From positions 5,165-69,164 of the IMG/VR virus record IMGVR_UViG_3300037464_000007: 64,000 nt of DNA; one strand, 5' to 3'. Every line of letters begins with the position of its first letter. Positions within the stretch are counted from its first letter, which is position 1. A program made the translations under genes and the position numbers. A model generated the notes under the pieces. That model was not told the DNA's origin, searched no databases, and worked only from the letters and a program-made list of their open reading frames with translations. This DNA is from a virus. Below are positions 1 to 64,000 of this stretch, in pieces.

Positions 1-261
1 CATATCTACTTCCTGTAGTTTTTCCTGCTGCTTCTAACTTACTACTCGACTTTAAAGGTAACTGAAATTCTTTCTCTTTAATTCCTAAGAGAAAAGTAAT
101 ATATAAAATATCTTGATTCATTTAACTTTCCTCAGCATTTGGATTTAATATTAAATACTGTTCAAAAGTAATTTCTTTGTCTGTCATTTCTCTGAATACA
201 AGTAGAACTAGATAATTGTAGTTTCAGTAAAGTAGTTAGTCACCCCCTACTATCAAACTTA

Positions 262-525
262 TTACTTGACTAGAATACTATCTTTGTCAAATCCTTCTGA
301 GATTAAGATAGATACTATTTCCTCTACAACTGTATTACTATCCCAAACAGGTTCTAGTAAAAAATAAATACCTTCTCCGGTAGGCTGATTATAAACTCGT
401 ACTCCTTCATAATGTCCTAAATCTTTAAGCTTTTTTCGAGTTTCGAGCGCTAAAGGTCGAGAAAAGTCAAGGTCAATACAACTTGGGATTAAACGAGTTA
501 TGCTTGCTGAGTATTTAGGTTTCAT
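262..525 (-). CDS. hypothetical protein
   Basis: 87 aa ORF with GGAG RBS, co-oriented with the early operon. Confidence 0.7.
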   Translation of the reverse strand: MKPKYSASITRLIPSCIDLDFSRPLALETRKKLKDLGHYEGVRVYNQPTGEGIYFLLEPVWDSNTVVEEIVSILISEGFDKDSILVK

Positions 526-590
526 GATGAACTCCTTAAGTGGCTAATGAATAGAACAAACTAGGTTAGTATCCTCCCTAATAGAAATAA

Positions 591-1148
591 TTAGCGTATA
601 ACCTTACAACCCGGCAATGCACCAACTAAAATATCCTTATCTTTATCACTAACAGAAGTACCTGATAACTTAAGTGATACTAAATTAGTTAGCTTAGTTA
701 AGGAACTAACATCCGATATACGTACATTACCTCTAAGTCCTAACATCCGTAAATTAGTTACGGTACTCAGAGGAGTAACATCCCTTAGTAAGTTAAGTCC
801 TAAGTAGAGTTCCTGTAATGACTGTAACTTCTCTATCCCATCTACTGAACTAATCTCATTACCTATCAAGTTGAGGTGTTGTAGGTTAGGTAAATCGAAG
901 AGAGGACTTATATCACTAATATCATTTTGGTCTAATACTAATATCTTCACATTAGTTAGATACCTTAGAGGTTCAAGAGACTTAATTGCACAACCTTGAA
1001 GAACTACTTTATCTTGATTTTCATAGTAATAGTTAGCATCTTCCGGTCTTTGAGCAGCAGATTTAGCAAACATTATCTCTAAAGTATGCTTCAGGTCAGC
1101 ATCTTCAGTAGAGTCAATATTTTTGAATAAGTCTAGTAGGTTAGTCAT
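591..1148 (-). CDS. internalin-type leucine-rich repeat protein
   Basis: About five 22-aa LxxLxLxxNxIsDIsPL repeats (e.g. LVLDQNDISDISPLFDLPNLQHLNLIGNEISSVDGI). Confidence 0.9.
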   Translation of the reverse strand: MTNLLDLFKNIDSTEDADLKHTLEIMFAKSAAQRPEDANYYYENQDKVVLQGCAIKSLEPLRYLTNVKILVLDQNDISDISPLFDLPNLQHLNLIGNEISSVDGIEKLQSLQELYLGLNLLRDVTPLSTVTNLRMLGLRGNVRISDVSSLTKLTNLVSLKLSGTSVSDKDKDILVGALPGCKVIR

Positions 1149-1150
1149 AG

Positions 1151-1411
1151 TTAAAGTGCCTTTAGTAAAGTAAGTGTTTCTTGAGCAGATGACCTTAACT
1201 GTTTTTCAGTTAAATCGAAATCAGGGTCAAATAATTCGCTATCTTCATCACAGTAAGAATCTACATCCCCAAAGAACTTATCTAGTATCTTAAACTCTTC
1301 ATCAAATGCAAAAGACTCTTCTTGCTTGAACTTAGTAAGAAACGATTCTTGAAATTGGTCAACTGTAACTGTTCCTTCTACAAACTCAGTTAGTAATTCA
1401 ATGTAAGTCAT
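1151..1411 (-). CDS. colicin D / CdiI-type immunity protein-like
   Basis: Acidic 86 aa helical protein with pattern YIELLTEF..G.VTVDQF...FL.KFK...ILD.FF.DVD.Y...LTE.QLR..A.ETL, typical of the Colicin_immun family (recognised by eye). Confidence 0.7.
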   Translation of the reverse strand: MTYIELLTEFVEGTVTVDQFQESFLTKFKQEESFAFDEEFKILDKFFGDVDSYCDEDSELFDPDFDLTEKQLRSSAQETLTLLKAL

Positions 1412-1430
1412 GTATTTACTCCTAATTTAG

Positions 1431-1718
1431 TTACCAATTTACGTTTTTAACATTAAGTCTGTAGCCTAAATTCTCTAAGGTTTCTATTAAATCTTTTCCA
1501 CACTTCTCACATAAGTCCATAGTAGTTTCATCCCAATCTCCACCTTCTGGATAATTAACACCTTCTTTATAAAGGAAATTACATTCAAAAACATCATAAC
1601 CACATACTTTAATTTCCCCTTTGCATCTGTCACATTCAGTATATGACTCTACAACCTTATCAAATTCTCTAGTCTCAACAACTTTTTCAGTTTTCTTAAC
1701 TTCCATAATCTTCCTCAA
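1431..1718 (-). CDS. hypothetical protein, two CxxC (zinc-binding)
   Basis: CDRC and CEKC motifs. Confidence 0.65.
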   Translation of the reverse strand: MRKIMEVKKTEKVVETREFDKVVESYTECDRCKGEIKVCGYDVFECNFLYKEGVNYPEGGDWDETTMDLCEKCGKDLIETLENLGYRLNVKNVNW

Positions 1719-1935
1719 ATTTTACGTACTTATAGCCTAGACTTAAATATCTTTGAGCAGTAGCAAACCCTTTACTCATTTTTATTCCGGGCATTTGATA
1801 ATCAGGTCTAGTATGAGTTGCTTGAGTGTAACTAACCCAACTGGCTTTATCCGAGTTAGGTAACATCTGCAAAACTTCTAAGAATAGATTTCCTGAAGAA
1901 TTTCGTTTCCATCTAATCAGTTTTTCAAATTTCAT
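1696..1935 (-). CDS. hypothetical protein
   Basis: 79 aa ORF in operon. Confidence 0.65.
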   Translation of the reverse strand: MKFEKLIRWKRNSSGNLFLEVLQMLPNSDKASWVSYTQATHTRPDYQMPGIKMSKGFATAQRYLSLGYKYVKFEEDYGS

Positions 1936-1949
1936 AACACTTTTAGACC

Positions 1950-2960
1950 TTAAAGGATACTAAACAACTCAGCTAAAGTCATTTCTCTATCTACTCTCTT
2001 AGTAGAATTCTTGTATTCTAAGAAAATATTACTCTCTTCTATTGTTAGAGCTTTTAATTCATAATCTAAAAATAGTCTTCCAGGTCTAACTAAGGCAGGA
2101 TCTAGATTAGAAATATTCGTGTTAAAAGTAGCTAGTAACCCGCAGTTATAGATTTCAGCAAGTATGCCGTCTGTTAAATTCAACAAGTTAGATGTAGCAC
2201 TAGACCTAATATCACTATTTACTAAAATAGTTTCACAATCTTCTGCTACTATCACTTTATCAGTATGTTCTAGTAAAAATTTAGTAAACTGAGGAGTTCC
2301 AAGTAAACTAATATTTTCTGGACTAAAATAAAGCAAATTGTCATCTTTCTCAGTAATAAGCTGCTTAATCAATGTACTTTTCCCAGTTCCAGGTTGACCG
2401 TGTAATAAAACTAACTTTCTGTGAATGTCTAAAAATTCTAAAAGTCTATCATAAATATCTAAAAAGTTTTTTCCATAGAAAATAGATAGCTCGTCTCTAG
2501 TCAAAGCAGTAAAGTTAAAATCTCTCACAATAGTATCTAACCCGCTATGAGTAGAAATAACTAGCTCAATAGTAGGAGTGTACTCTTCTTTCGGATATCT
2601 AACCTTGTATTTTTTAGATAGTTTAAGACAGTCGTCTATTAAAAGCTTAATAGTAGAATTAGAGTAGTGGAATACATACGTCCGTTCCTCTAATTTAGCT
2701 AGCTCGATTACTAATATTTCGTTAGCCGAGTCTACATAAATAACTTTCCGTATATCTTTTAGATTTTTAGGATTATACCCGTAGTCTTCAGATAAAACTT
2801 CTAAATTCAGAATATTTTGAACTTTTTTAAAGAAACCTTTAGTAACATCTGAAACCACTAATCTACTAGGAAAAGTGTTAAAAATCTCTTGATAAATAGA
2901 AATAGCATAAGGATTAGTAGAGTATAGATTTTCTAACTCGGAATGGATTACTACTGACAT
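1950..2960 (-). CDS. AAA+ ATPase
   Basis: Walker A GQPGTGKS, Walker B VIVAEDCE, sensor ATFN, Arg finger LDPALVRPGRL. Confidence 0.9.
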   Translation of the reverse strand: MSVVIHSELENLYSTNPYAISIYQEIFNTFPSRLVVSDVTKGFFKKVQNILNLEVLSEDYGYNPKNLKDIRKVIYVDSANEILVIELAKLEERTYVFHYSNSTIKLLIDDCLKLSKKYKVRYPKEEYTPTIELVISTHSGLDTIVRDFNFTALTRDELSIFYGKNFLDIYDRLLEFLDIHRKLVLLHGQPGTGKSTLIKQLITEKDDNLLYFSPENISLLGTPQFTKFLLEHTDKVIVAEDCETILVNSDIRSSATSNLLNLTDGILAEIYNCGLLATFNTNISNLDPALVRPGRLFLDYELKALTIEESNIFLEYKNSTKRVDREMTLAELFSIL

Positions 2961-2996
2961 TTGGTTATTCTCCTAATGTATAAAACTAAGACAAAA

Positions 2997-3311
2997 TTAC
3001 TCATCTAAATACATAGCTTTTGGGTGGAACCTTTCTTCAATACCTAAAGTTCTAAACTCATAGTTAGTAAGTGTCTTTTCTCTACCAAAGAATCCTCTTG
3101 TATCTTCTTCAGTTTTATTGATTGAAACTTGACTAAAATAAACAGGTTCAAATCTGCAATAACCTAAGTATCTAACTAACCTCACTGTTTCAGGAGATTT
3201 AATATCCAAATAGTAATTCCAATACCTTCACTGACCTTCTTCATTCTTTTCTATTTGCTTGACTTCTAAAGTGAAAGTTTCTTGACCGAGACAAAGAATT
3301 AGTTTAGACAT
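2997..3311 (-). pseudogene. hypothetical gene interrupted by in-frame TGA (3228-3230)
   Basis: AGGAG RBS and ATG at 3311; reads MSKLILC..EEGQ*RYWNYYLDIKSP in frame with the ORF-track fragment 2997..3209. Confidence 0.65.
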
Positions 3312-3332
3312 TTTACATCTCCTATTAGTTAA

Positions 3333-3668
3333 CTACTGAGGAAAATAAGAAACCCAACAATGTTCTGGAAAAATGCTTATATCTTGAATTGCATCAATAA
3401 CATAAGGATAGAAATCAATTCTCCTTATTTCTATTTCTGATTGTGGATTTTTAGAGTAATACAATACTTGACTCCAGCCAGTAGCTTTTGACCAATAAAT
3501 AGAACTAAAATATCCATTACAGTATTTATCCTCTTTACTGTTATAAGCTTGTTTGTCTCCACATCCTACTTCTGCGTAACCTTCAAAGTCTTGATAATAA
3601 GTATCTGAAAACTGCTTCTCTAAGAAATCAAATAGATAATGTGACCTTGTTTGTTCTACTTCTACCAT
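3333..3668 (-). CDS. hypothetical protein
   Basis: 111 aa ORF in operon. Confidence 0.7.
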   Translation of the reverse strand: MVEVEQTRSHYLFDFLEKQFSDTYYQDFEGYAEVGCGDKQAYNSKEDKYCNGYFSSIYWSKATGWSQVLYYSKNPQSEIEIRRIDFYPYVIDAIQDISIFPEHCWVSYFPQ

Positions 3669-3767
3669 AATGTCCTCTCAGATGCCTCTATTTGCTCGTT
3701 TAAGACACTTTAGACTAGAAACAAGTATCTTTTCGTATTCTTAAGAGTAAAGTGCCTCTAATTGTGT

Positions 3768-3983
3768 TTAACTACCGTATCTTTCAATTTCAGTAGAATC
3801 TACTCCAAATCTTTTAGCTTGCCAAATAAACTGTTCCCAACTTAAAGTTCCATCAAACCATTTCTGTCTAGCAAAAGGATGGTTTTTAGCTTCTATATCA
3901 TTATCATCTTTAGCCCAGACACACCAACAATCTCCAGCAGCAGTTCTCCACAATCCAGCCTCAAATCTAGCCATTAGATGCAC
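3768..3983 (-). CDS. hypothetical Trp-rich protein
   Basis: 71 aa ORF in operon. Confidence 0.6.
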   Translation of the reverse strand: MHLMARFEAGLWRTAAGDCWCVWAKDDNDIEAKNHPFARQKWFDGTLSWEQFIWQAKRFGVDSTEIERYGS

Positions 3984-3993
3984 CTTTTAGTTT

Positions 3994-4314
3994 TTAATTA
4001 ACGAACTCAATCTCATCTGCTTCTATTCCGTAACCGTCTTTAGCAACTCTTAGTAGAGCTTCTTCAGCGCAAATACCCTCAAATGTACCTGTAAAATCGT
4101 TATCTTGGTCTTCTTCTTTAAGAGCTGTTACTTTAAAATACCATTCTCCTTTCTTACCAACTTGGAATCTTATCTTTTTAATCTTTTCTGCTATCTTACT
4201 TAGTTTATTGTAAAGCTCTTTAGGTAACGAAATTGTTTCAAAGTCCACTACATTATAATCTTCTGACATTGTTCTCTCCCTATTATTTAACTCTTTCCAC
4301 TTTTTTAAAATCAT
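3994..4314 (-). CDS. hypothetical protein
   Basis: 106 aa ORF abutting neighbours. Confidence 0.65.
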   Translation of the reverse strand: MILKKWKELNNRERTMSEDYNVVDFETISLPKELYNKLSKIAEKIKKIRFQVGKKGEWYFKVTALKEEDQDNDFTGTFEGICAEEALLRVAKDGYGIEADEIEFVN

Positions 4315-4695
4315 TTAAGTCTCCCACCATCTAACACTCTTAATCCTATTAACTGCTTCTTGAATAGCTTTAGGTGAATCTATTTTACCGTTACTTAGCC
4401 ATCCATCCCAATAAGCATCAGTCCAAACATCCGGAATAGATTGATAGATATTAATCCAAGTATGTCCTCCAATTAAAGCAGAGTTACCAGCAATAGAGAA
4501 GTTAATCTCTGCGTAGTCACCAGAAATACATTGAGGAACTACAATTGGTTCTCCCTTTCTTAATCCTCCAAAGTCTTTGTAAGTTTTCCATTTAGCTACA
4601 TTAGAGTGTCTAACCGGAACCAGTCTTAAGTAATTAATCACCTCTTGAGGAATTTCAAAATACTTAGGATTAGTAGATGTGGAGTAAGCAGGCAT
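4315..4695 (-). CDS. hypothetical protein
   Basis: 126 aa ORF, TAATG overlap with the upstream gene. Confidence 0.7.
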   Translation of the reverse strand: MPAYSTSTNPKYFEIPQEVINYLRLVPVRHSNVAKWKTYKDFGGLRKGEPIVVPQCISGDYAEINFSIAGNSALIGGHTWINIYQSIPDVWTDAYWDGWLSNGKIDSPKAIQEAVNRIKSVRWWET

Positions 4696-4946
4696 TAAGT
4701 TTTATCCTCCTTTTGCAAAGCTTTCACTACTTCTTCCCACTCTACTTCTTTTAGTAACTGTTTTACAGCTTGATTTTTTAAGTAATCCATAGCTGCTGTT
4801 TGCACAACTCTACCTCTAGTAACTAACAATTGTTTTACTTCTTTTTCTAACTCAAGAACTGTTAATTTATTTACATCAATACCGTACCTATCAAAATAGA
4901 TAGACTCTTCTAACCAATCTTTAACTTGTTTAGTTTGCCAATTCAC
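4695..4946 (-). CDS. hypothetical protein
   Basis: 83 aa ORF, translationally coupled. Confidence 0.65.
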   Translation of the reverse strand: MNWQTKQVKDWLEESIYFDRYGIDVNKLTVLELEKEVKQLLVTRGRVVQTAAMDYLKNQAVKQLLKEVEWEEVVKALQKEDKT

Positions 4947-5238
4947 TATTTATTTCCTCTTCGGATTCGTAAGGTTTGTAACTTTCTAACAAAGGTTGTA
5001 ACTTAAAAAGAATAATCTCTGCCCAATCAGGACTACCATCTTTTACCCAATCTCGATAGTTGCTTCCTTTTTCTTCTTCTAGATAGTCTCTATGGATAGC
5101 AGTTACTAAAGAATCTTCATAAGAATCATAAATTCTTATTTTATAATTCTTAGATAGTAGAAACTGGAGATAATTATGTTTAGCTTCTTCTAGCCTGAAT
5201 TGAAGAAACTTGAGTTCAGCTAGTTCCTGTGTGTTCAT
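4930..5238 (-). CDS. hypothetical protein
   Basis: 102 aa ORF in operon. Confidence 0.65.
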   Translation of the reverse strand: MNTQELAELKFLQFRLEEAKHNYLQFLLSKNYKIRIYDSYEDSLVTAIHRDYLEEEKGSNYRDWVKDGSPDWAEIILFKLQPLLESYKPYESEEEINSELAN

Positions 5239-5295
5239 AATTTTACTTTGTTGTAGTTAGAGAATTAGTCACCTCTTCTCTATTTAAATTTCTAA

Positions 5296-5688
5296 TTACA
5301 GATGAAGATAGACACTTAGTAGAAACATCGCGTCTCCAAGCTCACCTCTTTGTTTCTTACGCATTCCTTTCATATCTATTTCAAGTATCTTACCTAAGAA
5401 AGGAGTAAGTAAAGGGGATACAACGTGTTTCTTAAACCAACCTTGCTTAGCTTCTTTTTCTTTTGATTTAGCTTCAACTTCATGGTACAAATCTGCTACT
5501 GAGGTGTAATCCTCTAAGCACTTTGACATAAACTCTTTCTCCACTTCAATAAAGAAACTATTACGGAGAAGGTCACAAGCAGAAGGGGTCTTGAGCATTC
5601 TATGAAAATATTCGTTAGTAGACGGTGATAGAGTTTCTAAAAAAGCTAAAACACCTTTTGGATTTACTGGGTATTGTTCGGTAGTCAT
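5296..5688 (-). CDS. hypothetical protein
   Basis: 130 aa ORF with AGGAG RBS. Confidence 0.7.
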   Translation of the reverse strand: MTTEQYPVNPKGVLAFLETLSPSTNEYFHRMLKTPSACDLLRNSFFIEVEKEFMSKCLEDYTSVADLYHEVEAKSKEKEAKQGWFKKHVVSPLLTPFLGKILEIDMKGMRKKQRGELGDAMFLLSVYLHL

Positions 5689-5715
5689 TATGTAGTCTCC
5701 TAAGTAATTGTTTTG

Positions 5716-6032
5716 TTATCCGTCCTTATTACGCTCCCACAAGTCATGAGCAGTAAATTACTTGATATAAACCTCATAAGGAATTGACCTAATAGCCCAA
5801 TCAGGAATTATATGAGTGTTGTTCTGCTTAAAATCTGTCTTGTAACTAGGATGTACCGCAAAATACCAAGTTTGTCCCCTTATATCTCTAGTAAGAAAGA
5901 GATAGCCTAGTTCTTTAAGAGATTTAGCCCACAATAAGCAAGTATCTTCAAACCAGCTATCACACTTTTCTAGTGTTTCTTGAATCTTAGCTAAATTTTC
6001 AGGTTCTCTTATTTATTATCTAAGTTACTCAT
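5716..6032 (-). pseudogene. frameshifted hypothetical gene
   Basis: ATG at 6032 after a GAGGGG RBS; one A missing near codon 7 (AAT AAA TAA instead of AAT AAA ATA); the frame then runs to an in-frame TAA at 5758-5760 and a short tail. Confidence 0.5.
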
Positions 6033-6251
6033 TCTTTTCTCCCCTCTACACTTATTAAATCTTGAGCAGTTTTGCCTTTATCCCTACAACCTTGATAATT
6101 TTGAGAGATTAGTTCATCTGCTAGTATCTCAGCCATTCCACGAGTTAATACTTCTTTATAGTAAGAACCAAATTTGACAATATACTTAATCATTATTTTC
6201 TCCTCTGAGTAGCTTTGTTAACCCAACTAATTTCTTTAACTCTCATGCTTT

Positions 6252-6545
6252 CTAAGGTTCCAATCTTATTGCTTTTGATTCAAAATTTCCTACTCGAAAA
6301 ATAACTGTATCTACGTTACCCGGTCTCCCTTTTCCTATTGACCTTTCTACCGCTATCTCTACATAAGGAGGGTTTGTTTGCCATTCAAAAGTATTTCTAC
6401 CTAAAACGTTTAAGTATCTAGCTAAAGCTCTTGTACCATATTCGGTTGCATCTAAGACATAAGTGTCCTTCATATCCGTCCAATCACAATCAATCACTTT
6501 TGGACAAAATCTTTGATTGCTAACATAAACATCTATACAACTCAT
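6252..6545 (-). CDS. hypothetical protein
   Basis: 97 aa ORF with GGAG RBS. Confidence 0.65.
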   Translation of the reverse strand: MSCIDVYVSNQRFCPKVIDCDWTDMKDTYVLDATEYGTRALARYLNVLGRNTFEWQTNPPYVEIAVERSIGKGRPGNVDTVIFRVGNFESKAIRLEP

Positions 6546-6554
6546 TTTGAACTC

Positions 6555-6893
6555 CTAGATATACAAATTGGACGGAAAATACTGAAACTCTTTAGGAAAG
6601 AATTCTTTACTTGAGGATGTAGATAGGTAATAACTACTGTAAATCTCATTACTTAACACAGTTATAGTAGGTTTCTTCTTATAAAAACCACTAAATGAAT
6701 TCTTATCTATTTTTAGATAGTCTAGAAATCTCAGAAATTCAAGATTCTCTGCATCCGTTATTCTGTAAAAGTACCTGTAGTGAAAGCCTGGTGAATAGTC
6801 TTGTCTTTCGCTTTCCTCATCTACTTTAGAAAGTGGTAGATAAAACGTATGTCCATCTTCAAAAGTAATTTTTAGTTGTGAATTAGCAGTCAT
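6555..6893 (-). CDS. hypothetical protein
   Basis: 112 aa ORF with AGGAGG RBS. Confidence 0.7.
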   Translation of the reverse strand: MTANSQLKITFEDGHTFYLPLSKVDEESERQDYSPGFHYRYFYRITDAENLEFLRFLDYLKIDKNSFSGFYKKKPTITVLSNEIYSSYYLSTSSSKEFFPKEFQYFPSNLYI

Positions 6894-6970
6894 TCTCTTT
6901 TTCCTCCTAAAAAACGAACAAATAAATGAAACCTCCTCAGAACTTTAGTTACTAAGGAGACAGAAACTAA

Positions 6971-7113
6971 CTATTTGCAGATATAGTTAAAAAACTCATC
7001 TACAATCTTTGGTTTTTCTTCTGTTGTAGAAGCGGTTAGCTCCGTTCCTACGGAATTAGATTTTAACCAGTTGAAAGCTTCTGTCCAATCTAATTTTTCT
7101 TCTTGATTGACAT
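6971..7113 (-). pseudogene. small hypothetical gene with a probable 1-nt deletion after codon 2
   Basis: The TAATG-coupled ATG at 7113 is out of frame with NQEEKLDW..; adding one A gives MSNQEEKLDWTEAFNW. Confidence 0.45.
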
Positions 7114-7463
7114 TAGTATCTACCTTCCCAAATATCGTTAAGTTTCCAGATATGTTCTTCTTCCTCTTTCCCTGCAAGACAGCTTTTAAAATTAAAGCCC
7201 CAGAGGGAAAAATCACATCTTAAGCTATTCTGCTTTTGGTCGCTATCTTCCCAGGATATCAAACAGTTAAAATCTGGAAGTCCTAAACCTACTAACCTTC
7301 TTTGTTTTCCTAACATTAATTCTCTAGCTCTCAAGACACAAGCTGCGAAATTAGTAAACTGTTCAGTAATCCGTTGAGGTTCTTGACCATCGAAAAATTG
7401 CTTTCTAGTGTAAAAACTAAGAGTGTAATTTCTCAAAAAATCTAACGTATACTCAATCTCCAT
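7113..7463 (-). CDS. hypothetical protein
   Basis: 116 aa ORF with AGGAGG RBS. Confidence 0.7.
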   Translation of the reverse strand: MEIEYTLDFLRNYTLSFYTRKQFFDGQEPQRITEQFTNFAACVLRARELMLGKQRRLVGLGLPDFNCLISWEDSDQKQNSLRCDFSLWGFNFKSCLAGKEEEEHIWKLNDIWEGRY

Positions 7464-7482
7464 ATTGCCTCCTAAAAACTAA

Positions 7483-7641
7483 CTAAATACCTTTAATCAA
7501 CTGTTCTGGTCGAGAAAATCCAAACTTTCTAACGCTTTCTTTCATGCTTAGTAGATGTGTTGCTGCTGCTAGAGCTTCCTGATAATCTGAGTATTCTCGA
7601 TAATTTCCTGGTAAATCTATCTTGTAAATTGGCTGTCTCAT
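7483..7641 (-). CDS. small hypothetical protein (52 aa, not in ORF track)
   Basis: GAGGAG RBS, MRQPIYKIDLPGNY..IKGI*. Confidence 0.55.
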   Translation of the reverse strand: MRQPIYKIDLPGNYREYSDYQEALAAATHLLSMKESVRKFGFSRPEQLIKGI

Positions 7642-7654
7642 GTTTTCTCCTCAG

Positions 7655-8044
7655 CTAATTACCAAACCATATATCTGTGCCATCAGTAAAATAGTAGATG
7701 AGTTTACTTTCTGTTTCTTCTACTTTTCCTACTACCTTATTTATAAACTCTAAAAAACTAGAATCTATCATCCCGTTACAAGCCGGAAATATAGACTTAA
7801 TCTCTCTTCCACCTTTTATAAAAACTAAAGCTAGATAGTACGGTTTTTCTAGTGAAACATCTTCTGGTAGTTGGTAATCGGCAATTGAGCCATATTCGTA
7901 ACGTATAAGTCGGGCATTGACACAATCTTGATTAGTAGACATAATAAAAATCCAAAATCTTGTAATGTACAAACACCAAAAAACCTCCACCTTTAGAGAA
8001 GTATTAGTTCTCATTAAGGCAGAGGCTAGAAAATCAATGAGCAA
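7655..8044 (-). CDS. hypothetical protein (true start probably MSTNQ)
   Basis: ORF in operon. Confidence 0.55.
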   Translation of the reverse strand: MLIDFLASALMRTNTSLKVEVFWCLYITRFWIFIMSTNQDCVNARLIRYEYGSIADYQLPEDVSLEKPYYLALVFIKGGREIKSIFPACNGMIDSSFLEFINKVVGKVEETESKLIYYFTDGTDIWFGN

Positions 8045-8084
8045 AAGCTTTTAGCTCGTGCAATTAGCGGTTAGTAGAAGAGAT

Positions 8085-8957
8085 TTATTTCTTTTTGTTC
8101 TTTGGTTGAATAGAAGGTTCTTCTGGTTTAGTTTCTAATTCCACAGCAGTAGTATCAATTGGTAGAGAAGTATCGGGAAGAGGTTCTGAGGTTATATTTG
8201 TCTCTTCCTCGGGTTCATCAGAAATAATGTCTGGCTCTATTTCTTTAATTTCTTCTGAGTCAGTCGCAGGAGCTAGAGTAAACTGACTGACATCTAAGTG
8301 TTTAGATAATCTCGGAGTATCTTCTATTAACCCTGACATCTGTTCTTTAAAACGAGCAACAACCAAACCTAAATCGACATTCATAGACTTGCTGAATCTT
8401 CCATCTTCTTCAACTCGAAGATCGTCTCGAACTTCTAGATAAGAGATACATAAGATAAGCATCTTTACTAGGTCGGGAGTGTAATGTCCCATGTCACATA
8501 GAACAGTTAAATGATTAGCAAAAGCAGGAGACATCAACCACTCAGAAACAACTAATGCTAGACTTATTGCCTCAAGTCCTGGAAAATTGGAGTTAACCGG
8601 TTTATAAACTAGCTGCCTTGTCTGAGTAAAGAGGGGTGTTGTTTCCCAAGTAATTCTTTGTTCTATTGGCAGAGTAGTATTACTAGAAAGAGTGAAAAAT
8701 GCCACATCTTGAGTTATATCATTTCCCGTTGTGTATCGGAAAATTAGTTGCTGACCTCTTTCACTCGATTGTAAGTTGATAGAAAGTATTTCAACCTTTG
8801 CATCTTTAACTGGCTTGAACTCTTTTGTTTGGGTATCTTCTTCCCCATTCTTACCTTTCTTTGTCTTAATAGATGTTGCAGCGGGTAGAAGTTCTAACTG
8901 AGTGTATTCTACTGATTCAGAAGCAAAAGATAAACGTTGACGAAATTGAATAGCCAT
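8085..8957 (-). CDS. hypothetical protein with acidic/Pro-rich C-terminus
   Basis: 290 aa, strong TAAGGAG RBS. Confidence 0.8.
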   Translation of the reverse strand: MAIQFRQRLSFASESVEYTQLELLPAATSIKTKKGKNGEEDTQTKEFKPVKDAKVEILSINLQSSERGQQLIFRYTTGNDITQDVAFFTLSSNTTLPIEQRITWETTPLFTQTRQLVYKPVNSNFPGLEAISLALVVSEWLMSPAFANHLTVLCDMGHYTPDLVKMLILCISYLEVRDDLRVEEDGRFSKSMNVDLGLVVARFKEQMSGLIEDTPRLSKHLDVSQFTLAPATDSEEIKEIEPDIISDEPEEETNITSEPLPDTSLPIDTTAVELETKPEEPSIQPKNKKK

Positions 8958-9073
8958 GATAAGTCTCCTTAAGTTAATAGATGTGTAATTCTCTTAATCT
9001 CTGTTAGTTAAGGTTTAACAGTTTTAAGAGAAAGACTAGGATAATTTACCAGATATATCCTAGCCGAGTAGAA

Positions 9074-9496
9074 CTAGATGTCTTTTGGACTTGTCCAGCC
9101 TTTATGCTTCTTTATTTTTCCTTGTCTCATGCTAGACAAAGTAGATTGCTCTAATCCAAATTGTTTAACAAATTCGGCAGCTAATAGTGTGTGCTTACCA
9201 TGTTCGGGATGTTCTAAAGTCATACTAACCCCGTGATAAGTATCTTGGCTATTAATGCCACGGCAAGCTTTTATTAACTCTGGATATCTATCTTTGTTTT
9301 CAGCCAATATCCAACCTCTGTGGGTTTTTAACCTACCTTCTTGCAAGAAACCGATGCAGCGATAACTCAAGTTGTACAGATAGATAAACTCCTGCTTAGT
9401 CTTGGTTTTAATGCCGTGTTCGGGATGGTATAGGCTGATTTCTTGATAAGGTTTGGTCATTTGATTCTCCTTGGTTATTTGGGGTTTACTTGACAA
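9074..9496 (-). CDS. tandem NUMOD1-like DNA-binding repeat protein (homing-endonuclease-associated type, no nuclease domain)
   Basis: Two copies of LxHPEHG..T...EF...Y/FxL......L/M..G..KxHxGW. Confidence 0.55.
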   Translation of the reverse strand: MSSKPQITKENQMTKPYQEISLYHPEHGIKTKTKQEFIYLYNLSYRCIGFLQEGRLKTHRGWILAENKDRYPELIKACRGINSQDTYHGVSMTLEHPEHGKHTLLAAEFVKQFGLEQSTLSSMRQGKIKKHKGWTSPKDI

Positions 9497-9502
9497 ATAG
9501 GT

Positions 9503-12500
9503 CTAGATAACTTGCTCTGCTGCATTTAATGCGTCATGTAAAGCAGATAAGTGATCTAATAGACCCTGACTGACATTACTCTTCCAATCTGGATAAGCTA
9601 GATTTAACTTGGAATACAAACCTTTCTGTCCGGTTGTTGGGTCGTCATTTAGTGACATTGCTAACCAGGATTTAACGCTTCCTTTTCTAGCTTCTTCTAA
9701 CAGCTCCCTCCCTTTTAGCTCTAAATTTTCATCTTTTGATTTGAGGTAATATTCAGCGGTTTCAAGTTTCGATTGTTGACCTTTATACAAGATATCAATC
9801 AACTGAATCTTAATCCGATAAGCCCAAAGTTCGATTCTGTTAGGTAAGATATCCCAAGGAGTTAATAAAACACCGTTAGAACATCGGAATCCTATAGGCA
9901 ATTCCGTTAGTAGATAGAACTGATTGATTACAGAATCCCAAACAATAGTAGATATCTCAGGTTTGTGGGTTACTAAACCATGAATCCCTATCATTAATCT
10001 ACCAGGGTCGTGTTTTTTAACTAATTCCCCGCCTAACTCAATCTTATCCTCCTTTTCCTTATTCCATTTCTTCCAATTATTAGTCATTACCTCCAATAGT
10101 TTAGTGGCATCGTGCTTGTCATAAATCTCTAAAGTATGCAAGTTGACGAATTTACCTTTATCTACCTCACTTTCTTTACAAAACGGAGTACAAAACTGCA
10201 TGAAAGTCTTAGCAATACTTCCATAACCTCGACTTTTCTCACCAAAACCTAAGATATCGCGAGCAGGTGTCTTGGTAGCTATTTTTTCACTATCAATGAA
10301 CCTTTGAGCGTTGTTATTGATGAATTTTTGAGTTATTCTCTCAATCTGAGCTTGTGCGTTTTGGATTAGATGAAAATCTGCTATCGAACACTTCAAAATA
10401 TTCGCAAACTCACCGTTTCCAACCCAAATAACTGTGGAATTGAACTTTACAGCGACTTTTCCACTGATTTTGTCATCTTTTACAGGTTTAAAGATAGCTA
10501 ATTGCTGTCTAGTTTGAAGTTTTCCATCATAGTAGATAGAGATTATGCACTCATCTTTGTCTTGGATGACTAAATGAGCTTGTTTGTAAGGAAAATTGTC
10601 CATCAAATATTGTTTAATCTCAGAATATGAAGGTACTTTCTCCCCAAAAACTCTTTGTAGATTGCCAGGAACTCTTTTTAACCATTGAATTGCTGTTGGA
10701 ACCTCTGACCCCCGAGTATCTTTCTCATCACCTAACACTGTTAAACGATAAGAAGGTAGATTTCTTTCTAATTCCTGAACTAAAGAGACATAACCGAGCT
10801 TGTGCAACCGATAATAGTTGTCGGAATAAGAAGATTTCTCTCGAATCTTTTCTTTTTTGAGGTAAGATTCAATGATTTTAGTAGAATCTAGCACCTCTTG
10901 CCTTGATGGTAATGAATTAGAAAGAACTAAAGAAAGTAGATTCTCAAGTAAAGTGAGTTGATCATTCTCCAACTTAATAGAAGTCACAATCAGAGCTAAC
11001 TGTTTCTGCAAATACTCTATTTCTTTCCTAATGTGACTTACTAAATCTGTCTTATTTAGCTTGTCACTTAAGTAAACCGATAGATGGTATGGTGGAACTC
11101 TTAAAGGTAGTGCTATTAAGTCCCATTTAGTACCATCAGGTTCTAGAGTTAGTAACATTGGAGTTTTTCCTATTACTGCTCTCAACTCAAATGAACCAGG
11201 AGCAGACTTAGAACCATCTAATTTAATAGGCTTGGGAATCTTTCTTTCTGTCTGAATGTGAGCTTTTGGAGACTTGATGGCGAGATTAGGATGAGTAAAT
11301 CCCTCAAATGTAATAGGAGACTCAACAAGCCTTTCTTCTCTTTTTAAGTTACCTTTGTCATCTAGCTTGTATTTAGATAAATCAACAGATAGATTGTGCA
11401 ATTCTGCCTGTTTAATTGCAAAGAACACTTCTTCTGTCTCTTTTCTTGATACTGGTTGGTCTGTATTGTCAAAAATCCGATAGCCTTTCTCAGTTTCCCA
11501 AAGATTACCAGTAGAGGGTTCTAACTGTTCAAGAATTATCTTTTGGATACTCAAGTCAGGGAATGTTTCTACTCCATCTGCTACTATCGGTTTCTTAATC
11601 CCGTGCTTATCCCTCAGAGTTACTTCTTCTTTGTTCTTCTCATCAAAATCTGGGTAGTAAAGCAGAACATTCTCAGTAAACCAAGCAATATTCTGATGTG
11701 TTTGTATCCACGTATTATCTACCTTCTTAAGGAAAGTCTGAGTTAGATAGATGTTGCCTTCCTCATCTTTGGTCTTAATAGGTGAGATGTGAAATAAACT
11801 GCCTAACACTGGAATAGCTTCTTTACCTGAACGCTGAATAACTGCATTAGTTTGATTGCGGATTTCAGCTACTCTTTCGCTCTTATCCTCTCTACTTCTT
11901 AACTGAGTGATAGTTTCTTTGGTTACTCGGACAGAATCTTTGTATCTGTCTCCTTTCAAAATGCTATTTCGGACATTAGAGTAGAACTTAAAGTCTTTTG
12001 GCTCCTCAATTATTTGGAGATGTTCGAGTAGTTCAGGGGATGTTGGCGTGACTTTCTTTCCTAGTTGTGCGGATAGCTTTTGACAGATAGGCTTTACATG
12101 ATTGAGAAATACACTCTCAAATGTCTCCTCTTTATCTCTCTTTCCTGTTTGTAGATACCACTCTAAAGCAGGATAAAGGTACAAGACCAAACTATTGTGC
12201 TTCTTCTTCTTAAGTGACTCTATGAATGATTTCTTCTGATTAGTAGCTAACAACCAAGCATTTAATAAGGGTAGAAGGTCATCTGCTTTTAATCCAATCT
12301 CCTTTTTGATTAGCTTGTTTTCAGTATCTCTTAAAGCAACTAACACTCTCATTTGAGGATTGATAGATATATCCCTTACTTCCCCAGCTACTTCTGCTTC
12401 TTGCTCTACTTGTTCGATAACTTCATCAGATAGCACCACATCATCTTCTTTAGTAGTAGAACCTGTACTAATGTCTTCTACTAAAGGCAAAGATTCTGTT

Positions 12501-12967
12501 TGAGTAGTATTGATTACTACTTCTTTCTGAACTACTGTACTGCTACCCTCTTTATCTTCTGATGTTGTGCTGACCTCTGTTACTTGTTCTGCTATTTCTA
12601 GCACTTCTTGAGAGATGTTAGGTACTTGTGGTTTGACTACCATTACTTGTCTGTCTATATCCCATGTGTTATTTGCAGGATAGAAATGTAGGACAGATGA
12701 AGTAGAGATAGAGAAGTCATAGGCAGAATCAAACTCTTTGCAGATAGATTGAAGAACTTTTGCCTTAACATCATTTACTAACTCAGGAGTACCGTTACTT
12801 ACCTTATACACCACTTCAATAGGAGAAGTAGGAGTATCACTTAATAGAATGTTAAACTTGACGTATTCTACTTGTTCGGGATAAGTAGATAAATCAATCA
12901 GAGTTAGCAGATTTAATGAACAAAGTGCTTTAGTTTTAATTTGAGCAGTTGTTAGTTGAGTAGTCAT
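9503..12967 (-). CDS. large hypothetical early protein (1154 aa)
   Basis: Long intact ORF, TAAGGAG RBS, no recognisable catalytic motif. Confidence 0.85.
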   Translation of the reverse strand: MTTQLTTAQIKTKALCSLNLLTLIDLSTYPEQVEYVKFNILLSDTPTSPIEVVYKVSNGTPELVNDVKAKVLQSICKEFDSAYDFSISTSSVLHFYPANNTWDIDRQVMVVKPQVPNISQEVLEIAEQVTEVSTTSEDKEGSSTVVQKEVVINTTQTESLPLVEDISTGSTTKEDDVVLSDEVIEQVEQEAEVAGEVRDISINPQMRVLVALRDTENKLIKKEIGLKADDLLPLLNAWLLATNQKKSFIESLKKKKHNSLVLYLYPALEWYLQTGKRDKEETFESVFLNHVKPICQKLSAQLGKKVTPTSPELLEHLQIIEEPKDFKFYSNVRNSILKGDRYKDSVRVTKETITQLRSREDKSERVAEIRNQTNAVIQRSGKEAIPVLGSLFHISPIKTKDEEGNIYLTQTFLKKVDNTWIQTHQNIAWFTENVLLYYPDFDEKNKEEVTLRDKHGIKKPIVADGVETFPDLSIQKIILEQLEPSTGNLWETEKGYRIFDNTDQPVSRKETEEVFFAIKQAELHNLSVDLSKYKLDDKGNLKREERLVESPITFEGFTHPNLAIKSPKAHIQTERKIPKPIKLDGSKSAPGSFELRAVIGKTPMLLTLEPDGTKWDLIALPLRVPPYHLSVYLSDKLNKTDLVSHIRKEIEYLQKQLALIVTSIKLENDQLTLLENLLSLVLSNSLPSRQEVLDSTKIIESYLKKEKIREKSSYSDNYYRLHKLGYVSLVQELERNLPSYRLTVLGDEKDTRGSEVPTAIQWLKRVPGNLQRVFGEKVPSYSEIKQYLMDNFPYKQAHLVIQDKDECIISIYYDGKLQTRQQLAIFKPVKDDKISGKVAVKFNSTVIWVGNGEFANILKCSIADFHLIQNAQAQIERITQKFINNNAQRFIDSEKIATKTPARDILGFGEKSRGYGSIAKTFMQFCTPFCKESEVDKGKFVNLHTLEIYDKHDATKLLEVMTNNWKKWNKEKEDKIELGGELVKKHDPGRLMIGIHGLVTHKPEISTIVWDSVINQFYLLTELPIGFRCSNGVLLTPWDILPNRIELWAYRIKIQLIDILYKGQQSKLETAEYYLKSKDENLELKGRELLEEARKGSVKSWLAMSLNDDPTTGQKGLYSKLNLAYPDWKSNVSQGLLDHLSALHDALNAAEQVI

Positions 12968-13000
12968 GGTAAGTCTCCTTAAGTTAGTTAGATGGACAAA

Positions 13001-13055
13001 GACTATCTAAGGCATTACACCTTAGTAGCAGGCTTTATGAATTTACCTAGTAGTC
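13001..13055 (-). ncRNA. tRNA-like element TLE1 (anticodon-less)
   Basis: GACTA..[AGGT-AAATTCATAAA-GCCT]..CTAAGG-TGTAATG-CCTTAG-A-TAGTC. Confidence 0.6.
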
Positions 13056-13061
13056 AGTAAA

Positions 13062-13457
13062 CTATTTCTTGAACCCAAAACCTAATCTCCTAACTTTAGC
13101 CATCATAAGTTTTAGAGGAAGAGCATCGCTAGAGTGGTCATGGTGAACATCATAAAAGATTCTCTCGCAATCTCTTACCAGTCTTTCACACACAGGAATA
13201 TAATCTTTTTCTTCCAACTGATCTAAGAGTTCCGAAAACCTTATATAACCTGTCTCACAACACTCCTCTCCATTCTCGTTTAGGTAATCTCTGATAGACC
13301 ACTCAACTAATACTTGGTTTTTTGAGTTGATACTAAATGATTCCCAAGCTTCACAGAGATAGTTACGAACTACCTTGTCACTTAGTATTTTTTGAGCAAT
13401 TAAGTCTGTGAGTGTTTTGACATCTGATAGTTTGATTGTGCAATCAATAACAGCCAT
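13062..13457 (-). CDS. hypothetical protein
   Basis: 131 aa, AAGGAG RBS. Confidence 0.75.
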   Translation of the reverse strand: MAVIDCTIKLSDVKTLTDLIAQKILSDKVVRNYLCEAWESFSINSKNQVLVEWSIRDYLNENGEECCETGYIRFSELLDQLEEKDYIPVCERLVRDCERIFYDVHHDHSSDALPLKLMMAKVRRLGFGFKK

Positions 13458-13517
13458 GTGAATTCTCCTTTGTTTTGTGTGAACCTCTACCTAGTTTTGA
13501 CGATATAAGGTAGAAAT

Positions 13518-13548
13518 ACTTCTGTACAGCAACGAACTATACAGAAGT
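13518..13548 (-). ncRNA. tRNA minihelix-like hairpin TLE2 (12 bp stem, 7 nt loop)
   Basis: ACTTCTGTATAG-TTCGTTG-CTGTACAGAAGT. Confidence 0.6.
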
Positions 13549-13555
13549 GTTAAAA

Positions 13556-13771
13556 CTAAAATCCTTGGTCTTCTGAGTCTAACCAAACACCTCCGACAAA
13601 TAACAGCACATATCTTGCACACTTGTTTAAATATGCTTGGTACTCCCTTGACCTAAAGACTCCTACATTAGATAAACCTACATAAGGGTAGATTCTTTGA
13701 GGTTTAGTACCTTTAGCTTTAACTGCTGCTCTCGCATTACTAAACAATACTTTCCAAAGCTGTCTATTCAT
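13556..13771 (-). CDS. hypothetical basic protein
   Basis: 71 aa ORF overlapping the upstream stop. Confidence 0.6.
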   Translation of the reverse strand: MNRQLWKVLFSNARAAVKAKGTKPQRIYPYVGLSNVGVFRSREYQAYLNKCARYVLLFVGGVWLDSEDQGF

Positions 13772-14156
13772 TTTTAGCTCTTGTAATTACCTTGCCATTA
13801 GAAGGAGGAAAACAATCGTAGTCCTTATCTTCTTCCAAAGTCTTTAACCATTCTTGAAATTGTTCGTATCTTTCAACAGCTAATCTTGAGCCAGTAAAGA
13901 ATCTTAAATTGTACTTTCCAGCTAAGAACAGTGACGGAACTTTTACATGAGGTTGAAATAGATATCTTTCTCGATACCTACAAAACCCAAATTCTAGTTC
14001 GTAATTAATCAGAGTTGCACCTTTCCTTAACTCTTGACTAATCCAAGTTTCTTGTTCAGAAGTAGCTAGCTCTATAACACCAATGCTTTCGAGTAATTTC
14101 TTTAACACTTGATTAGTAGCTCTATGAATACAGTTAGAGCTAGATTCAGGAGTCAT
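13764..14156 (-). CDS. hypothetical protein (start moved to ATG 14156)
   Basis: The ORF-track GTG at 14210 lies in the T-arm of TLE3; in-frame ATG gives MTPESS. Confidence 0.6.
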   Translation of the reverse strand: MTPESSSNCIHRATNQVLKKLLESIGVIELATSEQETWISQELRKGATLINYELEFGFCRYRERYLFQPHVKVPSLFLAGKYNLRFFTGSRLAVERYEQFQEWLKTLEEDKDYDCFPPSNGKVITRAKNE

Positions 14157-14190
14157 TGTCGTTAAAAATCCCAAGTATACAAATGGGAAG

Positions 14191-14246
14191 ACACCCTTTA
14201 GGACTTGCACCTAATAACTCATAAGAGCTAGCTAATTATAGGGTGT
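14191..14246 (-). ncRNA. tRNA-like element TLE3
   Basis: ACACCCT-ATAATTAGCTA-[GCTC-TTAT-GAGT]-TA-TTAGG-TGCAAGT-CCTAA-AGGGTGT. Confidence 0.75.
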
Positions 14247-14264
14247 GGTGAGAGTTAACTGAAT

Positions 14265-14486
14265 CTAATTTACAGTTTTTAATCTTGCTGACTCATATCT
14301 TGTAAAAGCATCGGCTCTAGATATGGTCTTAGCTCCCTCTAACAAATCTTGTGGAAAGTTTTTACAGATTTGAAGTAGAGACTCTCTAGTAATACTGCTA
14401 GATTTGTAACCGTTTAAACAGACACTACTTACTAACCCTTTTTCATAGGCTAAATAGTAAGCATTTATTAATTGGGATGTATTCAT
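14265..14486 (-). CDS. hypothetical protein
   Basis: 73 aa, GAGGA RBS. Confidence 0.65.
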   Translation of the reverse strand: MNTSQLINAYYLAYEKGLVSSVCLNGYKSSSITRESLLQICKNFPQDLLEGAKTISRADAFTRYESARLKTVN

Positions 14487-14531
14487 TTGTTTTTCCTCAG
14501 TAATTGATGTTGATAAGTAAAAGTTAGCCTA

Positions 14532-14900
14532 TTAAGCTATTGATTGCAATCTCTTTAACTTGTATTGCTTATAAGCTCTCTTCCTCATTGTTAGTTCTAT
14601 CTCCTTACTTACTGACTTTCTATTTCTTAGAAACCAGGAATAGTAATCTTCTAATATCCCGAGATGGTCGTAAATAGACAACGTATCGCAAAATAAAGAG
14701 TGATTACTACTTAGGTAAAAAGCTTTGTTAGGTTTACTGTAATGAAGTCTAGCACCAGTATCTAAAATCACACAGCAATACTTACCTTTATCCGGGTCTT
14801 TCAATCTCTCTAGCTGATACTTTAATTCAGAAGGAGATATATTTGTTAGTTGAGAACGGTCTATTATGATGATTGCAGCTTGTTCTTCAGTTAAAAACAT
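14532..14900 (-). CDS. hypothetical protein
   Basis: 122 aa, GAGG RBS. Confidence 0.7.
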   Translation of the reverse strand: MFLTEEQAAIIIIDRSQLTNISPSELKYQLERLKDPDKGKYCCVILDTGARLHYSKPNKAFYLSSNHSLFCDTLSIYDHLGILEDYYSWFLRNRKSVSKEIELTMRKRAYKQYKLKRLQSIA

Positions 14901-14935
14901 TTTGACCTCATTACCAGGAGTAGATTACCTGGGAG

Positions 14936-14992
14936 AGTCTAGCTAGGAATCCAACCTAGTAACTGAGAAGTTGTTAGCATTAACTCTAGACT
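14936..14992 (-). ncRNA. tRNA-like element TLE4
   Basis: AGTCTAG-A-[GTTA-ATGC-TAAC]-[AACT-TCTC-AGTT]-A-CTAGG-TTGGATT-CCTAG-CTAGACT. Confidence 0.75.
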
Positions 14993-15181
14993 TGTTGATT
15001 ACCTTCTATTGACGTGAATCTTTTTGTTCTTAGCCACTATCTTTCTACTTTTAACTAACTCATAGAAAACAGTAGGTAGATAGTTATGTTCTCTGCAATA
15101 GGACTTAACTGCTTTTATATCTAACCTTAAACTTCTGGCAGCTAAACCAAGATACCAATCACTCTCATTTTTCATTATTTT

Positions 15182-15748
15182 CTAACTCGCACTTCTGTTT
15201 GAGAGTAGATAAGTTGGTATTTGGTAAGTAGTGACGTTATCAGGTTCTGTCTCTTCTTCCTCATCATCTTCTACTAACTCGGGATGAGCTTCTGCAATCT
15301 TGTCTAAAATTTGAGTTGCTATGTCATAAGGTTGCTCTAGAGTAGTTTTCAATCGAGGCATCTCAGAAAACCCAAAGTCTTTGTAATCATAATCATCCCA
15401 GAAGCTAACCCCGTGTTCAAAACATCTCAACACTTCAGAATAGGCTTTGTCTTCATCAGTGTCTAACATATCGACAAATAAGTCAGCGCCGATGTTGTTA
15501 ATTATGTTCTCAACTAAGGGATGTAAAGCTTGGTATTCAGCAGATAAGTCTAAATCTTCCTTAGCAGTTTTGTAGTTCTCAACTATATCCTCGCCTGGTT
15601 GGATGAGTAAAGGACATAAGTGCGAGTAACCTTCATCTGATTCTACTAATGTAGATATGGTGTCAGCTAGGATTAAGTCGAGTATTTCCTTAACTGTATA
15701 CGGACTTTCGGACATTAGTTCTTGTGCTGTTACTGTTTGAGTAGTCAT
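15182..15748 (-). CDS. hypothetical acidic protein
   Basis: 188 aa, AAAGGAG RBS. Confidence 0.8.
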   Translation of the reverse strand: MTTQTVTAQELMSESPYTVKEILDLILADTISTLVESDEGYSHLCPLLIQPGEDIVENYKTAKEDLDLSAEYQALHPLVENIINNIGADLFVDMLDTDEDKAYSEVLRCFEHGVSFWDDYDYKDFGFSEMPRLKTTLEQPYDIATQILDKIAEAHPELVEDDEEEETEPDNVTTYQIPTYLLSNRSAS

Positions 15749-15811
15749 GTTGTCTCCTTTGATGTTAAATCAAACTTGTGAGATAAACGTTACCCGTTGT
15801 TGAGTAACTAG

Positions 15812-15868
15812 ACCTCTACTAGGGATCGAACCTAGACTAATGTTACTTAGTATCCAATTTTTAGAGGT
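15812..15868 (-). ncRNA. tRNA-like element TLE5
   Basis: ACCTCTA-AAAATTGGAT-[ACTAA-GTAACA-TTAGT]-CTAGG-TTCGATC-CCTAG-TAGAGGT. Confidence 0.8.
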
Positions 15869-15889
15869 GATGAGAATGAGTTAAGAGAA

Positions 15890-16258
15890 TTACTTATCAA
15901 AACTCCATCTATCGAACTCACTTTTTATCTGAGCTTTCAACTCCTCTAGATTAGTAGAGGAGTAAGACCTTTTAGGATACTTACTTGGTTTCTGTCCTTT
16001 CCCTTCTTGATACTCACTAGAAACATCTAGCTTAACTCTGTGCGAATCCTCTTGAAATATATACAGAATCTTTTTTCTATTGATGTCGCGGTTAAACAAC
16101 TTGATTTTAATTACCTCTATCCATTTGCTCAAATCTTCTTCCACTGTTACGGATAGAATAATTTTAGAGTCAGTTTTAAACTCAGTAGATAATGCTTTGA
16201 TTTCTGAGAGTGTTGGTCTTGAAAAATGGTAAACAGTTTTAGCAGTTAGACCTTGCAT
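15890..16258 (-). CDS. hypothetical protein
   Basis: 122 aa, AAGGAG RBS. Confidence 0.75.
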   Translation of the reverse strand: MQGLTAKTVYHFSRPTLSEIKALSTEFKTDSKIILSVTVEEDLSKWIEVIKIKLFNRDINRKKILYIFQEDSHRVKLDVSSEYQEGKGQKPSKYPKRSYSSTNLEELKAQIKSEFDRWSFDK

Positions 16259-16307
16259 GATGGACTCCTTTGTAATTAGCAGATTACCTAGAATAAACTA
16301 AGTAAAA

Positions 16308-16372
16308 GCTCAGCTAGGAATCGAACCTAGATAGATACTTCCGTAAGGAAAATAGTTACCTCTAACCTGAGC
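16308..16372 (-). ncRNA. tRNA-like element TLE6
   Basis: GCTCAG-[GTTA-GAGG-TAAC]-TATT-[TTCC-TTAC-GGAA]-GTATCTAT-CTAGG-TTCGATT-CCTAG-CTGAGC. Confidence 0.8.
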
Positions 16373-16383
16373 AAATAGATTAA

Positions 16384-16716
16384 TTAAAACGTTTCTTTCA
16401 TGTACTGTTGTATTGCTAAAGAATCGCAAATCTTTAAGCTTACATCCCAGTTACCAGCTAAACAATAGCTTTCACCTAATCCTAAAAACTTAGATTGATT
16501 GTCCACGATTATATCAAGGTAGACTTTCTGAGTATCTAGGTAAACTTCTAATCGGTAAACTCTGTAACTTACTCCCCAGTCTGTGAGATAACTGATATTA
16601 CTAACAATCAGACAATCTCCCAACTCATACGGGTAATTTCTAACTTCTTGCTTAACCTGTTTACCAATTGGGTTTGATGGTAATCCAAGTAGATGATTGT
16701 ACATTTGAGTAGACAT
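16384..16716 (-). CDS. hypothetical protein
   Basis: 110 aa ORF in operon. Confidence 0.65.
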   Translation of the reverse strand: MSTQMYNHLLGLPSNPIGKQVKQEVRNYPYELGDCLIVSNISYLTDWGVSYRVYRLEVYLDTQKVYLDIIVDNQSKFLGLGESYCLAGNWDVSLKICDSLAIQQYMKETF

Positions 16717-16773
16717 TTGACCAAATAACCTAGTGAATACAGACTTGCTTTAGTACAAATCATTCTAGGTGAA

Positions 16774-16828
16774 AGCTCAGTTAGGAATTCCACCTAACAT
16801 CAGGGGTATTTTTACGAACCTGTGAGCT
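16774..16828 (-). ncRNA. tRNA-like element TLE7
   Basis: AGCTCA-[CAGG-TTCGTAAAAATACC-CCTG]-AT-GTTAGG-TGGAATT-CCTAAC-TGAGCT. Confidence 0.7.
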
Positions 16829-16837
16829 AATGAATTC

Positions 16838-17254
16838 TTATTTCTTACCACCTAAGACAGCATCATAAGGTCGTGGTTGAGATTGACCTCCGAGAACTAC
16901 TGCATATTTGAGAGATTCTTTTAGCTTGTCTTCTTCAGTGATAATTGAAAGAATCTTATTACCTCTCCACTCTTCCTCCCCAATATACCATTGACCTTTT
17001 TTACAGTAGATAGTAGGCAGACTAAAATGATTGAGTAAACAATTTAGCCTTGATTTAGTTGTCTTTGTTTGGTAGCCACAATCTGAAAGAGTGAGAGTGT
17101 TGTCTATAGTATCGAGAATCGCTATTTTGTGACCATGTAAGTGAACGTGAACGCAACCCGACCCACTACCAGAATAAACTAGAGTATTGTCGTTAGAGTA
17201 ATCTTTTCTTGCTTTTATAGCCTCAATCATTTCTTGTTCAATCTTACGCATCAT
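16838..17254 (-). CDS. hypothetical phage early protein (start moved to MMRKIEQEM)
   Basis: In-frame ATG at 17254; contains VHLHGHKIA..LSDCGYQTKTTKSRLN. Confidence 0.7.
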   Translation of the reverse strand: MMRKIEQEMIEAIKARKDYSNDNTLVYSGSGSGCVHVHLHGHKIAILDTIDNTLTLSDCGYQTKTTKSRLNCLLNHFSLPTIYCKKGQWYIGEEEWRGNKILSIITEEDKLKESLKYAVVLGGQSQPRPYDAVLGGKK

Positions 17255-17305
17255 CTTAATTACCCGGTGAAAATGACTTGCTGAATTACAAATCAATTCC
17301 GGTAG

Positions 17306-17352
17306 ACTTACTAGAGGGATCGAACCTCTGAGAGCTAACCATAGCAGTAAGT
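17306..17352 (-). ncRNA. tRNA-like element TLE8 (acceptor + D-arm + T-arm only)
   Basis: ACTTACT-[GCTA-TGGT-TAGC]-TCTC-AGAGG-TTCGATC-CCTCT-AGTAAGT. Confidence 0.8.
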
Positions 17353-17437
17353 AGTGGAATAAACTTAAACCTTATCAAACAAGTTAAGCAACTCTGTAAT
17401 CAAAGGTGTACTGTTGAAATCTTTGAGATGTGGGTAT

Positions 17438-17872
17438 TTAGTCAACTGCTTTGAATCCAATTTCCCCGTATTGTTGCTCTAAATCAATCCAGCTATTTTC
17501 GCTTATAAACAGCTTAGGATAACCTTTAGAGAATAATGGACTGTTGATGTGAATAGTGTGTATTGTTCCGTCAGATGTCTTTTCTACTTGTCTAAACTGT
17601 GAAACCTTCAACCTTCTATTAATGTGGGATTGTAGAGTCTCGAAACTATCAGCGGTTAGATAAGTGTAGCTTGTAGATTCATAAGGACTTGTAACCTTTA
17701 CTATTACCGCACCTTGAGCTTTTAACTCTGTGGCTAACTGTTCAATCTTTTCTATAGATACTGGTAAATGACCGTTACTAGGGTCATGACAGTAAATAGA
17801 ATAGCGATTGTCAAACTGATGTAGGTAAAGAGAATCAATTACGGGCATAGAGGTACTTGTTTGAGTAATCAT
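17438..17872 (-). CDS. hypothetical protein, probable first early gene
   Basis: 144 aa, AAAGGAG RBS. Confidence 0.75.
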   Translation of the reverse strand: MITQTSTSMPVIDSLYLHQFDNRYSIYCHDPSNGHLPVSIEKIEQLATELKAQGAVIVKVTSPYESTSYTYLTADSFETLQSHINRRLKVSQFRQVEKTSDGTIHTIHINSPLFSKGYPKLFISENSWIDLEQQYGEIGFKAVD

Positions 17873-17917
17873 TATGTTGTCTCCTTTGATATAACCCGGA
17901 ATAAAGCCACCGGGAAA

Positions 17918-18079
17918 ACCGATAAAGGGAATTGCACCCTTAGTACCTTAGACTTAACCTTGAGACACTTCTAACGTTATCTCTATCTAACTAACACAAG
18001 CTGTCACTACCTGTACTAATTAGCGTCACTACCCTTTATAGATTGAGAGATGGCTTCTAATATCCTGACTATCATCGGT
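17918..18079 (-). ncRNA. tRNA-like element TLE9 with a long (about 130 nt) insert
   Basis: ACCGATG..(insert)..AAGGG-TGCAATT-CCCTT-TATCGGT; 7-bp acceptor-like stem with a G.U pair. Confidence 0.6.
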
Positions 18080-18499
18080 ATACTATTCATTTTTCAAGGT
18101 TCTGTTCGATTAATATCCCTTCATCTAGCAGATGTTGGAACATTAACTCTTAAGTAGTGTTAGTCAGAAACAAGTTAGGTTAGTTGTGCTGTTATCCCCA
18201 TTACTAAGGGATAAGTAGATAATAAGGTACTAATCTCAACCATTGTGCTAACTATCCAACAGACACTAGCAGTTTTAGTTAAGGTAGTTATCTCTTATTA
18301 GTAGAGATGAGCTAGTAAGTAACATAGGTTAGACCTGATATACTGTACTTGTGCTAACCTCTAGGTATAAGAGAGTGAGTCTCGGTACTAGCGGTAGAGC
18401 TTAGTACATACTCTGAATCTAATGCCCTCGATGGTGTGAGGATTACAGGAGATAGTAGATGAATAACGTGTGTCAGCTCGTTTCTTGCTCCATGTATCT

Positions 18500-18528
18500 A
18501 ATATAAGATGATATCTAGATAAGGTCAA
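18500..18528 (-). promoter_or_regulatory. sigma70-type early promoter
   Basis: TTGACC-17 bp-TATATT on the minus strand, pointing into the early operon. Confidence 0.7.
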
Positions 18529-18815
18529 GTAGTTAACGATTAGTCTTCCTGATGAGGGTACATCTAGATTAGTTATGTTACTTATGTATCGAGTAAGACA
18601 CTTCAGACACTATATAAGGATATGAGAGGAGGAGAGAGTTAGATGTCCTAACAAGAGAGATGATACAGGTATATGTGGTTTCTAAGTACCAGTGAAGCAA
18701 TGAATAAGCAGTAATAACGTCAAGTAGCTCATACGAGATTAGGAGATAGTAATGAGTACCTTAACTCAGAAATACTATATCAGTACATAGTTAAATAGTT
18801 ATGTAGAAAAGAAAC

Positions 18816-18844
18816 TAAATAACATAAATTAAGGTACAAGTCAA
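18816..18844 (-). promoter_or_regulatory. possible second sigma70-type promoter
   Basis: TTGACT-17 bp-TATTTA. Confidence 0.4.
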
Positions 18845-18909
18845 GAGAGTTAATTAAATGTGATATAAGTAAAAGAACTAATAACTTCTTGTTATGTAGG
18901 ATAAAATGG

Positions 18910-18936
18910 ATTATGCACAGCCGGGAGATTAGTCAA
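18910..18936 (-). promoter_or_regulatory. possible third sigma70-type promoter
   Basis: TTGACT-15 bp-CATAAT (short spacer). Confidence 0.3.
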
Positions 18937-19179
18937 TAGGGGATAGCGAGTAGTAATGGGTGAGAGGGGATTGATAAGGGTAGATTATGAGGGGAGCAGA
19001 TATTAGTAGGGCAAATAGGTGTAGATGAGAGGATAAGTTAAGCTGATAAATGTGAGTTATTTACTCCTCAAACACATAAAGACTAAAATCATCCAAAAAT
19101 CCACAAAACACAAAAGTTTTCATTTACTTAAAAAATCATTTAAACTTAAGAGAAAGAATACACATAAAAATACATAAAG

Positions 19180-19896
19180 ATGGCATATCAAAAAAAATGG
19201 GATTGGGAAGCTGTCCGACTAGAATACATAATCGGAGAGTTAGTAACTGATGAATATGGAAACGAAACTAGAAAACCTTACTCAACTAAACGATTAGCAG
19301 AGAAACACGGGATTCCTTTCAACACTCTTGCTGATAGATGTCACAAAGATAAATGGGTACAAGACAAAAACAGATTAGATATTGAACTCAAAAGAAGAGT
19401 TACAGAAGATAAAGTAACTCAGATATTTGGTGAATCAGTAATCTCATCTAGCTATACTTTGAAACAACTAGGAAAGATAAATCAAATTATTGACGCGTAT
19501 CTACAACCTTACTTGGATTTAGTAGAAGAAGACTCAAATAAAAATTTAAGTACACCAATCATTAGCGAATACGGTTATTCAGATACAGAAGTATTAAGAG
19601 ACGAATCGGAAAAGAAGATTAATCCTAGAGATATCAAAGATATAGTATCTATCATCAAAGAAGTTCATAACCTTAAAAAATCTATTTTAGGAGAAGAACA
19701 ATTACAAGTAGCAGTAGAAGATATCAAAATCAAAGACAAAGCTAAATCAATATCTAAATTAAAAGGAGGTAAGGAAATAGAAAGTCAACTAGATATGTTA
19801 CTCAAAGAAAAACAAAAGGTTCAGGCTAGGTTGAGTAGTAGTAATAATAATAGCGAGTCAAATAACCATCAAGAGTTAGACGAAGATGATGAGTAA
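19180..19896 (+). CDS. probable terminase small subunit (N-terminal HTH, helical body)
   Basis: WDWEAVRLEYI..STKRLAEKHGIPFNTLADRCHKDKW HTH followed by coiled-coil segments; typical TerS layout. Confidence 0.55.
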   Translation: MAYQKKWDWEAVRLEYIIGELVTDEYGNETRKPYSTKRLAEKHGIPFNTLADRCHKDKWVQDKNRLDIELKRRVTEDKVTQIFGESVISSSYTLKQLGKINQIIDAYLQPYLDLVEEDSNKNLSTPIISEYGYSDTEVLRDESEKKINPRDIKDIVSIIKEVHNLKKSILGEEQLQVAVEDIKIKDKAKSISKLKGGKEIESQLDMLLKEKQKVQARLSSSNNNSESNNHQELDEDDE

Positions 19897-19912
19897 CTAA
19901 ATAAACATAATA

Positions 19913-19950
19913 AAACTCCCCGAGTATCAACTTAGGGAGCTTCTTTTTTA
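19913..19950. terminator. bidirectional intrinsic terminator
   Basis: AAAA-CTCCC..GGGAG-CTTCTTTTTT between convergent genes. Confidence 0.65.
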
Positions 19951-19995
19951 TATTGCCACTTTATTTCCTAGCGTCAATTCTAGGGCTTTAACTAC

Positions 19996-20640
19996 TTACC
20001 AATCTACTACAACTGAATCTCTATTGACACAAGTAATACTACCATCTTCTTTGATTTGACATTCAAAGTTAATCACGTTTCCTTTATCATCTAGCAATCT
20101 AATAGTAGGTTTTTCTACCTTTAGAGAATTCCAATTTATTTTATTAGCTTTTGCAGTAAATTTTTCATAAGTTACTACTTTAGGTAACAAATTGCTTTTT
20201 ACTTGCTGTGCTAAACTATTATCTGGAAGTTTTTCTACACCAAAAGAATTTACTAACTTATCCCAATCTATTTCATTCAATCTCTTAATAAACTCTTCTT
20301 GACCTACCCCAACTGATTTCTGTCTTTTCTCTACCTTATTAACTAACTCATATAAAGACTTGTTAATATCAATACCAACATTGTTATCGTCTTCACTCTT
20401 AACAGTTATTGGAGTATTAAGAACTACTGGTTGAGGTACTAACTTCTCTAACAGCTCAATTATTCTATCTAGTTTTTTTTCAACACTAAAATTAACACTT
20501 ACCATATTAGTTAGCTCCTTTAAAGTTTTATCATCTAACCTTAAGATATTTTGTTGATTTAAATTAGTTGGTAAAGGTTGTTCTCTCAACACTTCTAATA
20601 GTAGTTCAAGTTCTTCATCAGAATTCATGTTATTTATCAC
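19996..20640 (-). CDS. hypothetical protein
   Basis: 214 aa ORF. Confidence 0.7.
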   Translation of the reverse strand: MINNMNSDEELELLLEVLREQPLPTNLNQQNILRLDDKTLKELTNMVSVNFSVEKKLDRIIELLEKLVPQPVVLNTPITVKSEDDNNVGIDINKSLYELVNKVEKRQKSVGVGQEEFIKRLNEIDWDKLVNSFGVEKLPDNSLAQQVKSNLLPKVVTYEKFTAKANKINWNSLKVEKPTIRLLDDKGNVINFECQIKEDGSITCVNRDSVVVDW

Positions 20641-21010
20641 TCCTTAACTTACTAAGAACATCTACCATTGACTGAAGATAAGAACCATCATCTTGACTAC
20701 TTCTGATTACTTGACGAGTAAGAGTAATAGGGTTTCCACTACCTTGAATTACGACATTAAATGTATCATGTACTTCTCCTAACTCTCTTGGATAGCAGTA
20801 ATTATCTTCTGTTCCAAGGTCATCGCTAAATGGAGTAGTAACCTCAAAACTCCTTTCATCAATATCTCTATCTAAGCTTCCATTAGTACAAGAATAGCTA
20901 TAGCCCTCAACAGATAAACCTTCATCTAATCTTCTCCTCAAGAATCTAGCAAATGCTTCAGGAGACATTATCGTATCATCGTAGCTCTTACCATTCCATT
21001 GTTCTTTCAT
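20630..21010 (-). CDS. hypothetical protein (N-terminus shared with 24290..24511)
   Basis: MSPEAFARFLRRRLDEGLSVEGYSYSCTNG vs MTSEEFCNLLKDRLERGESIDGYSYSSSNG. Confidence 0.7.
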   Translation of the reverse strand: MKEQWNGKSYDDTIMSPEAFARFLRRRLDEGLSVEGYSYSCTNGSLDRDIDERSFEVTTPFSDDLGTEDNYCYPRELGEVHDTFNVVIQGSGNPITLTRQVIRSSQDDGSYLQSMVDVLSKLRSDK

Positions 21011-21011
21011 A

Positions 21012-21803
21012 TTACTTATTCTCCTCTACCAACCAATTGCTCAAATCTGTAATATCCAACTCTCTTTCCTCAAACCACTGATAAGCTGAATCAATAGCTA
21101 ATTGTCTATCTGTACTAATAGCAGTCTTTAAATTAATCACTTCATTAGTCTTCTTATTAGTAAGAACTAAATAATGAGAAGTTTTAGTATAAGTTAAACG
21201 TCCTTCATAATCTTCAGAATCAAACTGAACAGGAACAGATGTCCAACAATTACTTAAATTCTTTACTCTAATAGCAGAGATATATTTTTTATCTTCATGT
21301 CTTCTTACTAACTCAGAATAATGAGCTTCATAAAAACTCAATACGTCTACTGTTACCCACCAATCGTGATAATACTCTTCATCATCAAATAGAGTTGAAT
21401 GTAAAGCATAAACTCTATCTCTACTATCAATCATTACTAACGCATACTCACCTCTTTCAAATATCTCTCTTCCGTTAACAATGAAAGGTCTTAGTTTATC
21501 TTTAAACTCATCTGGAGTTAATTTCTGTAAAAAAGAATATTCGTTATCTTTCATATCAATACCCATTAGTTTCAGAATATAACTTACCCATTCTTTCAAG
21601 TTACTGTATTGGTCTACTAATACATATTTAGGTTTAGGATACTTAGACTTCCTAACATAATACTTAGAAGGTAGATTATAAGTAACCGGACTTAGTAGTA
21701 TCTGTCCTCTACCTATCTTAATTGTAGGAATCATCTTAGTAGAAGTCTTTTGATATAATTCAGTTACCTTCTTATCTTTTATTAAGTTTATAAGGTTTGT
21801 CAT
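21012..21803 (-). CDS. hypothetical protein
   Basis: 263 aa ORF with AGGAG RBS. Confidence 0.75.
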   Translation of the reverse strand: MTNLINLIKDKKVTELYQKTSTKMIPTIKIGRGQILLSPVTYNLPSKYYVRKSKYPKPKYVLVDQYSNLKEWVSYILKLMGIDMKDNEYSFLQKLTPDEFKDKLRPFIVNGREIFERGEYALVMIDSRDRVYALHSTLFDDEEYYHDWWVTVDVLSFYEAHYSELVRRHEDKKYISAIRVKNLSNCWTSVPVQFDSEDYEGRLTYTKTSHYLVLTNKKTNEVINLKTAISTDRQLAIDSAYQWFEERELDITDLSNWLVEENK

Positions 21804-21812
21804 CTTATTCTC

Positions 21813-22226
21813 CTATAAATATTGGTCGTAATAAATCGTTTTGCCTTCATCATTTATATATCCTAATACTCTTTCGGTTCCAAACTCCTTAACTACTATC
21901 TCTTCAATATGATTACTAGGTTCAATAATTGTATAATAAGGAGCTACTTCTTGCTCTGTTCCAACAATAAAGAAATTATAGTAGAGGTTTGTTAATTTAC
22001 TGTTTTTATTTAGAGTATTTCTTGGAGGATATAACTCAATCACATTATCTTTAAGGTCTACTACTCCCACTTTCACTTTCACTTCTGAATTAGCTTTTTG
22101 TTTATAAACCCATCGGGTAGTATTTAACTTTCTTACTTTATTTGGTAGTTCTAAAGAGTTAGCTTCTAAGTTACTTACTCTTTTATTTAAAATGTCTAAT
22201 TGCTCTTGTATCCACTTTTCATTCAT
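21813..22226 (-). CDS. paralog family A (GYI..YDQYL)
   Basis: C-terminus VLGYINDEGKTIYYDQYL. Confidence 0.75.
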   Translation of the reverse strand: MNEKWIQEQLDILNKRVSNLEANSLELPNKVRKLNTTRWVYKQKANSEVKVKVGVVDLKDNVIELYPPRNTLNKNSKLTNLYYNFFIVGTEQEVAPYYTIIEPSNHIEEIVVKEFGTERVLGYINDEGKTIYYDQYL

Positions 22227-22244
22227 ATCTATTTCTCCAACTTG

Positions 22245-22433
22245 TTAATTAATAACTCTGCATATTGCTCTCAGCAAAGCTTCGATCTAACCAACAGCTA
22301 TATCTACTAACTCTTCTCTACTAAAATGACCATTAACTTCTCTCTCAACTACTAAATTAGATAACACTTGAGTAGATACATATAACTTCTTATCTTCTCT
22401 TTTAAGATTGATGTAATTAGGTATATAGCTCAT
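22245..22433 (-). pseudogene. small gene with in-frame TAG (22287-22289)
   Basis: MSYIPNYINLK..DIAVG*IEALLRAICRVIN. Confidence 0.5.
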
Positions 22434-22730
22434 TTACTTAATCTCCTTATCTTTCAAACTATTAACTAGCTCTCTATTAACTTCAGTGAATTCTCTCAAC
22501 ATGATAGATATTCTTTGCTCAAAACTATTTAACATCCTACTAATATTCTGTTTCTTCTAAAGTCATGTGTCTAACATTTTGTTGATGTTCTTTTTCTTCA
22601 TAGATATTTTGAAGATTACTAATTTGTAAAGACAACATCCCAGAGAGCTTTTGAATATTCTCAGTTATTACTCATATCTATCTTCCCAACAGTTAAGAGA
22701 TTTGATATAGTCTTCATCTTGTGGATTCAT
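22434..22730 (-). pseudogene. doubly frameshifted coiled-coil gene remnant
   Basis: Three consecutive coding-like segments in different frames (MNPQDEDY.., ENIQKLSGML.., QNISRMLNSFEQ..). Confidence 0.45.
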
Positions 22731-22740
22731 CTAACTTTTC

Positions 22741-23178
22741 CTATAAGTATTGGTCGTAATAAATAGCTCGACCTTTATCATCAATGTAACCAGTAACATA
22801 ATAATTATCATCCTCAATACTACTCTCAACATAAATCTGATTAACATTAACCATATCAAAAGTAGAATACCTAAGTTCTCCTACCTCATTTAAGTAGTAC
22901 CAAAGAGATTCATAATAACTAGGAGTATTTATTACATCTTCATTTCTAGCTAGAAACGTTACTCTACCATCTCCAGTTATAAACGCTACTTTGATGTATT
23001 TACCAGTATCTACACTTCTCTTATATAATCCCTTAGAGACTTCAAAACAGATAATATCTTCACGTCTAAGTCTTTTTCTAGAGGTAGAAGTATTAATAAG
23101 TATTTGATTATTTTGATCAGTAACTAACTCTAATAAATCCATAACCCGATTTAACTTCTCAATTACTAGCTTAGTCAT
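22741..23178 (-). CDS. paralog family A
   Basis: C-terminus YVTGYIDDKGRAIYYDQYL. Confidence 0.75.
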   Translation of the reverse strand: MTKLVIEKLNRVMDLLELVTDQNNQILINTSTSRKRLRREDIICFEVSKGLYKRSVDTGKYIKVAFITGDGRVTFLARNEDVINTPSYYESLWYYLNEVGELRYSTFDMVNVNQIYVESSIEDDNYYVTGYIDDKGRAIYYDQYL

Positions 23179-23273
23179 TTTAGGTTCCTCTTAAAGTCTT
23201 CTGTACTAATTATCTTCATTTTTAACAAACAAAACTAAGAGGAAGCAGTTAACCTCCTCTCATCTACTAACTA

Positions 23274-23897
23274 CTAATAAGCTTGATAGAACTCAAAAGG
23301 TTCAATCTCACCTACTCTATAAGGATAGTAACCAATAACTTTCTTCTCATTATGTGGACTACTTTCAATCTCAATTTCTTTTAACTGACCAGAATTACTA
23401 GGAGCTACTTTCTCATAAGTAAATGCAGAATCTTCTTTATATAAATTCCATACATGACCGTTCATGCCTAAATTAATATCAAACTGAGGATAAGTATTTT
23501 CTTTCTCATTCTTGTAAATATAAAAACCAGAAAAGAAAGGAACAACTCTAGTAATATCTTCACTGTCTTTATGTTTGTTGTCACCTAGATTAAATAAAAC
23601 TACTGCTTTAGTTTCTAAATTTATTAATCCAACAGGAATCATTAGAATCATATATCTATCAGGTGACTCACTAGGTCTTTTAAATATCCACCTACAATCA
23701 TCAGTAGTAACCCAATCCTTTGTCTTATTATCTCTAATAGCTATAAAAGGATTTTTCTGAGTTGGAATTGAATATACAACTTTATCAAAATACACATCTT
23801 CTGATTTATTTACTAAGTTATAAATTTCAGAACCTATAACTGATTGTTCTTGCATTAAATTAGCAATCTTAGTCAACTGAGCATTTATATCGTTCAT
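23274..23897 (-). CDS. paralog family A (divergent)
   Basis: PVGLINL..KVIGYYPY..FYQAY. Confidence 0.7.
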   Translation of the reverse strand: MNDINAQLTKIANLMQEQSVIGSEIYNLVNKSEDVYFDKVVYSIPTQKNPFIAIRDNKTKDWVTTDDCRWIFKRPSESPDRYMILMIPVGLINLETKAVVLFNLGDNKHKDSEDITRVVPFFSGFYIYKNEKENTYPQFDINLGMNGHVWNLYKEDSAFTYEKVAPSNSGQLKEIEIESSPHNEKKVIGYYPYRVGEIEPFEFYQAY

Positions 23898-24293
23898 TTA
23901 TTTAACTCCTAGTGATTTGATAATACTAAAATTAGTCTTTGTAACTTTCTTCTTAACTACTTCACCAGTAGAAGACTTAAACGTAACCGGAACCCATAAC
24001 TTTAAATGAGTAGTACCATCTTCATCTTTCCCAAACTCACTTTTAGCATCTTTATAATGAACAACATAACTAAAAGAGTTCTCTACCATATCCTTTAAGA
24101 TATTATCAGTAACCTCTTTCTTATATTTTTCTGAATAGTTATCATCATCAGGAGGAGTTACACCCATCTGTTTATACATAATTGCTCTATTACCGTATTT
24201 AGCTGATGGAGGATACAGTATAGTTCTCTCTTTACATGAGGCATCAAAATTATCAATTTCTACAGATAGTTTTTTCTTATCTTCGTCATTCAT
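23898..24293 (-). CDS. hypothetical protein
   Basis: 131 aa coupled ORF. Confidence 0.65.
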   Translation of the reverse strand: MNDEDKKKLSVEIDNFDASCKERTILYPPSAKYGNRAIMYKQMGVTPPDDDNYSEKYKKEVTDNILKDMVENSFSYVVHYKDAKSEFGKDEDGTTHLKLWVPVTFKSSTGEVVKKKVTKTNFSIIKSLGVK

Positions 24294-24511
24294 AAGAAAC
24301 TCAACATTAAAATACCAATAATCATCAATACAATCCCAATCCAGATATCAGAGTCTTTACTAAAAGTATTTCTACTATTCTGTATCATTACTTTAGCTCC
24401 GTTAGAAGAACTATAAGAATAACCATCAATAGATTCTCCTCTTTCTAACCTATCTTTCAACAAGTTACAGAATTCTTCAGATGTCATGTCTTTATCAGTA
24501 TAGTGATTCAT
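24290..24511 (-). CDS. small membrane protein
   Basis: C-terminal TM IWIGIVLMIIGILMLSFL. Confidence 0.7.
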   Translation of the reverse strand: MNHYTDKDMTSEEFCNLLKDRLERGESIDGYSYSSSNGAKVMIQNSRNTFSKDSDIWIGIVLMIIGILMLSFL

Positions 24512-24715
24512 TTATTTATCTTCCTCTACTACTATTCCTGCACTAATGTTTCTATGTTTATCTTGAGTTAGAGCTTTAAATATCTCTACTTTATCAGGAC
24601 TAATCTCTATATTTGCATAAACTCTTTCTTTATCATCAGGAGGTAAGATTATCGCTTTACCTAATACCTCTCCAGTAGATTGATTGATAAACGGAACTTC
24701 TTTTTTCTCAGACAT
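24512..24715 (-). CDS. hypothetical protein
   Basis: 67 aa coupled ORF. Confidence 0.6.
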   Translation of the reverse strand: MSEKKEVPFINQSTGEVLGKAIILPPDDKERVYANIEISPDKVEIFKALTQDKHRNISAGIVVEEDK

Positions 24716-24718
24716 AAC

Positions 24719-25189
24719 TTAACTCTCCTTATATAATTTCTCAAATTTATTAGCATAAACAGTTTTAACAGATGCAGCATTCTTAGCTTCTTGACTTTGC
24801 TTATCAAACATCTCTTTATCTAAGAATTGGTCATAAAGCCAAATCATAGCGTTATAAGGATTAATACCTGTTCCTAAAATATAACCAATAACATATTTAT
24901 CAAATTCTATCTGACTAATCCATCCATCTAAATATTTAATAAGAGTTAACTCTTTGTAATCTTCATCAAAGTAGTAATACTCAGAATAGTTAATTACATC
25001 TCTATCTCCTTCATATTTATAAAACTCTGGAGTATATAGATTGAGAAAACTACAGCTATTAAAACTCTTATTCTGAGGATAGAAGATACTTATTTCAGTA
25101 ATACCATCTAACTCTTTACCTTTTCCAACTGGAACCATTTGATTAGTAAAAGCATTTCTCTTATATATAAAGAAACTTCTATCCAACAT
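24719..25189 (-). CDS. paralog family A (divergent)
   Basis: YKRNAF..PVGK..YVIGYIL..LYDQFL. Confidence 0.7.
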   Translation of the reverse strand: MLDRSFFIYKRNAFTNQMVPVGKGKELDGITEISIFYPQNKSFNSCSFLNLYTPEFYKYEGDRDVINYSEYYYFDEDYKELTLIKYLDGWISQIEFDKYVIGYILGTGINPYNAMIWLYDQFLDKEMFDKQSQEAKNAASVKTVYANKFEKLYKES

Positions 25190-25344
25190 AATCTATTCCC
25201 TCTTAACTAATTAACTCAATAATAACACAACAGGATAAGGACTAGCAATTAAATATTCTAAAGTTTTTCTGCAACAAAACTGGACACTTTTAAATTAAGA
25301 AAGCTCCCGGTTAAGAGAGCTATTACAACTTATCTATCTACTAA

Positions 25345-25983
25345 TTACTCAAGAACTTTAGTCTTATAGAGATACACTTTATCTTCATCATCAGAAGTAG
25401 GAGCAGTAAAACCGATTACATATTCATTCTTTCCTTCTCCATTAACTACAATCTCTTTTAAGAACTCAATTGATTTGGCTTCTACTTGATAATAATTAGG
25501 TGGATAAAACCAGTTGTAAGTAGAATAGTTAATACTCTTCCTTTCTTTCTCTCCTACATAAATATAGAACTCTGGATAAAATAGACCTGGTTGATAATTA
25601 CCTTCAGTCTTCTTATCAAAGTCCATATACATTAGAACTACTGTACCTATATTTTTATCTCTAACTCCAACAGGTAACATTCTACCTTCAACACTTCTCT
25701 TATAAACAAACTCACAATCTAAAGAACAATAGTAATCTCCACTATTATCATTCTTAACTACTGTATAAGTAACATCTTCACAATTTATCTTCAACGTGTA
25801 TTTGTCTACACTACAAGTAATATCTGATTCTTCTAATATATTCTTAGCTAGATAGATTTTGCTTACCACTGCTACATTTTCAGGACGATTAGTAGCAATA
25901 ACGATTAACGCATCTTCAACTGTCATATTATTCACTGATTTTTCCTCTTTGATAATTCCGTAATTATTTTCTATATTATTCAT
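25345..25983 (-). CDS. paralog family A (divergent)
   Basis: YKRSVEGRMLPVGV..FYPEFY..YVIGFT..YLY. Confidence 0.7.
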   Translation of the reverse strand: MNNIENNYGIIKEEKSVNNMTVEDALIVIATNRPENVAVVSKIYLAKNILEESDITCSVDKYTLKINCEDVTYTVVKNDNSGDYYCSLDCEFVYKRSVEGRMLPVGVRDKNIGTVVLMYMDFDKKTEGNYQPGLFYPEFYIYVGEKERKSINYSTYNWFYPPNYYQVEAKSIEFLKEIVVNGEGKNEYVIGFTAPTSDDEDKVYLYKTKVLE

Positions 25984-26067
25984 TGATTAAGTTCTCCTTC
26001 TTAGTTAACAATTCACTCAACTCATTAACTTTACTATAACACAATAACATAAAGAGTAGTAGACATT

Positions 26068-26148
26068 TGTAGTTTATTTTCTTACACAATTCCTTAAGAA
26101 AACATTAAGATATTCATTTTTACATACAATGTAGGTTTTTTTCTTACA
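26068..26148 (+). repeat. two copies of the 19-bp motif TGTAG-N4-TTTTCTTACA
   Basis: tgtagtttattttcttaca (26068-26086) and tgtaggtttttttcttaca (26130-26148). Confidence 0.75.
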
Positions 26149-26197
26149 TAAACTGCTATAATTACATTAGTGATAAAAACAACCGAGAAAAAACTAC

Positions 26198-27988
26198 ATG
26201 ATGGAAACAATAATCAAGGCTCCTAACAATACTCGATATCTATCTGAGTTCTTAGAAGATTTACCAGACAACGCTTTTCTAAATAAAGTATTGACTGGAT
26301 GTGGAAATACATATCTAGCTTTAACTGCAAAAAAGAACTATGTAATAGCTGTTCCTTATATCAGCTTGATTAGAAATAAGTTAGCTTCTCATTCTACTGC
26401 ATTTGGAGTTTATGGAGATATTAAAGAATCTCAAATAATAGATTATCTAAACTCAGATGTTGAATATAAAAAGATTTTAGTTACTTATGATTCGTTAGGA
26501 AGATTAACTAGGTTATTAGACCCAACTGAATACAAGATTCTAATAGATGAAGCTCATAAATTAATAGATAGTGCAGCTTTTAGAACCGATGCTATCGAGA
26601 CTGTATTAGAGAACTACCCACTCTACAATACTTATTGCTTTGCTACAGCAACTCCAGTTAAAGACAAGTATCAATTACCGGAATTAGTAGATATTCCCAA
26701 ATATAAAGTTGAATGGGAAAATATCAAACCAGTAAACATTGAATATAGTTTCTTTGACAAAGATTTAAATAAAAGAATCGCAATCCTAATCATTAAGTTT
26801 CTAAACAATGAGTTAGAAGGCAATCCTTATTTCTTTATTAACTCAGTAACTTCTATTGTCCAGATTATTAAAGAATTAAAGAAAGCTGGTTATGATGACC
26901 CAAACTTATACAAAATTATCTGTGGAAATAACGATAAGAATTTAATTAAAATACATAAGAACTTAGGAAAGAAATATGGAATAGAGTTTACTACTGACCC
27001 ACTTAAGAAGGTTACTTTCTGTACTGCTACTTTATTTGAAGGTTCAGATATCTACGATGAGAATGGAGTAACTTATATAATCACAGATGGAACTAAAGAC
27101 TTTACTAAATACGATGTGTTAACTACTCTACCTCAAATTATTGGTAGATTAAGAGACAGCAAATATAAAGGAACTGTTTATGTTCTATTAACTCCTAGTT
27201 ACTACTTCTCTTATACTACTGTTGAAGAGTTTGAAGTAGAGATAAGAAAGCAGTTAGCTAAAGCTAGTGGATTAGTAGAAACTTATAAACAAGCAGAAGA
27301 TAATGAGATGACTAGAGAAGCCCTTAAGAAAGGTATTGAGTTCAATATGTATGTATTAGAAAGAAACGATACCTTGAAAGTTAATACTTCTGTACTCTAT
27401 TGTGAAATGCACAACTATGAAGCTTTACATACTCAGTATTACTACAAAGACTTTGCTATTGAAGGTCATATTGCTACAGTAGATATCAATACTATTCCTC
27501 ATACTTTTAAGAAAGCTAATCTAGAACTTAATGTAGAAGGACTTAATAAACTAAGACTGAGTAAGAAACCTAGCTTTAAAGATATGTGTTTGGACTATAT
27601 CAAATGCAAGGAAGAAAACGTCCCAACTCAGATAAGAGATATTGAGTTAGAGTTTCCAATTATAAAAGAAGCTTATGAGAAGTTAGGAGCCGATAAAATG
27701 AAAGCTCTTAATTACAGAAAGAACTTTTTAGAGGAAGCTTTAACTGTTACTTCCGAGTTAGATGATTCACAGAAGATAGTTAATCTACTTAAGTATAGAG
27801 TAGGAGAACTAATACCTAAGAAAGAGGCTAAAGCAAAGTTACAATCTATTTATGATACTCTTCATATAAAGAAAAATGCTAAAGCTACTGATTTAAGTAA
27901 TTGGTATTCTGTGACTGATTATAATAAGAGAGTGGAGGGACAAGTAACTACGTTTATCAAAATACTAACTTGTAATGTGAGAATGTAG
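26198..27988 (+). CDS. SF2 DEAD/DEAH-box helicase-like protein (origin-binding type) with C-terminal helical/wHTH region
   Basis: Degenerate Walker A KVLTGCGNT, Walker B ILIDEAH, motif III ATATP, FEGSDIY, QIIGRLR. Confidence 0.75.
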   Translation: MMETIIKAPNNTRYLSEFLEDLPDNAFLNKVLTGCGNTYLALTAKKNYVIAVPYISLIRNKLASHSTAFGVYGDIKESQIIDYLNSDVEYKKILVTYDSLGRLTRLLDPTEYKILIDEAHKLIDSAAFRTDAIETVLENYPLYNTYCFATATPVKDKYQLPELVDIPKYKVEWENIKPVNIEYSFFDKDLNKRIAILIIKFLNNELEGNPYFFINSVTSIVQIIKELKKAGYDDPNLYKIICGNNDKNLIKIHKNLGKKYGIEFTTDPLKKVTFCTATLFEGSDIYDENGVTYIITDGTKDFTKYDVLTTLPQIIGRLRDSKYKGTVYVLLTPSYYFSYTTVEEFEVEIRKQLAKASGLVETYKQAEDNEMTREALKKGIEFNMYVLERNDTLKVNTSVLYCEMHNYEALHTQYYYKDFAIEGHIATVDINTIPHTFKKANLELNVEGLNKLRLSKKPSFKDMCLDYIKCKEENVPTQIRDIELEFPIIKEAYEKLGADKMKALNYRKNFLEEALTVTSELDDSQKIVNLLKYRVGELIPKKEAKAKLQSIYDTLHIKKNAKATDLSNWYSVTDYNKRVEGQVTTFIKILTCNVRM

Positions 27989-28013
27989 GTAAAAAATCAA
28001 GATATGAAAATGT

Positions 28014-28054
28014 ATGTATTTTTAACGATTCTTGTAAGAAAAGTACCTACAAAT
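28014..28054 (-). repeat. inverted copy of the 41-bp segment 26065-26105, including a third 19-bp motif
   Basis: Reverse complement matches 32/41 by hand alignment; core tgtaggtacttttcttaca. Confidence 0.7.
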
Positions 28055-28227
28055 TATTAAGATTAGTTAACCAGAAATTATTCAATAATTAGATATAACA
28101 ATAATTACAGTTGTCAATTTTTCTGGTTATAAGTTCTGATACTTTTTTCTGCTTTGGTTAGGAGTCTATTAGCTACAATACTGCAAATTTGGTATCACTA
28201 ATTTCTTTATAACTCCGTGGTAATCAA

Positions 28228-28253
28228 CAAAAAAGCTGGCTCCGATACCAGCT
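28228..28253 (-). terminator. intrinsic terminator-like hairpin
   Basis: AGCTGG-8 nt-CCAGCT with an A6 tract on the + strand. Confidence 0.45.
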
Positions 28254-28411
28254 AAAGTAAAATTCAACAAACGCATGAAACAAAATCGACTCTAACCCTA
28301 GAATCTATTAATATTATAACAGATAATAAGAGGTGGGATAACAAAGTCTCATCTCTTTACTCTTTAAGATATTGTGTTATTATATAGAAAACCACAACGA
28401 GATAACCAACT

Positions 28412-29200
28412 ATGTCGCAAACTTACGAATTACCCGGAAAGACATTTTCTATTAACGTTCCACATCCAACATTAGGAGTACCAGTAACTATAGGTACAGT
28501 TTGTTACAAGGAAGAAAGAACATATCTTATAAATGACGACATCTTTATCATCTTCGACTTTATTACTAAATATCAAGATGTTTTGTATTATAGTGTCCTT
28601 TGTTTAGATGAAGAGAAAGGTTATGGACTACCTCAAGGAGATTACTTATTAATTCAAAGGGATGAAGAAGGTAATGTGCTACCTATTAACGATAAGTTTA
28701 GTGGTTATATCAAACTTCCTATTATAGAGAAAGATAGAACAACTTCTTTTTCTATTGGTTGGTTGGTAAATGGTGCGATTGATTTTAACTATGGAAATAG
28801 AAGAGATGGTAAGCTACATCCAAGTTTAAAATACTACGTTGATAATAGCACTGACCATAGAGAAGATGTAGAACAAGAGTCTGTATCTTCTATTAAAGAA
28901 AATCCTAATATTGTTCCTAGTAAATTTCTATTCTTAGATGAGACTTATCAAGGTTATTTTATAGATGATGAGTTTTACTTACCTTTCAACAATTTTATAG
29001 TGCATAACGAAGAGAAATTGTGGGATTTAATGCAAAGTATAGATAAGAGTCTTCTTAAGTATATTGCTGCTGATAGACACGGCAATTTTAGAGTATTAAC
29101 AGAAGCTTTTGAGAAGGTCAATGAAACTAAGATAAGTTTAGTACCTTGGAAAGAAATACTAGATAAATTAACTTTTATTAAAAGAGAAAAGACTAAATAA
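28412..29200 (+). CDS. hypothetical protein
   Basis: 262 aa ORF. Confidence 0.75.
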   Translation: MSQTYELPGKTFSINVPHPTLGVPVTIGTVCYKEERTYLINDDIFIIFDFITKYQDVLYYSVLCLDEEKGYGLPQGDYLLIQRDEEGNVLPINDKFSGYIKLPIIEKDRTTSFSIGWLVNGAIDFNYGNRRDGKLHPSLKYYVDNSTDHREDVEQESVSSIKENPNIVPSKFLFLDETYQGYFIDDEFYLPFNNFIVHNEEKLWDLMQSIDKSLLKYIAADRHGNFRVLTEAFEKVNETKISLVPWKEILDKLTFIKREKTK

Positions 29201-29265
29201 AAACTTTATCTAAGTATAATCAGTTTAGAGATAGAAGTTGTATTTTATCTCTACTCTTTACTATC

Positions 29266-29565
29266 TTGTGTTATAGTAGAGAAAACAGATTGGAAGATAA
29301 AGACATGGAATTTGATTATAAAGGTTACAAGTTAAAGGTATGTATTTCACGTTCAATAGCATCTTTTGAGAAGACAGAATATTGTTTAAAAGCTGAGTGT
29401 AGGTTATTAGGTTTTGAATTCTTCAGTAAGATGGATGAAGGTGTTTTTGAGAGATTAGCTAAAGAGTTTAAAGAACACGTTGAATACATAAATCTACAAT
29501 TTAGAAGACTAAGTTTAGCATTATATGCAGAAACAAAAGAAACTAGCTCGTTAATACCTAACTAA
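29266..29565 (+). CDS. hypothetical protein (start probably MEFDYKG)
   Basis: ORF in + cluster. Confidence 0.55.
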   Translation: MCYSRENRLEDKDMEFDYKGYKLKVCISRSIASFEKTEYCLKAECRLLGFEFFSKMDEGVFERLAKEFKEHVEYINLQFRRLSLALYAETKETSSLIPN

Positions 29566-29586
29566 AGGATTAAAAGATAAAAGAAG

Positions 29587-30114
29587 ATGATTAATGCAGA
29601 ACGTTACGAAGAAATTATTTCAGAACTAAGAGAAAATGTAGAAGATAAAGAAAAAACGTTAGAACTTATCAATGAGTTATCTAAAACTACCGATGTGTAT
29701 AAAAAGTCTTTAGTTTGTGATAATTACGTTAAGATAGGTCGGCTAACTACTAGAAATGAATTATTGTTAGATCCTCCAGTAGTAGATAGTCTAGATAATT
29801 CTCAACCTATTAACTATTACTATCCGGGCTATTACGGTAAATTTACGGATTATGATTTCTACGTTTCTTTATGTAACACATTAGACGGAGAACCTAATTA
29901 TGTAAAAGAAGAAGTGAATAGTTCAGGAGGTGTTTTAGGTTATGTAGTTTCTCTAGCTAATAACAGTGTTTGTAAATTTGTCTTCTACGACCAATACAAA
30001 ACAGGAGAAGAAAAAGCAATAGCAATTACAGACGGAGAAAGTCGTCTTAGACGTGGTTCTAAAATAGTAAAAATAGAAATGCCTGATGGTTCACATACTG
30101 AGGTAAATATTTGA
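29587..30114 (+). CDS. paralog family A (divergent)
   Basis: YKKSL..VKIGRL..YYPGYY..VLGYVV..FYDQYK. Confidence 0.7.
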   Translation: MINAERYEEIISELRENVEDKEKTLELINELSKTTDVYKKSLVCDNYVKIGRLTTRNELLLDPPVVDSLDNSQPINYYYPGYYGKFTDYDFYVSLCNTLDGEPNYVKEEVNSSGGVLGYVVSLANNSVCKFVFYDQYKTGEEKAIAITDGESRLRRGSKIVKIEMPDGSHTEVNI

Positions 30115-30359
30115 TAATGATTAATGAGAAATTTGAGGAGTTGAAGAAACTAACGTTAGAAGCTTTGAGTAATAGTGAATATGGCTCTGGAATCTATGTC
30201 AAAGAAGCACATTATTTCATAGCTGGTTCATCTGATAAAGACGGTAATCAAATGGAGTTTGGTAGTTATCCGATTAGTTTATTAGAAGAATATAATAAGT
30301 TCATTGAGGATAATTTACCTAATAGAGAAGATAAGGAAGTAAAAGAAAATGACAAATGA
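30111..30359 (+). CDS. hypothetical protein
   Basis: 82 aa coupled ORF. Confidence 0.6.
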   Translation: MIMINEKFEELKKLTLEALSNSEYGSGIYVKEAHYFIAGSSDKDGNQMEFGSYPISLLEEYNKFIEDNLPNREDKEVKENDK

Positions 30360-30506
30360 AACAAGAGTAATTCTACTATCTAGAGAAGTAACTGAAAGTC
30401 TTGGTTTTTGGGATGGATATACTAAGGAAGAGAAAGATAGATGTTATGGCAGAAATTAGTAGAAGCTGAAGCTAAGCAAAAGTAGTAACACTAAAAATAA
30501 ATAAAG

Positions 30507-30546
30507 AAGAGGTGATAGATTTGATTCTACTACCTCTTTTTTCTTT
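30507..30546. terminator. bidirectional intrinsic terminator
   Basis: AAGAGGT..ACCTCTT followed by a T-tract, between convergent clusters. Confidence 0.6.
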
Positions 30547-30552
30547 CATTTC

Positions 30553-30939
30553 TTAATCCTCAATATCTTTAGAGTCTGCGTAATTAATAATGTCTTCATA
30601 GATACCGAAATACCAACCAGTAGAGAAAGGTTTATTTTCATGTATCTTATCATGACTATAATCAGCTTCCCAATCCCATTCTTTAAGAAGTCCGTAATTA
30701 GATTCTCCACCGTCATTAAAATCAAAGTACTTTCTATCTGAACCATAAACGTAAAATCCCCAATCTCCGAATTTTATCTTAGAATCTGGGAAGTTCTGAA
30801 ATAGTAATAGCAGTCCATTAACAAATTTATATGAACCTAGATATTTAATAGGGATGTTAGTTAAAGGTGATTCTACTTCTACTTGGATTTCTCTAAGTTC
30901 TCCAGATGATTCTTCTACAATTGCGGTAACTTCAGGCAT
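30553..30939 (-). CDS. hypothetical protein
   Basis: 128 aa with GGAG RBS. Confidence 0.7.
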   Translation of the reverse strand: MPEVTAIVEESSGELREIQVEVESPLTNIPIKYLGSYKFVNGLLLLFQNFPDSKIKFGDWGFYVYGSDRKYFDFNDGGESNYGLLKEWDWEADYSHDKIHENKPFSTGWYFGIYEDIINYADSKDIED

Positions 30940-31004
30940 TTTAATCTAACTCCGTTACTACTTCAAATTTAGGCCATCTATATTTAGATAGTATTTCTAT
31001 AGCT

Positions 31005-31205
31005 TTATCTAAAGTATCTGAGACAAAAAAACATAAGACAACCATCAATTGTATAAATTTTATTCTCCTCATCTTTGACTATCGTTATGTGACTGTTATC
31101 TGCTAATCCTATAGGTGTTAATGTTTTATTTAGCTTTTCACTAAACTCAAAAATATTATAAGGGTAATACTGAGTTCTTGTACCATCAAATAAATCTATG
31201 TTCAT
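31005..31205 (-). CDS. hypothetical protein
   Basis: 66 aa ORF. Confidence 0.55.
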   Translation of the reverse strand: MNIDLFDGTRTQYYPYNIFEFSEKLNKTLTPIGLADNSHITIVKDEENKIYTIDGCLMFFCLRYFR

Positions 31206-31210
31206 ATTAA

Positions 31211-31513
31211 TTACTCTTCCTCCTCTTCTTCTTCAATTTCTTTGATATAAAATCTCCAAAGTCTATTAGTTTGTAGTTGATCATAGATATTTGTAGAATC
31301 TACCATGTACTCATTCCAATCCAATGACTCTAAATATTCATCTTCAGTATCTCCTAATAAACTATCGTCTTGAGGTATTGCATCTCTTTTAAAAGGTAAG
31401 ATAAAACTTATATACGATGATGAACTATCACCTCCACCTTCTATTCTACCATCTGGATATTTAGTAAATAGAAAGTTAAGACCTTGGATTATGTTATTAG
31501 TTTCTTGATTCAT
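31211..31513 (-). CDS. hypothetical protein (paralog of 33386..33658)
   Basis: NQETNNIIQGLNFLFTKYPDGRI..LESLDW vs NEETNKVFDGINILLKYYPNANI..LEKLDW. Confidence 0.7.
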   Translation of the reverse strand: MNQETNNIIQGLNFLFTKYPDGRIEGGGDSSSSYISFILPFKRDAIPQDDSLLGDTEDEYLESLDWNEYMVDSTNIYDQLQTNRLWRFYIKEIEEEEEEE

Positions 31514-31851
31514 TCTTCTTTATACAATCTATTTAATTTATTAACTACTGAGTCTTTCTCTTGTTTCTCTTTCCACTGATTAGCTAACTCTTGATAGTGA
31601 CTAATCATCTCCAACACTTCATTTGAGTTGCTAGACACTAAAGCAATCATTTCTAGCTTTACATTCTCAATATGGAGAGTTAATATATTTCCGCTAGTAA
31701 ACCAAGGTGCATTATCTCTTTTAAATAAACTTACTTTATCAGGAAATAAGCAGTTTGGGATAGCTGCATAGATTGGATTGATTATCTTTTGTTTTATCGG
31801 CCAAATAGTATTTTGATAAATATAGTAATCAGTGACTTCTGCTATTTTCAT
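31510..31851 (-). CDS. hypothetical protein
   Basis: 113 aa coupled ORF. Confidence 0.65.
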   Translation of the reverse strand: MKIAEVTDYYIYQNTIWPIKQKIINPIYAAIPNCLFPDKVSLFKRDNAPWFTSGNILTLHIENVKLEMIALVSSNSNEVLEMISHYQELANQWKEKQEKDSVVNKLNRLYKEE

Positions 31852-31854
31852 AAT

Positions 31855-32088
31855 TTAGCTCTCCCAAGTAAGATGCTCTTTGTATTTTTCGTCATCAGAG
31901 AAAATATAACCCCACTCTTGCAAATCACTCAAAAAGTTAAGGTCTATCTTCCAACTTTTTTCAGTATCAAACTTAATTACAACTACTGTTCCATAATCAC
32001 TTTCTACTAACTGAAGAACTTCTAGTACATTAATAAGAACAATATTACCAAAATAGTCTTTAACTTCTTGAACTAAATATTTGTGCAT
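31855..32088 (-). CDS. hypothetical protein
   Basis: 77 aa coupled ORF. Confidence 0.65.
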   Translation of the reverse strand: MHKYLVQEVKDYFGNIVLINVLEVLQLVESDYGTVVVIKFDTEKSWKIDLNFLSDLQEWGYIFSDDEKYKEHLTWES

Positions 32089-32603
32089 TATCTAATCACA
32101 TCTACTATTTTCATTTCAAGAGCTTCACTAGCGTCTAAATACTTATCGGTTATCAACCATTCTTTAGTTATTTGAGGAGATTTAGATTGATAAATAACAA
32201 CAAGTTTATCCATTAACCTCTCTGAGTATCCAATTCGTGCTTTACAGTTACTAAAAGTGTTATCTGACCAATGATATAGCTCGTGAAAAGATAAGGTCGC
32301 ATTTTTATACATTATGACTTTGTGTTTAGTAAACAACAAGAAAGTAGCAGCAGAAGCTACAAATCCTAAAACATATATAATAATATCTAGTCTTGTATTT
32401 TGAAGAATATCATATAGTTTAAGCCCTTCAAAGGTATGTCCACCATCAGAAGTTATATAGAAATTAAAAGAAGTAATGTTATTATCTTTTTCCATTTTAT
32501 TTATTTGTTGATGAAGTTCATTAACTGACTGAGGATTGATTTCACCTACTAAATACAGGTTATTGTCAATTCTATCTACTTGATAAACAAAGGGATTTGT
32601 CAT
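32088..32603 (-). CDS. clpP: ClpP-like serine protease
   Basis: FYITSDGG..GLKLYDIL..VASAA (catalytic Ser)..FHE (His)..YLDASEALEMKIVD. Confidence 0.85.
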   Translation of the reverse strand: MTNPFVYQVDRIDNNLYLVGEINPQSVNELHQQINKMEKDNNITSFNFYITSDGGHTFEGLKLYDILQNTRLDIIIYVLGFVASAATFLLFTKHKVIMYKNATLSFHELYHWSDNTFSNCKARIGYSERLMDKLVVIYQSKSPQITKEWLITDKYLDASEALEMKIVDVIR

Positions 32604-32606
32604 AAA

Positions 32607-33404
32607 TTAAACCTCTACTATTAATTGATATTGAAACTTATCATTCGAGCCTTCTGTACTAGAATTATTTGAGTAACTGATGCAAGTATCGGGAGCTTTT
32701 AGATAACCTCTTGGATTAGATATTGCTCTGCATCTATCTGAGAATTGATAGTCAACGCTTTCATGAGAATGTTCAAAAGTAACTAAATCGAATTTATTTA
32801 AATATTTTCCGATTTCATTGAGATAGAAACAATTCATTTCATTACCCACGTATTTCTCAGATATGAATCGACTATGAGGAATGTGATGAGTAATTAACAC
32901 TTTCTTGCTTTCATCATCTGAGATGTTCTTGATAAACTGAATAGCTTTTCTACTCCACGCATCTGGGTTAAAGTCTTGGATACATCTATAATCATTCATG
33001 TAGTAGCGATTCATTGAGGTGTCTACATTCTCTTCAAACCAAAGAGTAGTTCCGTAGAATGTAATATCTTCTATACTCGAACTTTCATTTTCTAAAACAG
33101 AGACGTTACTATAACAATACTTTTCTAAGTTAGTTTTACGAGATTTAACTTCTTGAGGAGAACAGCCATAGTATTCGTGATTATCTAATACATAAATTAT
33201 TTCTTGATATCTATCTACTAAGATATCTAAGAACGTGTAAAGATTAATCATGTCTCGCCAACTGCAAATATCTCCGGCTAATATAAGTATTTCAGCGGTA
33301 GACGTAATAGATAGTCTTGAAGCTAACCTAACTGTTTGTTCAAAGTTAAGAAATTCTAAATGTAAATCAGAAACTATTTGTATTTTCATGTGTCTATTGT
33401 CCAA
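32607..33404 (-). CDS. calcineurin-like metallophosphoesterase
   Basis: SDLHLE, LAGDI, DNHE (normally GNHE), ITHH, EHSH (normally GHxH). Confidence 0.85.
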   Translation of the reverse strand: MDNRHMKIQIVSDLHLEFLNFEQTVRLASRLSITSTAEILILAGDICSWRDMINLYTFLDILVDRYQEIIYVLDNHEYYGCSPQEVKSRKTNLEKYCYSNVSVLENESSSIEDITFYGTTLWFEENVDTSMNRYYMNDYRCIQDFNPDAWSRKAIQFIKNISDDESKKVLITHHIPHSRFISEKYVGNEMNCFYLNEIGKYLNKFDLVTFEHSHESVDYQFSDRCRAISNPRGYLKAPDTCISYSNNSSTEGSNDKFQYQLIVEV

Positions 33405-33658
33405 CGATGATTGTTTTTACTTATATACCAATCTAGTTTCTCTAATCTCCCTAAATCCTCACCAGAAAACTTACTTAAGTAGTAACTGTAACTATTTGTG
33501 TCATCACAATAATCTGCTATATCATCCTCTAAAGAATCCCCAAAATATATCTCTCTGTAATCTGCTCTAATATTTGCATTTGGATAATACTTGAGTAGAA
33601 TGTTTATCCCGTCAAATACTTTATTAGTCTCTTCATTAGTACATTGGTTAGTTATCAT
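33386..33658 (-). CDS. hypothetical protein (paralog of 31211..31513)
   Basis: Shared N- and C-terminal motifs. Confidence 0.7.
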   Translation of the reverse strand: MITNQCTNEETNKVFDGINILLKYYPNANIRADYREIYFGDSLEDDIADYCDDTNSYSYYLSKFSGEDLGRLEKLDWYISKNNHRWTIDT

Positions 33659-33660
33659 AT

Positions 33661-33876
33661 TTAAAAATCACAAATTAAATAATTGATACTAAAATCTGTA
33701 AACTCTACTACTTCAACGTCTATCTGTCTACATTCTTTGTAGTATTTAGCTTCCCAAATAGCAGTTTCTTTTTCTCTATAAACTAGAACTAGCCCGGTTT
33801 CTTCATCTCTTATGTAATTGTTGTTTAGTAGAAGCACCCAGAACGTAAAACCAAACTTACCATCTTTGTTGAACAT
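33661..33876 (-). CDS. small paralog family B
   Basis: EETGLVLVYREKETA. Confidence 0.7.
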   Translation of the reverse strand: MFNKDGKFGFTFWVLLLNNNYIRDEETGLVLVYREKETAIWEAKYYKECRQIDVEVVEFTDFSINYLICDF

Positions 33877-33889
33877 TGTTCGTAGTGAA

Positions 33890-34111
33890 CTAGTTATCTA
33901 CTATTATGTAGTAATTCTTATCTAAGTAAGTTAGCTCTAATGGAATAACTTGTGTCATTCGGAACTCTGAGTCTAGATTACTAGCTTCTTCTTCAGCTAT
34001 TTCTTTCTTAGTAAATAGAGCTATCTTATCTGTTTCTTCTTCTCTAACAACATCCCAACCTAGGACTTTTCCATTTAGTAGAGTGTCAGTATAGTGAATT
34101 ATCCAGTACAT
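33890..34111 (-). CDS. small paralog family B
   Basis: EETDKIALFTKKEIA. Confidence 0.7.
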   Translation of the reverse strand: MYWIIHYTDTLLNGKVLGWDVVREEETDKIALFTKKEIAEEEASNLDSEFRMTQVIPLELTYLDKNYYIIVDN

Positions 34112-34113
34112 TT

Positions 34114-34323
34114 TTAAATAGATAATACACCTACATCGTCGTTATCACCTACTGGAATTACTTGTACTAAATAGTAGTTATTAGCTATTTGGCAAGCTAG
34201 CATCTCTGCATTTTCTTTTTTCTTAAATAAGATTAACTGTTCTTCTTTATTTTCTAGTAAGTAAGTTCCTTTGTTATCTGTAACTAAAAGTCCATGTAAA
34301 TTAAGAGTTTCCATTTCAATCAT
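34114..34323 (-). CDS. small paralog family B
   Basis: KEEQLILFKKKENA. Confidence 0.7.
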   Translation of the reverse strand: MIEMETLNLHGLLVTDNKGTYLLENKEEQLILFKKKENAEMLACQIANNYYLVQVIPVGDNDDVGVLSI

Positions 34324-34552
34324 CCGTTATTTGATAGTTATCCATTTCCCCTGGCCAATACTCATTAACTACTATAAGAGTAGAATGGGTACTTAATTCA
34401 TCTGCTACTTTTAGGGCTGTCTCTCTATCTGTATATACTAAAAGTTTATTATTTAAAGGATTGCGATACCAGATTGGTTCCGTTAAATTACCGTCAACCC
34501 AGTAATAACAAAGGAAAGCATAGTAATGAGGAGCAGCGCCTAAAGGTGACAT
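34316..34552 (-). CDS. small paralog family B
   Basis: NNKLLVYTDRETA. Confidence 0.7.
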   Translation of the reverse strand: MSPLGAAPHYYAFLCYYWVDGNLTEPIWYRNPLNNKLLVYTDRETALKVADELSTHSTLIVVNEYWPGEMDNYQITDD

Positions 34553-34557
34553 AGGAA

Positions 34558-34815
34558 TTAACGTGGAGGTAATAGTTGTTCGGATTGAGAAGTAGGAGAA
34601 TAATCAAAGTTAATATTCTTCCTTAAATCTGGACTAATAATTAGAGTTACAAATGCAGCTAAAAATAATAATCCCCAAGGAAATGATTCTTTTTGAGGTG
34701 GTGGAGTAAAAGGAGATGAGAAGGGAGAGTTAGGTATATTTTTGAAACTTACTTTATCTTTATCGAACAGAGCTTTAGGGTCTAAATCTGTAACTTCAAC
34801 TAAATATTTGCTCAT
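34558..34815 (-). CDS. small membrane protein
   Basis: Pro-rich linker then TM FPWGLLFLAAFVTLIIS. Confidence 0.7.
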   Translation of the reverse strand: MSKYLVEVTDLDPKALFDKDKVSFKNIPNSPFSSPFTPPPQKESFPWGLLFLAAFVTLIISPDLRKNINFDYSPTSQSEQLLPPR

Positions 34816-35198
34816 TGTGTTTCTTCCTCTGTAAATAGTAATAACTTATCAATTAATCTGTCTTCTAATATGTTTTCTAACTTATACCAGTAACTAATCT
34901 CTTCTTTAGAAGATTCGTTATGGTAGTACACCCAGATATTTTCTCTGTCTTGTTCAATTTCTAAATCTAGATGATGAGGATACTTGTCCCAATATAGAGT
35001 TATTTCTGGATACCTGAAATCGTTATTACTGAACGACATCTCTGGAACACTTAAATTCTTATGGTAGTTTAATTCAATATAATACTTAAGAAAATTCCAA
35101 TGTTTGATTGTAGTAGATACTAAATTATTAGCATCTATTTTAATAATAGTTTCACGATAAGACTCTATTTCATCGAATAACTTTTGTTCTTTGTTCAT
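34812..35198 (-). CDS. paralog family C
   Basis: LSVPEMS..LYWDK..HHLDLEIE..KLLLFTEE. Confidence 0.7.
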   Translation of the reverse strand: MNKEQKLFDEIESYRETIIKIDANNLVSTTIKHWNFLKYYIELNYHKNLSVPEMSFSNNDFRYPEITLYWDKYPHHLDLEIEQDRENIWVYYHNESSKEEISYWYKLENILEDRLIDKLLLFTEEETQ

Positions 35199-35575
35199 AT
35201 TTCCTCAGTAAATAATAGGACTTTATTGTAAATGTCAGTTGGAATACCGTAAGGAGGAGTTAGAGGTTCGTAATGTTTCTCCCAAACTAATCCTCTTTCA
35301 TCATTTTCAAAATAGTAGTAGGAGTCTTTTTCAGTTATATCAACTAATAAGTCCGTAGAAACGTCTTTATAATCTTCTTCTAACCACCATTGAAATTCTA
35401 CGTGATTATTATTAATACGCACTTCTGGGACTTTAAGCTTTCTGTTATAACTTTTAGCTTGGAGTTTAAAAGCAAACCAGTAGTTTCTAGCAATATTTAT
35501 AAGCTTATCGTAACTCTTACCTCTTATTTTCTGTTGTCTGTCTAAATACTGTTCTATATTTTTTAGCTTTGGCAT
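35195..35575 (-). CDS. paralog family C
   Basis: LKVPEVR..FQWW..KVLLFTEE. Confidence 0.7.
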   Translation of the reverse strand: MPKLKNIEQYLDRQQKIRGKSYDKLINIARNYWFAFKLQAKSYNRKLKVPEVRINNNHVEFQWWLEEDYKDVSTDLLVDITEKDSYYYFENDERGLVWEKHYEPLTPPYGIPTDIYNKVLLFTEEI

Positions 35576-35579
35576 TTAA

Positions 35580-35987
35580 TTACTCCACAAACAAAGATAA
35601 TTTGTCTAAAAATATTTCGGACTCTCGACTAAATGGAGCAGTGGAACCTTCAATATCTGTCTCATAACTCCAAACTTCTTTAGTTAAATGATTACGGTAG
35701 AAGAATTCCAGTATTCCACTGTTAGGTATTTCGCATTCTAAATAATGTTTATTTTTATCCCAAGTAAATACAACGTGAAAATCACCTTGACTTCCATTAT
35801 TAGGACAACAATCAGGAACCTCCAATACTTTATTCTGTTGAGCTAGCTTATTAATTAGTAGAGTTAAAAAATCTTTAGCTAACCAAATAACTGACTCATC
35901 TCCATTAATCCTAATTGCTTCTTCTTTAAGAGAATCTAGATACTTGTTCATTTGTTCTCTTTGATTCAGTTGATAATTAGTAGTCAT
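35580..35987 (-). CDS. paralog family C
   Basis: LEVPDCC..FTWDKNKHYLECEI..KLSLFVE. Confidence 0.7.
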   Translation of the reverse strand: MTTNYQLNQREQMNKYLDSLKEEAIRINGDESVIWLAKDFLTLLINKLAQQNKVLEVPDCCPNNGSQGDFHVVFTWDKNKHYLECEIPNSGILEFFYRNHLTKEVWSYETDIEGSTAPFSRESEIFLDKLSLFVE

Positions 35988-36360
35988 TGTTTTTTTCCGT
36001 AAAGTATAAGTAAAACACTTCCATTAATCTATCTGATATTTTTAACTCAGGTAAATATAAAAACTCTTTCCAGTTTTCAGTGTTGTTACTAAAACAAATA
36101 TATACTTCTGGTGTTTCTTTAATAGAACATCCTAAAACATGGCCATTGTTGTCATTCCAAGTAAAGTGAATACTAAAAGGATTGAGACTTTCACAAACAT
36201 GAGTTGGGTTAATTAGTTTTCTACCGTACTTGTTGTAAACAATGTCTTCTAACTGATACCAGACATCTCTAGCATTCCAACCTACTGCATTCTTGTCTTT
36301 GAGAATATTAGAGTTTAAGCAAAGTTGATAGAAATAGTTATGAAGTTCTACATTAGTCAT
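35977..36360 (-). CDS. paralog family C (start probably MTNVELH)
   Basis: LINPTHV..FTWNDNNGHVLGCSI..YLYFTE. Confidence 0.65.
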   Translation of the reverse strand: MTNVELHNYFYQLCLNSNILKDKNAVGWNARDVWYQLEDIVYNKYGRKLINPTHVCESLNPFSIHFTWNDNNGHVLGCSIKETPEVYICFSNNTENWKEFLYLPELKISDRLMEVFYLYFTEKNNDY

Positions 36361-36443
36361 TTGTTTTTCTCTCACTAATAAAAATAAAATCCCCACCTAA
36401 GTAGAGATTATTTCAACAGTATAGCAGATAATTAATAAGCTAG

Positions 36444-36656
36444 TTATGTACTTATTCCTGCGTAATTTGCTACTCCAATACTTTGAAGATGAAAAAATAG
36501 TTCTTCTAACTCTTTAATTGAACACGTCAATACTTCATTTTTTTCATTAGTTAATTTAATGTTATCGCCTTCTAATGTGCCAATTAGACAACAGTTTTTA
36601 AGAGAGCAAGCTGTAATCTCTTCTTTTCCGTTAACAGTCTTTTTTGTGATAGTCAT
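36444..36656 (-). CDS. hypothetical protein
   Basis: 70 aa ORF. Confidence 0.6.
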   Translation of the reverse strand: MTITKKTVNGKEEITACSLKNCCLIGTLEGDNIKLTNEKNEVLTCSIKELEELFFHLQSIGVANYAGIST

Positions 36657-36701
36657 AGATTTGTATTACTATGGAGAAAGTATTAACATTCTAGCAAAAC
36701 A

Positions 36702-38327
36702 ATGGCTAAAAATAATAAAAAGATAGAACGTAAACTTCAATCAATTGATGAAGAAATTGAGTTTCTACTAAATCAACAGAAATATGTGAACGCTTCTAAT
36801 TCTCTTTATCAGTTTCTTAAAGTTGGATTTGAACACAAAGAAGTAAATGAGTTTAGAGATAGTAGATTGGCTCAAGCTCTTTGTGAACATTTAGAAGCCG
36901 TAATGGCAGGACAGATTAAGAGACTAATCATTAATATCAGTCCTCGTACTATGAAGACTCTACTAACTGGAGTTTACTTTCCTGCTTATTGGTGGTTGAA
37001 GAAGCCTCATTTGCAATTTATTTACTGTAGTTATACTTTCGGAATTGCTAAAGTCTGTTCTCAAAAATTTAGAGGATTGGTTCAACACGACTTTTATCGA
37101 GAAGTTCAAAATACAATGGAGAGTTTAGTAGATGACCCTATTACTCTTATTGAAAATAATGAAAACTTTCTGTTAAATAATTATCAGGGAAGTAGAGATA
37201 CAGTAGGTATTTCTGGAACTATTACGGGTAAAGGAGCTGATGTAATTATTCTTGATGACCCTTTAAAAGCAAGTGAAGCTAAGAGTAAGAAAGTTAATGC
37301 AAGAACCAATGAGTTTATTGGGGAAACTTTAATGTCTCGGTTTAATAGAACAAGTCAGGAAAAAGTTCTTATCTTAATTCAGCAAAGATTAAAAGAAGAT
37401 GATACTTCTGGATTTTTAAGAGAAATGGGAGGATTCGATATTCTCGAACTTCCACTTCTTTATACCGGAATGTCAAACAGTATTACTAAATTAGGTTTTA
37501 AAGATTGGAGAAAGAAACCTGGTGAAATTTTAGTTCCTGAATTAGTAACTAGAGAGGAAGTTGCTCAGATGGAAAGAGAGATGGGTTCTCTTGAGTTTGA
37601 AAGGCAATGTCAACAAAATGTTAGAGGTGCAGCAGGGAATATTATATCTAACAAGCACTTTAAAGAATACGTTCATTCTCCACCTTACGAATCCTATGTT
37701 TTAGCAGCAGATTTAGCTGAGTCTATTGAGGATGATGCTTGTTATACCGGAATTGTAGTCTTTGGTATTTATGAAAATAAATATTATGTAGTAGAAGTAA
37801 TAGAGAAGAAACTGAGATTTGAAGACCAACTATTAGAAGTAAAGAATCTACTAACTAAATATCCTAATTGCCGACATAAATTAGTAGAAAAAAAAAGTAT
37901 GGGGCCTGCTCTAGTAGCTACATTATCCAAAGAATATCCTGGCTTTATCGCTCTCGAACCTAAAGATTATGGTAATCAAAAAGAGGCTAGACTTAAAGCT
38001 ACTATTCCTGCATTTCGAGATGGCAAGATATATTTTCCTACTAAAGAGAAGGTAGAAAAGATTACAACACTCAAAGACCAATTAGTAACATTTCCTCTTT
38101 GTCGCAACGATGACGTAATGGATGCTTTCTGCTACGGAATACTTTGGTTGGAAAGAAACGAAAGAGTTGTAGATACTACTGAAGTGATGATGGAAGTCCC
38201 CGAACACATAAAAGAAAGAAGAAATATCTTTGCTGATACTTCCTCTCCTTCTCGTTCTATTTTTAGCAATAATAGAAGTCCTAGTTCAGACTTTGTTAGG
38301 TCAACTGGACGTTCTATTTTTTACTAA
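36702..38327 (+). CDS. terL: terminase large subunit
   Basis: RLIINISPRTMKT, ITGKGADVIILDDPLK, ILIQQRL, and nuclease acidic motifs AADLA and NDDVMDA. Confidence 0.92.
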   Translation: MAKNNKKIERKLQSIDEEIEFLLNQQKYVNASNSLYQFLKVGFEHKEVNEFRDSRLAQALCEHLEAVMAGQIKRLIINISPRTMKTLLTGVYFPAYWWLKKPHLQFIYCSYTFGIAKVCSQKFRGLVQHDFYREVQNTMESLVDDPITLIENNENFLLNNYQGSRDTVGISGTITGKGADVIILDDPLKASEAKSKKVNARTNEFIGETLMSRFNRTSQEKVLILIQQRLKEDDTSGFLREMGGFDILELPLLYTGMSNSITKLGFKDWRKKPGEILVPELVTREEVAQMEREMGSLEFERQCQQNVRGAAGNIISNKHFKEYVHSPPYESYVLAADLAESIEDDACYTGIVVFGIYENKYYVVEVIEKKLRFEDQLLEVKNLLTKYPNCRHKLVEKKSMGPALVATLSKEYPGFIALEPKDYGNQKEARLKATIPAFRDGKIYFPTKEKVEKITTLKDQLVTFPLCRNDDVMDAFCYGILWLERNERVVDTTEVMMEVPEHIKERRNIFADTSSPSRSIFSNNRSPSSDFVRSTGRSIFY

Positions 38328-38331
38328 TCTA

Positions 38332-38682
38332 CTAATCGACTGTCTTTACTTGAGGTTCGATAAAGGTATATTTTCTATCAATACACCTTTTACGTAGAGC
38401 ATCATTCAATCTCAACTTCGGACGGTAGTAGCCTTCGACAGTAATGAAGCTGTTTCTACCAATATCTCGGCGTTTAGTAGTTGGAACAGTTTTATGTCCC
38501 AAGACTCCAAGACCGGGCATTGTAACTTCTTTACCTTCTTCGATAAATGAAACTACTACTTCAAATACAATATCAAAAATCTTAGCAGTTAAAACTTTAG
38601 AGAGTAAAGTACTCTCTCGGCTTTTAATCTCATCTCTAACTCGTTCTACTAACTCTTCTTTCGTAACTTTCGTGAAATTCAT
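38332..38682 (-). CDS. HU/IHF-like histone-like DNA-binding protein
   Basis: TKEELVERV..IFDIVFEVV..EGKEVTMPGLGVL..RRDIGRNSFITV..RPKLRLNDALR. Confidence 0.8.
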   Translation of the reverse strand: MNFTKVTKEELVERVRDEIKSRESTLLSKVLTAKIFDIVFEVVVSFIEEGKEVTMPGLGVLGHKTVPTTKRRDIGRNSFITVEGYYRPKLRLNDALRKRCIDRKYTFIEPQVKTVD

Positions 38683-38740
38683 TCTTTGTTCTGTTCATCA
38701 AATACATTATACTGATACATTATAGTGACTAATATAATAT

Positions 38741-41700
38741 ATGACAACTGCATTGATAAAAAAAACTAATAATAAATCTTTCTCCAGTCTCAGTACAAAA
38801 TATGTTGAAAACTTTGTTACTAGAGTAGAAAGTAAGTTATATGACTTCAATAAGACTTTCCTTACTCCTTATAAGAAGAAGTTAGATGAGTTAGATAAAT
38901 CAGTAATATCAGATATAGAAAAGAACTTATCTTCTCCTGCTTTATTAGTAAAGAATCAGTTAGATGAGTTATGGAACTATCACTGGATGTTAGGTCAAAA
39001 AGATGTCTTAAGTAGTAATAAGAAGACAAGTAAGGGAACTAATTACTCTAGTAACCCTATTAATTTCATTACCTTTACTACTCAGGAGGATTTAGCAGTT
39101 AAAGGTATATGGAATGCAAAAGTAGAGAAAGCAATACTTAAAGACTACGACAGACGTGTAATAAGACTCCAAAGAGATTTAAATAAGGCAACTAATGTAG
39201 ATAAGAAGGCTATATCTGCTCAACTACAGGACATTAGCAGAGAATTAGAGCAGTTCTTAGGTAAGATACAAAACAGACAGCAGACAGCTACTACTAAACA
39301 GTTTGCAACTATAGGAGTAAGAGTAAGAGATTTACAAGAAACAGTGCGAGTAATGGAACTAAAGTTATCTGAAGGTACAAGCTCTATTAGTTCCCCTACT
39401 GATATTGATATCCTTAACTCATCTCAATTCGGTACTATATATCAGGATAAGAGGACTTTGCTATTAGGTCAATCTTATGCATCTGACTATAAAAAAGGTA
39501 TTATCTCTAGTATTAAGAAGTATTTTGCTAACAATGAAGGTACAAGACCTAAGACTAGAGAACGTGACTTATTTACTCAGCTTACTAAGAATACATCTAC
39601 TAATGTAAGTAAAGAAGAGATTACTAAAGTAAAAGCTTTAACAAATAGTAGAGATAGATTATCTAATAAGGATAGGTTAGCAGCTCAAGCAGTACAAGAG
39701 TTTATTAGTTCTATTAGTAATGGTAGAAGTCTTACAGATAAGAAGATAAGACAGTTTATTAAAAGGGATAAGTCTGCTAGTAGTATTAATAAACTAATGT
39801 CTGCTACTCAAGGAACTATTTATGAAGATAATACTACTAGATTAGTAGATGAGATGAGAAATATAGGCACTAATGAAGGTAGTTACTCTACTAATATTAA
39901 ACTGTTACTACAAGAGATAAAGAATAGAGAAAAGTACCCATTAGGGGATAATGTAGAGAGAGTATTTGATACTAGAAGCAATAGTTATAGAAGTATAGAG
40001 GAACTAGAGACATCTATTAGTAACATCTTCGGTATTCAGAGAATTAAGAGAATAGCTGAAACAGAGATATCTTTAGCATATAACTTGGGTCGTCTTAAGA
40101 AGTTACAACAATTAGGTTATAGGAAAGTAAGAATAAGTAATGAAGCCGAGAACAACAGTAATAGACAACAAGCTCTTAATACATATGGAAGTTTAGCTAA
40201 AGCATATAGGTCAGATAATAATGAACGTTACCTACCTATGTTGTGTACTTATTGCCTTACTAAGAATAATCAAGTAATGGACATCAGCACTATTTATAAA
40301 GGTAAAGTAAATACTAAGTATGAAGTAGAGGGTAAATACTCTTCTCTACCTCCTTTTCATGTATCTTGTTGGTGTTACTTTGTTGGAGTAGAAGAGAGTA
40401 AAAGAGATAGTGAAGGTAGTTTAGTAAGTGAACTAGCAGAAGGTATCAAGAACTCAGTAGTAGCAGATAGTCTCAGCAACCAAACTACTTCTAATGCTTT
40501 CTATAATGATCCTTTCATAAAGAAGTTAGTTATAGCTGGAGCAGGGTTGCTTAGTGTAGGAGCTGCTTATTATGCTTATACTAGGTTGGCTAGAAATAAA
40601 GTTCAGATACCTCTTAATTTAAGACCTAAAACAAGTAAGGTTAGTCAGCAAATTAGTAATATACCTCAAGAGATTCAAGAAGCGTCACTTAAGAACTTTG
40701 TGGATAACTTAGATACAACAGCAATGGTAGAAGTAGCAGAAGTAGCAAATAAACTACCTAAAGCTTTTAGGATTGCTAGTAGTGCAGATAATCTAATAAG
40801 TACAGTAGATAATCAACTATCTCAGGAAGTCTATACATTAACTAATAATACTCAATCTACTCTTAATGAACTAATAGCAGATAACCCCGACTATTTAAGT
40901 GTATTAAACTCGTTACTAACATCTAAGAAGTCTTATGAAGGTATAAGAGATAGAATTTTACAGAATAAGTTAAAAGGTCAAGACTTAGATGAGATATATC
41001 AGACTTATTTAGATAACAAACAAGAATATGAAGCTCAGTTAAGTAGATATCTACAAGCAACTAAGGGTAAGAGGTCTAACCTAGTTGACTTAAGTTCTAA
41101 TCTTAATGTAAGTGCTAGAGAAGTGATATTAGATAATAGAAGTAACTTACCTAAAGGAGCTAGTTTACAAAGTGCATTAGATAGCCTCAAGAGCCGGAAG
41201 TTAGTAGATAGTAGTAACCGTCAGCTTAGAAGTATTGAGAAGAACTTAAATAAAGAGATAAGTAATATAAGTGATTTGCAATCTAGAGAAAGTAGGTTAA
41301 TAGATACTAGATTGGGAGGTAGAGATAGTAGAGCAAGAGCTGAACAACTAAAGAACCTTAAACCTAAGTTACCTTCTACTAGCTTATCTACTAAGAATTT
41401 AGATACAGTAGTTAGTAACGTTAATCGAATTAAGAGAGACTTAAATGATAACCGTCTAAATTTAGAAACTATCAGGAGTATTAGTAAGAAACGTTTAGAT
41501 AGTTCTAGTGTTGCAGATAGAGCTTTACTAATAGATACTCAGAAGCAGTATTACAGGCAAATATTAACTGAGAAAGAACGAGTAGTTAGTCAACTTAAAA
41601 CCATGACTAATGTAGATAGCTTAGAAAATTTTAGTAAGTTATATAGGTCAGAGATAAGTAATAAAGCTAAGACAGGATATCAATATAGCAGTGGATTGTG

Positions 41701-41950
41701 GAGAGAAGCAAATATTACTAAGTTAGATTCTACTTATAAGGAGGTTAGCAACATTCTTACTGTAAAGAAGTCTTATGAATCGTATTTATCTGAGTTAGAC
41801 GATATGTTGGAAAAGATGAATAACTTTGAGTCTATTATCAGTTCTAATATTCAGTTCTCCAGTATAGGAGATAGTGATGATATAAACTTAAGAATAGAGA
41901 AGTTACGCAGAATTCCTAGAGTTGGATGTTTAAAAATGTATGGAAGATAA
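38741..41950 (+). CDS. MuF/SPP1 gp7-type head morphogenesis protein with long insertions and C-terminal extension
   Basis: RIKRIAETEISLAYNLGRL..CTYC..LPPFHVSCWC. Confidence 0.8.
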   Translation: MTTALIKKTNNKSFSSLSTKYVENFVTRVESKLYDFNKTFLTPYKKKLDELDKSVISDIEKNLSSPALLVKNQLDELWNYHWMLGQKDVLSSNKKTSKGTNYSSNPINFITFTTQEDLAVKGIWNAKVEKAILKDYDRRVIRLQRDLNKATNVDKKAISAQLQDISRELEQFLGKIQNRQQTATTKQFATIGVRVRDLQETVRVMELKLSEGTSSISSPTDIDILNSSQFGTIYQDKRTLLLGQSYASDYKKGIISSIKKYFANNEGTRPKTRERDLFTQLTKNTSTNVSKEEITKVKALTNSRDRLSNKDRLAAQAVQEFISSISNGRSLTDKKIRQFIKRDKSASSINKLMSATQGTIYEDNTTRLVDEMRNIGTNEGSYSTNIKLLLQEIKNREKYPLGDNVERVFDTRSNSYRSIEELETSISNIFGIQRIKRIAETEISLAYNLGRLKKLQQLGYRKVRISNEAENNSNRQQALNTYGSLAKAYRSDNNERYLPMLCTYCLTKNNQVMDISTIYKGKVNTKYEVEGKYSSLPPFHVSCWCYFVGVEESKRDSEGSLVSELAEGIKNSVVADSLSNQTTSNAFYNDPFIKKLVIAGAGLLSVGAAYYAYTRLARNKVQIPLNLRPKTSKVSQQISNIPQEIQEASLKNFVDNLDTTAMVEVAEVANKLPKAFRIASSADNLISTVDNQLSQEVYTLTNNTQSTLNELIADNPDYLSVLNSLLTSKKSYEGIRDRILQNKLKGQDLDEIYQTYLDNKQEYEAQLSRYLQATKGKRSNLVDLSSNLNVSAREVILDNRSNLPKGASLQSALDSLKSRKLVDSSNRQLRSIEKNLNKEISNISDLQSRESRLIDTRLGGRDSRARAEQLKNLKPKLPSTSLSTKNLDTVVSNVNRIKRDLNDNRLNLETIRSISKKRLDSSSVADRALLIDTQKQYYRQILTEKERVVSQLKTMTNVDSLENFSKLYRSEISNKAKTGYQYSSGLWREANITKLDSTYKEVSNILTVKKSYESYLSELDDMLEKMNNFESIISSNIQFSSIGDSDDINLRIEKLRRIPRVGCLKMYGR

Positions 41951-43127
41951 GTATTTTACAAGTAGTAGACTAAATCAAATTACTTTTGCTAATAGTAACA
42001 GCCGAAAGATACGAAAGAATATTAACGTTAAAGGGTTCTTTAGAAAAGGTAAATTTGTTAGAGCTTTTAATAGAGAGCAAGACGTAAGAGAGAAAGTAGT
42101 TAAAGTTGCTGTTGCTAGTTTAGCTGTTTTAGGAGGTGCATTAGGAGTTGGAGTTGCTACTGCTGCTTTGACTAAGGTTAGGTATAACAGAAATTTAGTT
42201 AACTTTGGTAAGAATATTGCTAAAGGTGGAATAGGTATTGAAGATATGAAGATTCCTTCTGGAGTTAAAGCTAAAAATTTACCTAAGATTAGAGATTTAA
42301 GTCAAGATAAAGTGCCTAAGAAATCTATGACTTTCTTTATTGGTGGTATGGATAGAGCAGAGAATGGTCAAGGTGATAAGTTTATGAGGTTAGTAAAGAC
42401 AGGTTTTTCTAAACAGAAAAGAGGAGTAGAAGAAAATCATGAACTAATACCTTTATTTCATAACTACCAAGTAAAGAGAGATGTACTTATAGCAGGTAAA
42501 CAAGTTAAAGGGATTCCAGAAGTAGAAGTAGCTCAAGAAATAGCAGATGTGTTTGAGAAAGCAACTGTTAAAGGTTACAACAAAGATTCAGTTATTATGG
42601 CTAATGAAATCTATAAATGGCACAAGTTAAATCCTAGTAAACCTATTAATCTGGTTACTGCTAGTGCGGGAGGTTTTCAAGGTAGAGAAGTTCCACACAT
42701 ATTACAAGCTGCTGGGGTAGATGTAAAAAAGCTAATGAAGGTATTTTCTACTGCAAGTCCTGATTATGGTTTGGTAGACGAGATTGTTCCTACTATGAAA
42801 GTTATGCACAACGATGATTTATACTCTAAAACTATTCCGGGTCTTAAAGATGGTTTGAGATTACCTTCGTTACACCGAGGAACTAGATTTATTGGTAAAG
42901 GGGATACCCCTGAATATAGAGATATGGTTGCTAGAAAGGGCATGGCTGATATGGGGAATGTAGTAACTAAAGGAGATGAAGGGTTTATTGCTGGTAAAAG
43001 ATATATTCTACCTAAGTCTAAACATATGCCAGTCTTTGTACATTTAGGCCCTGCTTATTTTAACGGAGAAACTAAAACTTCTAAAAAGACTTATCAATAT
43101 TTATACAATTTTATGTTTAAAGATTAG
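41940..43127 (+). CDS. putative virion protein with TM segment and alpha/beta-hydrolase-like domain
   Basis: VKGFFRKGKFVRAFNR motif, hydrophobic helix, FFIGGM, nucleophile-elbow-like LVTASAGG, STASP, HNDD. Confidence 0.5.
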   Translation: MEDKYFTSSRLNQITFANSNSRKIRKNINVKGFFRKGKFVRAFNREQDVREKVVKVAVASLAVLGGALGVGVATAALTKVRYNRNLVNFGKNIAKGGIGIEDMKIPSGVKAKNLPKIRDLSQDKVPKKSMTFFIGGMDRAENGQGDKFMRLVKTGFSKQKRGVEENHELIPLFHNYQVKRDVLIAGKQVKGIPEVEVAQEIADVFEKATVKGYNKDSVIMANEIYKWHKLNPSKPINLVTASAGGFQGREVPHILQAAGVDVKKLMKVFSTASPDYGLVDEIVPTMKVMHNDDLYSKTIPGLKDGLRLPSLHRGTRFIGKGDTPEYRDMVARKGMADMGNVVTKGDEGFIAGKRYILPKSKHMPVFVHLGPAYFNGETKTSKKTYQYLYNFMFKD

Positions 43128-43358
43128 AGAAATAGTTATTATATTTTGAAGAAATAAGCAATAAATATAAATAGATACTTCTATTGTTTCTACTATTTGA
43201 AGATACTGATTTATAGTTATATCAATCTTGCCGTTTTCGATTTTACTCATTTCTGCTTGAGAATAAGAGAGTATTTTACCTAACTCTATTTGACTTATGT
43301 TTCTACTTTCTCTGTATTTTCTTAACTGCTTACCAAATTCTATATTAGCTGGATACAT
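43101..43358 (-). CDS. XRE/Cro-family HTH regulator
   Basis: FGKQLRKYRESRNISQIELGKILSYSQAEMSKIENGKIDITI. Confidence 0.85.
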   Translation of the reverse strand: MYPANIEFGKQLRKYRESRNISQIELGKILSYSQAEMSKIENGKIDITINQYLQIVETIEVSIYIYCLFLQNIITISLIFKHKIV

Positions 43359-43450
43359 TATTCACCGAAAGAATTACTATTAATAACGAAAATAGTAACA
43401 TACAATAAGTGATATAACAAAATTATATTAGTAAATAAAAGAGGTAATTA

Positions 43451-43675
43451 ATGGCAGGTAAAAGATTAGTTCAAGCAGCTAAGATGGCAGGTACAGGAGC
43501 TGGAGTTGGTTGGGCTACTGGATATGCTGTAGGAGGAAACAATGATAAGATTCCAATGGTAACGAAAGGTAAGATTAAGAAAGGCGGAAAGAAAGCTCCT
43601 ACAATTCAAAGGTCTGCTGCTGTTGGAGGTTTAGTTCTAGGTGCAGGAATGGGATTACTAAAGAAAAAGAAATGA
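43451..43675 (+). CDS. basic Gly-zipper putative virion protein
   Basis: GTGAGVGWATGYAVGG and AAVGGLVLGAGMG segments separated by Lys-rich linkers. Confidence 0.65.
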   Translation: MAGKRLVQAAKMAGTGAGVGWATGYAVGGNNDKIPMVTKGKIKKGGKKAPTIQRSAAVGGLVLGAGMGLLKKKK

Positions 43676-44880
43676 CAATAATTCACTTTAATACTATTCC
43701 TAGCGCTTTAAAAGAAGTTGGTAATAGTGACGACCCAAACGAAATTATAAAAGAAGGCTTAATATTCTACTCTACTGAAGAGAACAATCCTCACGTTGAT
43801 AGTAGAAAGAATAAACATAGTTTTCCTCCAGATAAGATTAGAGAATTAGTAGAAAACACTAACAAACATTTCAATATTTCTGATTGCGGTATTCCTGTCT
43901 TAACTGAACATAAAAAAGATATTAATAATGTGGTAGGCTTTATTGAGTCGCCAATGGAAGCTAGAGTTATAGACGAAACTTATACTAAAGGCAACCCAAA
44001 ACTAAGACATTTAATAGGTCGAGTAGGAGTATTTGTTAAAGATGTTTGTATAAAAGTTCCTGAAATAGTTGATAAGATGAGAAGAGGTCTTGCTAAAACT
44101 GTTTCTGCTGGTATTGATTTAGATACCTTTTCTATTAAAGAACTGTCTCTTGTAGCTCTACCCGCAATTCCAAATGCAACTCTTTTTAGTTATCATGCTA
44201 ATAAGGAATCCAATCAACCAAATATGAAGAAAATAAAAAACAAGAATCTATTAGTATCGAAAGGATATAGTAAAGAAAGTAATTACGCTTTATCTCTTGA
44301 AGAAGCTCTTAATACGTCTCAAACTATTGAAGAACAAAGAGAAGAAGCAATGAAAGTGTTTACTGCATTTCTAGAAGTAGTTGAAGATGCTAATGAAATT
44401 GATCCAGAAGAAATGGCTTCAATGGGGATACAAGACCCGTCTGAACTTATCCAAGGAGCAATTGAGGATTTATCCAATATGTTAGCTGAGATGTTTGTTT
44501 CTGTTCCCGAACCCGAAACTCAACAACCTGCTCCTGTAACTCCTGCTAGACCTGGAATGCCAGCAACTAAAGCTAGGTATTCTTTCTCACCTGAATTAGT
44601 TAAGTTTGCTGCTAATCCTTATGCTAAAAGTGGTAGAATGGCTGCTACTGTTCAAAGCAAGATTAATGATATGGCTACTGGAAAAGGCGCTGCTGGAGTT
44701 TATAGTAAAATAGGTAAAGCAATCAAAACTGTTAAAGCTAATCCTCTTAAAACTGGTGCTGCTCTACTAATAGCTAATCAAGTTAGAAAAACAGGAATGA
44801 AAGCTCTAGATAACCGTAAAAAGAAATCTCAGAGTTTAGAAGGTAAACTATCTCGTGCAATTAAAACATTTAAAAATTAG
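43672..44880 (+). CDS. prohead protease (Mu gpI-like) with acidic and basic C-terminal extensions
   Basis: IPVLTEHKK..VVGFI..KTVSAGIDL..IKELSLVALPAI; located before scaffold and MCP. Confidence 0.7.
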   Translation: MTIIHFNTIPSALKEVGNSDDPNEIIKEGLIFYSTEENNPHVDSRKNKHSFPPDKIRELVENTNKHFNISDCGIPVLTEHKKDINNVVGFIESPMEARVIDETYTKGNPKLRHLIGRVGVFVKDVCIKVPEIVDKMRRGLAKTVSAGIDLDTFSIKELSLVALPAIPNATLFSYHANKESNQPNMKKIKNKNLLVSKGYSKESNYALSLEEALNTSQTIEEQREEAMKVFTAFLEVVEDANEIDPEEMASMGIQDPSELIQGAIEDLSNMLAEMFVSVPEPETQQPAPVTPARPGMPATKARYSFSPELVKFAANPYAKSGRMAATVQSKINDMATGKGAAGVYSKIGKAIKTVKANPLKTGAALLIANQVRKTGMKALDNRKKKSQSLEGKLSRAIKTFKN

Positions 44881-44892
44881 GAAATACAAACT

Positions 44893-45177
44893 ATGAAACG
44901 TCAAGCTAATTTTGGTATTGCTCAAAGTCAAGGACAGCAAATGGCTTTAGATGCAGCTAAAAAAGGAGTTGGTCGAGCTAAACGTGTTGGAGCTGTAATG
45001 GCTAAAAAAGGACTAAAAGCTGTTACTAAAAATCCTGGTAAAGCTGGTTTAGCATTAGCTGGATTAGCTGCTGCCGGAGGTCTTGGAATGGCGGGAGCAA
45101 AAGCAATTGGTAATGCTCGCAAACCAAAAACGTTAGGTGACAGAATTAAGAATGCTTCTAAGAAAATGTTTAAGTAA
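44893..45177 (+). CDS. basic Ala/Gly-rich putative virion protein
   Basis: QANFG tag, GKAGLALAGLAAAGGLGMAG, C-terminal KTLGDRIK. Confidence 0.7.
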   Translation: MKRQANFGIAQSQGQQMALDAAKKGVGRAKRVGAVMAKKGLKAVTKNPGKAGLALAGLAAAGGLGMAGAKAIGNARKPKTLGDRIKNASKKMFK

Positions 45178-45182
45178 ACAAT

Positions 45183-46211
45183 ATGAGTAAAGAACAAAGA
45201 CAAGAAGTATATGAACTCTATGACCAGATCTTAGATGGCTTAGAATCTAATTACTCTAGTGGTGAGTTAGATGAAAATGATTATACTCGACTTAAAATCA
45301 AATCTTTGGCTGACTTAGAAACTTCTTTAATTGAGTTAACAGGATTAAAAGAAAGTAAAATTAGTAACAATGAATCAAATTACAGTATGAATTACGCAAA
45401 TTTCAACATGAAAGGTTATTTTGTTCCTGCTCTTGTAGAGTGTATCGAACAAGACTATGAAACTTTAGAAGATGGTTTAGCAGATATTCTCGAACAAACT
45501 GAATTAACAGAACAACAATTAAATAAGATTCTCAGTGGTAAATTGTTTCCTCGTGCAGAAATGGTAGATATCTTGAATGAGATGTTTACTACAACCTCTA
45601 CTAATGATGAAAATGCTTTACGGTTACAAGCTTTTGCAGCAGTAGATAGAGGAGATTTGGAAGAATCAGTTTTGCTTGAGTTACTGGATGAAACTGAAGA
45701 AGACGATGAAGAGTTGGAAGATGAGGATGAGAATGAAGAGGATAGTGAAGAAGTAGAAGAAGATGAAGAAACTTCTGATGAACCTGACGCTAAATATTCT
45801 TACATTAACGATGAAGTAGAACAATTAAAATCTAAAATTGCTAACTTTGAATTTAATTCTCAGTTACAAGAACGTATTTCTGAAGTAGCACAACTTGCTA
45901 ATCAAGGAATTCAAGAACACTGGCTTACTAAATATAAGAAAGATTTGTATTTAGGTTCAGTCAACAAGATTGAAGATATGGTAGCTAGCTTCTCTCAAAA
46001 TGCAGAAAGCAATGGAGTAGATTTAGAAACTCATCTTTATGCTATCGAATTTGCACTTCAAGCAGATAAAGAAGCTAATGACCCTTCTGTTGATTTTTCT
46101 CGTTATGTAGAAGAAAATCTAACTCCTCCTAACGAAGAAGAAGACGAGTTAATAAAAATTAACGTTGCTAGTATGAAAGAACGTTTAGCAGCTCGCAAAA
46201 GTAACCGATAA
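45183..46211 (+). CDS. probable capsid scaffolding protein
   Basis: Very acidic, helical, basic C-terminal tail, directly upstream of decoration and MCP genes. Confidence 0.6.
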   Translation: MSKEQRQEVYELYDQILDGLESNYSSGELDENDYTRLKIKSLADLETSLIELTGLKESKISNNESNYSMNYANFNMKGYFVPALVECIEQDYETLEDGLADILEQTELTEQQLNKILSGKLFPRAEMVDILNEMFTTTSTNDENALRLQAFAAVDRGDLEESVLLELLDETEEDDEELEDEDENEEDSEEVEEDEETSDEPDAKYSYINDEVEQLKSKIANFEFNSQLQERISEVAQLANQGIQEHWLTKYKKDLYLGSVNKIEDMVASFSQNAESNGVDLETHLYAIEFALQADKEANDPSVDFSRYVEENLTPPNEEEDELIKINVASMKERLAARKSNR

Positions 46212-46234
46212 ATAACAAATAAAGAGAAATAATT

Positions 46235-47068
46235 ATGTTTACAAGATTTGGTAGAGTAGATGCTGAGAAAGCTATTATTGCTTATCCTCGCGGTATCCGA
46301 ACTCCCTTCCACGTATCGCTATCTAATAAGTTTATTAGTAGAAATAAGCAAGGTAAGAATGCTTTGCCTGAAGGAATGTTTGTTTCTAAGAAAAATGGAG
46401 AACATCGATTTCTTCCTCGTGCTAGAGTAACAGCTCCTACAAGCGGTAATCGTATTAAAGTAGGAAATCCTTACTGTTTTGTGCCTGGAGATGTACTAGA
46501 AATTCTTAACCCTTCAGCAATGTTAACCGTCTCTGGGGTTGGTGAAGCCGGAATTACCTACAACAATCAAACATTTAAGTATGTTCCTGTTGGAGCAGCT
46601 AATACAACTGAAGCAGCAACAATTTTAGCAGCTAACTTTAATAGAATTCCTAACTTAAGTAAGAATTTAGAGTTTATTGCTAGTGGAGCTAATCTCTATA
46701 TTTATTCTCCTGCTGGTCGTCCTTTAGCTACTTTTACTCCTTCTGGTACTTTAGGTTCTACTGTAACTACTACTGCTGCTAATACGGTTTCGGTAGGTAC
46801 TGTAGCTTCTATTGACCCTGTTACTGAAGAGATTCTTTTAAGTGGAAATGTAGTAGGTACTTTACCAGTAGGTTCTTCAATTGGAGTTCCGCAAGATGAA
46901 GTTCTTGGTATTTTTCCTCATTCTATTGACTTTACAGAAGGTGGAGTTACAGGTCGTGCATTAGGAGTAGTTCACAAAGCTTATATCTACAAGCTGCATT
47001 TACCTTACTATGACAATAGTTTGGTTTATGAATGTCCTGATTTGGAAGCACGAGAAGTTTGGTCTTAA
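46235..47068 (+). CDS. head decoration protein
   Basis: Position before MCP; ALPEGMFV..FLPRA..ILGIF..IYKLHLPY pattern with a beta-rich insertion. Confidence 0.6.
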   Translation: MFTRFGRVDAEKAIIAYPRGIRTPFHVSLSNKFISRNKQGKNALPEGMFVSKKNGEHRFLPRARVTAPTSGNRIKVGNPYCFVPGDVLEILNPSAMLTVSGVGEAGITYNNQTFKYVPVGAANTTEAATILAANFNRIPNLSKNLEFIASGANLYIYSPAGRPLATFTPSGTLGSTVTTTAANTVSVGTVASIDPVTEEILLSGNVVGTLPVGSSIGVPQDEVLGIFPHSIDFTEGGVTGRALGVVHKAYIYKLHLPYYDNSLVYECPDLEAREVWS

Positions 47069-47093
47069 TAAGAAATAACTAACAAATAAAAAT

Positions 47094-48260
47094 ATGAGTC
47101 ACGTCGCATCATTTTTCAACGAACCTTTTATCAATAAGCAAATTAATGCCATTGTTGATGAAACACATCGAGATTTACTTAAACGAGATAAATTAATCGA
47201 TGAAGCAATGCCAACCCAGACGTTTGAAACTAGAAACTTCATGGCGTTGTTAACTTCCCGTATTGCTCCTGCTGCTAGAGTAGTTGCTTGGGGTGCAGAG
47301 ATTCCTGTAACTCGTCACGGTGGATTTGAGAAAGTTACAGCTCAACTCACTAAACTTGCTTTATCTCACAGATACGATGAAGAAGATATGTGGGCGTTGT
47401 CAGAAGCATATCAACTAGCAGGTTATATGTGGAACAAAATTCAAACTATCCACAAACCAGACGGAACTGTTCAAAGAGGCGCTAATGACGATTTAGCTAC
47501 TGCTTTATTTGGAGATGTTCAGCAGCTCTTAGATGGTATGGTCGATAGAATGGACATGATGAAGTGGCAGGCAGTATCTACAGGTGCTTTAAACATTGAG
47601 GATATGTCTACTGGAGTCAAGTTTGAGATTGACTACAAGAAAGCAAACGCACCTTATAACCACTTCCCTCTTCCTCTTGTTGCTACAGGTAATACTGCTA
47701 ATCCTGCTCTTAATAAGTGGAGCGACAAACAGAACGCAGATGGTTTCCGCAATATTCAAGACTTAGTTGAAACTTATGACGATACTAACGGGTTTCAACC
47801 TGACAAGATTGTAATGAACCGCAAACTCTGGAATTTGTTTTTAGATCAGAAATCTACTAAAGAAGCTGCTCGTGCAATGACTACTTCAGAGATTGGTTTG
47901 GTTTCTAGAGATATGGCAGATGAGTTACTACGCAGACGTAAGCTACCTCCTGTAGTAGAGTTTGGTGAAAAGTATCATGAAGAAGTTCCGGGTGGAGAAG
48001 CTGTTACTGCAAACTTCTTAAACGATAACCGGATTGTATTCTTGAAGAATAAGATGGGTATCTCGGCTATTGGCCCCACTATGGAGTCTAAAACTAATAT
48101 CATTTCTAGCGGTAAAGATATTCCTAAGATTAAAACAGGTATTTACTTAGATATCTATACTGAAAACGGTCGTCCTCCTAATGATGTGGTAGCCACTGTT
48201 GCTAGCTTTATTCCTATTATCATGAATCCTAAACTTTTGATGGCACAGACCGTAAACTAA
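47094..48260 (+). CDS. major capsid protein (lambda gpE/Phage_cap_E-like)
   Basis: 388 aa; AARVVAWGAEIP..KLALSHRYDEED..RMDMMKWQAVSTG..IDY..PDKIVMN. Confidence 0.85.
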   Translation: MSHVASFFNEPFINKQINAIVDETHRDLLKRDKLIDEAMPTQTFETRNFMALLTSRIAPAARVVAWGAEIPVTRHGGFEKVTAQLTKLALSHRYDEEDMWALSEAYQLAGYMWNKIQTIHKPDGTVQRGANDDLATALFGDVQQLLDGMVDRMDMMKWQAVSTGALNIEDMSTGVKFEIDYKKANAPYNHFPLPLVATGNTANPALNKWSDKQNADGFRNIQDLVETYDDTNGFQPDKIVMNRKLWNLFLDQKSTKEAARAMTTSEIGLVSRDMADELLRRRKLPPVVEFGEKYHEEVPGGEAVTANFLNDNRIVFLKNKMGISAIGPTMESKTNIISSGKDIPKIKTGIYLDIYTENGRPPNDVVATVASFIPIIMNPKLLMAQTVN

Positions 48261-48261
48261 T

Positions 48262-48714
48262 ATGAGAGAATATATCCTTCACAAAACTTTTAGAGATAAA
48301 ACAGGTAACTTTTATTGGGCTAGAACAACTCCATATCCAGAAGGAGAACTACCTGATTATATTACTAAAGACCCAACTAAAGTATCTATTATCGAAACGG
48401 ATACTCATATTGCGGAATCTGTTTTAATCAATCCTGTTCAAGAAGTAAGAAACTTAACACCTGCTGTAGAACATTTAGTACCTTTAACTCCTCAATTTGT
48501 AGAAGCTAATCCAGTTATTACTACTAGAATAGATATTAATACTGCCTCTATTGAGGATATTAAAAATATTAAAGGAATAGCTGAAAAAACTGCAACATTA
48601 ATTGTTACTAGCCGACCTTATGAAAGTATGGCTGATTTAACTACTAGAGTTAAGCCCCCTTTAGGTAAAACTTGGGCAGATTTTCCTTTTAAATATGGGT
48701 CAACTGAAGAGTAA
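48262..48714 (+). CDS. ComEA-like helix-hairpin-helix DNA-binding protein
   Basis: RIDINTASIEDIKNIKGIAEKTATLIVTSRPYESMADL. Confidence 0.75.
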   Translation: MREYILHKTFRDKTGNFYWARTTPYPEGELPDYITKDPTKVSIIETDTHIAESVLINPVQEVRNLTPAVEHLVPLTPQFVEANPVITTRIDINTASIEDIKNIKGIAEKTATLIVTSRPYESMADLTTRVKPPLGKTWADFPFKYGSTEE

Positions 48715-48738
48715 ACTTTTACTAAAACGAGCAATGAT

Positions 48739-48776
48739 AAAGTATAGTTTAGTAGATAGGCTATACTTTTATTTTT
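48739..48776 (+). terminator. intrinsic terminator after capsid genes
   Basis: AAAGTATAG..CTATACTTT followed by TATTTTT. Confidence 0.65.
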
Positions 48777-48781
48777 AGAAT

Positions 48782-49207
48782 ATGCTAATTAAATCAAAAG
48801 TTACAACTCTTCAAGTAGTTAGAGATTCTACAGTAGAGAAACCTTATATTTATCTCAAAAACTCAAGTCATTCTATTAGAGATACAATTCCAGTAGTAAT
48901 AGATATTAATGCTAGCGAACCTATTAGAATAAATAATATAGCTTTAACGTTTAAACTAATACATCAACTTACTGGATTAGTTCTCAAACAATACGACAAC
49001 ACTAGCTTTGTCTTTCCTCTAATTAAACCATCTGATATTCAGGCAGTTTTGTACATTAACGGTTCTGATATTGCTAGTTTCTATCAAGCTAAAGGGTTAG
49101 AGTTTTCTAGTAGAATTCACAATATTATTTACGAGTTAGATATATCAGTAAAGACTACAACTAATATGTCCAGATACACAGATACAGGAAGTTTCTATTT
49201 AACATGA
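48782..49207 (+). CDS. putative virion protein (BppU/Ig-like beta-sandwich)
   Basis: C-terminal YELDISV..TDTGSFYL, shared with 49204 and 58085. Confidence 0.5.
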   Translation: MLIKSKVTTLQVVRDSTVEKPYIYLKNSSHSIRDTIPVVIDINASEPIRINNIALTFKLIHQLTGLVLKQYDNTSFVFPLIKPSDIQAVLYINGSDIASFYQAKGLEFSSRIHNIIYELDISVKTTTNMSRYTDTGSFYLT

Positions 49208-49605
49208 GCATTAAAGTATCTACTTATCGAGAATGGAAAGATAATCCTCTTTCAGGTTCTATTGTTCCAAGGTCAGACGATTTACCTTTAGGAGTTACCT
49301 TAGAATCTACTGACAATCCTTCATTACTAGGAGTTGGGGTATCCGTTAACTTTACTGTCTTTACTAACACTTCTACTACTAATTTTAGTGTTGGAAATTA
49401 CGGGACTAACAGCGGTTTATCTCCTATAGTTACTGAACCTAATAAAATAATCTTTAAAGGTTTAGTAGAAAAAGAAACAATTCAGTCAAAGTTAGACTCA
49501 AAACTAGACTCATCTATTTACTACGTTGTTAAAGGAACTTTTCCAGATACAGCAGAAGTTACGTTAGATGAAGGTTATTTCACAAGTAAAGTTACATTAA
49601 TATGA
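49204..49605 (+). CDS. putative virion protein (BppU/Ig-like)
   Basis: C-terminal YYVVKGTF..LDEGYFT. Confidence 0.5.
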   Translation: MSIKVSTYREWKDNPLSGSIVPRSDDLPLGVTLESTDNPSLLGVGVSVNFTVFTNTSTTNFSVGNYGTNSGLSPIVTEPNKIIFKGLVEKETIQSKLDSKLDSSIYYVVKGTFPDTAEVTLDEGYFTSKVTLI

Positions 49606-50012
49606 GAATTATTAAGTTTATAGGGTCTACTAACTCTTCTTATGCAAGAGGAAAAGATAAAAAGAAACGAAAAAATCGAGGTTTATTAACTACAGGAGCT
49701 TTAACTCTTACCGGAGGAGCTGTTGGAAGTAGACTGGCTCAAACAGGCATAATAACAAAGAAAATGAAGAAAAATTTTCTTAAAGGAGCAGGTAGAAAAA
49801 TGAAACTCTCTGAGAAAATAATGAGCCATGTTATAGCAAATAACGTAGTTAACACTACCCATAATAGTAGTAATGCTCCTAAAAAAATAGTAAAGCTATT
49901 TAATAAAGCTAAATTACGTGGAGGAATTAAAGGATCTGCTATTGGAGCAGGAGTAGGTTTAGGTGGAACATTGTTAGTAAATAAATTAAAAAACAGAAAG
50001 AAGGATAAATAA
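49602..50012 (+). CDS. basic Gly-zipper putative virion protein
   Basis: MRIIKFIGS..YARGKDKKKRK tag and two GxxxG-rich helices. Confidence 0.7.
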   Translation: MRIIKFIGSTNSSYARGKDKKKRKNRGLLTTGALTLTGGAVGSRLAQTGIITKKMKKNFLKGAGRKMKLSEKIMSHVIANNVVNTTHNSSNAPKKIVKLFNKAKLRGGIKGSAIGAGVGLGGTLLVNKLKNRKKDK

Positions 50013-50016
50013 CACT

Positions 50017-50781
50017 ATGACTAAGCTAAAAATTATCAATCGAACTCCGTTAAAAAGCCGTCCTATTCCTTTTATTGAATTGCAACCGAAATATCTTTAT
50101 TGGTTAGATACTGGTAGAGAAATAGAAGTTGAAATTTTAAAAGAGAAAGACGCTCATTATGAAGTTAAGTTAGCTACTAATTTTCCTGATAGTCCAGTAG
50201 GAATTAGAACTTGGTTTATTTATAATGAACACGTTGAAGTAATAGAAGATAAGAAAAAGAAATCTACTAAGAATGTATTGAAAACTGATTATTACTACCA
50301 AATAGATAACCATTATCATCCTTATACTTCTTGCTTTTTGACTTGTGTAGCTATGTTACTATCTTTTTATAAGATTAAAGTAACTCCTGACCAACTATAT
50401 AACAAGTGTTTAGATTTAGGTTATGATAGGTTTTCTTGGCAAGATATTACTGCAATACTTAAGAGCTACGGAATCAAACATTACTCTACTACTTCTGGTA
50501 CTGCTCAAGAGTTAAAAGATGCTGTAACTAAAGCTCCTGTAATTTTAGGGACTTACTTAACTGAAGCTAGCCATATTGTTTTAGTAGTGGGATTTGATGA
50601 TTCTGCTTATGATGGTAGAGGTGCATTTGTAGTTAATGACCCTTATGGTGAATTTACTCATAACGGCTACATCCACACTCCAACAGCAGGGAAAGAGACT
50701 TTATATTCCTATTCTCTAATTGCTCAAGTTGGCGCACCTGAAGGTGATGGAAATTATTGGTTACATTTACCGGAGAATTAA
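50017..50781 (+). CDS. endolysin, peptidase C39-like
   Basis: SH3-like N-terminus; YYYQIDN..SCFLTCVAM (Cys), SHIVLVVGFD (His), VNDPYG. Confidence 0.8.
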   Translation: MTKLKIINRTPLKSRPIPFIELQPKYLYWLDTGREIEVEILKEKDAHYEVKLATNFPDSPVGIRTWFIYNEHVEVIEDKKKKSTKNVLKTDYYYQIDNHYHPYTSCFLTCVAMLLSFYKIKVTPDQLYNKCLDLGYDRFSWQDITAILKSYGIKHYSTTSGTAQELKDAVTKAPVILGTYLTEASHIVLVVGFDDSAYDGRGAFVVNDPYGEFTHNGYIHTPTAGKETLYSYSLIAQVGAPEGDGNYWLHLPEN

Positions 50782-50784
50782 ATT

Positions 50785-51057
50785 ATGGAAACTAAAATGA
50801 GACGCTCTCTTTACTTAACAAAAACATTTCTATTTTCAGTAGTGCTTTATCTATCCGTAGTTTATCAACCTCTTGTTAATTACATTTATGAGGGTCAGAT
50901 GAGCAAAGATGATTTTACTGCTTTACTTGTAGGAACATTTGGTTTTCTAGGAGTAAGTGGAAGTCGAGCAAGAGTTAATGACGATATTAGAGCTAGTGCA
51001 AGAGAAGGAGTACCCGTTGGATTAGTAGGGACGGGTATTCCCAACAATAAAGTATAA
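50785..51057 (+). CDS. probable holin
   Basis: 90 aa, two hydrophobic segments, directly after the endolysin. Confidence 0.6.
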   Translation: METKMRRSLYLTKTFLFSVVLYLSVVYQPLVNYIYEGQMSKDDFTALLVGTFGFLGVSGSRARVNDDIRASAREGVPVGLVGTGIPNNKV

Positions 51058-51064
51058 AAATGAG

Positions 51065-52624
51065 ATGGTTGTATTTAGTGTATTATTTGAGAAAATTGAG
51101 GATGAGTATTATTACCGATATATAAGTGATAGTATTACGTATTACCTCCCTAGCTACCGTACTGATAGATTAGACAAACCTATTAGTAGCTTTATTAATG
51201 CTCAAGGGCCAATTTATGCTGAGTCAGTTTATAAGTTCTTAAATAAAGCTTTTGAGACTGGTGAACATATTGAAGATTTTACGGTTAAAGACCCAAGAAG
51301 TGAAAAAGAGATATCGTTAACTCTCTTTGGTTATAAATATCTCAATTTCATTATCCTAGTTGGTAGTCAAAAATCAGATAGTTTATTAGAAAACACTTTA
51401 TTTAAAGAGAATTACCTATTTCTTATTCAATGGGCTAACTCAAAAGAATGTGTTCCTGAAGATATATCTGATAATTTAGCCGGACTTCTTGAATATACAA
51501 AGCAGGAGATATTAGCTAAACCGTATATTTCTTTAATTCATTCTGATGATGTTAGTTCTTTTAAATCTGAGCTGCTTACTTATTTAGATAAAGGTACTGC
51601 ATCTTTCTATCAGAAATATAGATTAGTTACTAAGTCGAGTAAGGATATAACTGTTCTTGACCATACTTGCAGAATTCTAAGAGAAAACGCTGTTGTTACT
51701 ATTAGCTATTTAAGAGATATTACTAAAGATGAGTTAATGTCTAGTAGGTTAGCTGAGTTAGCTTTATTAGACGAAGAAAACTTTAATACTAGCTTACTTA
51801 TAAAAATCGAATGGGATAGAAACTTCAACATTTCTCGATGGAATCAACAAGCTAGAGAGCTATTAGGTTGGGATAACTCTATTATTGGTAAAAATATTAG
51901 AGATATAAGTCTTCTTAATTCTGAAGATGCAATTGCAATGCAAGGACAGCTTAAGAGGTTACTTAACCATGAAGTAGAATTAGTAGTTAGCAATTATAAA
52001 ATCTGCAAAAAAGACGGCAGTCACTTAGATACTAAATGGTCTAACAAGCTTGCTATAAGAGACGGGGATTTAAGAGTTTTATCTTCAATTATTGATAGAA
52101 GTGAAGAAGCGTTATTAGCTACTAAATTAATAGAGATGGAGGAAAGGTCAGACTTACTGCTCAAGACTCTTTACTCTACTAATACCAACTTTAACAATGA
52201 CGTATTTAGAAAACTTGTAGATACTCCTTTAACTTCTAGCTCTGAAGGATTGATTAAAGCTGAGATAATTATTAGAAAGATAGAAGAAGAGTTAAAAAGA
52301 CTTAATGATACTATTTTTCACAATAATGGTAACAATCTTTTAAGTGAAGTAGCTAATCTCAAATATGAAGTTAAAGATATTAGAGAAGATGTTAGTAGAA
52401 TTAAGGAGAGTCAGTCTAAGCTATCTACTGAGTTAAGCGATTTATTAAATATTAATATACTTAGTTTAGGTAAGAATCTTAACTTCAAGAACTTAACAGG
52501 GTTACTTGTAGTTAGTTATGTAATATTCGGGTTAGTGTTTCCGGGTCTTTACCATAATTTAGCTAAACCTTATCTTATCCAATACTATAAAGAATTAAAA
52601 CAAATAGAAGGGAAAAAGGATTAA
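51065..52624 (+). CDS. multi-PAS sensor protein with coiled coil and C-terminal TM, no output domain
   Basis: PAS/PAC signatures: ISDNLAGLLEYTKQEIL..LIHSDD..YRLVTKS..RDIT and EWDRNFNISRWNQQARELLGW..CKKDGS..W.N..D; C-terminal LTGLLVVSYVIFGLVF. Confidence 0.85.
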   Translation: MVVFSVLFEKIEDEYYYRYISDSITYYLPSYRTDRLDKPISSFINAQGPIYAESVYKFLNKAFETGEHIEDFTVKDPRSEKEISLTLFGYKYLNFIILVGSQKSDSLLENTLFKENYLFLIQWANSKECVPEDISDNLAGLLEYTKQEILAKPYISLIHSDDVSSFKSELLTYLDKGTASFYQKYRLVTKSSKDITVLDHTCRILRENAVVTISYLRDITKDELMSSRLAELALLDEENFNTSLLIKIEWDRNFNISRWNQQARELLGWDNSIIGKNIRDISLLNSEDAIAMQGQLKRLLNHEVELVVSNYKICKKDGSHLDTKWSNKLAIRDGDLRVLSSIIDRSEEALLATKLIEMEERSDLLLKTLYSTNTNFNNDVFRKLVDTPLTSSSEGLIKAEIIIRKIEEELKRLNDTIFHNNGNNLLSEVANLKYEVKDIREDVSRIKESQSKLSTELSDLLNINILSLGKNLNFKNLTGLLVVSYVIFGLVFPGLYHNLAKPYLIQYYKELKQIEGKKD

Positions 52625-52626
52625 CT

Positions 52627-52977
52627 ATGTGGCGACCATTTGACAATCCAGCTAAAAGACGAAAAAGATTTATAGAAAAAAACAGTCCTTACCTTGTACC
52701 TTTAGCGGTTGGAGGACTAGCAGCTATGGGAGATGAAAATGCTTCTACTAGACAACGACTTAAAAGAGGTTTAGTTACTGGGGGACAAACTTTTGCAGCT
52801 ATGAAGACAGCAGGAGTATTTGCTAATAATAAGAGCAAAAAGAACTACTACCAAAATACAATTTTACCAACGGTTCAACAAGCTAGAGGAATAGCTAATA
52901 CAGGAATCAATCTACAAAAGAATATGAGAGCTGCTACTAAATTTGACTTCTGGAAAAAGAAGAAAGGATTAATTTAA
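52627..52977 (+). CDS. basic amphipathic putative virion protein
   Basis: LVPLAVGGLAAMG, GLVTGGQTFAAM, Lys-rich ends. Confidence 0.6.
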   Translation: MWRPFDNPAKRRKRFIEKNSPYLVPLAVGGLAAMGDENASTRQRLKRGLVTGGQTFAAMKTAGVFANNKSKKNYYQNTILPTVQQARGIANTGINLQKNMRAATKFDFWKKKKGLI

Positions 52978-53570
52978 TGTATAAATACTGCACAGTAGAA
53001 AAGATTCAAAGAAGGTTGGGTAGACGAGCTAATATATTTACTGAGTCACTAATACCCTCAGATAATGTATCTGTTATATCTTCTAATCTAGATGTAGAGT
53101 TAGTACATGAACTAATAGAAGCAAATGAAGCTCTTATAGATACTTATTTTAGAATGCTGTATGTTCTACCAATACATCTTTTAGATATCCCTCTAATAGA
53201 GCCTATAGTAGTCGGATTTGTTATTAACGATTTGATGATGTCCTTATATGACCAAGGGATGATAGCTTCATTAGGAGGTGATGGAGGTTTAGGTTCTACT
53301 ATATATCAAAAAGCTAAAGAGTTACTTAAGAGTTACTTTATTGGTACTAATATCTACATTCCAGGTGTATCTGCTCCAGAAGATAATGCAATGCAAAATG
53401 CTTCTAGATTAATTCTCCCTAATACTCTAGAGTTAGGATATAAAAGAACTTCTGCTACTCAAAACTTTACTGTTATTGGAGATTATAAACGGAATAAAAA
53501 TAATTTAGGTTTGGATTTTGGGGAAGATAGAAAATATAGAGGTGTTGAAATCTCTTGGGGAACTTATTAA
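52977..53570 (+). CDS. head-tail adaptor (Mu gp36/DUF1320-like)
   Basis: YCTVEKIQRRLG..LIEANEALIDTYFR.LY.LP..YQKAKELLK. Confidence 0.7.
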   Translation: MYKYCTVEKIQRRLGRRANIFTESLIPSDNVSVISSNLDVELVHELIEANEALIDTYFRMLYVLPIHLLDIPLIEPIVVGFVINDLMMSLYDQGMIASLGGDGGLGSTIYQKAKELLKSYFIGTNIYIPGVSAPEDNAMQNASRLILPNTLELGYKRTSATQNFTVIGDYKRNKNNLGLDFGEDRKYRGVEISWGTY

Positions 53571-53590
53571 TTAATAGAAAAACAAAAACT

Positions 53591-54469
53591 ATGTTGTACG
53601 ACATTACGTTTGCTAATCAAAATCAATTTACTAATTTCGGGAGAGGTAAAGATAAGACTAAAAGAAAAAGTAGAGTTTCTGTTGCTGCTGGAGCTGGTTT
53701 AGGTACTGTAGCAGGAGGCCCAGTTGGAACTATCGCTGGGGGATTAATAGCTCGTGGAATTAATAAAGAAAAAGATAGATATGAAAAACAAGGCCCAAGA
53801 AGTCATTTAGGTAAGATTGGTCACGATGCTAAATTAGGAGCTAAATCAGTAGGTATAGGTAGTGCTATTACTGCTGGATTGGCTGGAGCAGCTTTAGGCT
53901 CTAGATTACCAACTGTTAAAAAGAAAGGATTTTTAGGATTAGGAAGAGATAAGAAAGCAGAAGCTAAACAGAAACTCAAAAATACTCTTATGGGAGCAGG
54001 TTTAGGTATTCTTGGAGGTGGAGTTAGTGGTGCTGTTTCTGGAGCAGGTAACGGAGCTTTAGTAGGTGCTGGTAGAGGATTTCTTCAAGAAAATAAAACT
54101 AAGAAAAAGAAAGGTAAGTTTTCTAATTCTACTAAACTTGCTGAATTTGCTTTGAGTCTTCCTCCTAAAAAGCAGAAACAAAGAAGTAGATTGGGGATGG
54201 TTGGTCACGATACTAAAAAAGGAGCTAAGATTGGGGCGGGTTTAGGAGCAGCTTATTTAGGAAGTGTAGGTGTTAGAGCAGGGATGAAACAACCTGGTAG
54301 CCTAAAATCTAAAATAGCAGGTGCTGTTTTAGGTGCAGGGATAGGTACTCTTGCGGGGAGTGCAGGTGGAGCAATTCAAGGTGCTAAAACAGGCCTTGGT
54401 GTTGGAGTAGTTCGGTCTTTAGTAACCCCAAGAAAAAAGAAGTCTTTATTTGATAGATTTAAAAAATGA
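53591..54469 (+). CDS. basic Gly-zipper putative virion protein, two repeated modules (start moved to MLYDITF)
   Basis: ITFANQNQFTNFGRGKDKTKRKSR; RSHLGKIGHDAK and RSRLGMVGHDTK repeats; C-terminal KKKSLFDRFKK. Confidence 0.75.
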   Translation: MLYDITFANQNQFTNFGRGKDKTKRKSRVSVAAGAGLGTVAGGPVGTIAGGLIARGINKEKDRYEKQGPRSHLGKIGHDAKLGAKSVGIGSAITAGLAGAALGSRLPTVKKKGFLGLGRDKKAEAKQKLKNTLMGAGLGILGGGVSGAVSGAGNGALVGAGRGFLQENKTKKKKGKFSNSTKLAEFALSLPPKKQKQRSRLGMVGHDTKKGAKIGAGLGAAYLGSVGVRAGMKQPGSLKSKIAGAVLGAGIGTLAGSAGGAIQGAKTGLGVGVVRSLVTPRKKKSLFDRFKK

Positions 54470-54473
54470 TGCT

Positions 54474-55316
54474 ATGAGAAAGATTATTTTTATGGGACAG
54501 CAAGAAACTATTAACTTTACTAAATCCACTAAGAAAAGAGATATAAAAAATGGTATCGCTAATCTAGCAGCTACAGCTTATTTAGGTCAGCAAACTATTC
54601 GCTCAGGTGTTCCGAGATTACTAGGTGTTAGGTTAGAGTCACATAGTACAAGTAAAAAAAATGCTAAAGAAATTCTTAAAAACGGTGGTATTTTAGACCC
54701 AAATTATGGAGGTACAGGAGCAAGTAAAGCTCTAAATGATAAACATTACATTAATCAATCTAAAAACTATGTACATCTTACAGGGAGACATAAAGATGAT
54801 ATTGGAAAAACTACTCTACTAAAAGACCTTATTCATAGAAAACGTCAGAGAGCTATGTATCGAGGGCTTCCAGGTGAAGATATAAACACTAAAGATGTTG
54901 GTAAAATTGCACGTAATCTATTAAAAGGGTTAACGGGAGTTAAAGGTAAGACTTTGTATCTTGGGGGAAGTGATAATTATTTTAATAAGAATTTTATTTC
55001 TGACCCTAGTGATATAGCTCTTAAAACATCTAATAAAGTTCGTGTACATGGAAATAGAACAACTGCAACTCTAGAGGCTTTAAAAAGAGAAGGTAATGGG
55101 GATAGGTTAAAAGGTATATCTAAATTAGTAAAAGCTAACCCAAAAAGAGCTTTAGCAGGAGTGGCTATTCTTACTGTTGGCACCGGACTAACCTCTATAA
55201 GTGCAAAAGATACTTACAACAGTTTTAACGGCAAAGTCAAAGGACATACTAGAAAGAATAAATCTGGTAAATGGTCAAATGTTAAATCATTTATAAGAGA
55301 TAAAATAAAGAAATGA
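54474..55316 (+). CDS. putative virion protein carrying a KptA/Tpt1-like ADP-ribosyltransferase-fold domain (start moved to MRKIIF)
   Basis: SHSTSKKNAKEILKNGGILDP..YVHLT resembles KptA HGT..ILK.GL.P..YVHLS; flanked by hydrophobic helices. Confidence 0.55.
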   Translation: MRKIIFMGQQETINFTKSTKKRDIKNGIANLAATAYLGQQTIRSGVPRLLGVRLESHSTSKKNAKEILKNGGILDPNYGGTGASKALNDKHYINQSKNYVHLTGRHKDDIGKTTLLKDLIHRKRQRAMYRGLPGEDINTKDVGKIARNLLKGLTGVKGKTLYLGGSDNYFNKNFISDPSDIALKTSNKVRVHGNRTTATLEALKREGNGDRLKGISKLVKANPKRALAGVAILTVGTGLTSISAKDTYNSFNGKVKGHTRKNKSGKWSNVKSFIRDKIKK

Positions 55317-55822
55317 GAGAAATAATATTTGTTAATTCTACTAATATTAACTTTGGTAGAGGTAAGGACAAGACTAAAAGAAAAAGTAGAATTGGTTTAG
55401 CTTCTTCTATTGCTACTGGAGCAACTATAGGAGCTAGTAAATATGGAGCTTTAGGTGCTTTATCTGGAGCAGGTAATCTTGCTGGTATTGGAATAGGAAT
55501 AGACAAAGATATTGATAAAGAAAAGACTAGATTTAAAAAGTCTGGTTCAAGGTCTAGATTAGGTAAAGTTGCTAACGATGCAAAAAGTGGAGCTAGAAAT
55601 GTAGGTGGAGCAACAGCTAGTCTAGGACTTATAAATACAGTTCTAAAAACTAAAGGTAAGCTCAAAGACCGAGCTATTAAAGGAATTGGTAAAGGCTTAG
55701 TTTGGGGAGCTAAAGGTGCATTAGCAGGTGGATTAGCTGGTTCTAGTGTAGGTACTACAAGAGGTTTAGTTCAACCTAATAAAAAGAAAAGTCTATTACA
55801 GAGGCTAAAAGATAAGAAATGA
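55313..55822 (+). CDS. basic Gly-zipper putative virion protein
   Basis: MREIIFVNSTNINFGRGKDKTKRKSR; RSRLGKVANDAK; KKKSLLQRLK. Confidence 0.75.
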   Translation: MREIIFVNSTNINFGRGKDKTKRKSRIGLASSIATGATIGASKYGALGALSGAGNLAGIGIGIDKDIDKEKTRFKKSGSRSRLGKVANDAKSGARNVGGATASLGLINTVLKTKGKLKDRAIKGIGKGLVWGAKGALAGGLAGSSVGTTRGLVQPNKKKSLLQRLKDKK

Positions 55823-56310
55823 GAAAGATAAATTTTATAGGCTCTACTAGCTCAAATTATCTATTTGGTAAACCTAAAAAACCTTCTCGATTAAAAAGTG
55901 CAGGTATTGGAGCTGGAGTTGGTGTAGCTGCTGGTTATAATGCAGGTGGAATTCCCGGTGCAGTAATGGGGGGACTTAGAGGTGCTACTGATAGTTTTGT
56001 TAGAAAGAACGGTTACAACTCTCTACTTACAAGAGCTAAAAGATATGCTCCTACTTCTTTTGCAGGTAAAGTGACTAATGATGCTAAAACTATTGGAACT
56101 CTTTCTGCTGCTGGAGGTGGATTAACTGGAGCTGTTAGAGGAGGACTCAAAGGATTAAAAGGTGGTTGGAAAGGTGCTTTAGGAGGAGCAGTTGGTCAAG
56201 GAGCTAGAAGTGCATTCGGAGCTACTAAAAAAGGAGCTGCTGTAGGTGCAGGAATTGGTGGACTGAGAGGATTGAAGAGAAAGAAAAACTACTTACTACC
56301 TACTTCTTAA
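55819..56310 (+). CDS. basic Gly-zipper putative virion protein
   Basis: MRKINFIGS..YLFGKPKK; FAGKVTNDAK; GxxxG arrays. Confidence 0.75.
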   Translation: MRKINFIGSTSSNYLFGKPKKPSRLKSAGIGAGVGVAAGYNAGGIPGAVMGGLRGATDSFVRKNGYNSLLTRAKRYAPTSFAGKVTNDAKTIGTLSAAGGGLTGAVRGGLKGLKGGWKGALGGAVGQGARSAFGATKKGAAVGAGIGGLRGLKRKKNYLLPTS

Positions 56311-56312
56311 CT

Positions 56313-56648
56313 ATGCCTAAGAGTAAATGTAAGTTTCGTTCTAAGTTTAATACTTGGAAAAGAAGTAGAGAAGCTTGGGAGATTAGTAGAAGTCTTATTA
56401 GAAAGTCATTGTATCTATGTCCAATATGTAGATTACCTTTATCACTAGGAGAAGGACATCTATTTCACATCATCCCTATAAAACTACTTAAGGTACATAA
56501 CTCTATTACTTTAGTTACTAATGACCTTAACCTCCTTTACTCGTGTAAGTCATGCAACTTAAAGCAAGGTACTAACATCTATCAGCCTTGTTTAGAAAAT
56601 AAATTATTAACATTATGGAACAATATAACCAATGAGAAATGCACTTAA
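56313..56648 (+). CDS. HNH endonuclease
   Basis: CPIC..HIIP..NLLYSCKSCN. Confidence 0.75.
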   Translation: MPKSKCKFRSKFNTWKRSREAWEISRSLIRKSLYLCPICRLPLSLGEGHLFHIIPIKLLKVHNSITLVTNDLNLLYSCKSCNLKQGTNIYQPCLENKLLTLWNNITNEKCT

Positions 56649-57141
56649 AGTAGATAAGGTACTTAACTGGCAGTCAGACACAAGCACAGGTACTCAGAAC
56701 AATAACTGTAGATTACAGATTTATTCCCCTTTATATGACTTTGATGAGACAAGTAAAGCCATTAAGGTTAAACGTAGGTATCTTAATCCTCAAGAATATG
56801 AAGTGGTTATATGCAGCGATTTTGATGACCATGTAGCGGGGTCAATTACAACGGAGATATATAGTTTAGCTAGTAAAGTAATTAAAGAACATCTATTACT
56901 TATTCCTCATACTATATGGATTAATAGATACGAAGAACATCATGAAGGACTCTTCCACTTCCAATATTCAATCTCATTAGTAGATATAGACAATAACTAT
57001 ACAAGTAATAACAGTTTCACTTATTATCCTATCTGGCAAGATGAGCTAGATTTTATCTTAACTGGTGAGCCTATCTATTTTAAACAGTTAATGTCTGCTG
57101 GTTGGGAGAAGTTATATAACAGGTGGAGAACAGGAGTCTAA
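56632..57141 (+). CDS. hypothetical protein
   Basis: 169 aa coupled ORF. Confidence 0.65.
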   Translation: MRNALKVDKVLNWQSDTSTGTQNNNCRLQIYSPLYDFDETSKAIKVKRRYLNPQEYEVVICSDFDDHVAGSITTEIYSLASKVIKEHLLLIPHTIWINRYEEHHEGLFHFQYSISLVDIDNNYTSNNSFTYYPIWQDELDFILTGEPIYFKQLMSAGWEKLYNRWRTGV

Positions 57142-57249
57142 GTAGAGGAACTAATAATTAACTTCCTTCATCATTCCCAAACTGAATAATTTCTTTATAA
57201 GTTTCACAACTCAATTAGTATAAAAGTAAAGTCGAAAAATAAAACAATC

Positions 57250-58080
57250 ATGGCAGATAATAAAAGTCCATTACAAGCAGCTAACTTACTAAATTTTTTT
57301 AAAGGTGAATTAGTAAAAGCTCCTCTCAATAACAATCTTTTTATTGGTTTATCTACTACACTTCCAACTATTGATGGGAGTAATTTTACCGAACCTGCCT
57401 CGTCAACTGGTTATACAAAAGTTCCATATCCTACTGGTGTTAGTTATTGGACTGAACCAGTTAATAGAGTTTGTACTAATCAACAACCTGTATTCTTTCC
57501 AGATTCTATTACTCAGTTTCCAACAGTAGTTGCTATTGGTATTTTTGATGAAACTTCTGATACGGTACCTATCTACTTTGGTCATATTGATTTAGGTAAA
57601 AGTCTTAATATTGGAGATGGTCACTATTTCCCTCCTGGTAAAATCATTATTCAAGAAGTTAAACCTACTTTTACTAAGAGTGATTATTTAGCCAACGCTC
57701 AACTGAAGCTGCTGAGGAACGAAACTTTTGAAACTCCTAGTGAGATTTATCTAGCTCTAGGTACTATGGCTCCTACTATGACAGGAGATATTGGTGAACT
57801 AACTGTTTCTAAATCACCTGGTTATACTCGAATTCCGATTCCTTGTAATTCTGCTAATTGGCAAGTAACAGGTCGCAATGTAAAGAACTTAATGCAATTA
57901 GTATTTCCTGCTGCTCAAAATGCAGATTGGGAAAGTATCAAATCTTTTGCATTACATAGAACTGCTACTGGGAATACTACTTTATTGTATTGTGGTGTTT
58001 TTGGAGATAACGAAACTAAAGTAATTAACTCTTTGGATATTTTAAGAATTCCAGTTGGAGCTATCTCTGTTTGGGAGTAA
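57250..58080 (+). CDS. tail-associated protein with duplicated domain
   Basis: Two copies of ANLL..F/IGL.T..P...E...GYT+VP..W..V.N...FP..W.....F......G...YFG.....K......L.FP.G. Confidence 0.7.
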   Translation: MADNKSPLQAANLLNFFKGELVKAPLNNNLFIGLSTTLPTIDGSNFTEPASSTGYTKVPYPTGVSYWTEPVNRVCTNQQPVFFPDSITQFPTVVAIGIFDETSDTVPIYFGHIDLGKSLNIGDGHYFPPGKIIIQEVKPTFTKSDYLANAQLKLLRNETFETPSEIYLALGTMAPTMTGDIGELTVSKSPGYTRIPIPCNSANWQVTGRNVKNLMQLVFPAAQNADWESIKSFALHRTATGNTTLLYCGVFGDNETKVINSLDILRIPVGAISVWE

Positions 58081-58084
58081 GTAG

Positions 58085-58990
58085 ATGACTAAATATGCAC
58101 TTCAAGCCACTATCACTACTGATAACTCTTCAGCAACTATAGATAAAGTTTCTTATGTTAGGTCGTTAGAAGCAACTATAGAAACTGATAAAAGTAACAT
58201 GACTATTGATAAGGTTAGTTACATTAGAGGTTTAACTGCTAATATCTTTACGGATAAGAGTAAAGCAATTGCTGGAATGACAAGATGGGTAAGTAATATA
58301 ACTAATATCTTCACTGATAAGAGTAAAGCAACTATTGATGGTAAAAGAGGTGTTGCAACTTCTGCTACTATTAACGTTCAACCAGCTAGAACTAATATTT
58401 TTTTGACAGCTTGGAGAGCAACTAAAGGAGTTCTATCATCGGATTCTAGTTCTATTACTATCTCTCCTAAAATCACAAGAGCATTAACAGCTACTCTAGA
58501 AACAGATAAATCTAGTTTTACTATTAGTAAAGTAGAAAGAGACATATTAACTGAAGCTCCTACTGGTCAGACTTATGTAATTATCAAAGGAGTAGATGTT
58601 ACCCTCAATGGATATAATTTAACTCGCAACTCAGTTCATGCTATCAACATTCTTATTTATGGGGATAGATTGACTAAAGAAGGTACAGATATAGAGTTTA
58701 TAGTTAAGAGAAATATTTCTGACCCTGATAACACAGCAGTTATATACTCATCTACTAATAAAGGTGGAATTAAGTTTATTCAGGTTAAGACACTTCCTGA
58801 TTCAACTATTAGAGAGTATAAAGCTCAAATTCAGTTAAAAGAATCTGACTTCTACTTAATCACTAATCAAAGACCTACTAAACTGTATTATGAAGTGCGA
58901 GTAATAGATAGCTTAGACGGTAGATATCCTCCTGTTGAGGCTGGGAGTTTTAATCTTATGACTACTTTAGTTGATAGTAAATGGGGTTAA
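58085..58990 (+). CDS. tail/virion protein with about 17-aa repeats and a C-terminal BppU-like domain
   Basis: Repeated ATI.TDKS..TI.KVSY.R; C-terminal LYYEVRV..EAGSFNL. Confidence 0.6.
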   Translation: MTKYALQATITTDNSSATIDKVSYVRSLEATIETDKSNMTIDKVSYIRGLTANIFTDKSKAIAGMTRWVSNITNIFTDKSKATIDGKRGVATSATINVQPARTNIFLTAWRATKGVLSSDSSSITISPKITRALTATLETDKSSFTISKVERDILTEAPTGQTYVIIKGVDVTLNGYNLTRNSVHAINILIYGDRLTKEGTDIEFIVKRNISDPDNTAVIYSSTNKGGIKFIQVKTLPDSTIREYKAQIQLKESDFYLITNQRPTKLYYEVRVIDSLDGRYPPVEAGSFNLMTTLVDSKWG

Positions 58991-58991
58991 T

Positions 58992-59576
58992 ATGGTAACT
59001 TTATCAGCAGATTTTAGTGGATTAGAAGGATTGAGCAAAAAGTTTGAGAATGCTTTGAAGAGGAAAAAGGATATTACTCAATTAGAAGCAGGTATTAAAG
59101 AAGTTTTAGTAGAAGATGTTAAGTTGAGATTTGCTACTGCTCCTTTAACTAATAGAGGTGGACTAGCTCACGGTAATGTCTACTGGTCTGCTATGACTCC
59201 TAATTGGTTGGCTACTCATCCGGAAAGAATGGGTAAACCTCTACTAAAAGATACTGGTAAGTTACTCAACTCTTTGATGATGGGTAATGACGATTCTGTC
59301 TTTTCTATTACTCGTGAAGGTTTTCAGTTTGGTACTAAAGTAGGTTATGCCAAAGACCATCAACCTCCTGAAATAGGGAATACAATACCTCTTAATCTAC
59401 TTCAAGATGAGAGAATGACAGATGTGTTTAGAAGTAAAGGTAAATTGGCTCCTAGACCTTTCTTATTTATCCATGAAGCATTAGAGAAAAAAATAGTAGA
59501 TGTAATTAATGAGTTTGTCTTAACTGGGGAAACTAGAATAAGAACTAAATCTAATGTTAAGGAGTTGAAGGAGTAA
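58992..59576 (+). CDS. virion morphogenesis / tail completion protein (Mu gpG-like; start moved to MVTLSAD)
   Basis: W..M..NWL..HPERMGKPLLKDTGKLLNSL..FGTKVGYAKDHQ..LAPRPFL. Confidence 0.75.
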   Translation: MVTLSADFSGLEGLSKKFENALKRKKDITQLEAGIKEVLVEDVKLRFATAPLTNRGGLAHGNVYWSAMTPNWLATHPERMGKPLLKDTGKLLNSLMMGNDDSVFSITREGFQFGTKVGYAKDHQPPEIGNTIPLNLLQDERMTDVFRSKGKLAPRPFLFIHEALEKKIVDVINEFVLTGETRIRTKSNVKELKE

Positions 59577-60121
59577 TGTACAACAATTTACCTCCTAGAG
59601 CATTAGAGAATTTACAGAACAAGATTAACTTAGGTTCTACTCAAAAGTTTTCAGCTAACTTAGAAATTAAACCTTATAGAGATGAAGCAGTTTCGTATTT
59701 AGCAGAGTATCTATTTGAATACATAAATAAAGAATATTCAAGTTATTTAGATGCTCATCCTCAGTTAAGACAAACTATGGGAAGTGTAGCTATTAGACAT
59801 TACGCTATCTATGACACTTACAATGCTCCTAATACTACTTTTCCATTACTAAAGGTTTATAGAACTACTGATAGTTGGAAACAAGGTAAATGTCTTAGAA
59901 ACTCTAATATTTCTATTCAATATGCTTTAGTAGTTCCTGACCAAGAAAAGTTGATGCCTTTACTTAATTGGGTCAGCTTTCAATTACAGAAGCATCTATT
60001 AAGTCCTAGCTGTAAAGTAAAAATAGATTCAGGATTAAGTGTTCAGTATAGAGCTGGAATGAATGAAAACGGACAAAACATTTACTCTTTTATAAGAGCA
60101 GATATAACAATCACAGATTAA
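59576..60121 (+). CDS. probable tail terminator
   Basis: Position between gpG-like and tail tube genes; FPLLKVYR. Confidence 0.5.
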   Translation: MYNNLPPRALENLQNKINLGSTQKFSANLEIKPYRDEAVSYLAEYLFEYINKEYSSYLDAHPQLRQTMGSVAIRHYAIYDTYNAPNTTFPLLKVYRTTDSWKQGKCLRNSNISIQYALVVPDQEKLMPLLNWVSFQLQKHLLSPSCKVKIDSGLSVQYRAGMNENGQNIYSFIRADITITD

Positions 60122-60125
60122 TAAT

Positions 60126-60485
60126 ATGGCAATAAATCTAACTTTTCCAAGACCGAAATTAGTAACTACACTAGATGAGACTGTTCCAGTTACAGCAACT
60201 CTAGTAGAAGATACTACTAATAAAAATTATGTAGTTGACCTTAAATATACGGTTACTAAAGACGATGCGAGTACAGCTACTAAAGTATTGAAGCGAGTCA
60301 AAATCATTCCGGTAATTGCTGGGACAACAGTTCGACTAGATTTACAAGAATTAACTTTTGCTGGTACTGCTCCAGATAATCCTACAGATGCTCAAGCTAG
60401 TGTCACAGGAGAAGTAGTTCGTGGAGTAACTATGGATTTAGATACTTTTCTAACTGCTGTTGGCGATGCTAGAAAAAATGCTTAA
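60126..60485 (+). CDS. hypothetical virion protein
   Basis: 119 aa Thr/Val-rich ORF in the tail module. Confidence 0.6.
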   Translation: MAINLTFPRPKLVTTLDETVPVTATLVEDTTNKNYVVDLKYTVTKDDASTATKVLKRVKIIPVIAGTTVRLDLQELTFAGTAPDNPTDAQASVTGEVVRGVTMDLDTFLTAVGDARKNA

Positions 60486-60511
60486 CAAATAAAGAAATAA
60501 AATAAAAATAT

Positions 60512-61273
60512 ATGACACAAGCAAAGAAAGAATCTACTATTGTTGCTATTACTGAAGTTAAATTGCAACGAGTATCTGACGGACTTATTTATCACTTACC
60601 TACTCCTGCCAATATGGTAGTAGATTTAGGTAAAGATGAACGAGTCATTATGGGTAAAGATAGACTGGGTAAAACAGTAAAAACATCTTCTTACGTTAGA
60701 GGAGAAAGCCCCACTGTAACTCTTTCTTATCAACACGTTCAACCAGAATTACTCCAATTTAGGATCGGAAATTATTTTGAAAACCAGACAAAAGAACTAT
60801 ATATCCCAATAAGTTTTAATTTGTCAGAAGGTGGTACATTTCCGGCTTCTCAAGCTCCTAATTTAGGTCACGCTATTATTGCTGGAGCAGATGCTATTGC
60901 TTCTATTAAAAAAGCTAACGGGATGTCTCAGGCTTTACAAGAAGGAGTAGACTTTACTATTGGTGCAGGTGGAGCTATTACCTTCTCTGCTGCTTTAGTA
61001 GCTGCTAAAGAAACAGTTTCAATGCTAATCCCTTATTCAGTTACAGGGGTAGGTATTGGAGCGCAACTGATTGGTCAGCATAGAATTGTAGCAAGTGCAG
61101 TAGATACTGAAGGATATGTCTGGATTTTCTATGCGCCTAATTCTAAACCTTCTACTGCTGGAGGTACTATTGATTTTTCTGCTGAAGGATTTGATTTAAC
61201 TCTTGAAATTTATCCTAGTGGGGGATGTCAATCCTATACTCTAATCAAAACTGGTGATAGAGTTTCTTGTTAA
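60512..61273 (+). CDS. major tail tube protein
   Basis: 253 aa beta-rich, followed by a terminator and then chaperone and tape measure genes. Confidence 0.6.
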   Translation: MTQAKKESTIVAITEVKLQRVSDGLIYHLPTPANMVVDLGKDERVIMGKDRLGKTVKTSSYVRGESPTVTLSYQHVQPELLQFRIGNYFENQTKELYIPISFNLSEGGTFPASQAPNLGHAIIAGADAIASIKKANGMSQALQEGVDFTIGAGGAITFSAALVAAKETVSMLIPYSVTGVGIGAQLIGQHRIVASAVDTEGYVWIFYAPNSKPSTAGGTIDFSAEGFDLTLEIYPSGGCQSYTLIKTGDRVSC

Positions 61274-61295
61274 AAAGCTAAGTAGTTGTAGGTGT

Positions 61296-61333
61296 TAGAG
61301 GTCATACCTAGTAGTAAGTAGACCTCTATTTTT
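61296..61333 (+). terminator. intrinsic terminator
   Basis: TAGAGGTC..GACCTCTA followed by TTTTT. Confidence 0.65.
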
Positions 61334-61364
61334 ATGCTTAATTACAAGATTCTAACCAAAAATC

Positions 61365-61553
61365 TCAATTACCTACGTTATTTAACGTGTCCTTAAAAAA
61401 GGCTCCATAAATAAGCTGTTTTCTATTTAATAACTTAACTTCTACCCACCAGATAGGCTTTTGTGTAAGAGAACATATTTTTTCTTCTATCATAGTTGCA
61501 TACTCAGTATCTAAATTTGCTATTAATACTTTATCTCCAATCTTAAAACTCAT
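61365..61553 (-). CDS. small hypothetical protein (SH3/KOW-like)
   Basis: FKIGDKVLI..YATMIE..WWVEV. Confidence 0.55.
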   Translation of the reverse strand: MSFKIGDKVLIANLDTEYATMIEEKICSLTQKPIWWVEVKLLNRKQLIYGAFFKDTLNNVGN

Positions 61554-61729
61554 AGTAGTTTATTTCTTTTCTGGTCTAATTTATCTTGAAGTTGTTTAAC
61601 ATCTTGATTAATACTTTCACTAACTTTATTGGTTCCGTTTCTTCTATCTTCTAGTATTTGTTCTTGAACTCTTTTGATATTCTCTTTATCTTCTGGAGTT
61701 AGTAAACCGTCTGGATTTTCTGGATGCAC
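61550..61729 (-). CDS. small coiled-coil protein (59 aa, not in ORF track)
   Basis: AGGAG RBS and GTG; VHPENPDGLLTPEDKENIKRVQEQ..KRNKLL*. Confidence 0.55.
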   Translation of the reverse strand: MHPENPDGLLTPEDKENIKRVQEQILEDRRNGTNKVSESINQDVKQLQDKLDQKRNKLL

Positions 61730-61741
61730 CTGATTAATCTC

Positions 61742-62158
61742 CTATAAACTATCTATTTTTGAAGTAGTAAGTCTAGAAACTATTCCGCAACTCCAACTAA
61801 AGAAAGCAAATTCTATTACTTGTTGTATATTTAAAGTTAAATTATTAACGTCAATGACTAATAGTAGATAAACTAAATATCCTGCCCAACATCCTTGACA
61901 GAAAGGACAAGCGATTAACTTCTTAAATACTAAATAGACTCCCTTCCAAAACGGATTTTGAGGATTATCTAACGTTACTACTATTAAACCGCTGTCAGTC
62001 TTTTTAGATTTTTTAGTAGATGCTTTCACTTTACTCATGAAATAATCTACTAAATTTATCCACCATTCTCGAAAGTAAAAAAAAGTCATAAATCTCAAAC
62101 TTATAGCATAGAGAAGTAATAATGCTATATTAGTAGACGAAGAATTAATCAACAACAT
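61742..62158 (-). CDS. membrane protein with CxxC (DUF1360-like)
   Basis: TM segments and KLIACPFCQGCWAG. Confidence 0.55.
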   Translation of the reverse strand: MLLINSSSTNIALLLLYAISLRFMTFFYFREWWINLVDYFMSKVKASTKKSKKTDSGLIVVTLDNPQNPFWKGVYLVFKKLIACPFCQGCWAGYLVYLLLVIDVNNLTLNIQQVIEFAFFSWSCGIVSRLTTSKIDSL

Positions 62159-62170
62159 ACTTAGACCTCA

Positions 62171-62665
62171 ATGAAAAACTTTAAAATTCAAATCAAAAGT
62201 TACGATCCAAACACAGACGAATATAAAGTAGACAAGACTTACATTGTACAGCGGTCTACTAGAAGTGATTTAGATACATTAGTTACTTTACAAAAAGAAG
62301 CCTTATATCATTTTTTAGAAGCAGATATTAAGATAGGTGAGATTGTTAGAAGTAATGATGCTTGGGAAACACTAAAAACTTTTGCTAGTAATCTTAGCAT
62401 TGTAGGTAAAAAAGAAAAAGGATTTGACTTAGAAGAATTAGCGGATGACATTGAGCAAATTAGTAGAATCTTTATTACTCAAAGTATTACTGACGAAGGA
62501 AATATTGAACGAGGTATTGATAATGAGATTCGCTGGAAACCTTCTTTAGTCTCTGAATTACATAAACTAAACTTTGAACTTTACTTTACTGAAGAAGTGG
62601 GGGAGTGGCAGAAGAGACACGAAGAAGTGATAGAAACTCAGGAGAAGGAAAAGACAAAAAGTTAA
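62171..62665 (+). CDS. tail assembly chaperone (gpG-type)
   Basis: Upstream of the tape measure; overlapping -1 ORF follows. Confidence 0.65.
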   Translation: MKNFKIQIKSYDPNTDEYKVDKTYIVQRSTRSDLDTLVTLQKEALYHFLEADIKIGEIVRSNDAWETLKTFASNLSIVGKKEKGFDLEELADDIEQISRIFITQSITDEGNIERGIDNEIRWKPSLVSELHKLNFELYFTEEVGEWQKRHEEVIETQEKEKTKS

Positions 62666-62970
62666 TAGCACCTTTTCCTAGTAGTGGAGATGCTTCAATA
62701 GATGATTTAGCTCTACTACTGGAAGTTTATAAAGAATATCCAATTAACCCAATAAAAGATATTTGGGAAAAATTAGATAAAGAATCTATTAATCTACTAA
62801 TTGGTCAGACTCTCGAACATCATAGACCACAAGAAGAAAGAGATAAAGAACTAGCGTTTCAAAAATACAACGAACTCAAAGAAGAGAAAGGACTTCAAGG
62901 AGGTATTGCTATTGGCGAACAAGTAGTTTTAGCTAGCAATCTTCTAAACTTTGAAATCACTCCGGGATAA
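62647..62970 (+). CDS. tail chaperone -1 frameshift extension (gpGT-type)
   Basis: The -1 frame is open across the upstream stop; slippery G_GAA_AAG at 62647-62653. Confidence 0.55.
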   Translation, partial: GKDKKLIAPFPSSGDASIDDLALLLEVYKEYPINPIKDIWEKLDKESINLLIGQTLEHHRPQEERDKELAFQKYNELKEEKGLQGGIAIGEQVVLASNLLNFEITPG

Positions 62971-62981
62971 ATAATAAATAA

Positions 62982-64000
62982 ATGGATACTGCAAGCAATA
63001 TTAAGTTTAACGTTGAGGGAGACGATAAGTTTACTCAATTTTTAGAAAAAACTCAAAAATCATTTAAAGAGCTTAACGAGAAATCTCTTAAATTTTTTAA
63101 TGCGGGTTTGAGAGACGGTACTAAAAATCTAAAAGATATTACTAAGCAGTTTCAAAACAAGAGAAATATAGTAGATAGTTTAGTTAAAGATTACGGTAAA
63201 GCTACTGTTGCTACTACTGACTGGAATGCTTCGATGGGTAAGCTAGTTAAAACTACTTCTTTACTTGGAGGAGCGTTAAACGCATTAAATATAGCTTCTA
63301 TTGGGACAGGTATCGTTAAAACTGTTGGAACTGGAGTTACTGAAATACTAAATGCAGTAACTATGACTAGCACAGGTATCAACGCTATGGCTGCTTCTGG
63401 TTTTGATGGAACTCCTTTAATGAATTCTTTAGGAGAAATTACTGCTGTCTTAACTGGAAATACTCAAGCAATAGAAGCTTTTTCTGCTAGATCTACTGCT
63501 GCATTTAACCAATTTGAACAAAAACTCAATGAAGTTAATATTGTATTTGGATTATCTCAAGAAAGACTATCTGAATACGGAGAGGCTTTACAAAATGGTT
63601 TAGAGAAGAATTTAAAGAATAGTGTAGGTTCTCTTACGGCTCTTAATGCTGCCTATCAAGCTGCTAGCGCTGGATTTACTGAATTTCAACAAAATCAAGA
63701 TGTAGTTAACTTGGCAATTAAAGCTAATAAAGCTGCTCCGGGAAGTGACTTATTCCAGATTGGTGGAGCTATTGGTAAAGGAGCGGGGATTCTAGAAACT
63801 AAAGATATTGCAGAATTAGAAGAAGTTACTGCTAAATGGTTAGCTACTGAACAACTAGGTCTAACAACTGTAGGAGATATGACTGAGTATATCAGTGATA
63901 TGTACTCATCTCTTAAAAACGCAGGTATTGGTACTAAAGATTTAGTTAACGAGACTCAAGGTTTAGTAGTTGCTTTTACTAAATTAGGTGGCAAAGTAAC
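62982..64000 (+). CDS. tape measure protein, TP901 family (5' partial, runs off the window)
   Basis: MDTASNIKFNVEG..AAFNQFEQKLNEV..AAYQAASAG..AEL..V.AKW..T.QLGLTTV; open to 64000. Confidence 0.85.
   Translation, partial: MDTASNIKFNVEGDDKFTQFLEKTQKSFKELNEKSLKFFNAGLRDGTKNLKDITKQFQNKRNIVDSLVKDYGKATVATTDWNASMGKLVKTTSLLGGALNALNIASIGTGIVKTVGTGVTEILNAVTMTSTGINAMAASGFDGTPLMNSLGEITAVLTGNTQAIEAFSARSTAAFNQFEQKLNEVNIVFGLSQERLSEYGEALQNGLEKNLKNSVGSLTALNAAYQAASAGFTEFQQNQDVVNLAIKANKAAPGSDLFQIGGAIGKGAGILETKDIAELEEVTAKWLATEQLGLTTVGDMTEYISDMYSSLKNAGIGTKDLVNETQGLVVAFTKLGGKV

Follow-up and report, generated by a model that had tools for sequence, protein, structure and literature searches.

The moment at which a holin triggers is generally taken to depend mostly on its concentration and on the energisation of the membrane, and the known modifiers of this timing are holin isoforms and superinfection sensors such as T4 RI. 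The antiholins S107 of lambda, a dual-start product, and RI and RIII of T4 bind the holin and set the timing of lysis, with superinfection serving as the cue for RI. RI is a periplasmic sensor, RIII is small and soluble and S107 is a holin isoform, and none of the three carries a PAS domain or a tail anchor. A different layout is found in the XhlA-type proteins of the Bacillus prophage PBSX (xhlA-xhlB-xlyA) and of SPP1-like phages, which are encoded beside the holin and endolysin and consist of an N-terminal coiled coil and a single C-terminal transmembrane (TM) segment. These proteins are ~90 residues long, have no sensor domain and come from phages of Gram-positive hosts.

The Mu releasin gp25 (DUF2730) is reported to be membrane-tethered and cytoplasm-facing, to be encoded with the lysis genes and to control endolysin timing (Chamblee et al. 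2022, PMC9239132). The gp25 protein has an N-terminal TM segment and no PAS domain, and belongs to a holin-less phage with a SAR endolysin. VqmA_Phage of vibriophage VP882 is a phage PAS receptor that sets the moment of host lysis in response to a small-molecule cue (PMC8284805); it is a soluble transcription factor with PAS and HTH domains that acts on the lysogeny-lysis switch. Tandem PAS modules occur in FixL, DosP, MmoS and PpsR (PDB 8js5, 9cmf, 3ewk, 4hh2), and these sensors end in a kinase, GGDEF/EAL or HTH output.

The locus described here was identified in a 64,000-nucleotide stretch of viral DNA (the window). Its source is probably a cyanophage, an uncultured ~150-kb phage of soil biocrusts. 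Three genes lie in a row on the + strand, to which all coordinates below refer: gene 1 (50017–50781, 254 residues), encoding a C39_2 peptidase, gene 2 (50785–51057, 90 residues), encoding a small holin-like membrane protein, and gene 3 (51065–52624, 519 residues), encoding a PAS protein. The ORF coordinates confirmed the gaps of 3 nt (gene 1/gene 2) and 7 nt (gene 2/gene 3) that the initial annotation had given.

On the published description, gp25 sets a precedent for the control of lysis by a cytoplasmic protein that is anchored in the membrane, but the TM segment of gene 3 is C-terminal and a holin-like gene adjoins it. Membership of the Mu releasin family was rejected: gene 3 had no DUF2730 match at E ≤ 1 and carries its TM segment at the C-terminus, and the N-terminus of the peptidase lacks a hydrophobic segment. 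Unlike VqmA_Phage, gene 3 is membrane-anchored, has no HTH match at E ≤ 1, and lies in a late structural operon where it adjoins the holin and endolysin genes. Gene 3 shares the XhlA layout and the holin/endolysin neighbourhood with no detectable homology, and it matched none of the known holin, antiholin, XhlA or releasin families. The dual start of gene 2 is lambda-like; no sequence relation of S107, RI or RIII to this cassette was found. A search of the literature returned no account of a lysis cassette that includes a PAS protein.

A peptidase gene and a holin-like gene in the late operon

The trio sits between head and neck genes, with the major capsid protein on one side and a Mu gp36-like adaptor on the other, and the capsid-to-adaptor region also contains an HhH DNA-binding protein and variable Gly-rich basic paralogues. 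The gene order of this late operon is collinear across the clade and all of its genes are tightly spaced. Searches of the operon for internal promoter and terminator signals found none above chance, and no PADLOC defence model was matched.

The protein encoded by gene 1, a putative endolysin, has an all-beta N-terminal domain (residues ~1–80) followed by a papain-like cysteine peptidase domain of the Peptidase_C39_2 family (residues 89–210). It matched the Pfam profile of that family with an E of 1.5e-17 and 64.9 bits (cut-off 24), and the PHROG family phrog_10051, annotated as endolysin, with an E of 2.3e-18. The catalytic set (Q95, C106, H186 and D208) is invariant in 10 relatives, indicating that it is intact, and hydropathy analysis revealed no TM, SAR or signal segment at the N-terminus. 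The tblastn searches identified homologues of gene 1 in cyanophages only. Neither structural approach was informative: the AF2 model had a mean pLDDT of 47, too poor for a fold search, and a PDB profile search with the C39 family gave no match.

C39_2 domains have been counted among the catalytic domains of endolysins (PMC5017753), and C39_2 was the sole recognisable cell-wall-hydrolase-type domain within the window. It was also the only family present among ten cell-wall-hydrolase families tested in three large relatives, one of which is a 151-kb genome bounded by terminal repeats; no Phage_lysozyme, Amidase_2, Amidase_3, SLT, M23, M15_4, NlpC/P60, GH25 or CHAP domain was identified in the three. 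As the complete relative contained no other endolysin candidate, the gene 1 peptidase would be needed for exit.

Gene 2 encodes a putative class II-like holin with a strong TM1 (residues ~12–28, Kyte-Doolittle 1.64), a second, weaker Gly-rich segment (residues ~44–59) and a charged C-terminal tail, which was conserved as R-x-R-V-N-[ED]-D-I in an alignment of 15 homologues. Its two in-frame ATGs, at 50785 and 50797, constitute a dual start, and the corresponding motif, M-x-x-(x)-M-[KR]-R, was kept in all 14 of the loci where it was found. The protein thus shows the hallmarks of a holin, being small, with at least one TM segment and a charged C-terminus, and encoded 3 nt after the peptidase gene; it had no match among the Pfam and PHROG holin families.

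A C39 gene paired with a small TM gene directly downstream of it also occurs in isolation, with no PAS gene, in two unrelated phages, the Microcoleus phage My-WqHQDG and a contig (L032) in which the pair is next to an integrase. The PAS gene is therefore not an obligatory part of the cassette. The similarity between gene 2 and the small protein of My-WqHQDG (BLASTP E 3.3, hhalign probability 26%) did not show homology. Based on these recurring pairs, and on C39_2 being the sole hydrolase family of those tested in the relatives, the putative roles of gene 1 as an endolysin and gene 2 as a holin are reasonably to moderately supported.

Domain anatomy of the PAS protein

Three PAS families were tested against gene 3 (PF08447, PF00989 and PF13426), and the Pfam profiles scored 47.2 bits for PAS_3 (cut-off 25.6), 31.3 for PAS (22.6) and 30.6 for PAS_9 (27). 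These matches fell in two stretches, residues 134–206 and 252–324, and the same families were identified in 33 of 33 gene 3 homologues. The first domain, PAS-A (PAS_3 type; residues 113–222, 51401–51730), ends in an R-D-I-T junction motif, and the second, PAS-B (residues 236–345, 51770–52099), ends in an I-D-x-S-x-E junction. In each case the junction motif (R-D-I-T or I-D-x-S) is followed by a helix, as in signalling PAS arrays.

Superposition of the AF2 model agreed with these assignments. Residues 114–222 aligned with HIF-2a/ARNT PAS-B over 101 residues (Z 14.8, rmsd 1.8 Å), and residues 224–345 had a Z of ~14 (14.1 versus 2r78). In both sequence and fold PAS-A was nearest to PER, ARNT and HIF-type PAS domains. 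The PAS-helix-PAS-helix arrangement of gene 3 is the same as that of FixL, DosP, MmoS and PpsR: residues 116–363 of the model aligned with the FixL tandem PAS, comparisons with such modules covered 214–243 residues (Z 14.4–14.7), and PpsR aligned with gene 3 over 375–380 columns. Whereas those sensors continue into an output domain, gene 3 continues into a conserved helical hairpin and finishes with its tail anchor.

We identified no flavin or heme cofactor motif in gene 3. The D199-H200-x-C202 motif of PAS-A is invariant and lies on the H-beta strand, with C202 being the only invariant cysteine of the protein, and the near-invariant H159 is part of the general PAS_3 “HPDD” motif. Comparison with heme-PAS domains of the FixL and DosP type showed similarity of fold only, with H200 and C202 on H-beta, and the heme or FAD ligand residues of tandem-PAS sensors could not be assigned in gene 3. 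A LOV photoreceptor was rejected, as there was no NCRFL or C[RK]FL motif and C202 is on H-beta and not on E-alpha.

The region downstream of PAS-B forms a helical module (residues 346–465, 52100–52459) with an invariant P-L-T motif and two helices (residues 393–419 and 426–461) separated by an Asn-rich turn. Both helices had a heptad a/d pattern beyond that of shuffled sequences (p ≤ 0.001). This module, presumed to be an output or interaction module, is the most conserved part of gene 3, with a mean distance of 0.305 versus 0.48 for the TM segment, and it was also found in two distant homologues (P0050 and P0051), in which the number of PAS domains is one or two. Searches of PDB sequences with the C-terminal module returned generic coiled coils only (Borealin, paramyxovirus phosphoprotein and NEMO), and a single-sequence PDB search with residues 1–350 gave no match. 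In the ESM Atlas the module had no usable match and the whole protein led to generic PAS clusters only.

Gene 3 terminates in a TM segment and tail (residues 477–519, 52493–52624) composed of the single hydrophobic span of the protein (residues ~477–497, maximum Kyte-Doolittle 2.12), a 22-residue tail and the stop codon. The TM segment and tail are the fastest-evolving part of the protein, which is consistent with a plain membrane anchor. With this single C-terminal TM segment and no signal peptide, the bulk of gene 3 is predicted to be cytoplasmic and held at the membrane.

A sensor histidine kinase was rejected as an identity for gene 3, as there was no HisKA or HATPase family match at E ≤ 1 and no H-box-like motif; His419, which falls within the helical turn, varies and is replaced by Tyr in most homologues. 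No GGDEF, EAL or HTH family was matched at E ≤ 1. Gene 3 is a genuine output-less, tail-anchored PAS protein. The initial annotation had anticipated most of this anatomy. Its two clear PAS/PAC domains were both above the Pfam cut-offs in the HMM domain scan, with an agreeing fold; the absence of an output domain (H-box, HATPase, GGDEF, EAL or NCRFL) was borne out by the Pfam scan and motif search, and the coiled coil followed by one C-terminal TM segment by the heptad test and hydropathy. It had also proposed a probable degenerate PAS domain at the N-terminus (residues 1–112, 51065–51400), which is not established: the PAS-like topology, in the order beta-beta-alpha-beta-beta-beta, appeared only in a moderate-confidence AF2 model (pLDDT 50–79), and hhalign gave a probability of at most 1% against PAS-A and PAS-B.

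Conservation and relatives

The order g133, C39 peptidase, small protein, PAS protein and gp36-like adaptor was kept in 15 of 15 related phage contigs, among them the 151-kb genome bounded by terminal repeats, down to 50% PAS identity, and in every one of the 15 gene 3 directly followed the holin-like gene. On contig L017 the PAS homologue was followed, 9 nt later, by a small multi-TM ORF. The two distant homologues, P0050 and P0051, are on short contigs with no visible lysis gene, and the neighbours of P0051 encode a methylase, an HTH protein and a PD-(D/E)XK nuclease. Neither had relatives in the genome_contigs or viral_contigs sets, and P0051 was a singleton among 5.8 billion proteins. Searches of 50,697 isolated-phage records by tblastn, with the PAS protein, the PAS region and P0050, found nothing significant; the sole match was a weak PAS-like one (E 0.2–0.3) in a 735-kb uncultured phage.

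Several comparisons addressed gene 2 and gene 3 jointly. In two contigs (L007 and L008) the gene 2 allele has been replaced (53–59% identity) and the PAS anchor is still 87% identical. Gene 2 distances correlated with those of the PAS TM segment with a rho of 0.30, versus 0.65 with those of the capsid protein, and no covariation between gene 3 and gene 2 was detected. Complex prediction for the PAS C-terminal module and the small protein gave a score of 0.00, with a partner pLDDT below 50, an outcome that does not count in favour of binding or in disfavour of it.

The domain anatomy, membrane anchor, conservation pattern and synteny of gene 3 are established by these observations, and parts of the earlier interpretation of the locus stand with them. 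The labels of endolysin and holin are supported by the C39_2 match, the holin hallmarks and the recurring pair, although gene 2 matched no holin family. The linkage to lysis genes held for the trio in the 15 related contigs but was not visible on the short contigs of the two distant homologues. Lysis-type neighbours, an output-less, tail-anchored PAS protein and the conservation of the trio were all found, but not the proposed tie of the PAS protein to lysis: for the idea of a sensor fused to a lysis regulator that could gate lysis timing, nothing but adjacency links the PAS protein to lysis, and the swap of the holin-like allele leaves the PAS anchor unchanged. Adjacency to lysis genes is weak evidence here, as the entire late operon is collinear and tightly packed.

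Possible roles of gene 3

Based on gene order, gene 3 may sense a cue, dimerise, bind a partner and affect lysis. Our main reading is that it acts as a membrane-tethered cytoplasmic sensor modulating holin triggering, to which we assign a probability of roughly one in three (0.35). A more specific proposal, tentative and somewhat doubtful, is a lysis clock with a built-in intracellular sensor: anchored by its tail, the PAS protein would respond to the redox, energy, light or hydration state of the host and control the holin by direct action at the membrane.

Under our main reading the three genes would form a late-expressed lysis cassette. The cysteine-peptidase endolysin of gene 1 would be cytoplasmic and depend on a holin, gene 2 would be that holin, with two TM segments and a dual start like that of lambda, and gene 3 would be a dimeric, cytoplasm-facing protein whose C-terminal tail anchor would lie in the same membrane as the holin. 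The PAS domains would sense an intracellular cue, and the invariant His200 and Cys202 in the PAS-A pocket suggest that it might be redox, heme or a metal. The signal would pass through the DIT-type PAS-helix junctions to the conserved membrane-proximal helical hairpin or coiled coil. We speculate that it is the helical module, and not the TM segment, that makes contact, either with the holin, where the conserved cytoplasmic tail is the most plausible site, or with a different membrane lysis factor; this contact would delay or license hole formation. The timing of lysis would thereby be set by the energy, redox, light or hydration state of the host.

A rather unlikely alternative that nevertheless has several points in its favor is that gene 3 has no connection to lysis and is a decoy or hijacker of host signalling, heterodimerising with or sequestering a host PAS sensor or other factor late in infection. 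It would then be one more accessory gene in a cargo-rich head-neck stretch, where other non-structural-looking genes, those of the HhH protein and the Gly-rich basic paralogues, also lie between the capsid and adaptor genes. The PER, ARNT and HIF-type domains to which PAS-A is nearest work mainly via PAS-PAS contacts, gene 3 has no output domain, any conserved host factor could be the target of its conserved helical module, and the distant homologue P0051 is among DNA-metabolism genes. However, host-takeover functions are unusual in a late operon, no host partner can be named, and gene 3 comes straight after the holin-like gene in each of the 15 contigs, with an anchor beside a membrane lysis protein being the simpler link.

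We consider it improbable that gene 3 is itself a hole-former or an obligate co-holin, in effect an XhlA-like protein with a sensor extension. The confirmed heptad helices and TM segment reproduce the XhlA-type layout of a coiled coil and then one C-terminal TM segment, and a few members had weak, non-significant XhlA, hemolysin or holin profile matches. Among 21 C-terminal modules, however, XhlA (PF10779) was matched by only two, at E values of at least 1.4, and the PHROG “hemolysin” family by four (best E 0.46). In addition, the TM segment is the least conserved part of gene 3 and a separate dual-start holin-like gene is already present.

The trio is flanked by the genes of the major capsid protein and the Mu gp36-like adaptor, and a further reading is that all three products, or the peptidase and the PAS protein at a minimum, belong to the virion or serve in its assembly, for example as an entry peptidase or as ejected or internal proteins. 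In Arthronema virus TR020 the C39 gene likewise lies between the capsid and tail-tube (tail-tubular) genes. Even so, this is very improbable: known virion proteins have neither PAS-helix junctions of the signalling type nor a tail anchor, the C39 and small-protein pairs of My-WqHQDG and L032 are away from structural genes, and the complete relative would be left with no endolysin candidate. An outer-membrane lysis step in a diderm host, with gene 3 substituting for a spanin or disruptin, is scarcely credible, although gene 3 has coiled coils and a TM segment and the gene that follows endolysin and holin often encodes a spanin when the host is Gram-negative. PAS domains that end in DIT junctions are signalling modules of the cytoplasm, and a spanin was rejected on the N-terminus (MVVFSVLFEK), which has no Cys lipobox or TM segment, the only TM segment being at 477–497; with no N-terminal TM segment, signal peptide or lipobox, ~475 residues would stay cytoplasmic.

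The output-less PAS architecture is rare and well conserved, and is of interest to signal-transduction research even if gene 3 is unrelated to lysis; in that case the helical module would still be the most conserved part of this family. If our main reading of a sensor that modulates holin triggering is correct, a holin under the control of a cytoplasmic sensor of ligand or redox state would be a novel means by which a virus times lysis, a post-translational, signal-gated control of the holin that has no described precedent. Engineers would gain from it a compact, modular “sensor to membrane” switch as well. Cyanophage replication depends on light, and biocrusts are active only in short wet pulses. 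A biocrust cyanophage with such a control would burst its host only under favourable conditions, and the PAS protein would provide a testable handle on diel- or hydration-dependent viral lysis in soils.

Genomic setting and the late operon

The 64-kb window is part of an 80.9-kb viral contig, and the three genes considered here, encoding a peptidase (gene 1, 50017-50781, + strand, 254 aa), a small protein (gene 2, 50785-51057, + strand, 90 aa) and a PAS protein (gene 3, 51065-52624, + strand, 519 aa), sit inside a long, densely packed late operon. Listed from the large terminase (36702), this operon continues with a 1069-aa portal-sized ORF (38741-41950), for which neither Pfam nor PHROGs gave a portal match, an acidic scaffold-like protein and the major capsid protein (47094; phrog_29, E 1.6e-34). 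A helix-hairpin-helix protein, two small ORFs and a Gly-rich basic ORF lie, in that order, between the capsid gene and the trio, which is followed directly by another Gly-rich ORF and then by a Mu gp36-like adaptor (52977), further Gly-rich paralogues, a GP4 gp80-like fibre (57250) and a giant ORF. The gaps within the trio measured 3 and 7 nt, exactly as initially annotated. Since few-base gaps are the norm across the entire operon, this spacing itself says little. Promoter-like and terminator-like sites within the trio were not above chance.

Several other genes of the contig drew our attention. The 150-aa protein encoded directly 3' of the capsid gene (48262-48714) has a ComEA-like helix-hairpin-helix (HHH_3) and is kept in relatives. 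The Gly-rich, strongly basic paralogues (49602-50012, 52627-52977, 53555-54469, 55313-55822 and 55819-56310) are interspersed among head and neck genes on both sides of the trio and share an N-terminal motif, F-x-G/N ... G-[KR]-x-K-x-K-R-K; their sole family match was a weak Gly-zipper. Their number and presence differ among relatives, with one related contig (L001) lacking the copy directly upstream of the peptidase gene, and roles as capsid cargo or as membrane-active peptides are conceivable. The giant ORF downstream of the fibre genes (~3,140 aa) runs from 62982-64000 of the window into an adjoining piece of the contig (L034, to 8581; about 68146-77580 in source contig numbering, G000:C1). 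Pfam gave nothing for it, and L001 has a called counterpart of 3,279 aa; in size it is reminiscent of giant proteins packaged in virions, N4 vRNAP for example. The first 36 kb of the window encode a leucine-rich-repeat protein (591-1148, - strand; LRR_4, E 4.6e-21) together with Clp protease, Kyano_Gp96, HU-like DNA-binding, metallophosphoesterase and AAA/STAND-like NTPase domains. Upstream of the window on G000:C1, a 188-aa ORF (L033, 3904-4470, - strand) scored 33.7 bits against the phosphomevalonate kinase family (cut-off 33.8).

A cyanobacterium of soil crusts is a reasonable inference for the host. The nearest relatives of the capsid protein were from Pseudanabaena phages PA-SR01 and Pam2 (28% identity), tblastn found peptidase relatives in cyanophages only (the top match, at 36%, being Microcoleus phage My-WqHQDG), the window has a Kyanoviridae Gp96 domain, and its DNA was found in biocrust and soil metagenomes. 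Related contigs reached 151 kb, one of them with direct terminal repeats.

The peptidase and the small membrane protein

Residues 89-210 of gene 1 matched Peptidase_C39_2 (E 1.5e-17), an accepted class of endolysin catalytic domain (table in PMC5017753), and the protein also matched a PHROG annotated as endolysin. Gln95, Cys106, His186 and Asp208 were invariant across ten relatives. The first ~80 residues, which matched no family, were all-beta in a low-confidence predicted structure. With no hydrophobic segment at the N-terminus, the protein would depend on a holin for export. Neither the window nor the remainder of the contig yielded a further muralytic family. Each of three large relatives, the terminal-repeat-bounded genome among them, had a single C39_2 match and none to Phage_lysozyme, Amidase_2, Amidase_3, SLT, M23, M15_4, NlpC/P60, GH25 or CHAP. 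The assignment of gene 1 as a putative endolysin is thereby reasonably supported. In the cultured cyanopodovirus Arthronema virus TR020 (L019, 2980-3492) a C39_2 gene, preceded by a 51-aa ORF, lies between capsid and tail-tubular genes; this mid-structural position resembles that in the window, and a virion-associated role for gene 1 is therefore still conceivable.

The gene 2 product matched no holin family. Its strong hydrophobic segment (~12-28) is followed by a weaker, Gly-rich one (~44-59) and by a charged tail that is conserved. Two in-frame ATG codons, 3 or 4 codons apart and in most cases with a basic residue between them, were present at each of the 14 loci where we located the motif; such a dual-start arrangement is known from lambdoid holins. 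Pairs of a C39 gene and a small membrane ORF in two unrelated phages give independent support to a peptidase-holin pair: in My-WqHQDG the C39 gene overlaps a 106-aa two-TM ORF, the two standing alone among opposite-strand genes, and in the contig L032 the gene for a C39 protein of 30% identity overlaps a 55-aa membrane ORF that comes after it, adjoining an integrase. We consider gene 2 as a putative holin to be reasonably supported as well. Two closely related contigs carry a divergent gene 2 allele (L007, 1065-1340; L008, 5719-5994; 53-59% identity to that of the window) between peptidase and PAS genes that are 83-93% identical to those of the window, a pattern which indicates allele replacement by recombination at this single small gene.

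Architecture and relatives of the PAS protein

The initial annotation had described gene 3 as a triple-PAS protein. Two of these domains stood, both above the Pfam threshold and modeled by AF2 at pLDDT 76-91 (mean for the protein 66.7): PAS-A (residues 113-222), which superposed on HIF-2a/ARNT PAS-B with Z 14.8 (1.8 A over 101 residues), and PAS-B (236-345), with Z about 14. The tandem also aligned to FixL and MmoS. The third, annotated as probable, was not established: residues 1-112 have a PAS-like order of strands and helices predicted at modest confidence and no profile similarity to PAS-A or PAS-B; we call the protein dual-PAS with an N-terminal domain of no assigned family. Each PAS domain ends in a junction (R217-D218-I219-T220 in PAS-A, I-D344-x-S346-x-E348 in PAS-B) followed by a helix, the same arrangement as in signalling PAS arrays (DIT motif). 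The D199-H200-x-C202 of the PAS-A H-beta strand is invariant, a lead toward heme, metal or redox chemistry and nothing more.

Conservation peaks in a helical module (346-465), where an invariant P-L-T motif accompanies two helices with a heptad pattern, connected by an Asn-rich turn. The protein closes with a single TM (477-497) and a tail of 22 residues. The heptad helices and the TM bear out the coiled coil and C-terminal anchor first annotated. As there is no signal peptide, ~475 residues must face the cytoplasm. The reported lack of an output domain was likewise borne out, with no kinase, cyclase, phosphodiesterase, HTH, LOV or H-box feature found.

Full-length homologues (n=33; 51-95% identity, 513-520 aa) were all metagenomic. 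Among 1.84 billion representatives, a profile built on the C-terminal module picked out only its own family and two weak matches, both of which turned out to share the plan of gene 3. One (P0050, 391 aa; 27% identity over 373 residues) combines the P-L-T motif and helices with two PAS domains and a C-terminal TM, and the other (P0051, 257 aa) has one PAS-like domain and the same helical module; PAS number thus varies, and the helical module with its anchor is the constant element. Both are on short contigs: P0050 has an acidic coiled-coil ORF on one side and, 9 nt downstream, a multi-TM ORF on the other, and P0051 has as neighbours an HTH protein, a methylase and a PD-(D/E)XK nuclease. Among isolated and curated phages, weak PAS-like tblastn matches (E 0.2-0.3), to the window's PAS-B and to P0050, occurred solely at about 36.7-37.2 kb of LR756501.1 / LR756503.1, an unannotated 735-kb uncultured phage.

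A possible role of the PAS protein in lysis

The order 133-aa ORF, C39 peptidase, small protein, PAS protein, (variable Gly-rich ORF) and gp36-like adaptor was the same in 15/15 related contigs examined. The synteny with lysis genes that the initial annotation had left to be checked holds in these contigs, the peptidase and small protein genes directly preceding the PAS gene in every one. All IMG/VR contigs in which a close relative of the peptidase (at least 71% identity) is present at full length also had the PAS gene. This invariant slot directly 3' of the holin-like gene, the shared late operon and a predicted anchor that would place the protein at the holin's site all speak for a role in lysis, as judged from sequence. 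The adjacency is not specific, because the whole module is collinear, and peptidase-holin pairs occur without a PAS gene, as in My-WqHQDG and L032; both points are neutral or count against such a role.

Beside the divergent gene 2, identity to the window stays at 85-97% in L008 (peptidase, capsid protein, and the anchor and helical module of the PAS protein) and at about 92-93% in L007 (peptidase and whole PAS protein). Gene 2 distances tracked those of the capsid protein (correlation 0.65) more closely than those of the PAS TM (0.30). Within gene 3 the TM and tail evolved fastest (0.48) and the helical module slowest (0.305), so a specific contact is likelier through the cytoplasmic helices than through the TM; the conserved cytoplasmic tail of gene 2 is, by inference only, a candidate partner.

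Our tentative reading, to which we assign a probability of about 0.35, is that gene 3 encodes a dimeric, tail-anchored cytoplasmic sensor that modulates holin triggering. The dimer would be held in the membrane by its tail anchor, its PAS domains would sense an intracellular cue, and this cue would be relayed through the DIT-type junctions to the membrane-proximal helical module, which would modulate the triggering of the holin. It is possible, if doubtful, that this protein is instead a decoy of host signalling. A co-holin or hole-former seems improbable, and a virion or assembly protein more improbable still. A substitute spanin is scarcely credible for a protein predicted to be almost entirely cytoplasmic. 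Together these readings leave part of the probability unassigned.

Among the nearest known concepts, XhlA has a coiled coil and a C-terminal TM and is encoded beside a holin. The antiholins lambda S107 and T4 RI/RIII also come close, as do Mu releasin gp25, a membrane-tethered cytoplasmic regulator of lysis (PMC9239132), and VqmA_Phage, a PAS receptor of phage origin that controls the lysis decision transcriptionally (PMC8284805). Gene 3 proved to belong with none of these, and our literature search found no description of a PAS protein within a lysis cassette. The gene 3 family is a new architectural variant among phage PAS proteins, and lysis gated by a sensor through gene 3 is a plausible hypothesis.
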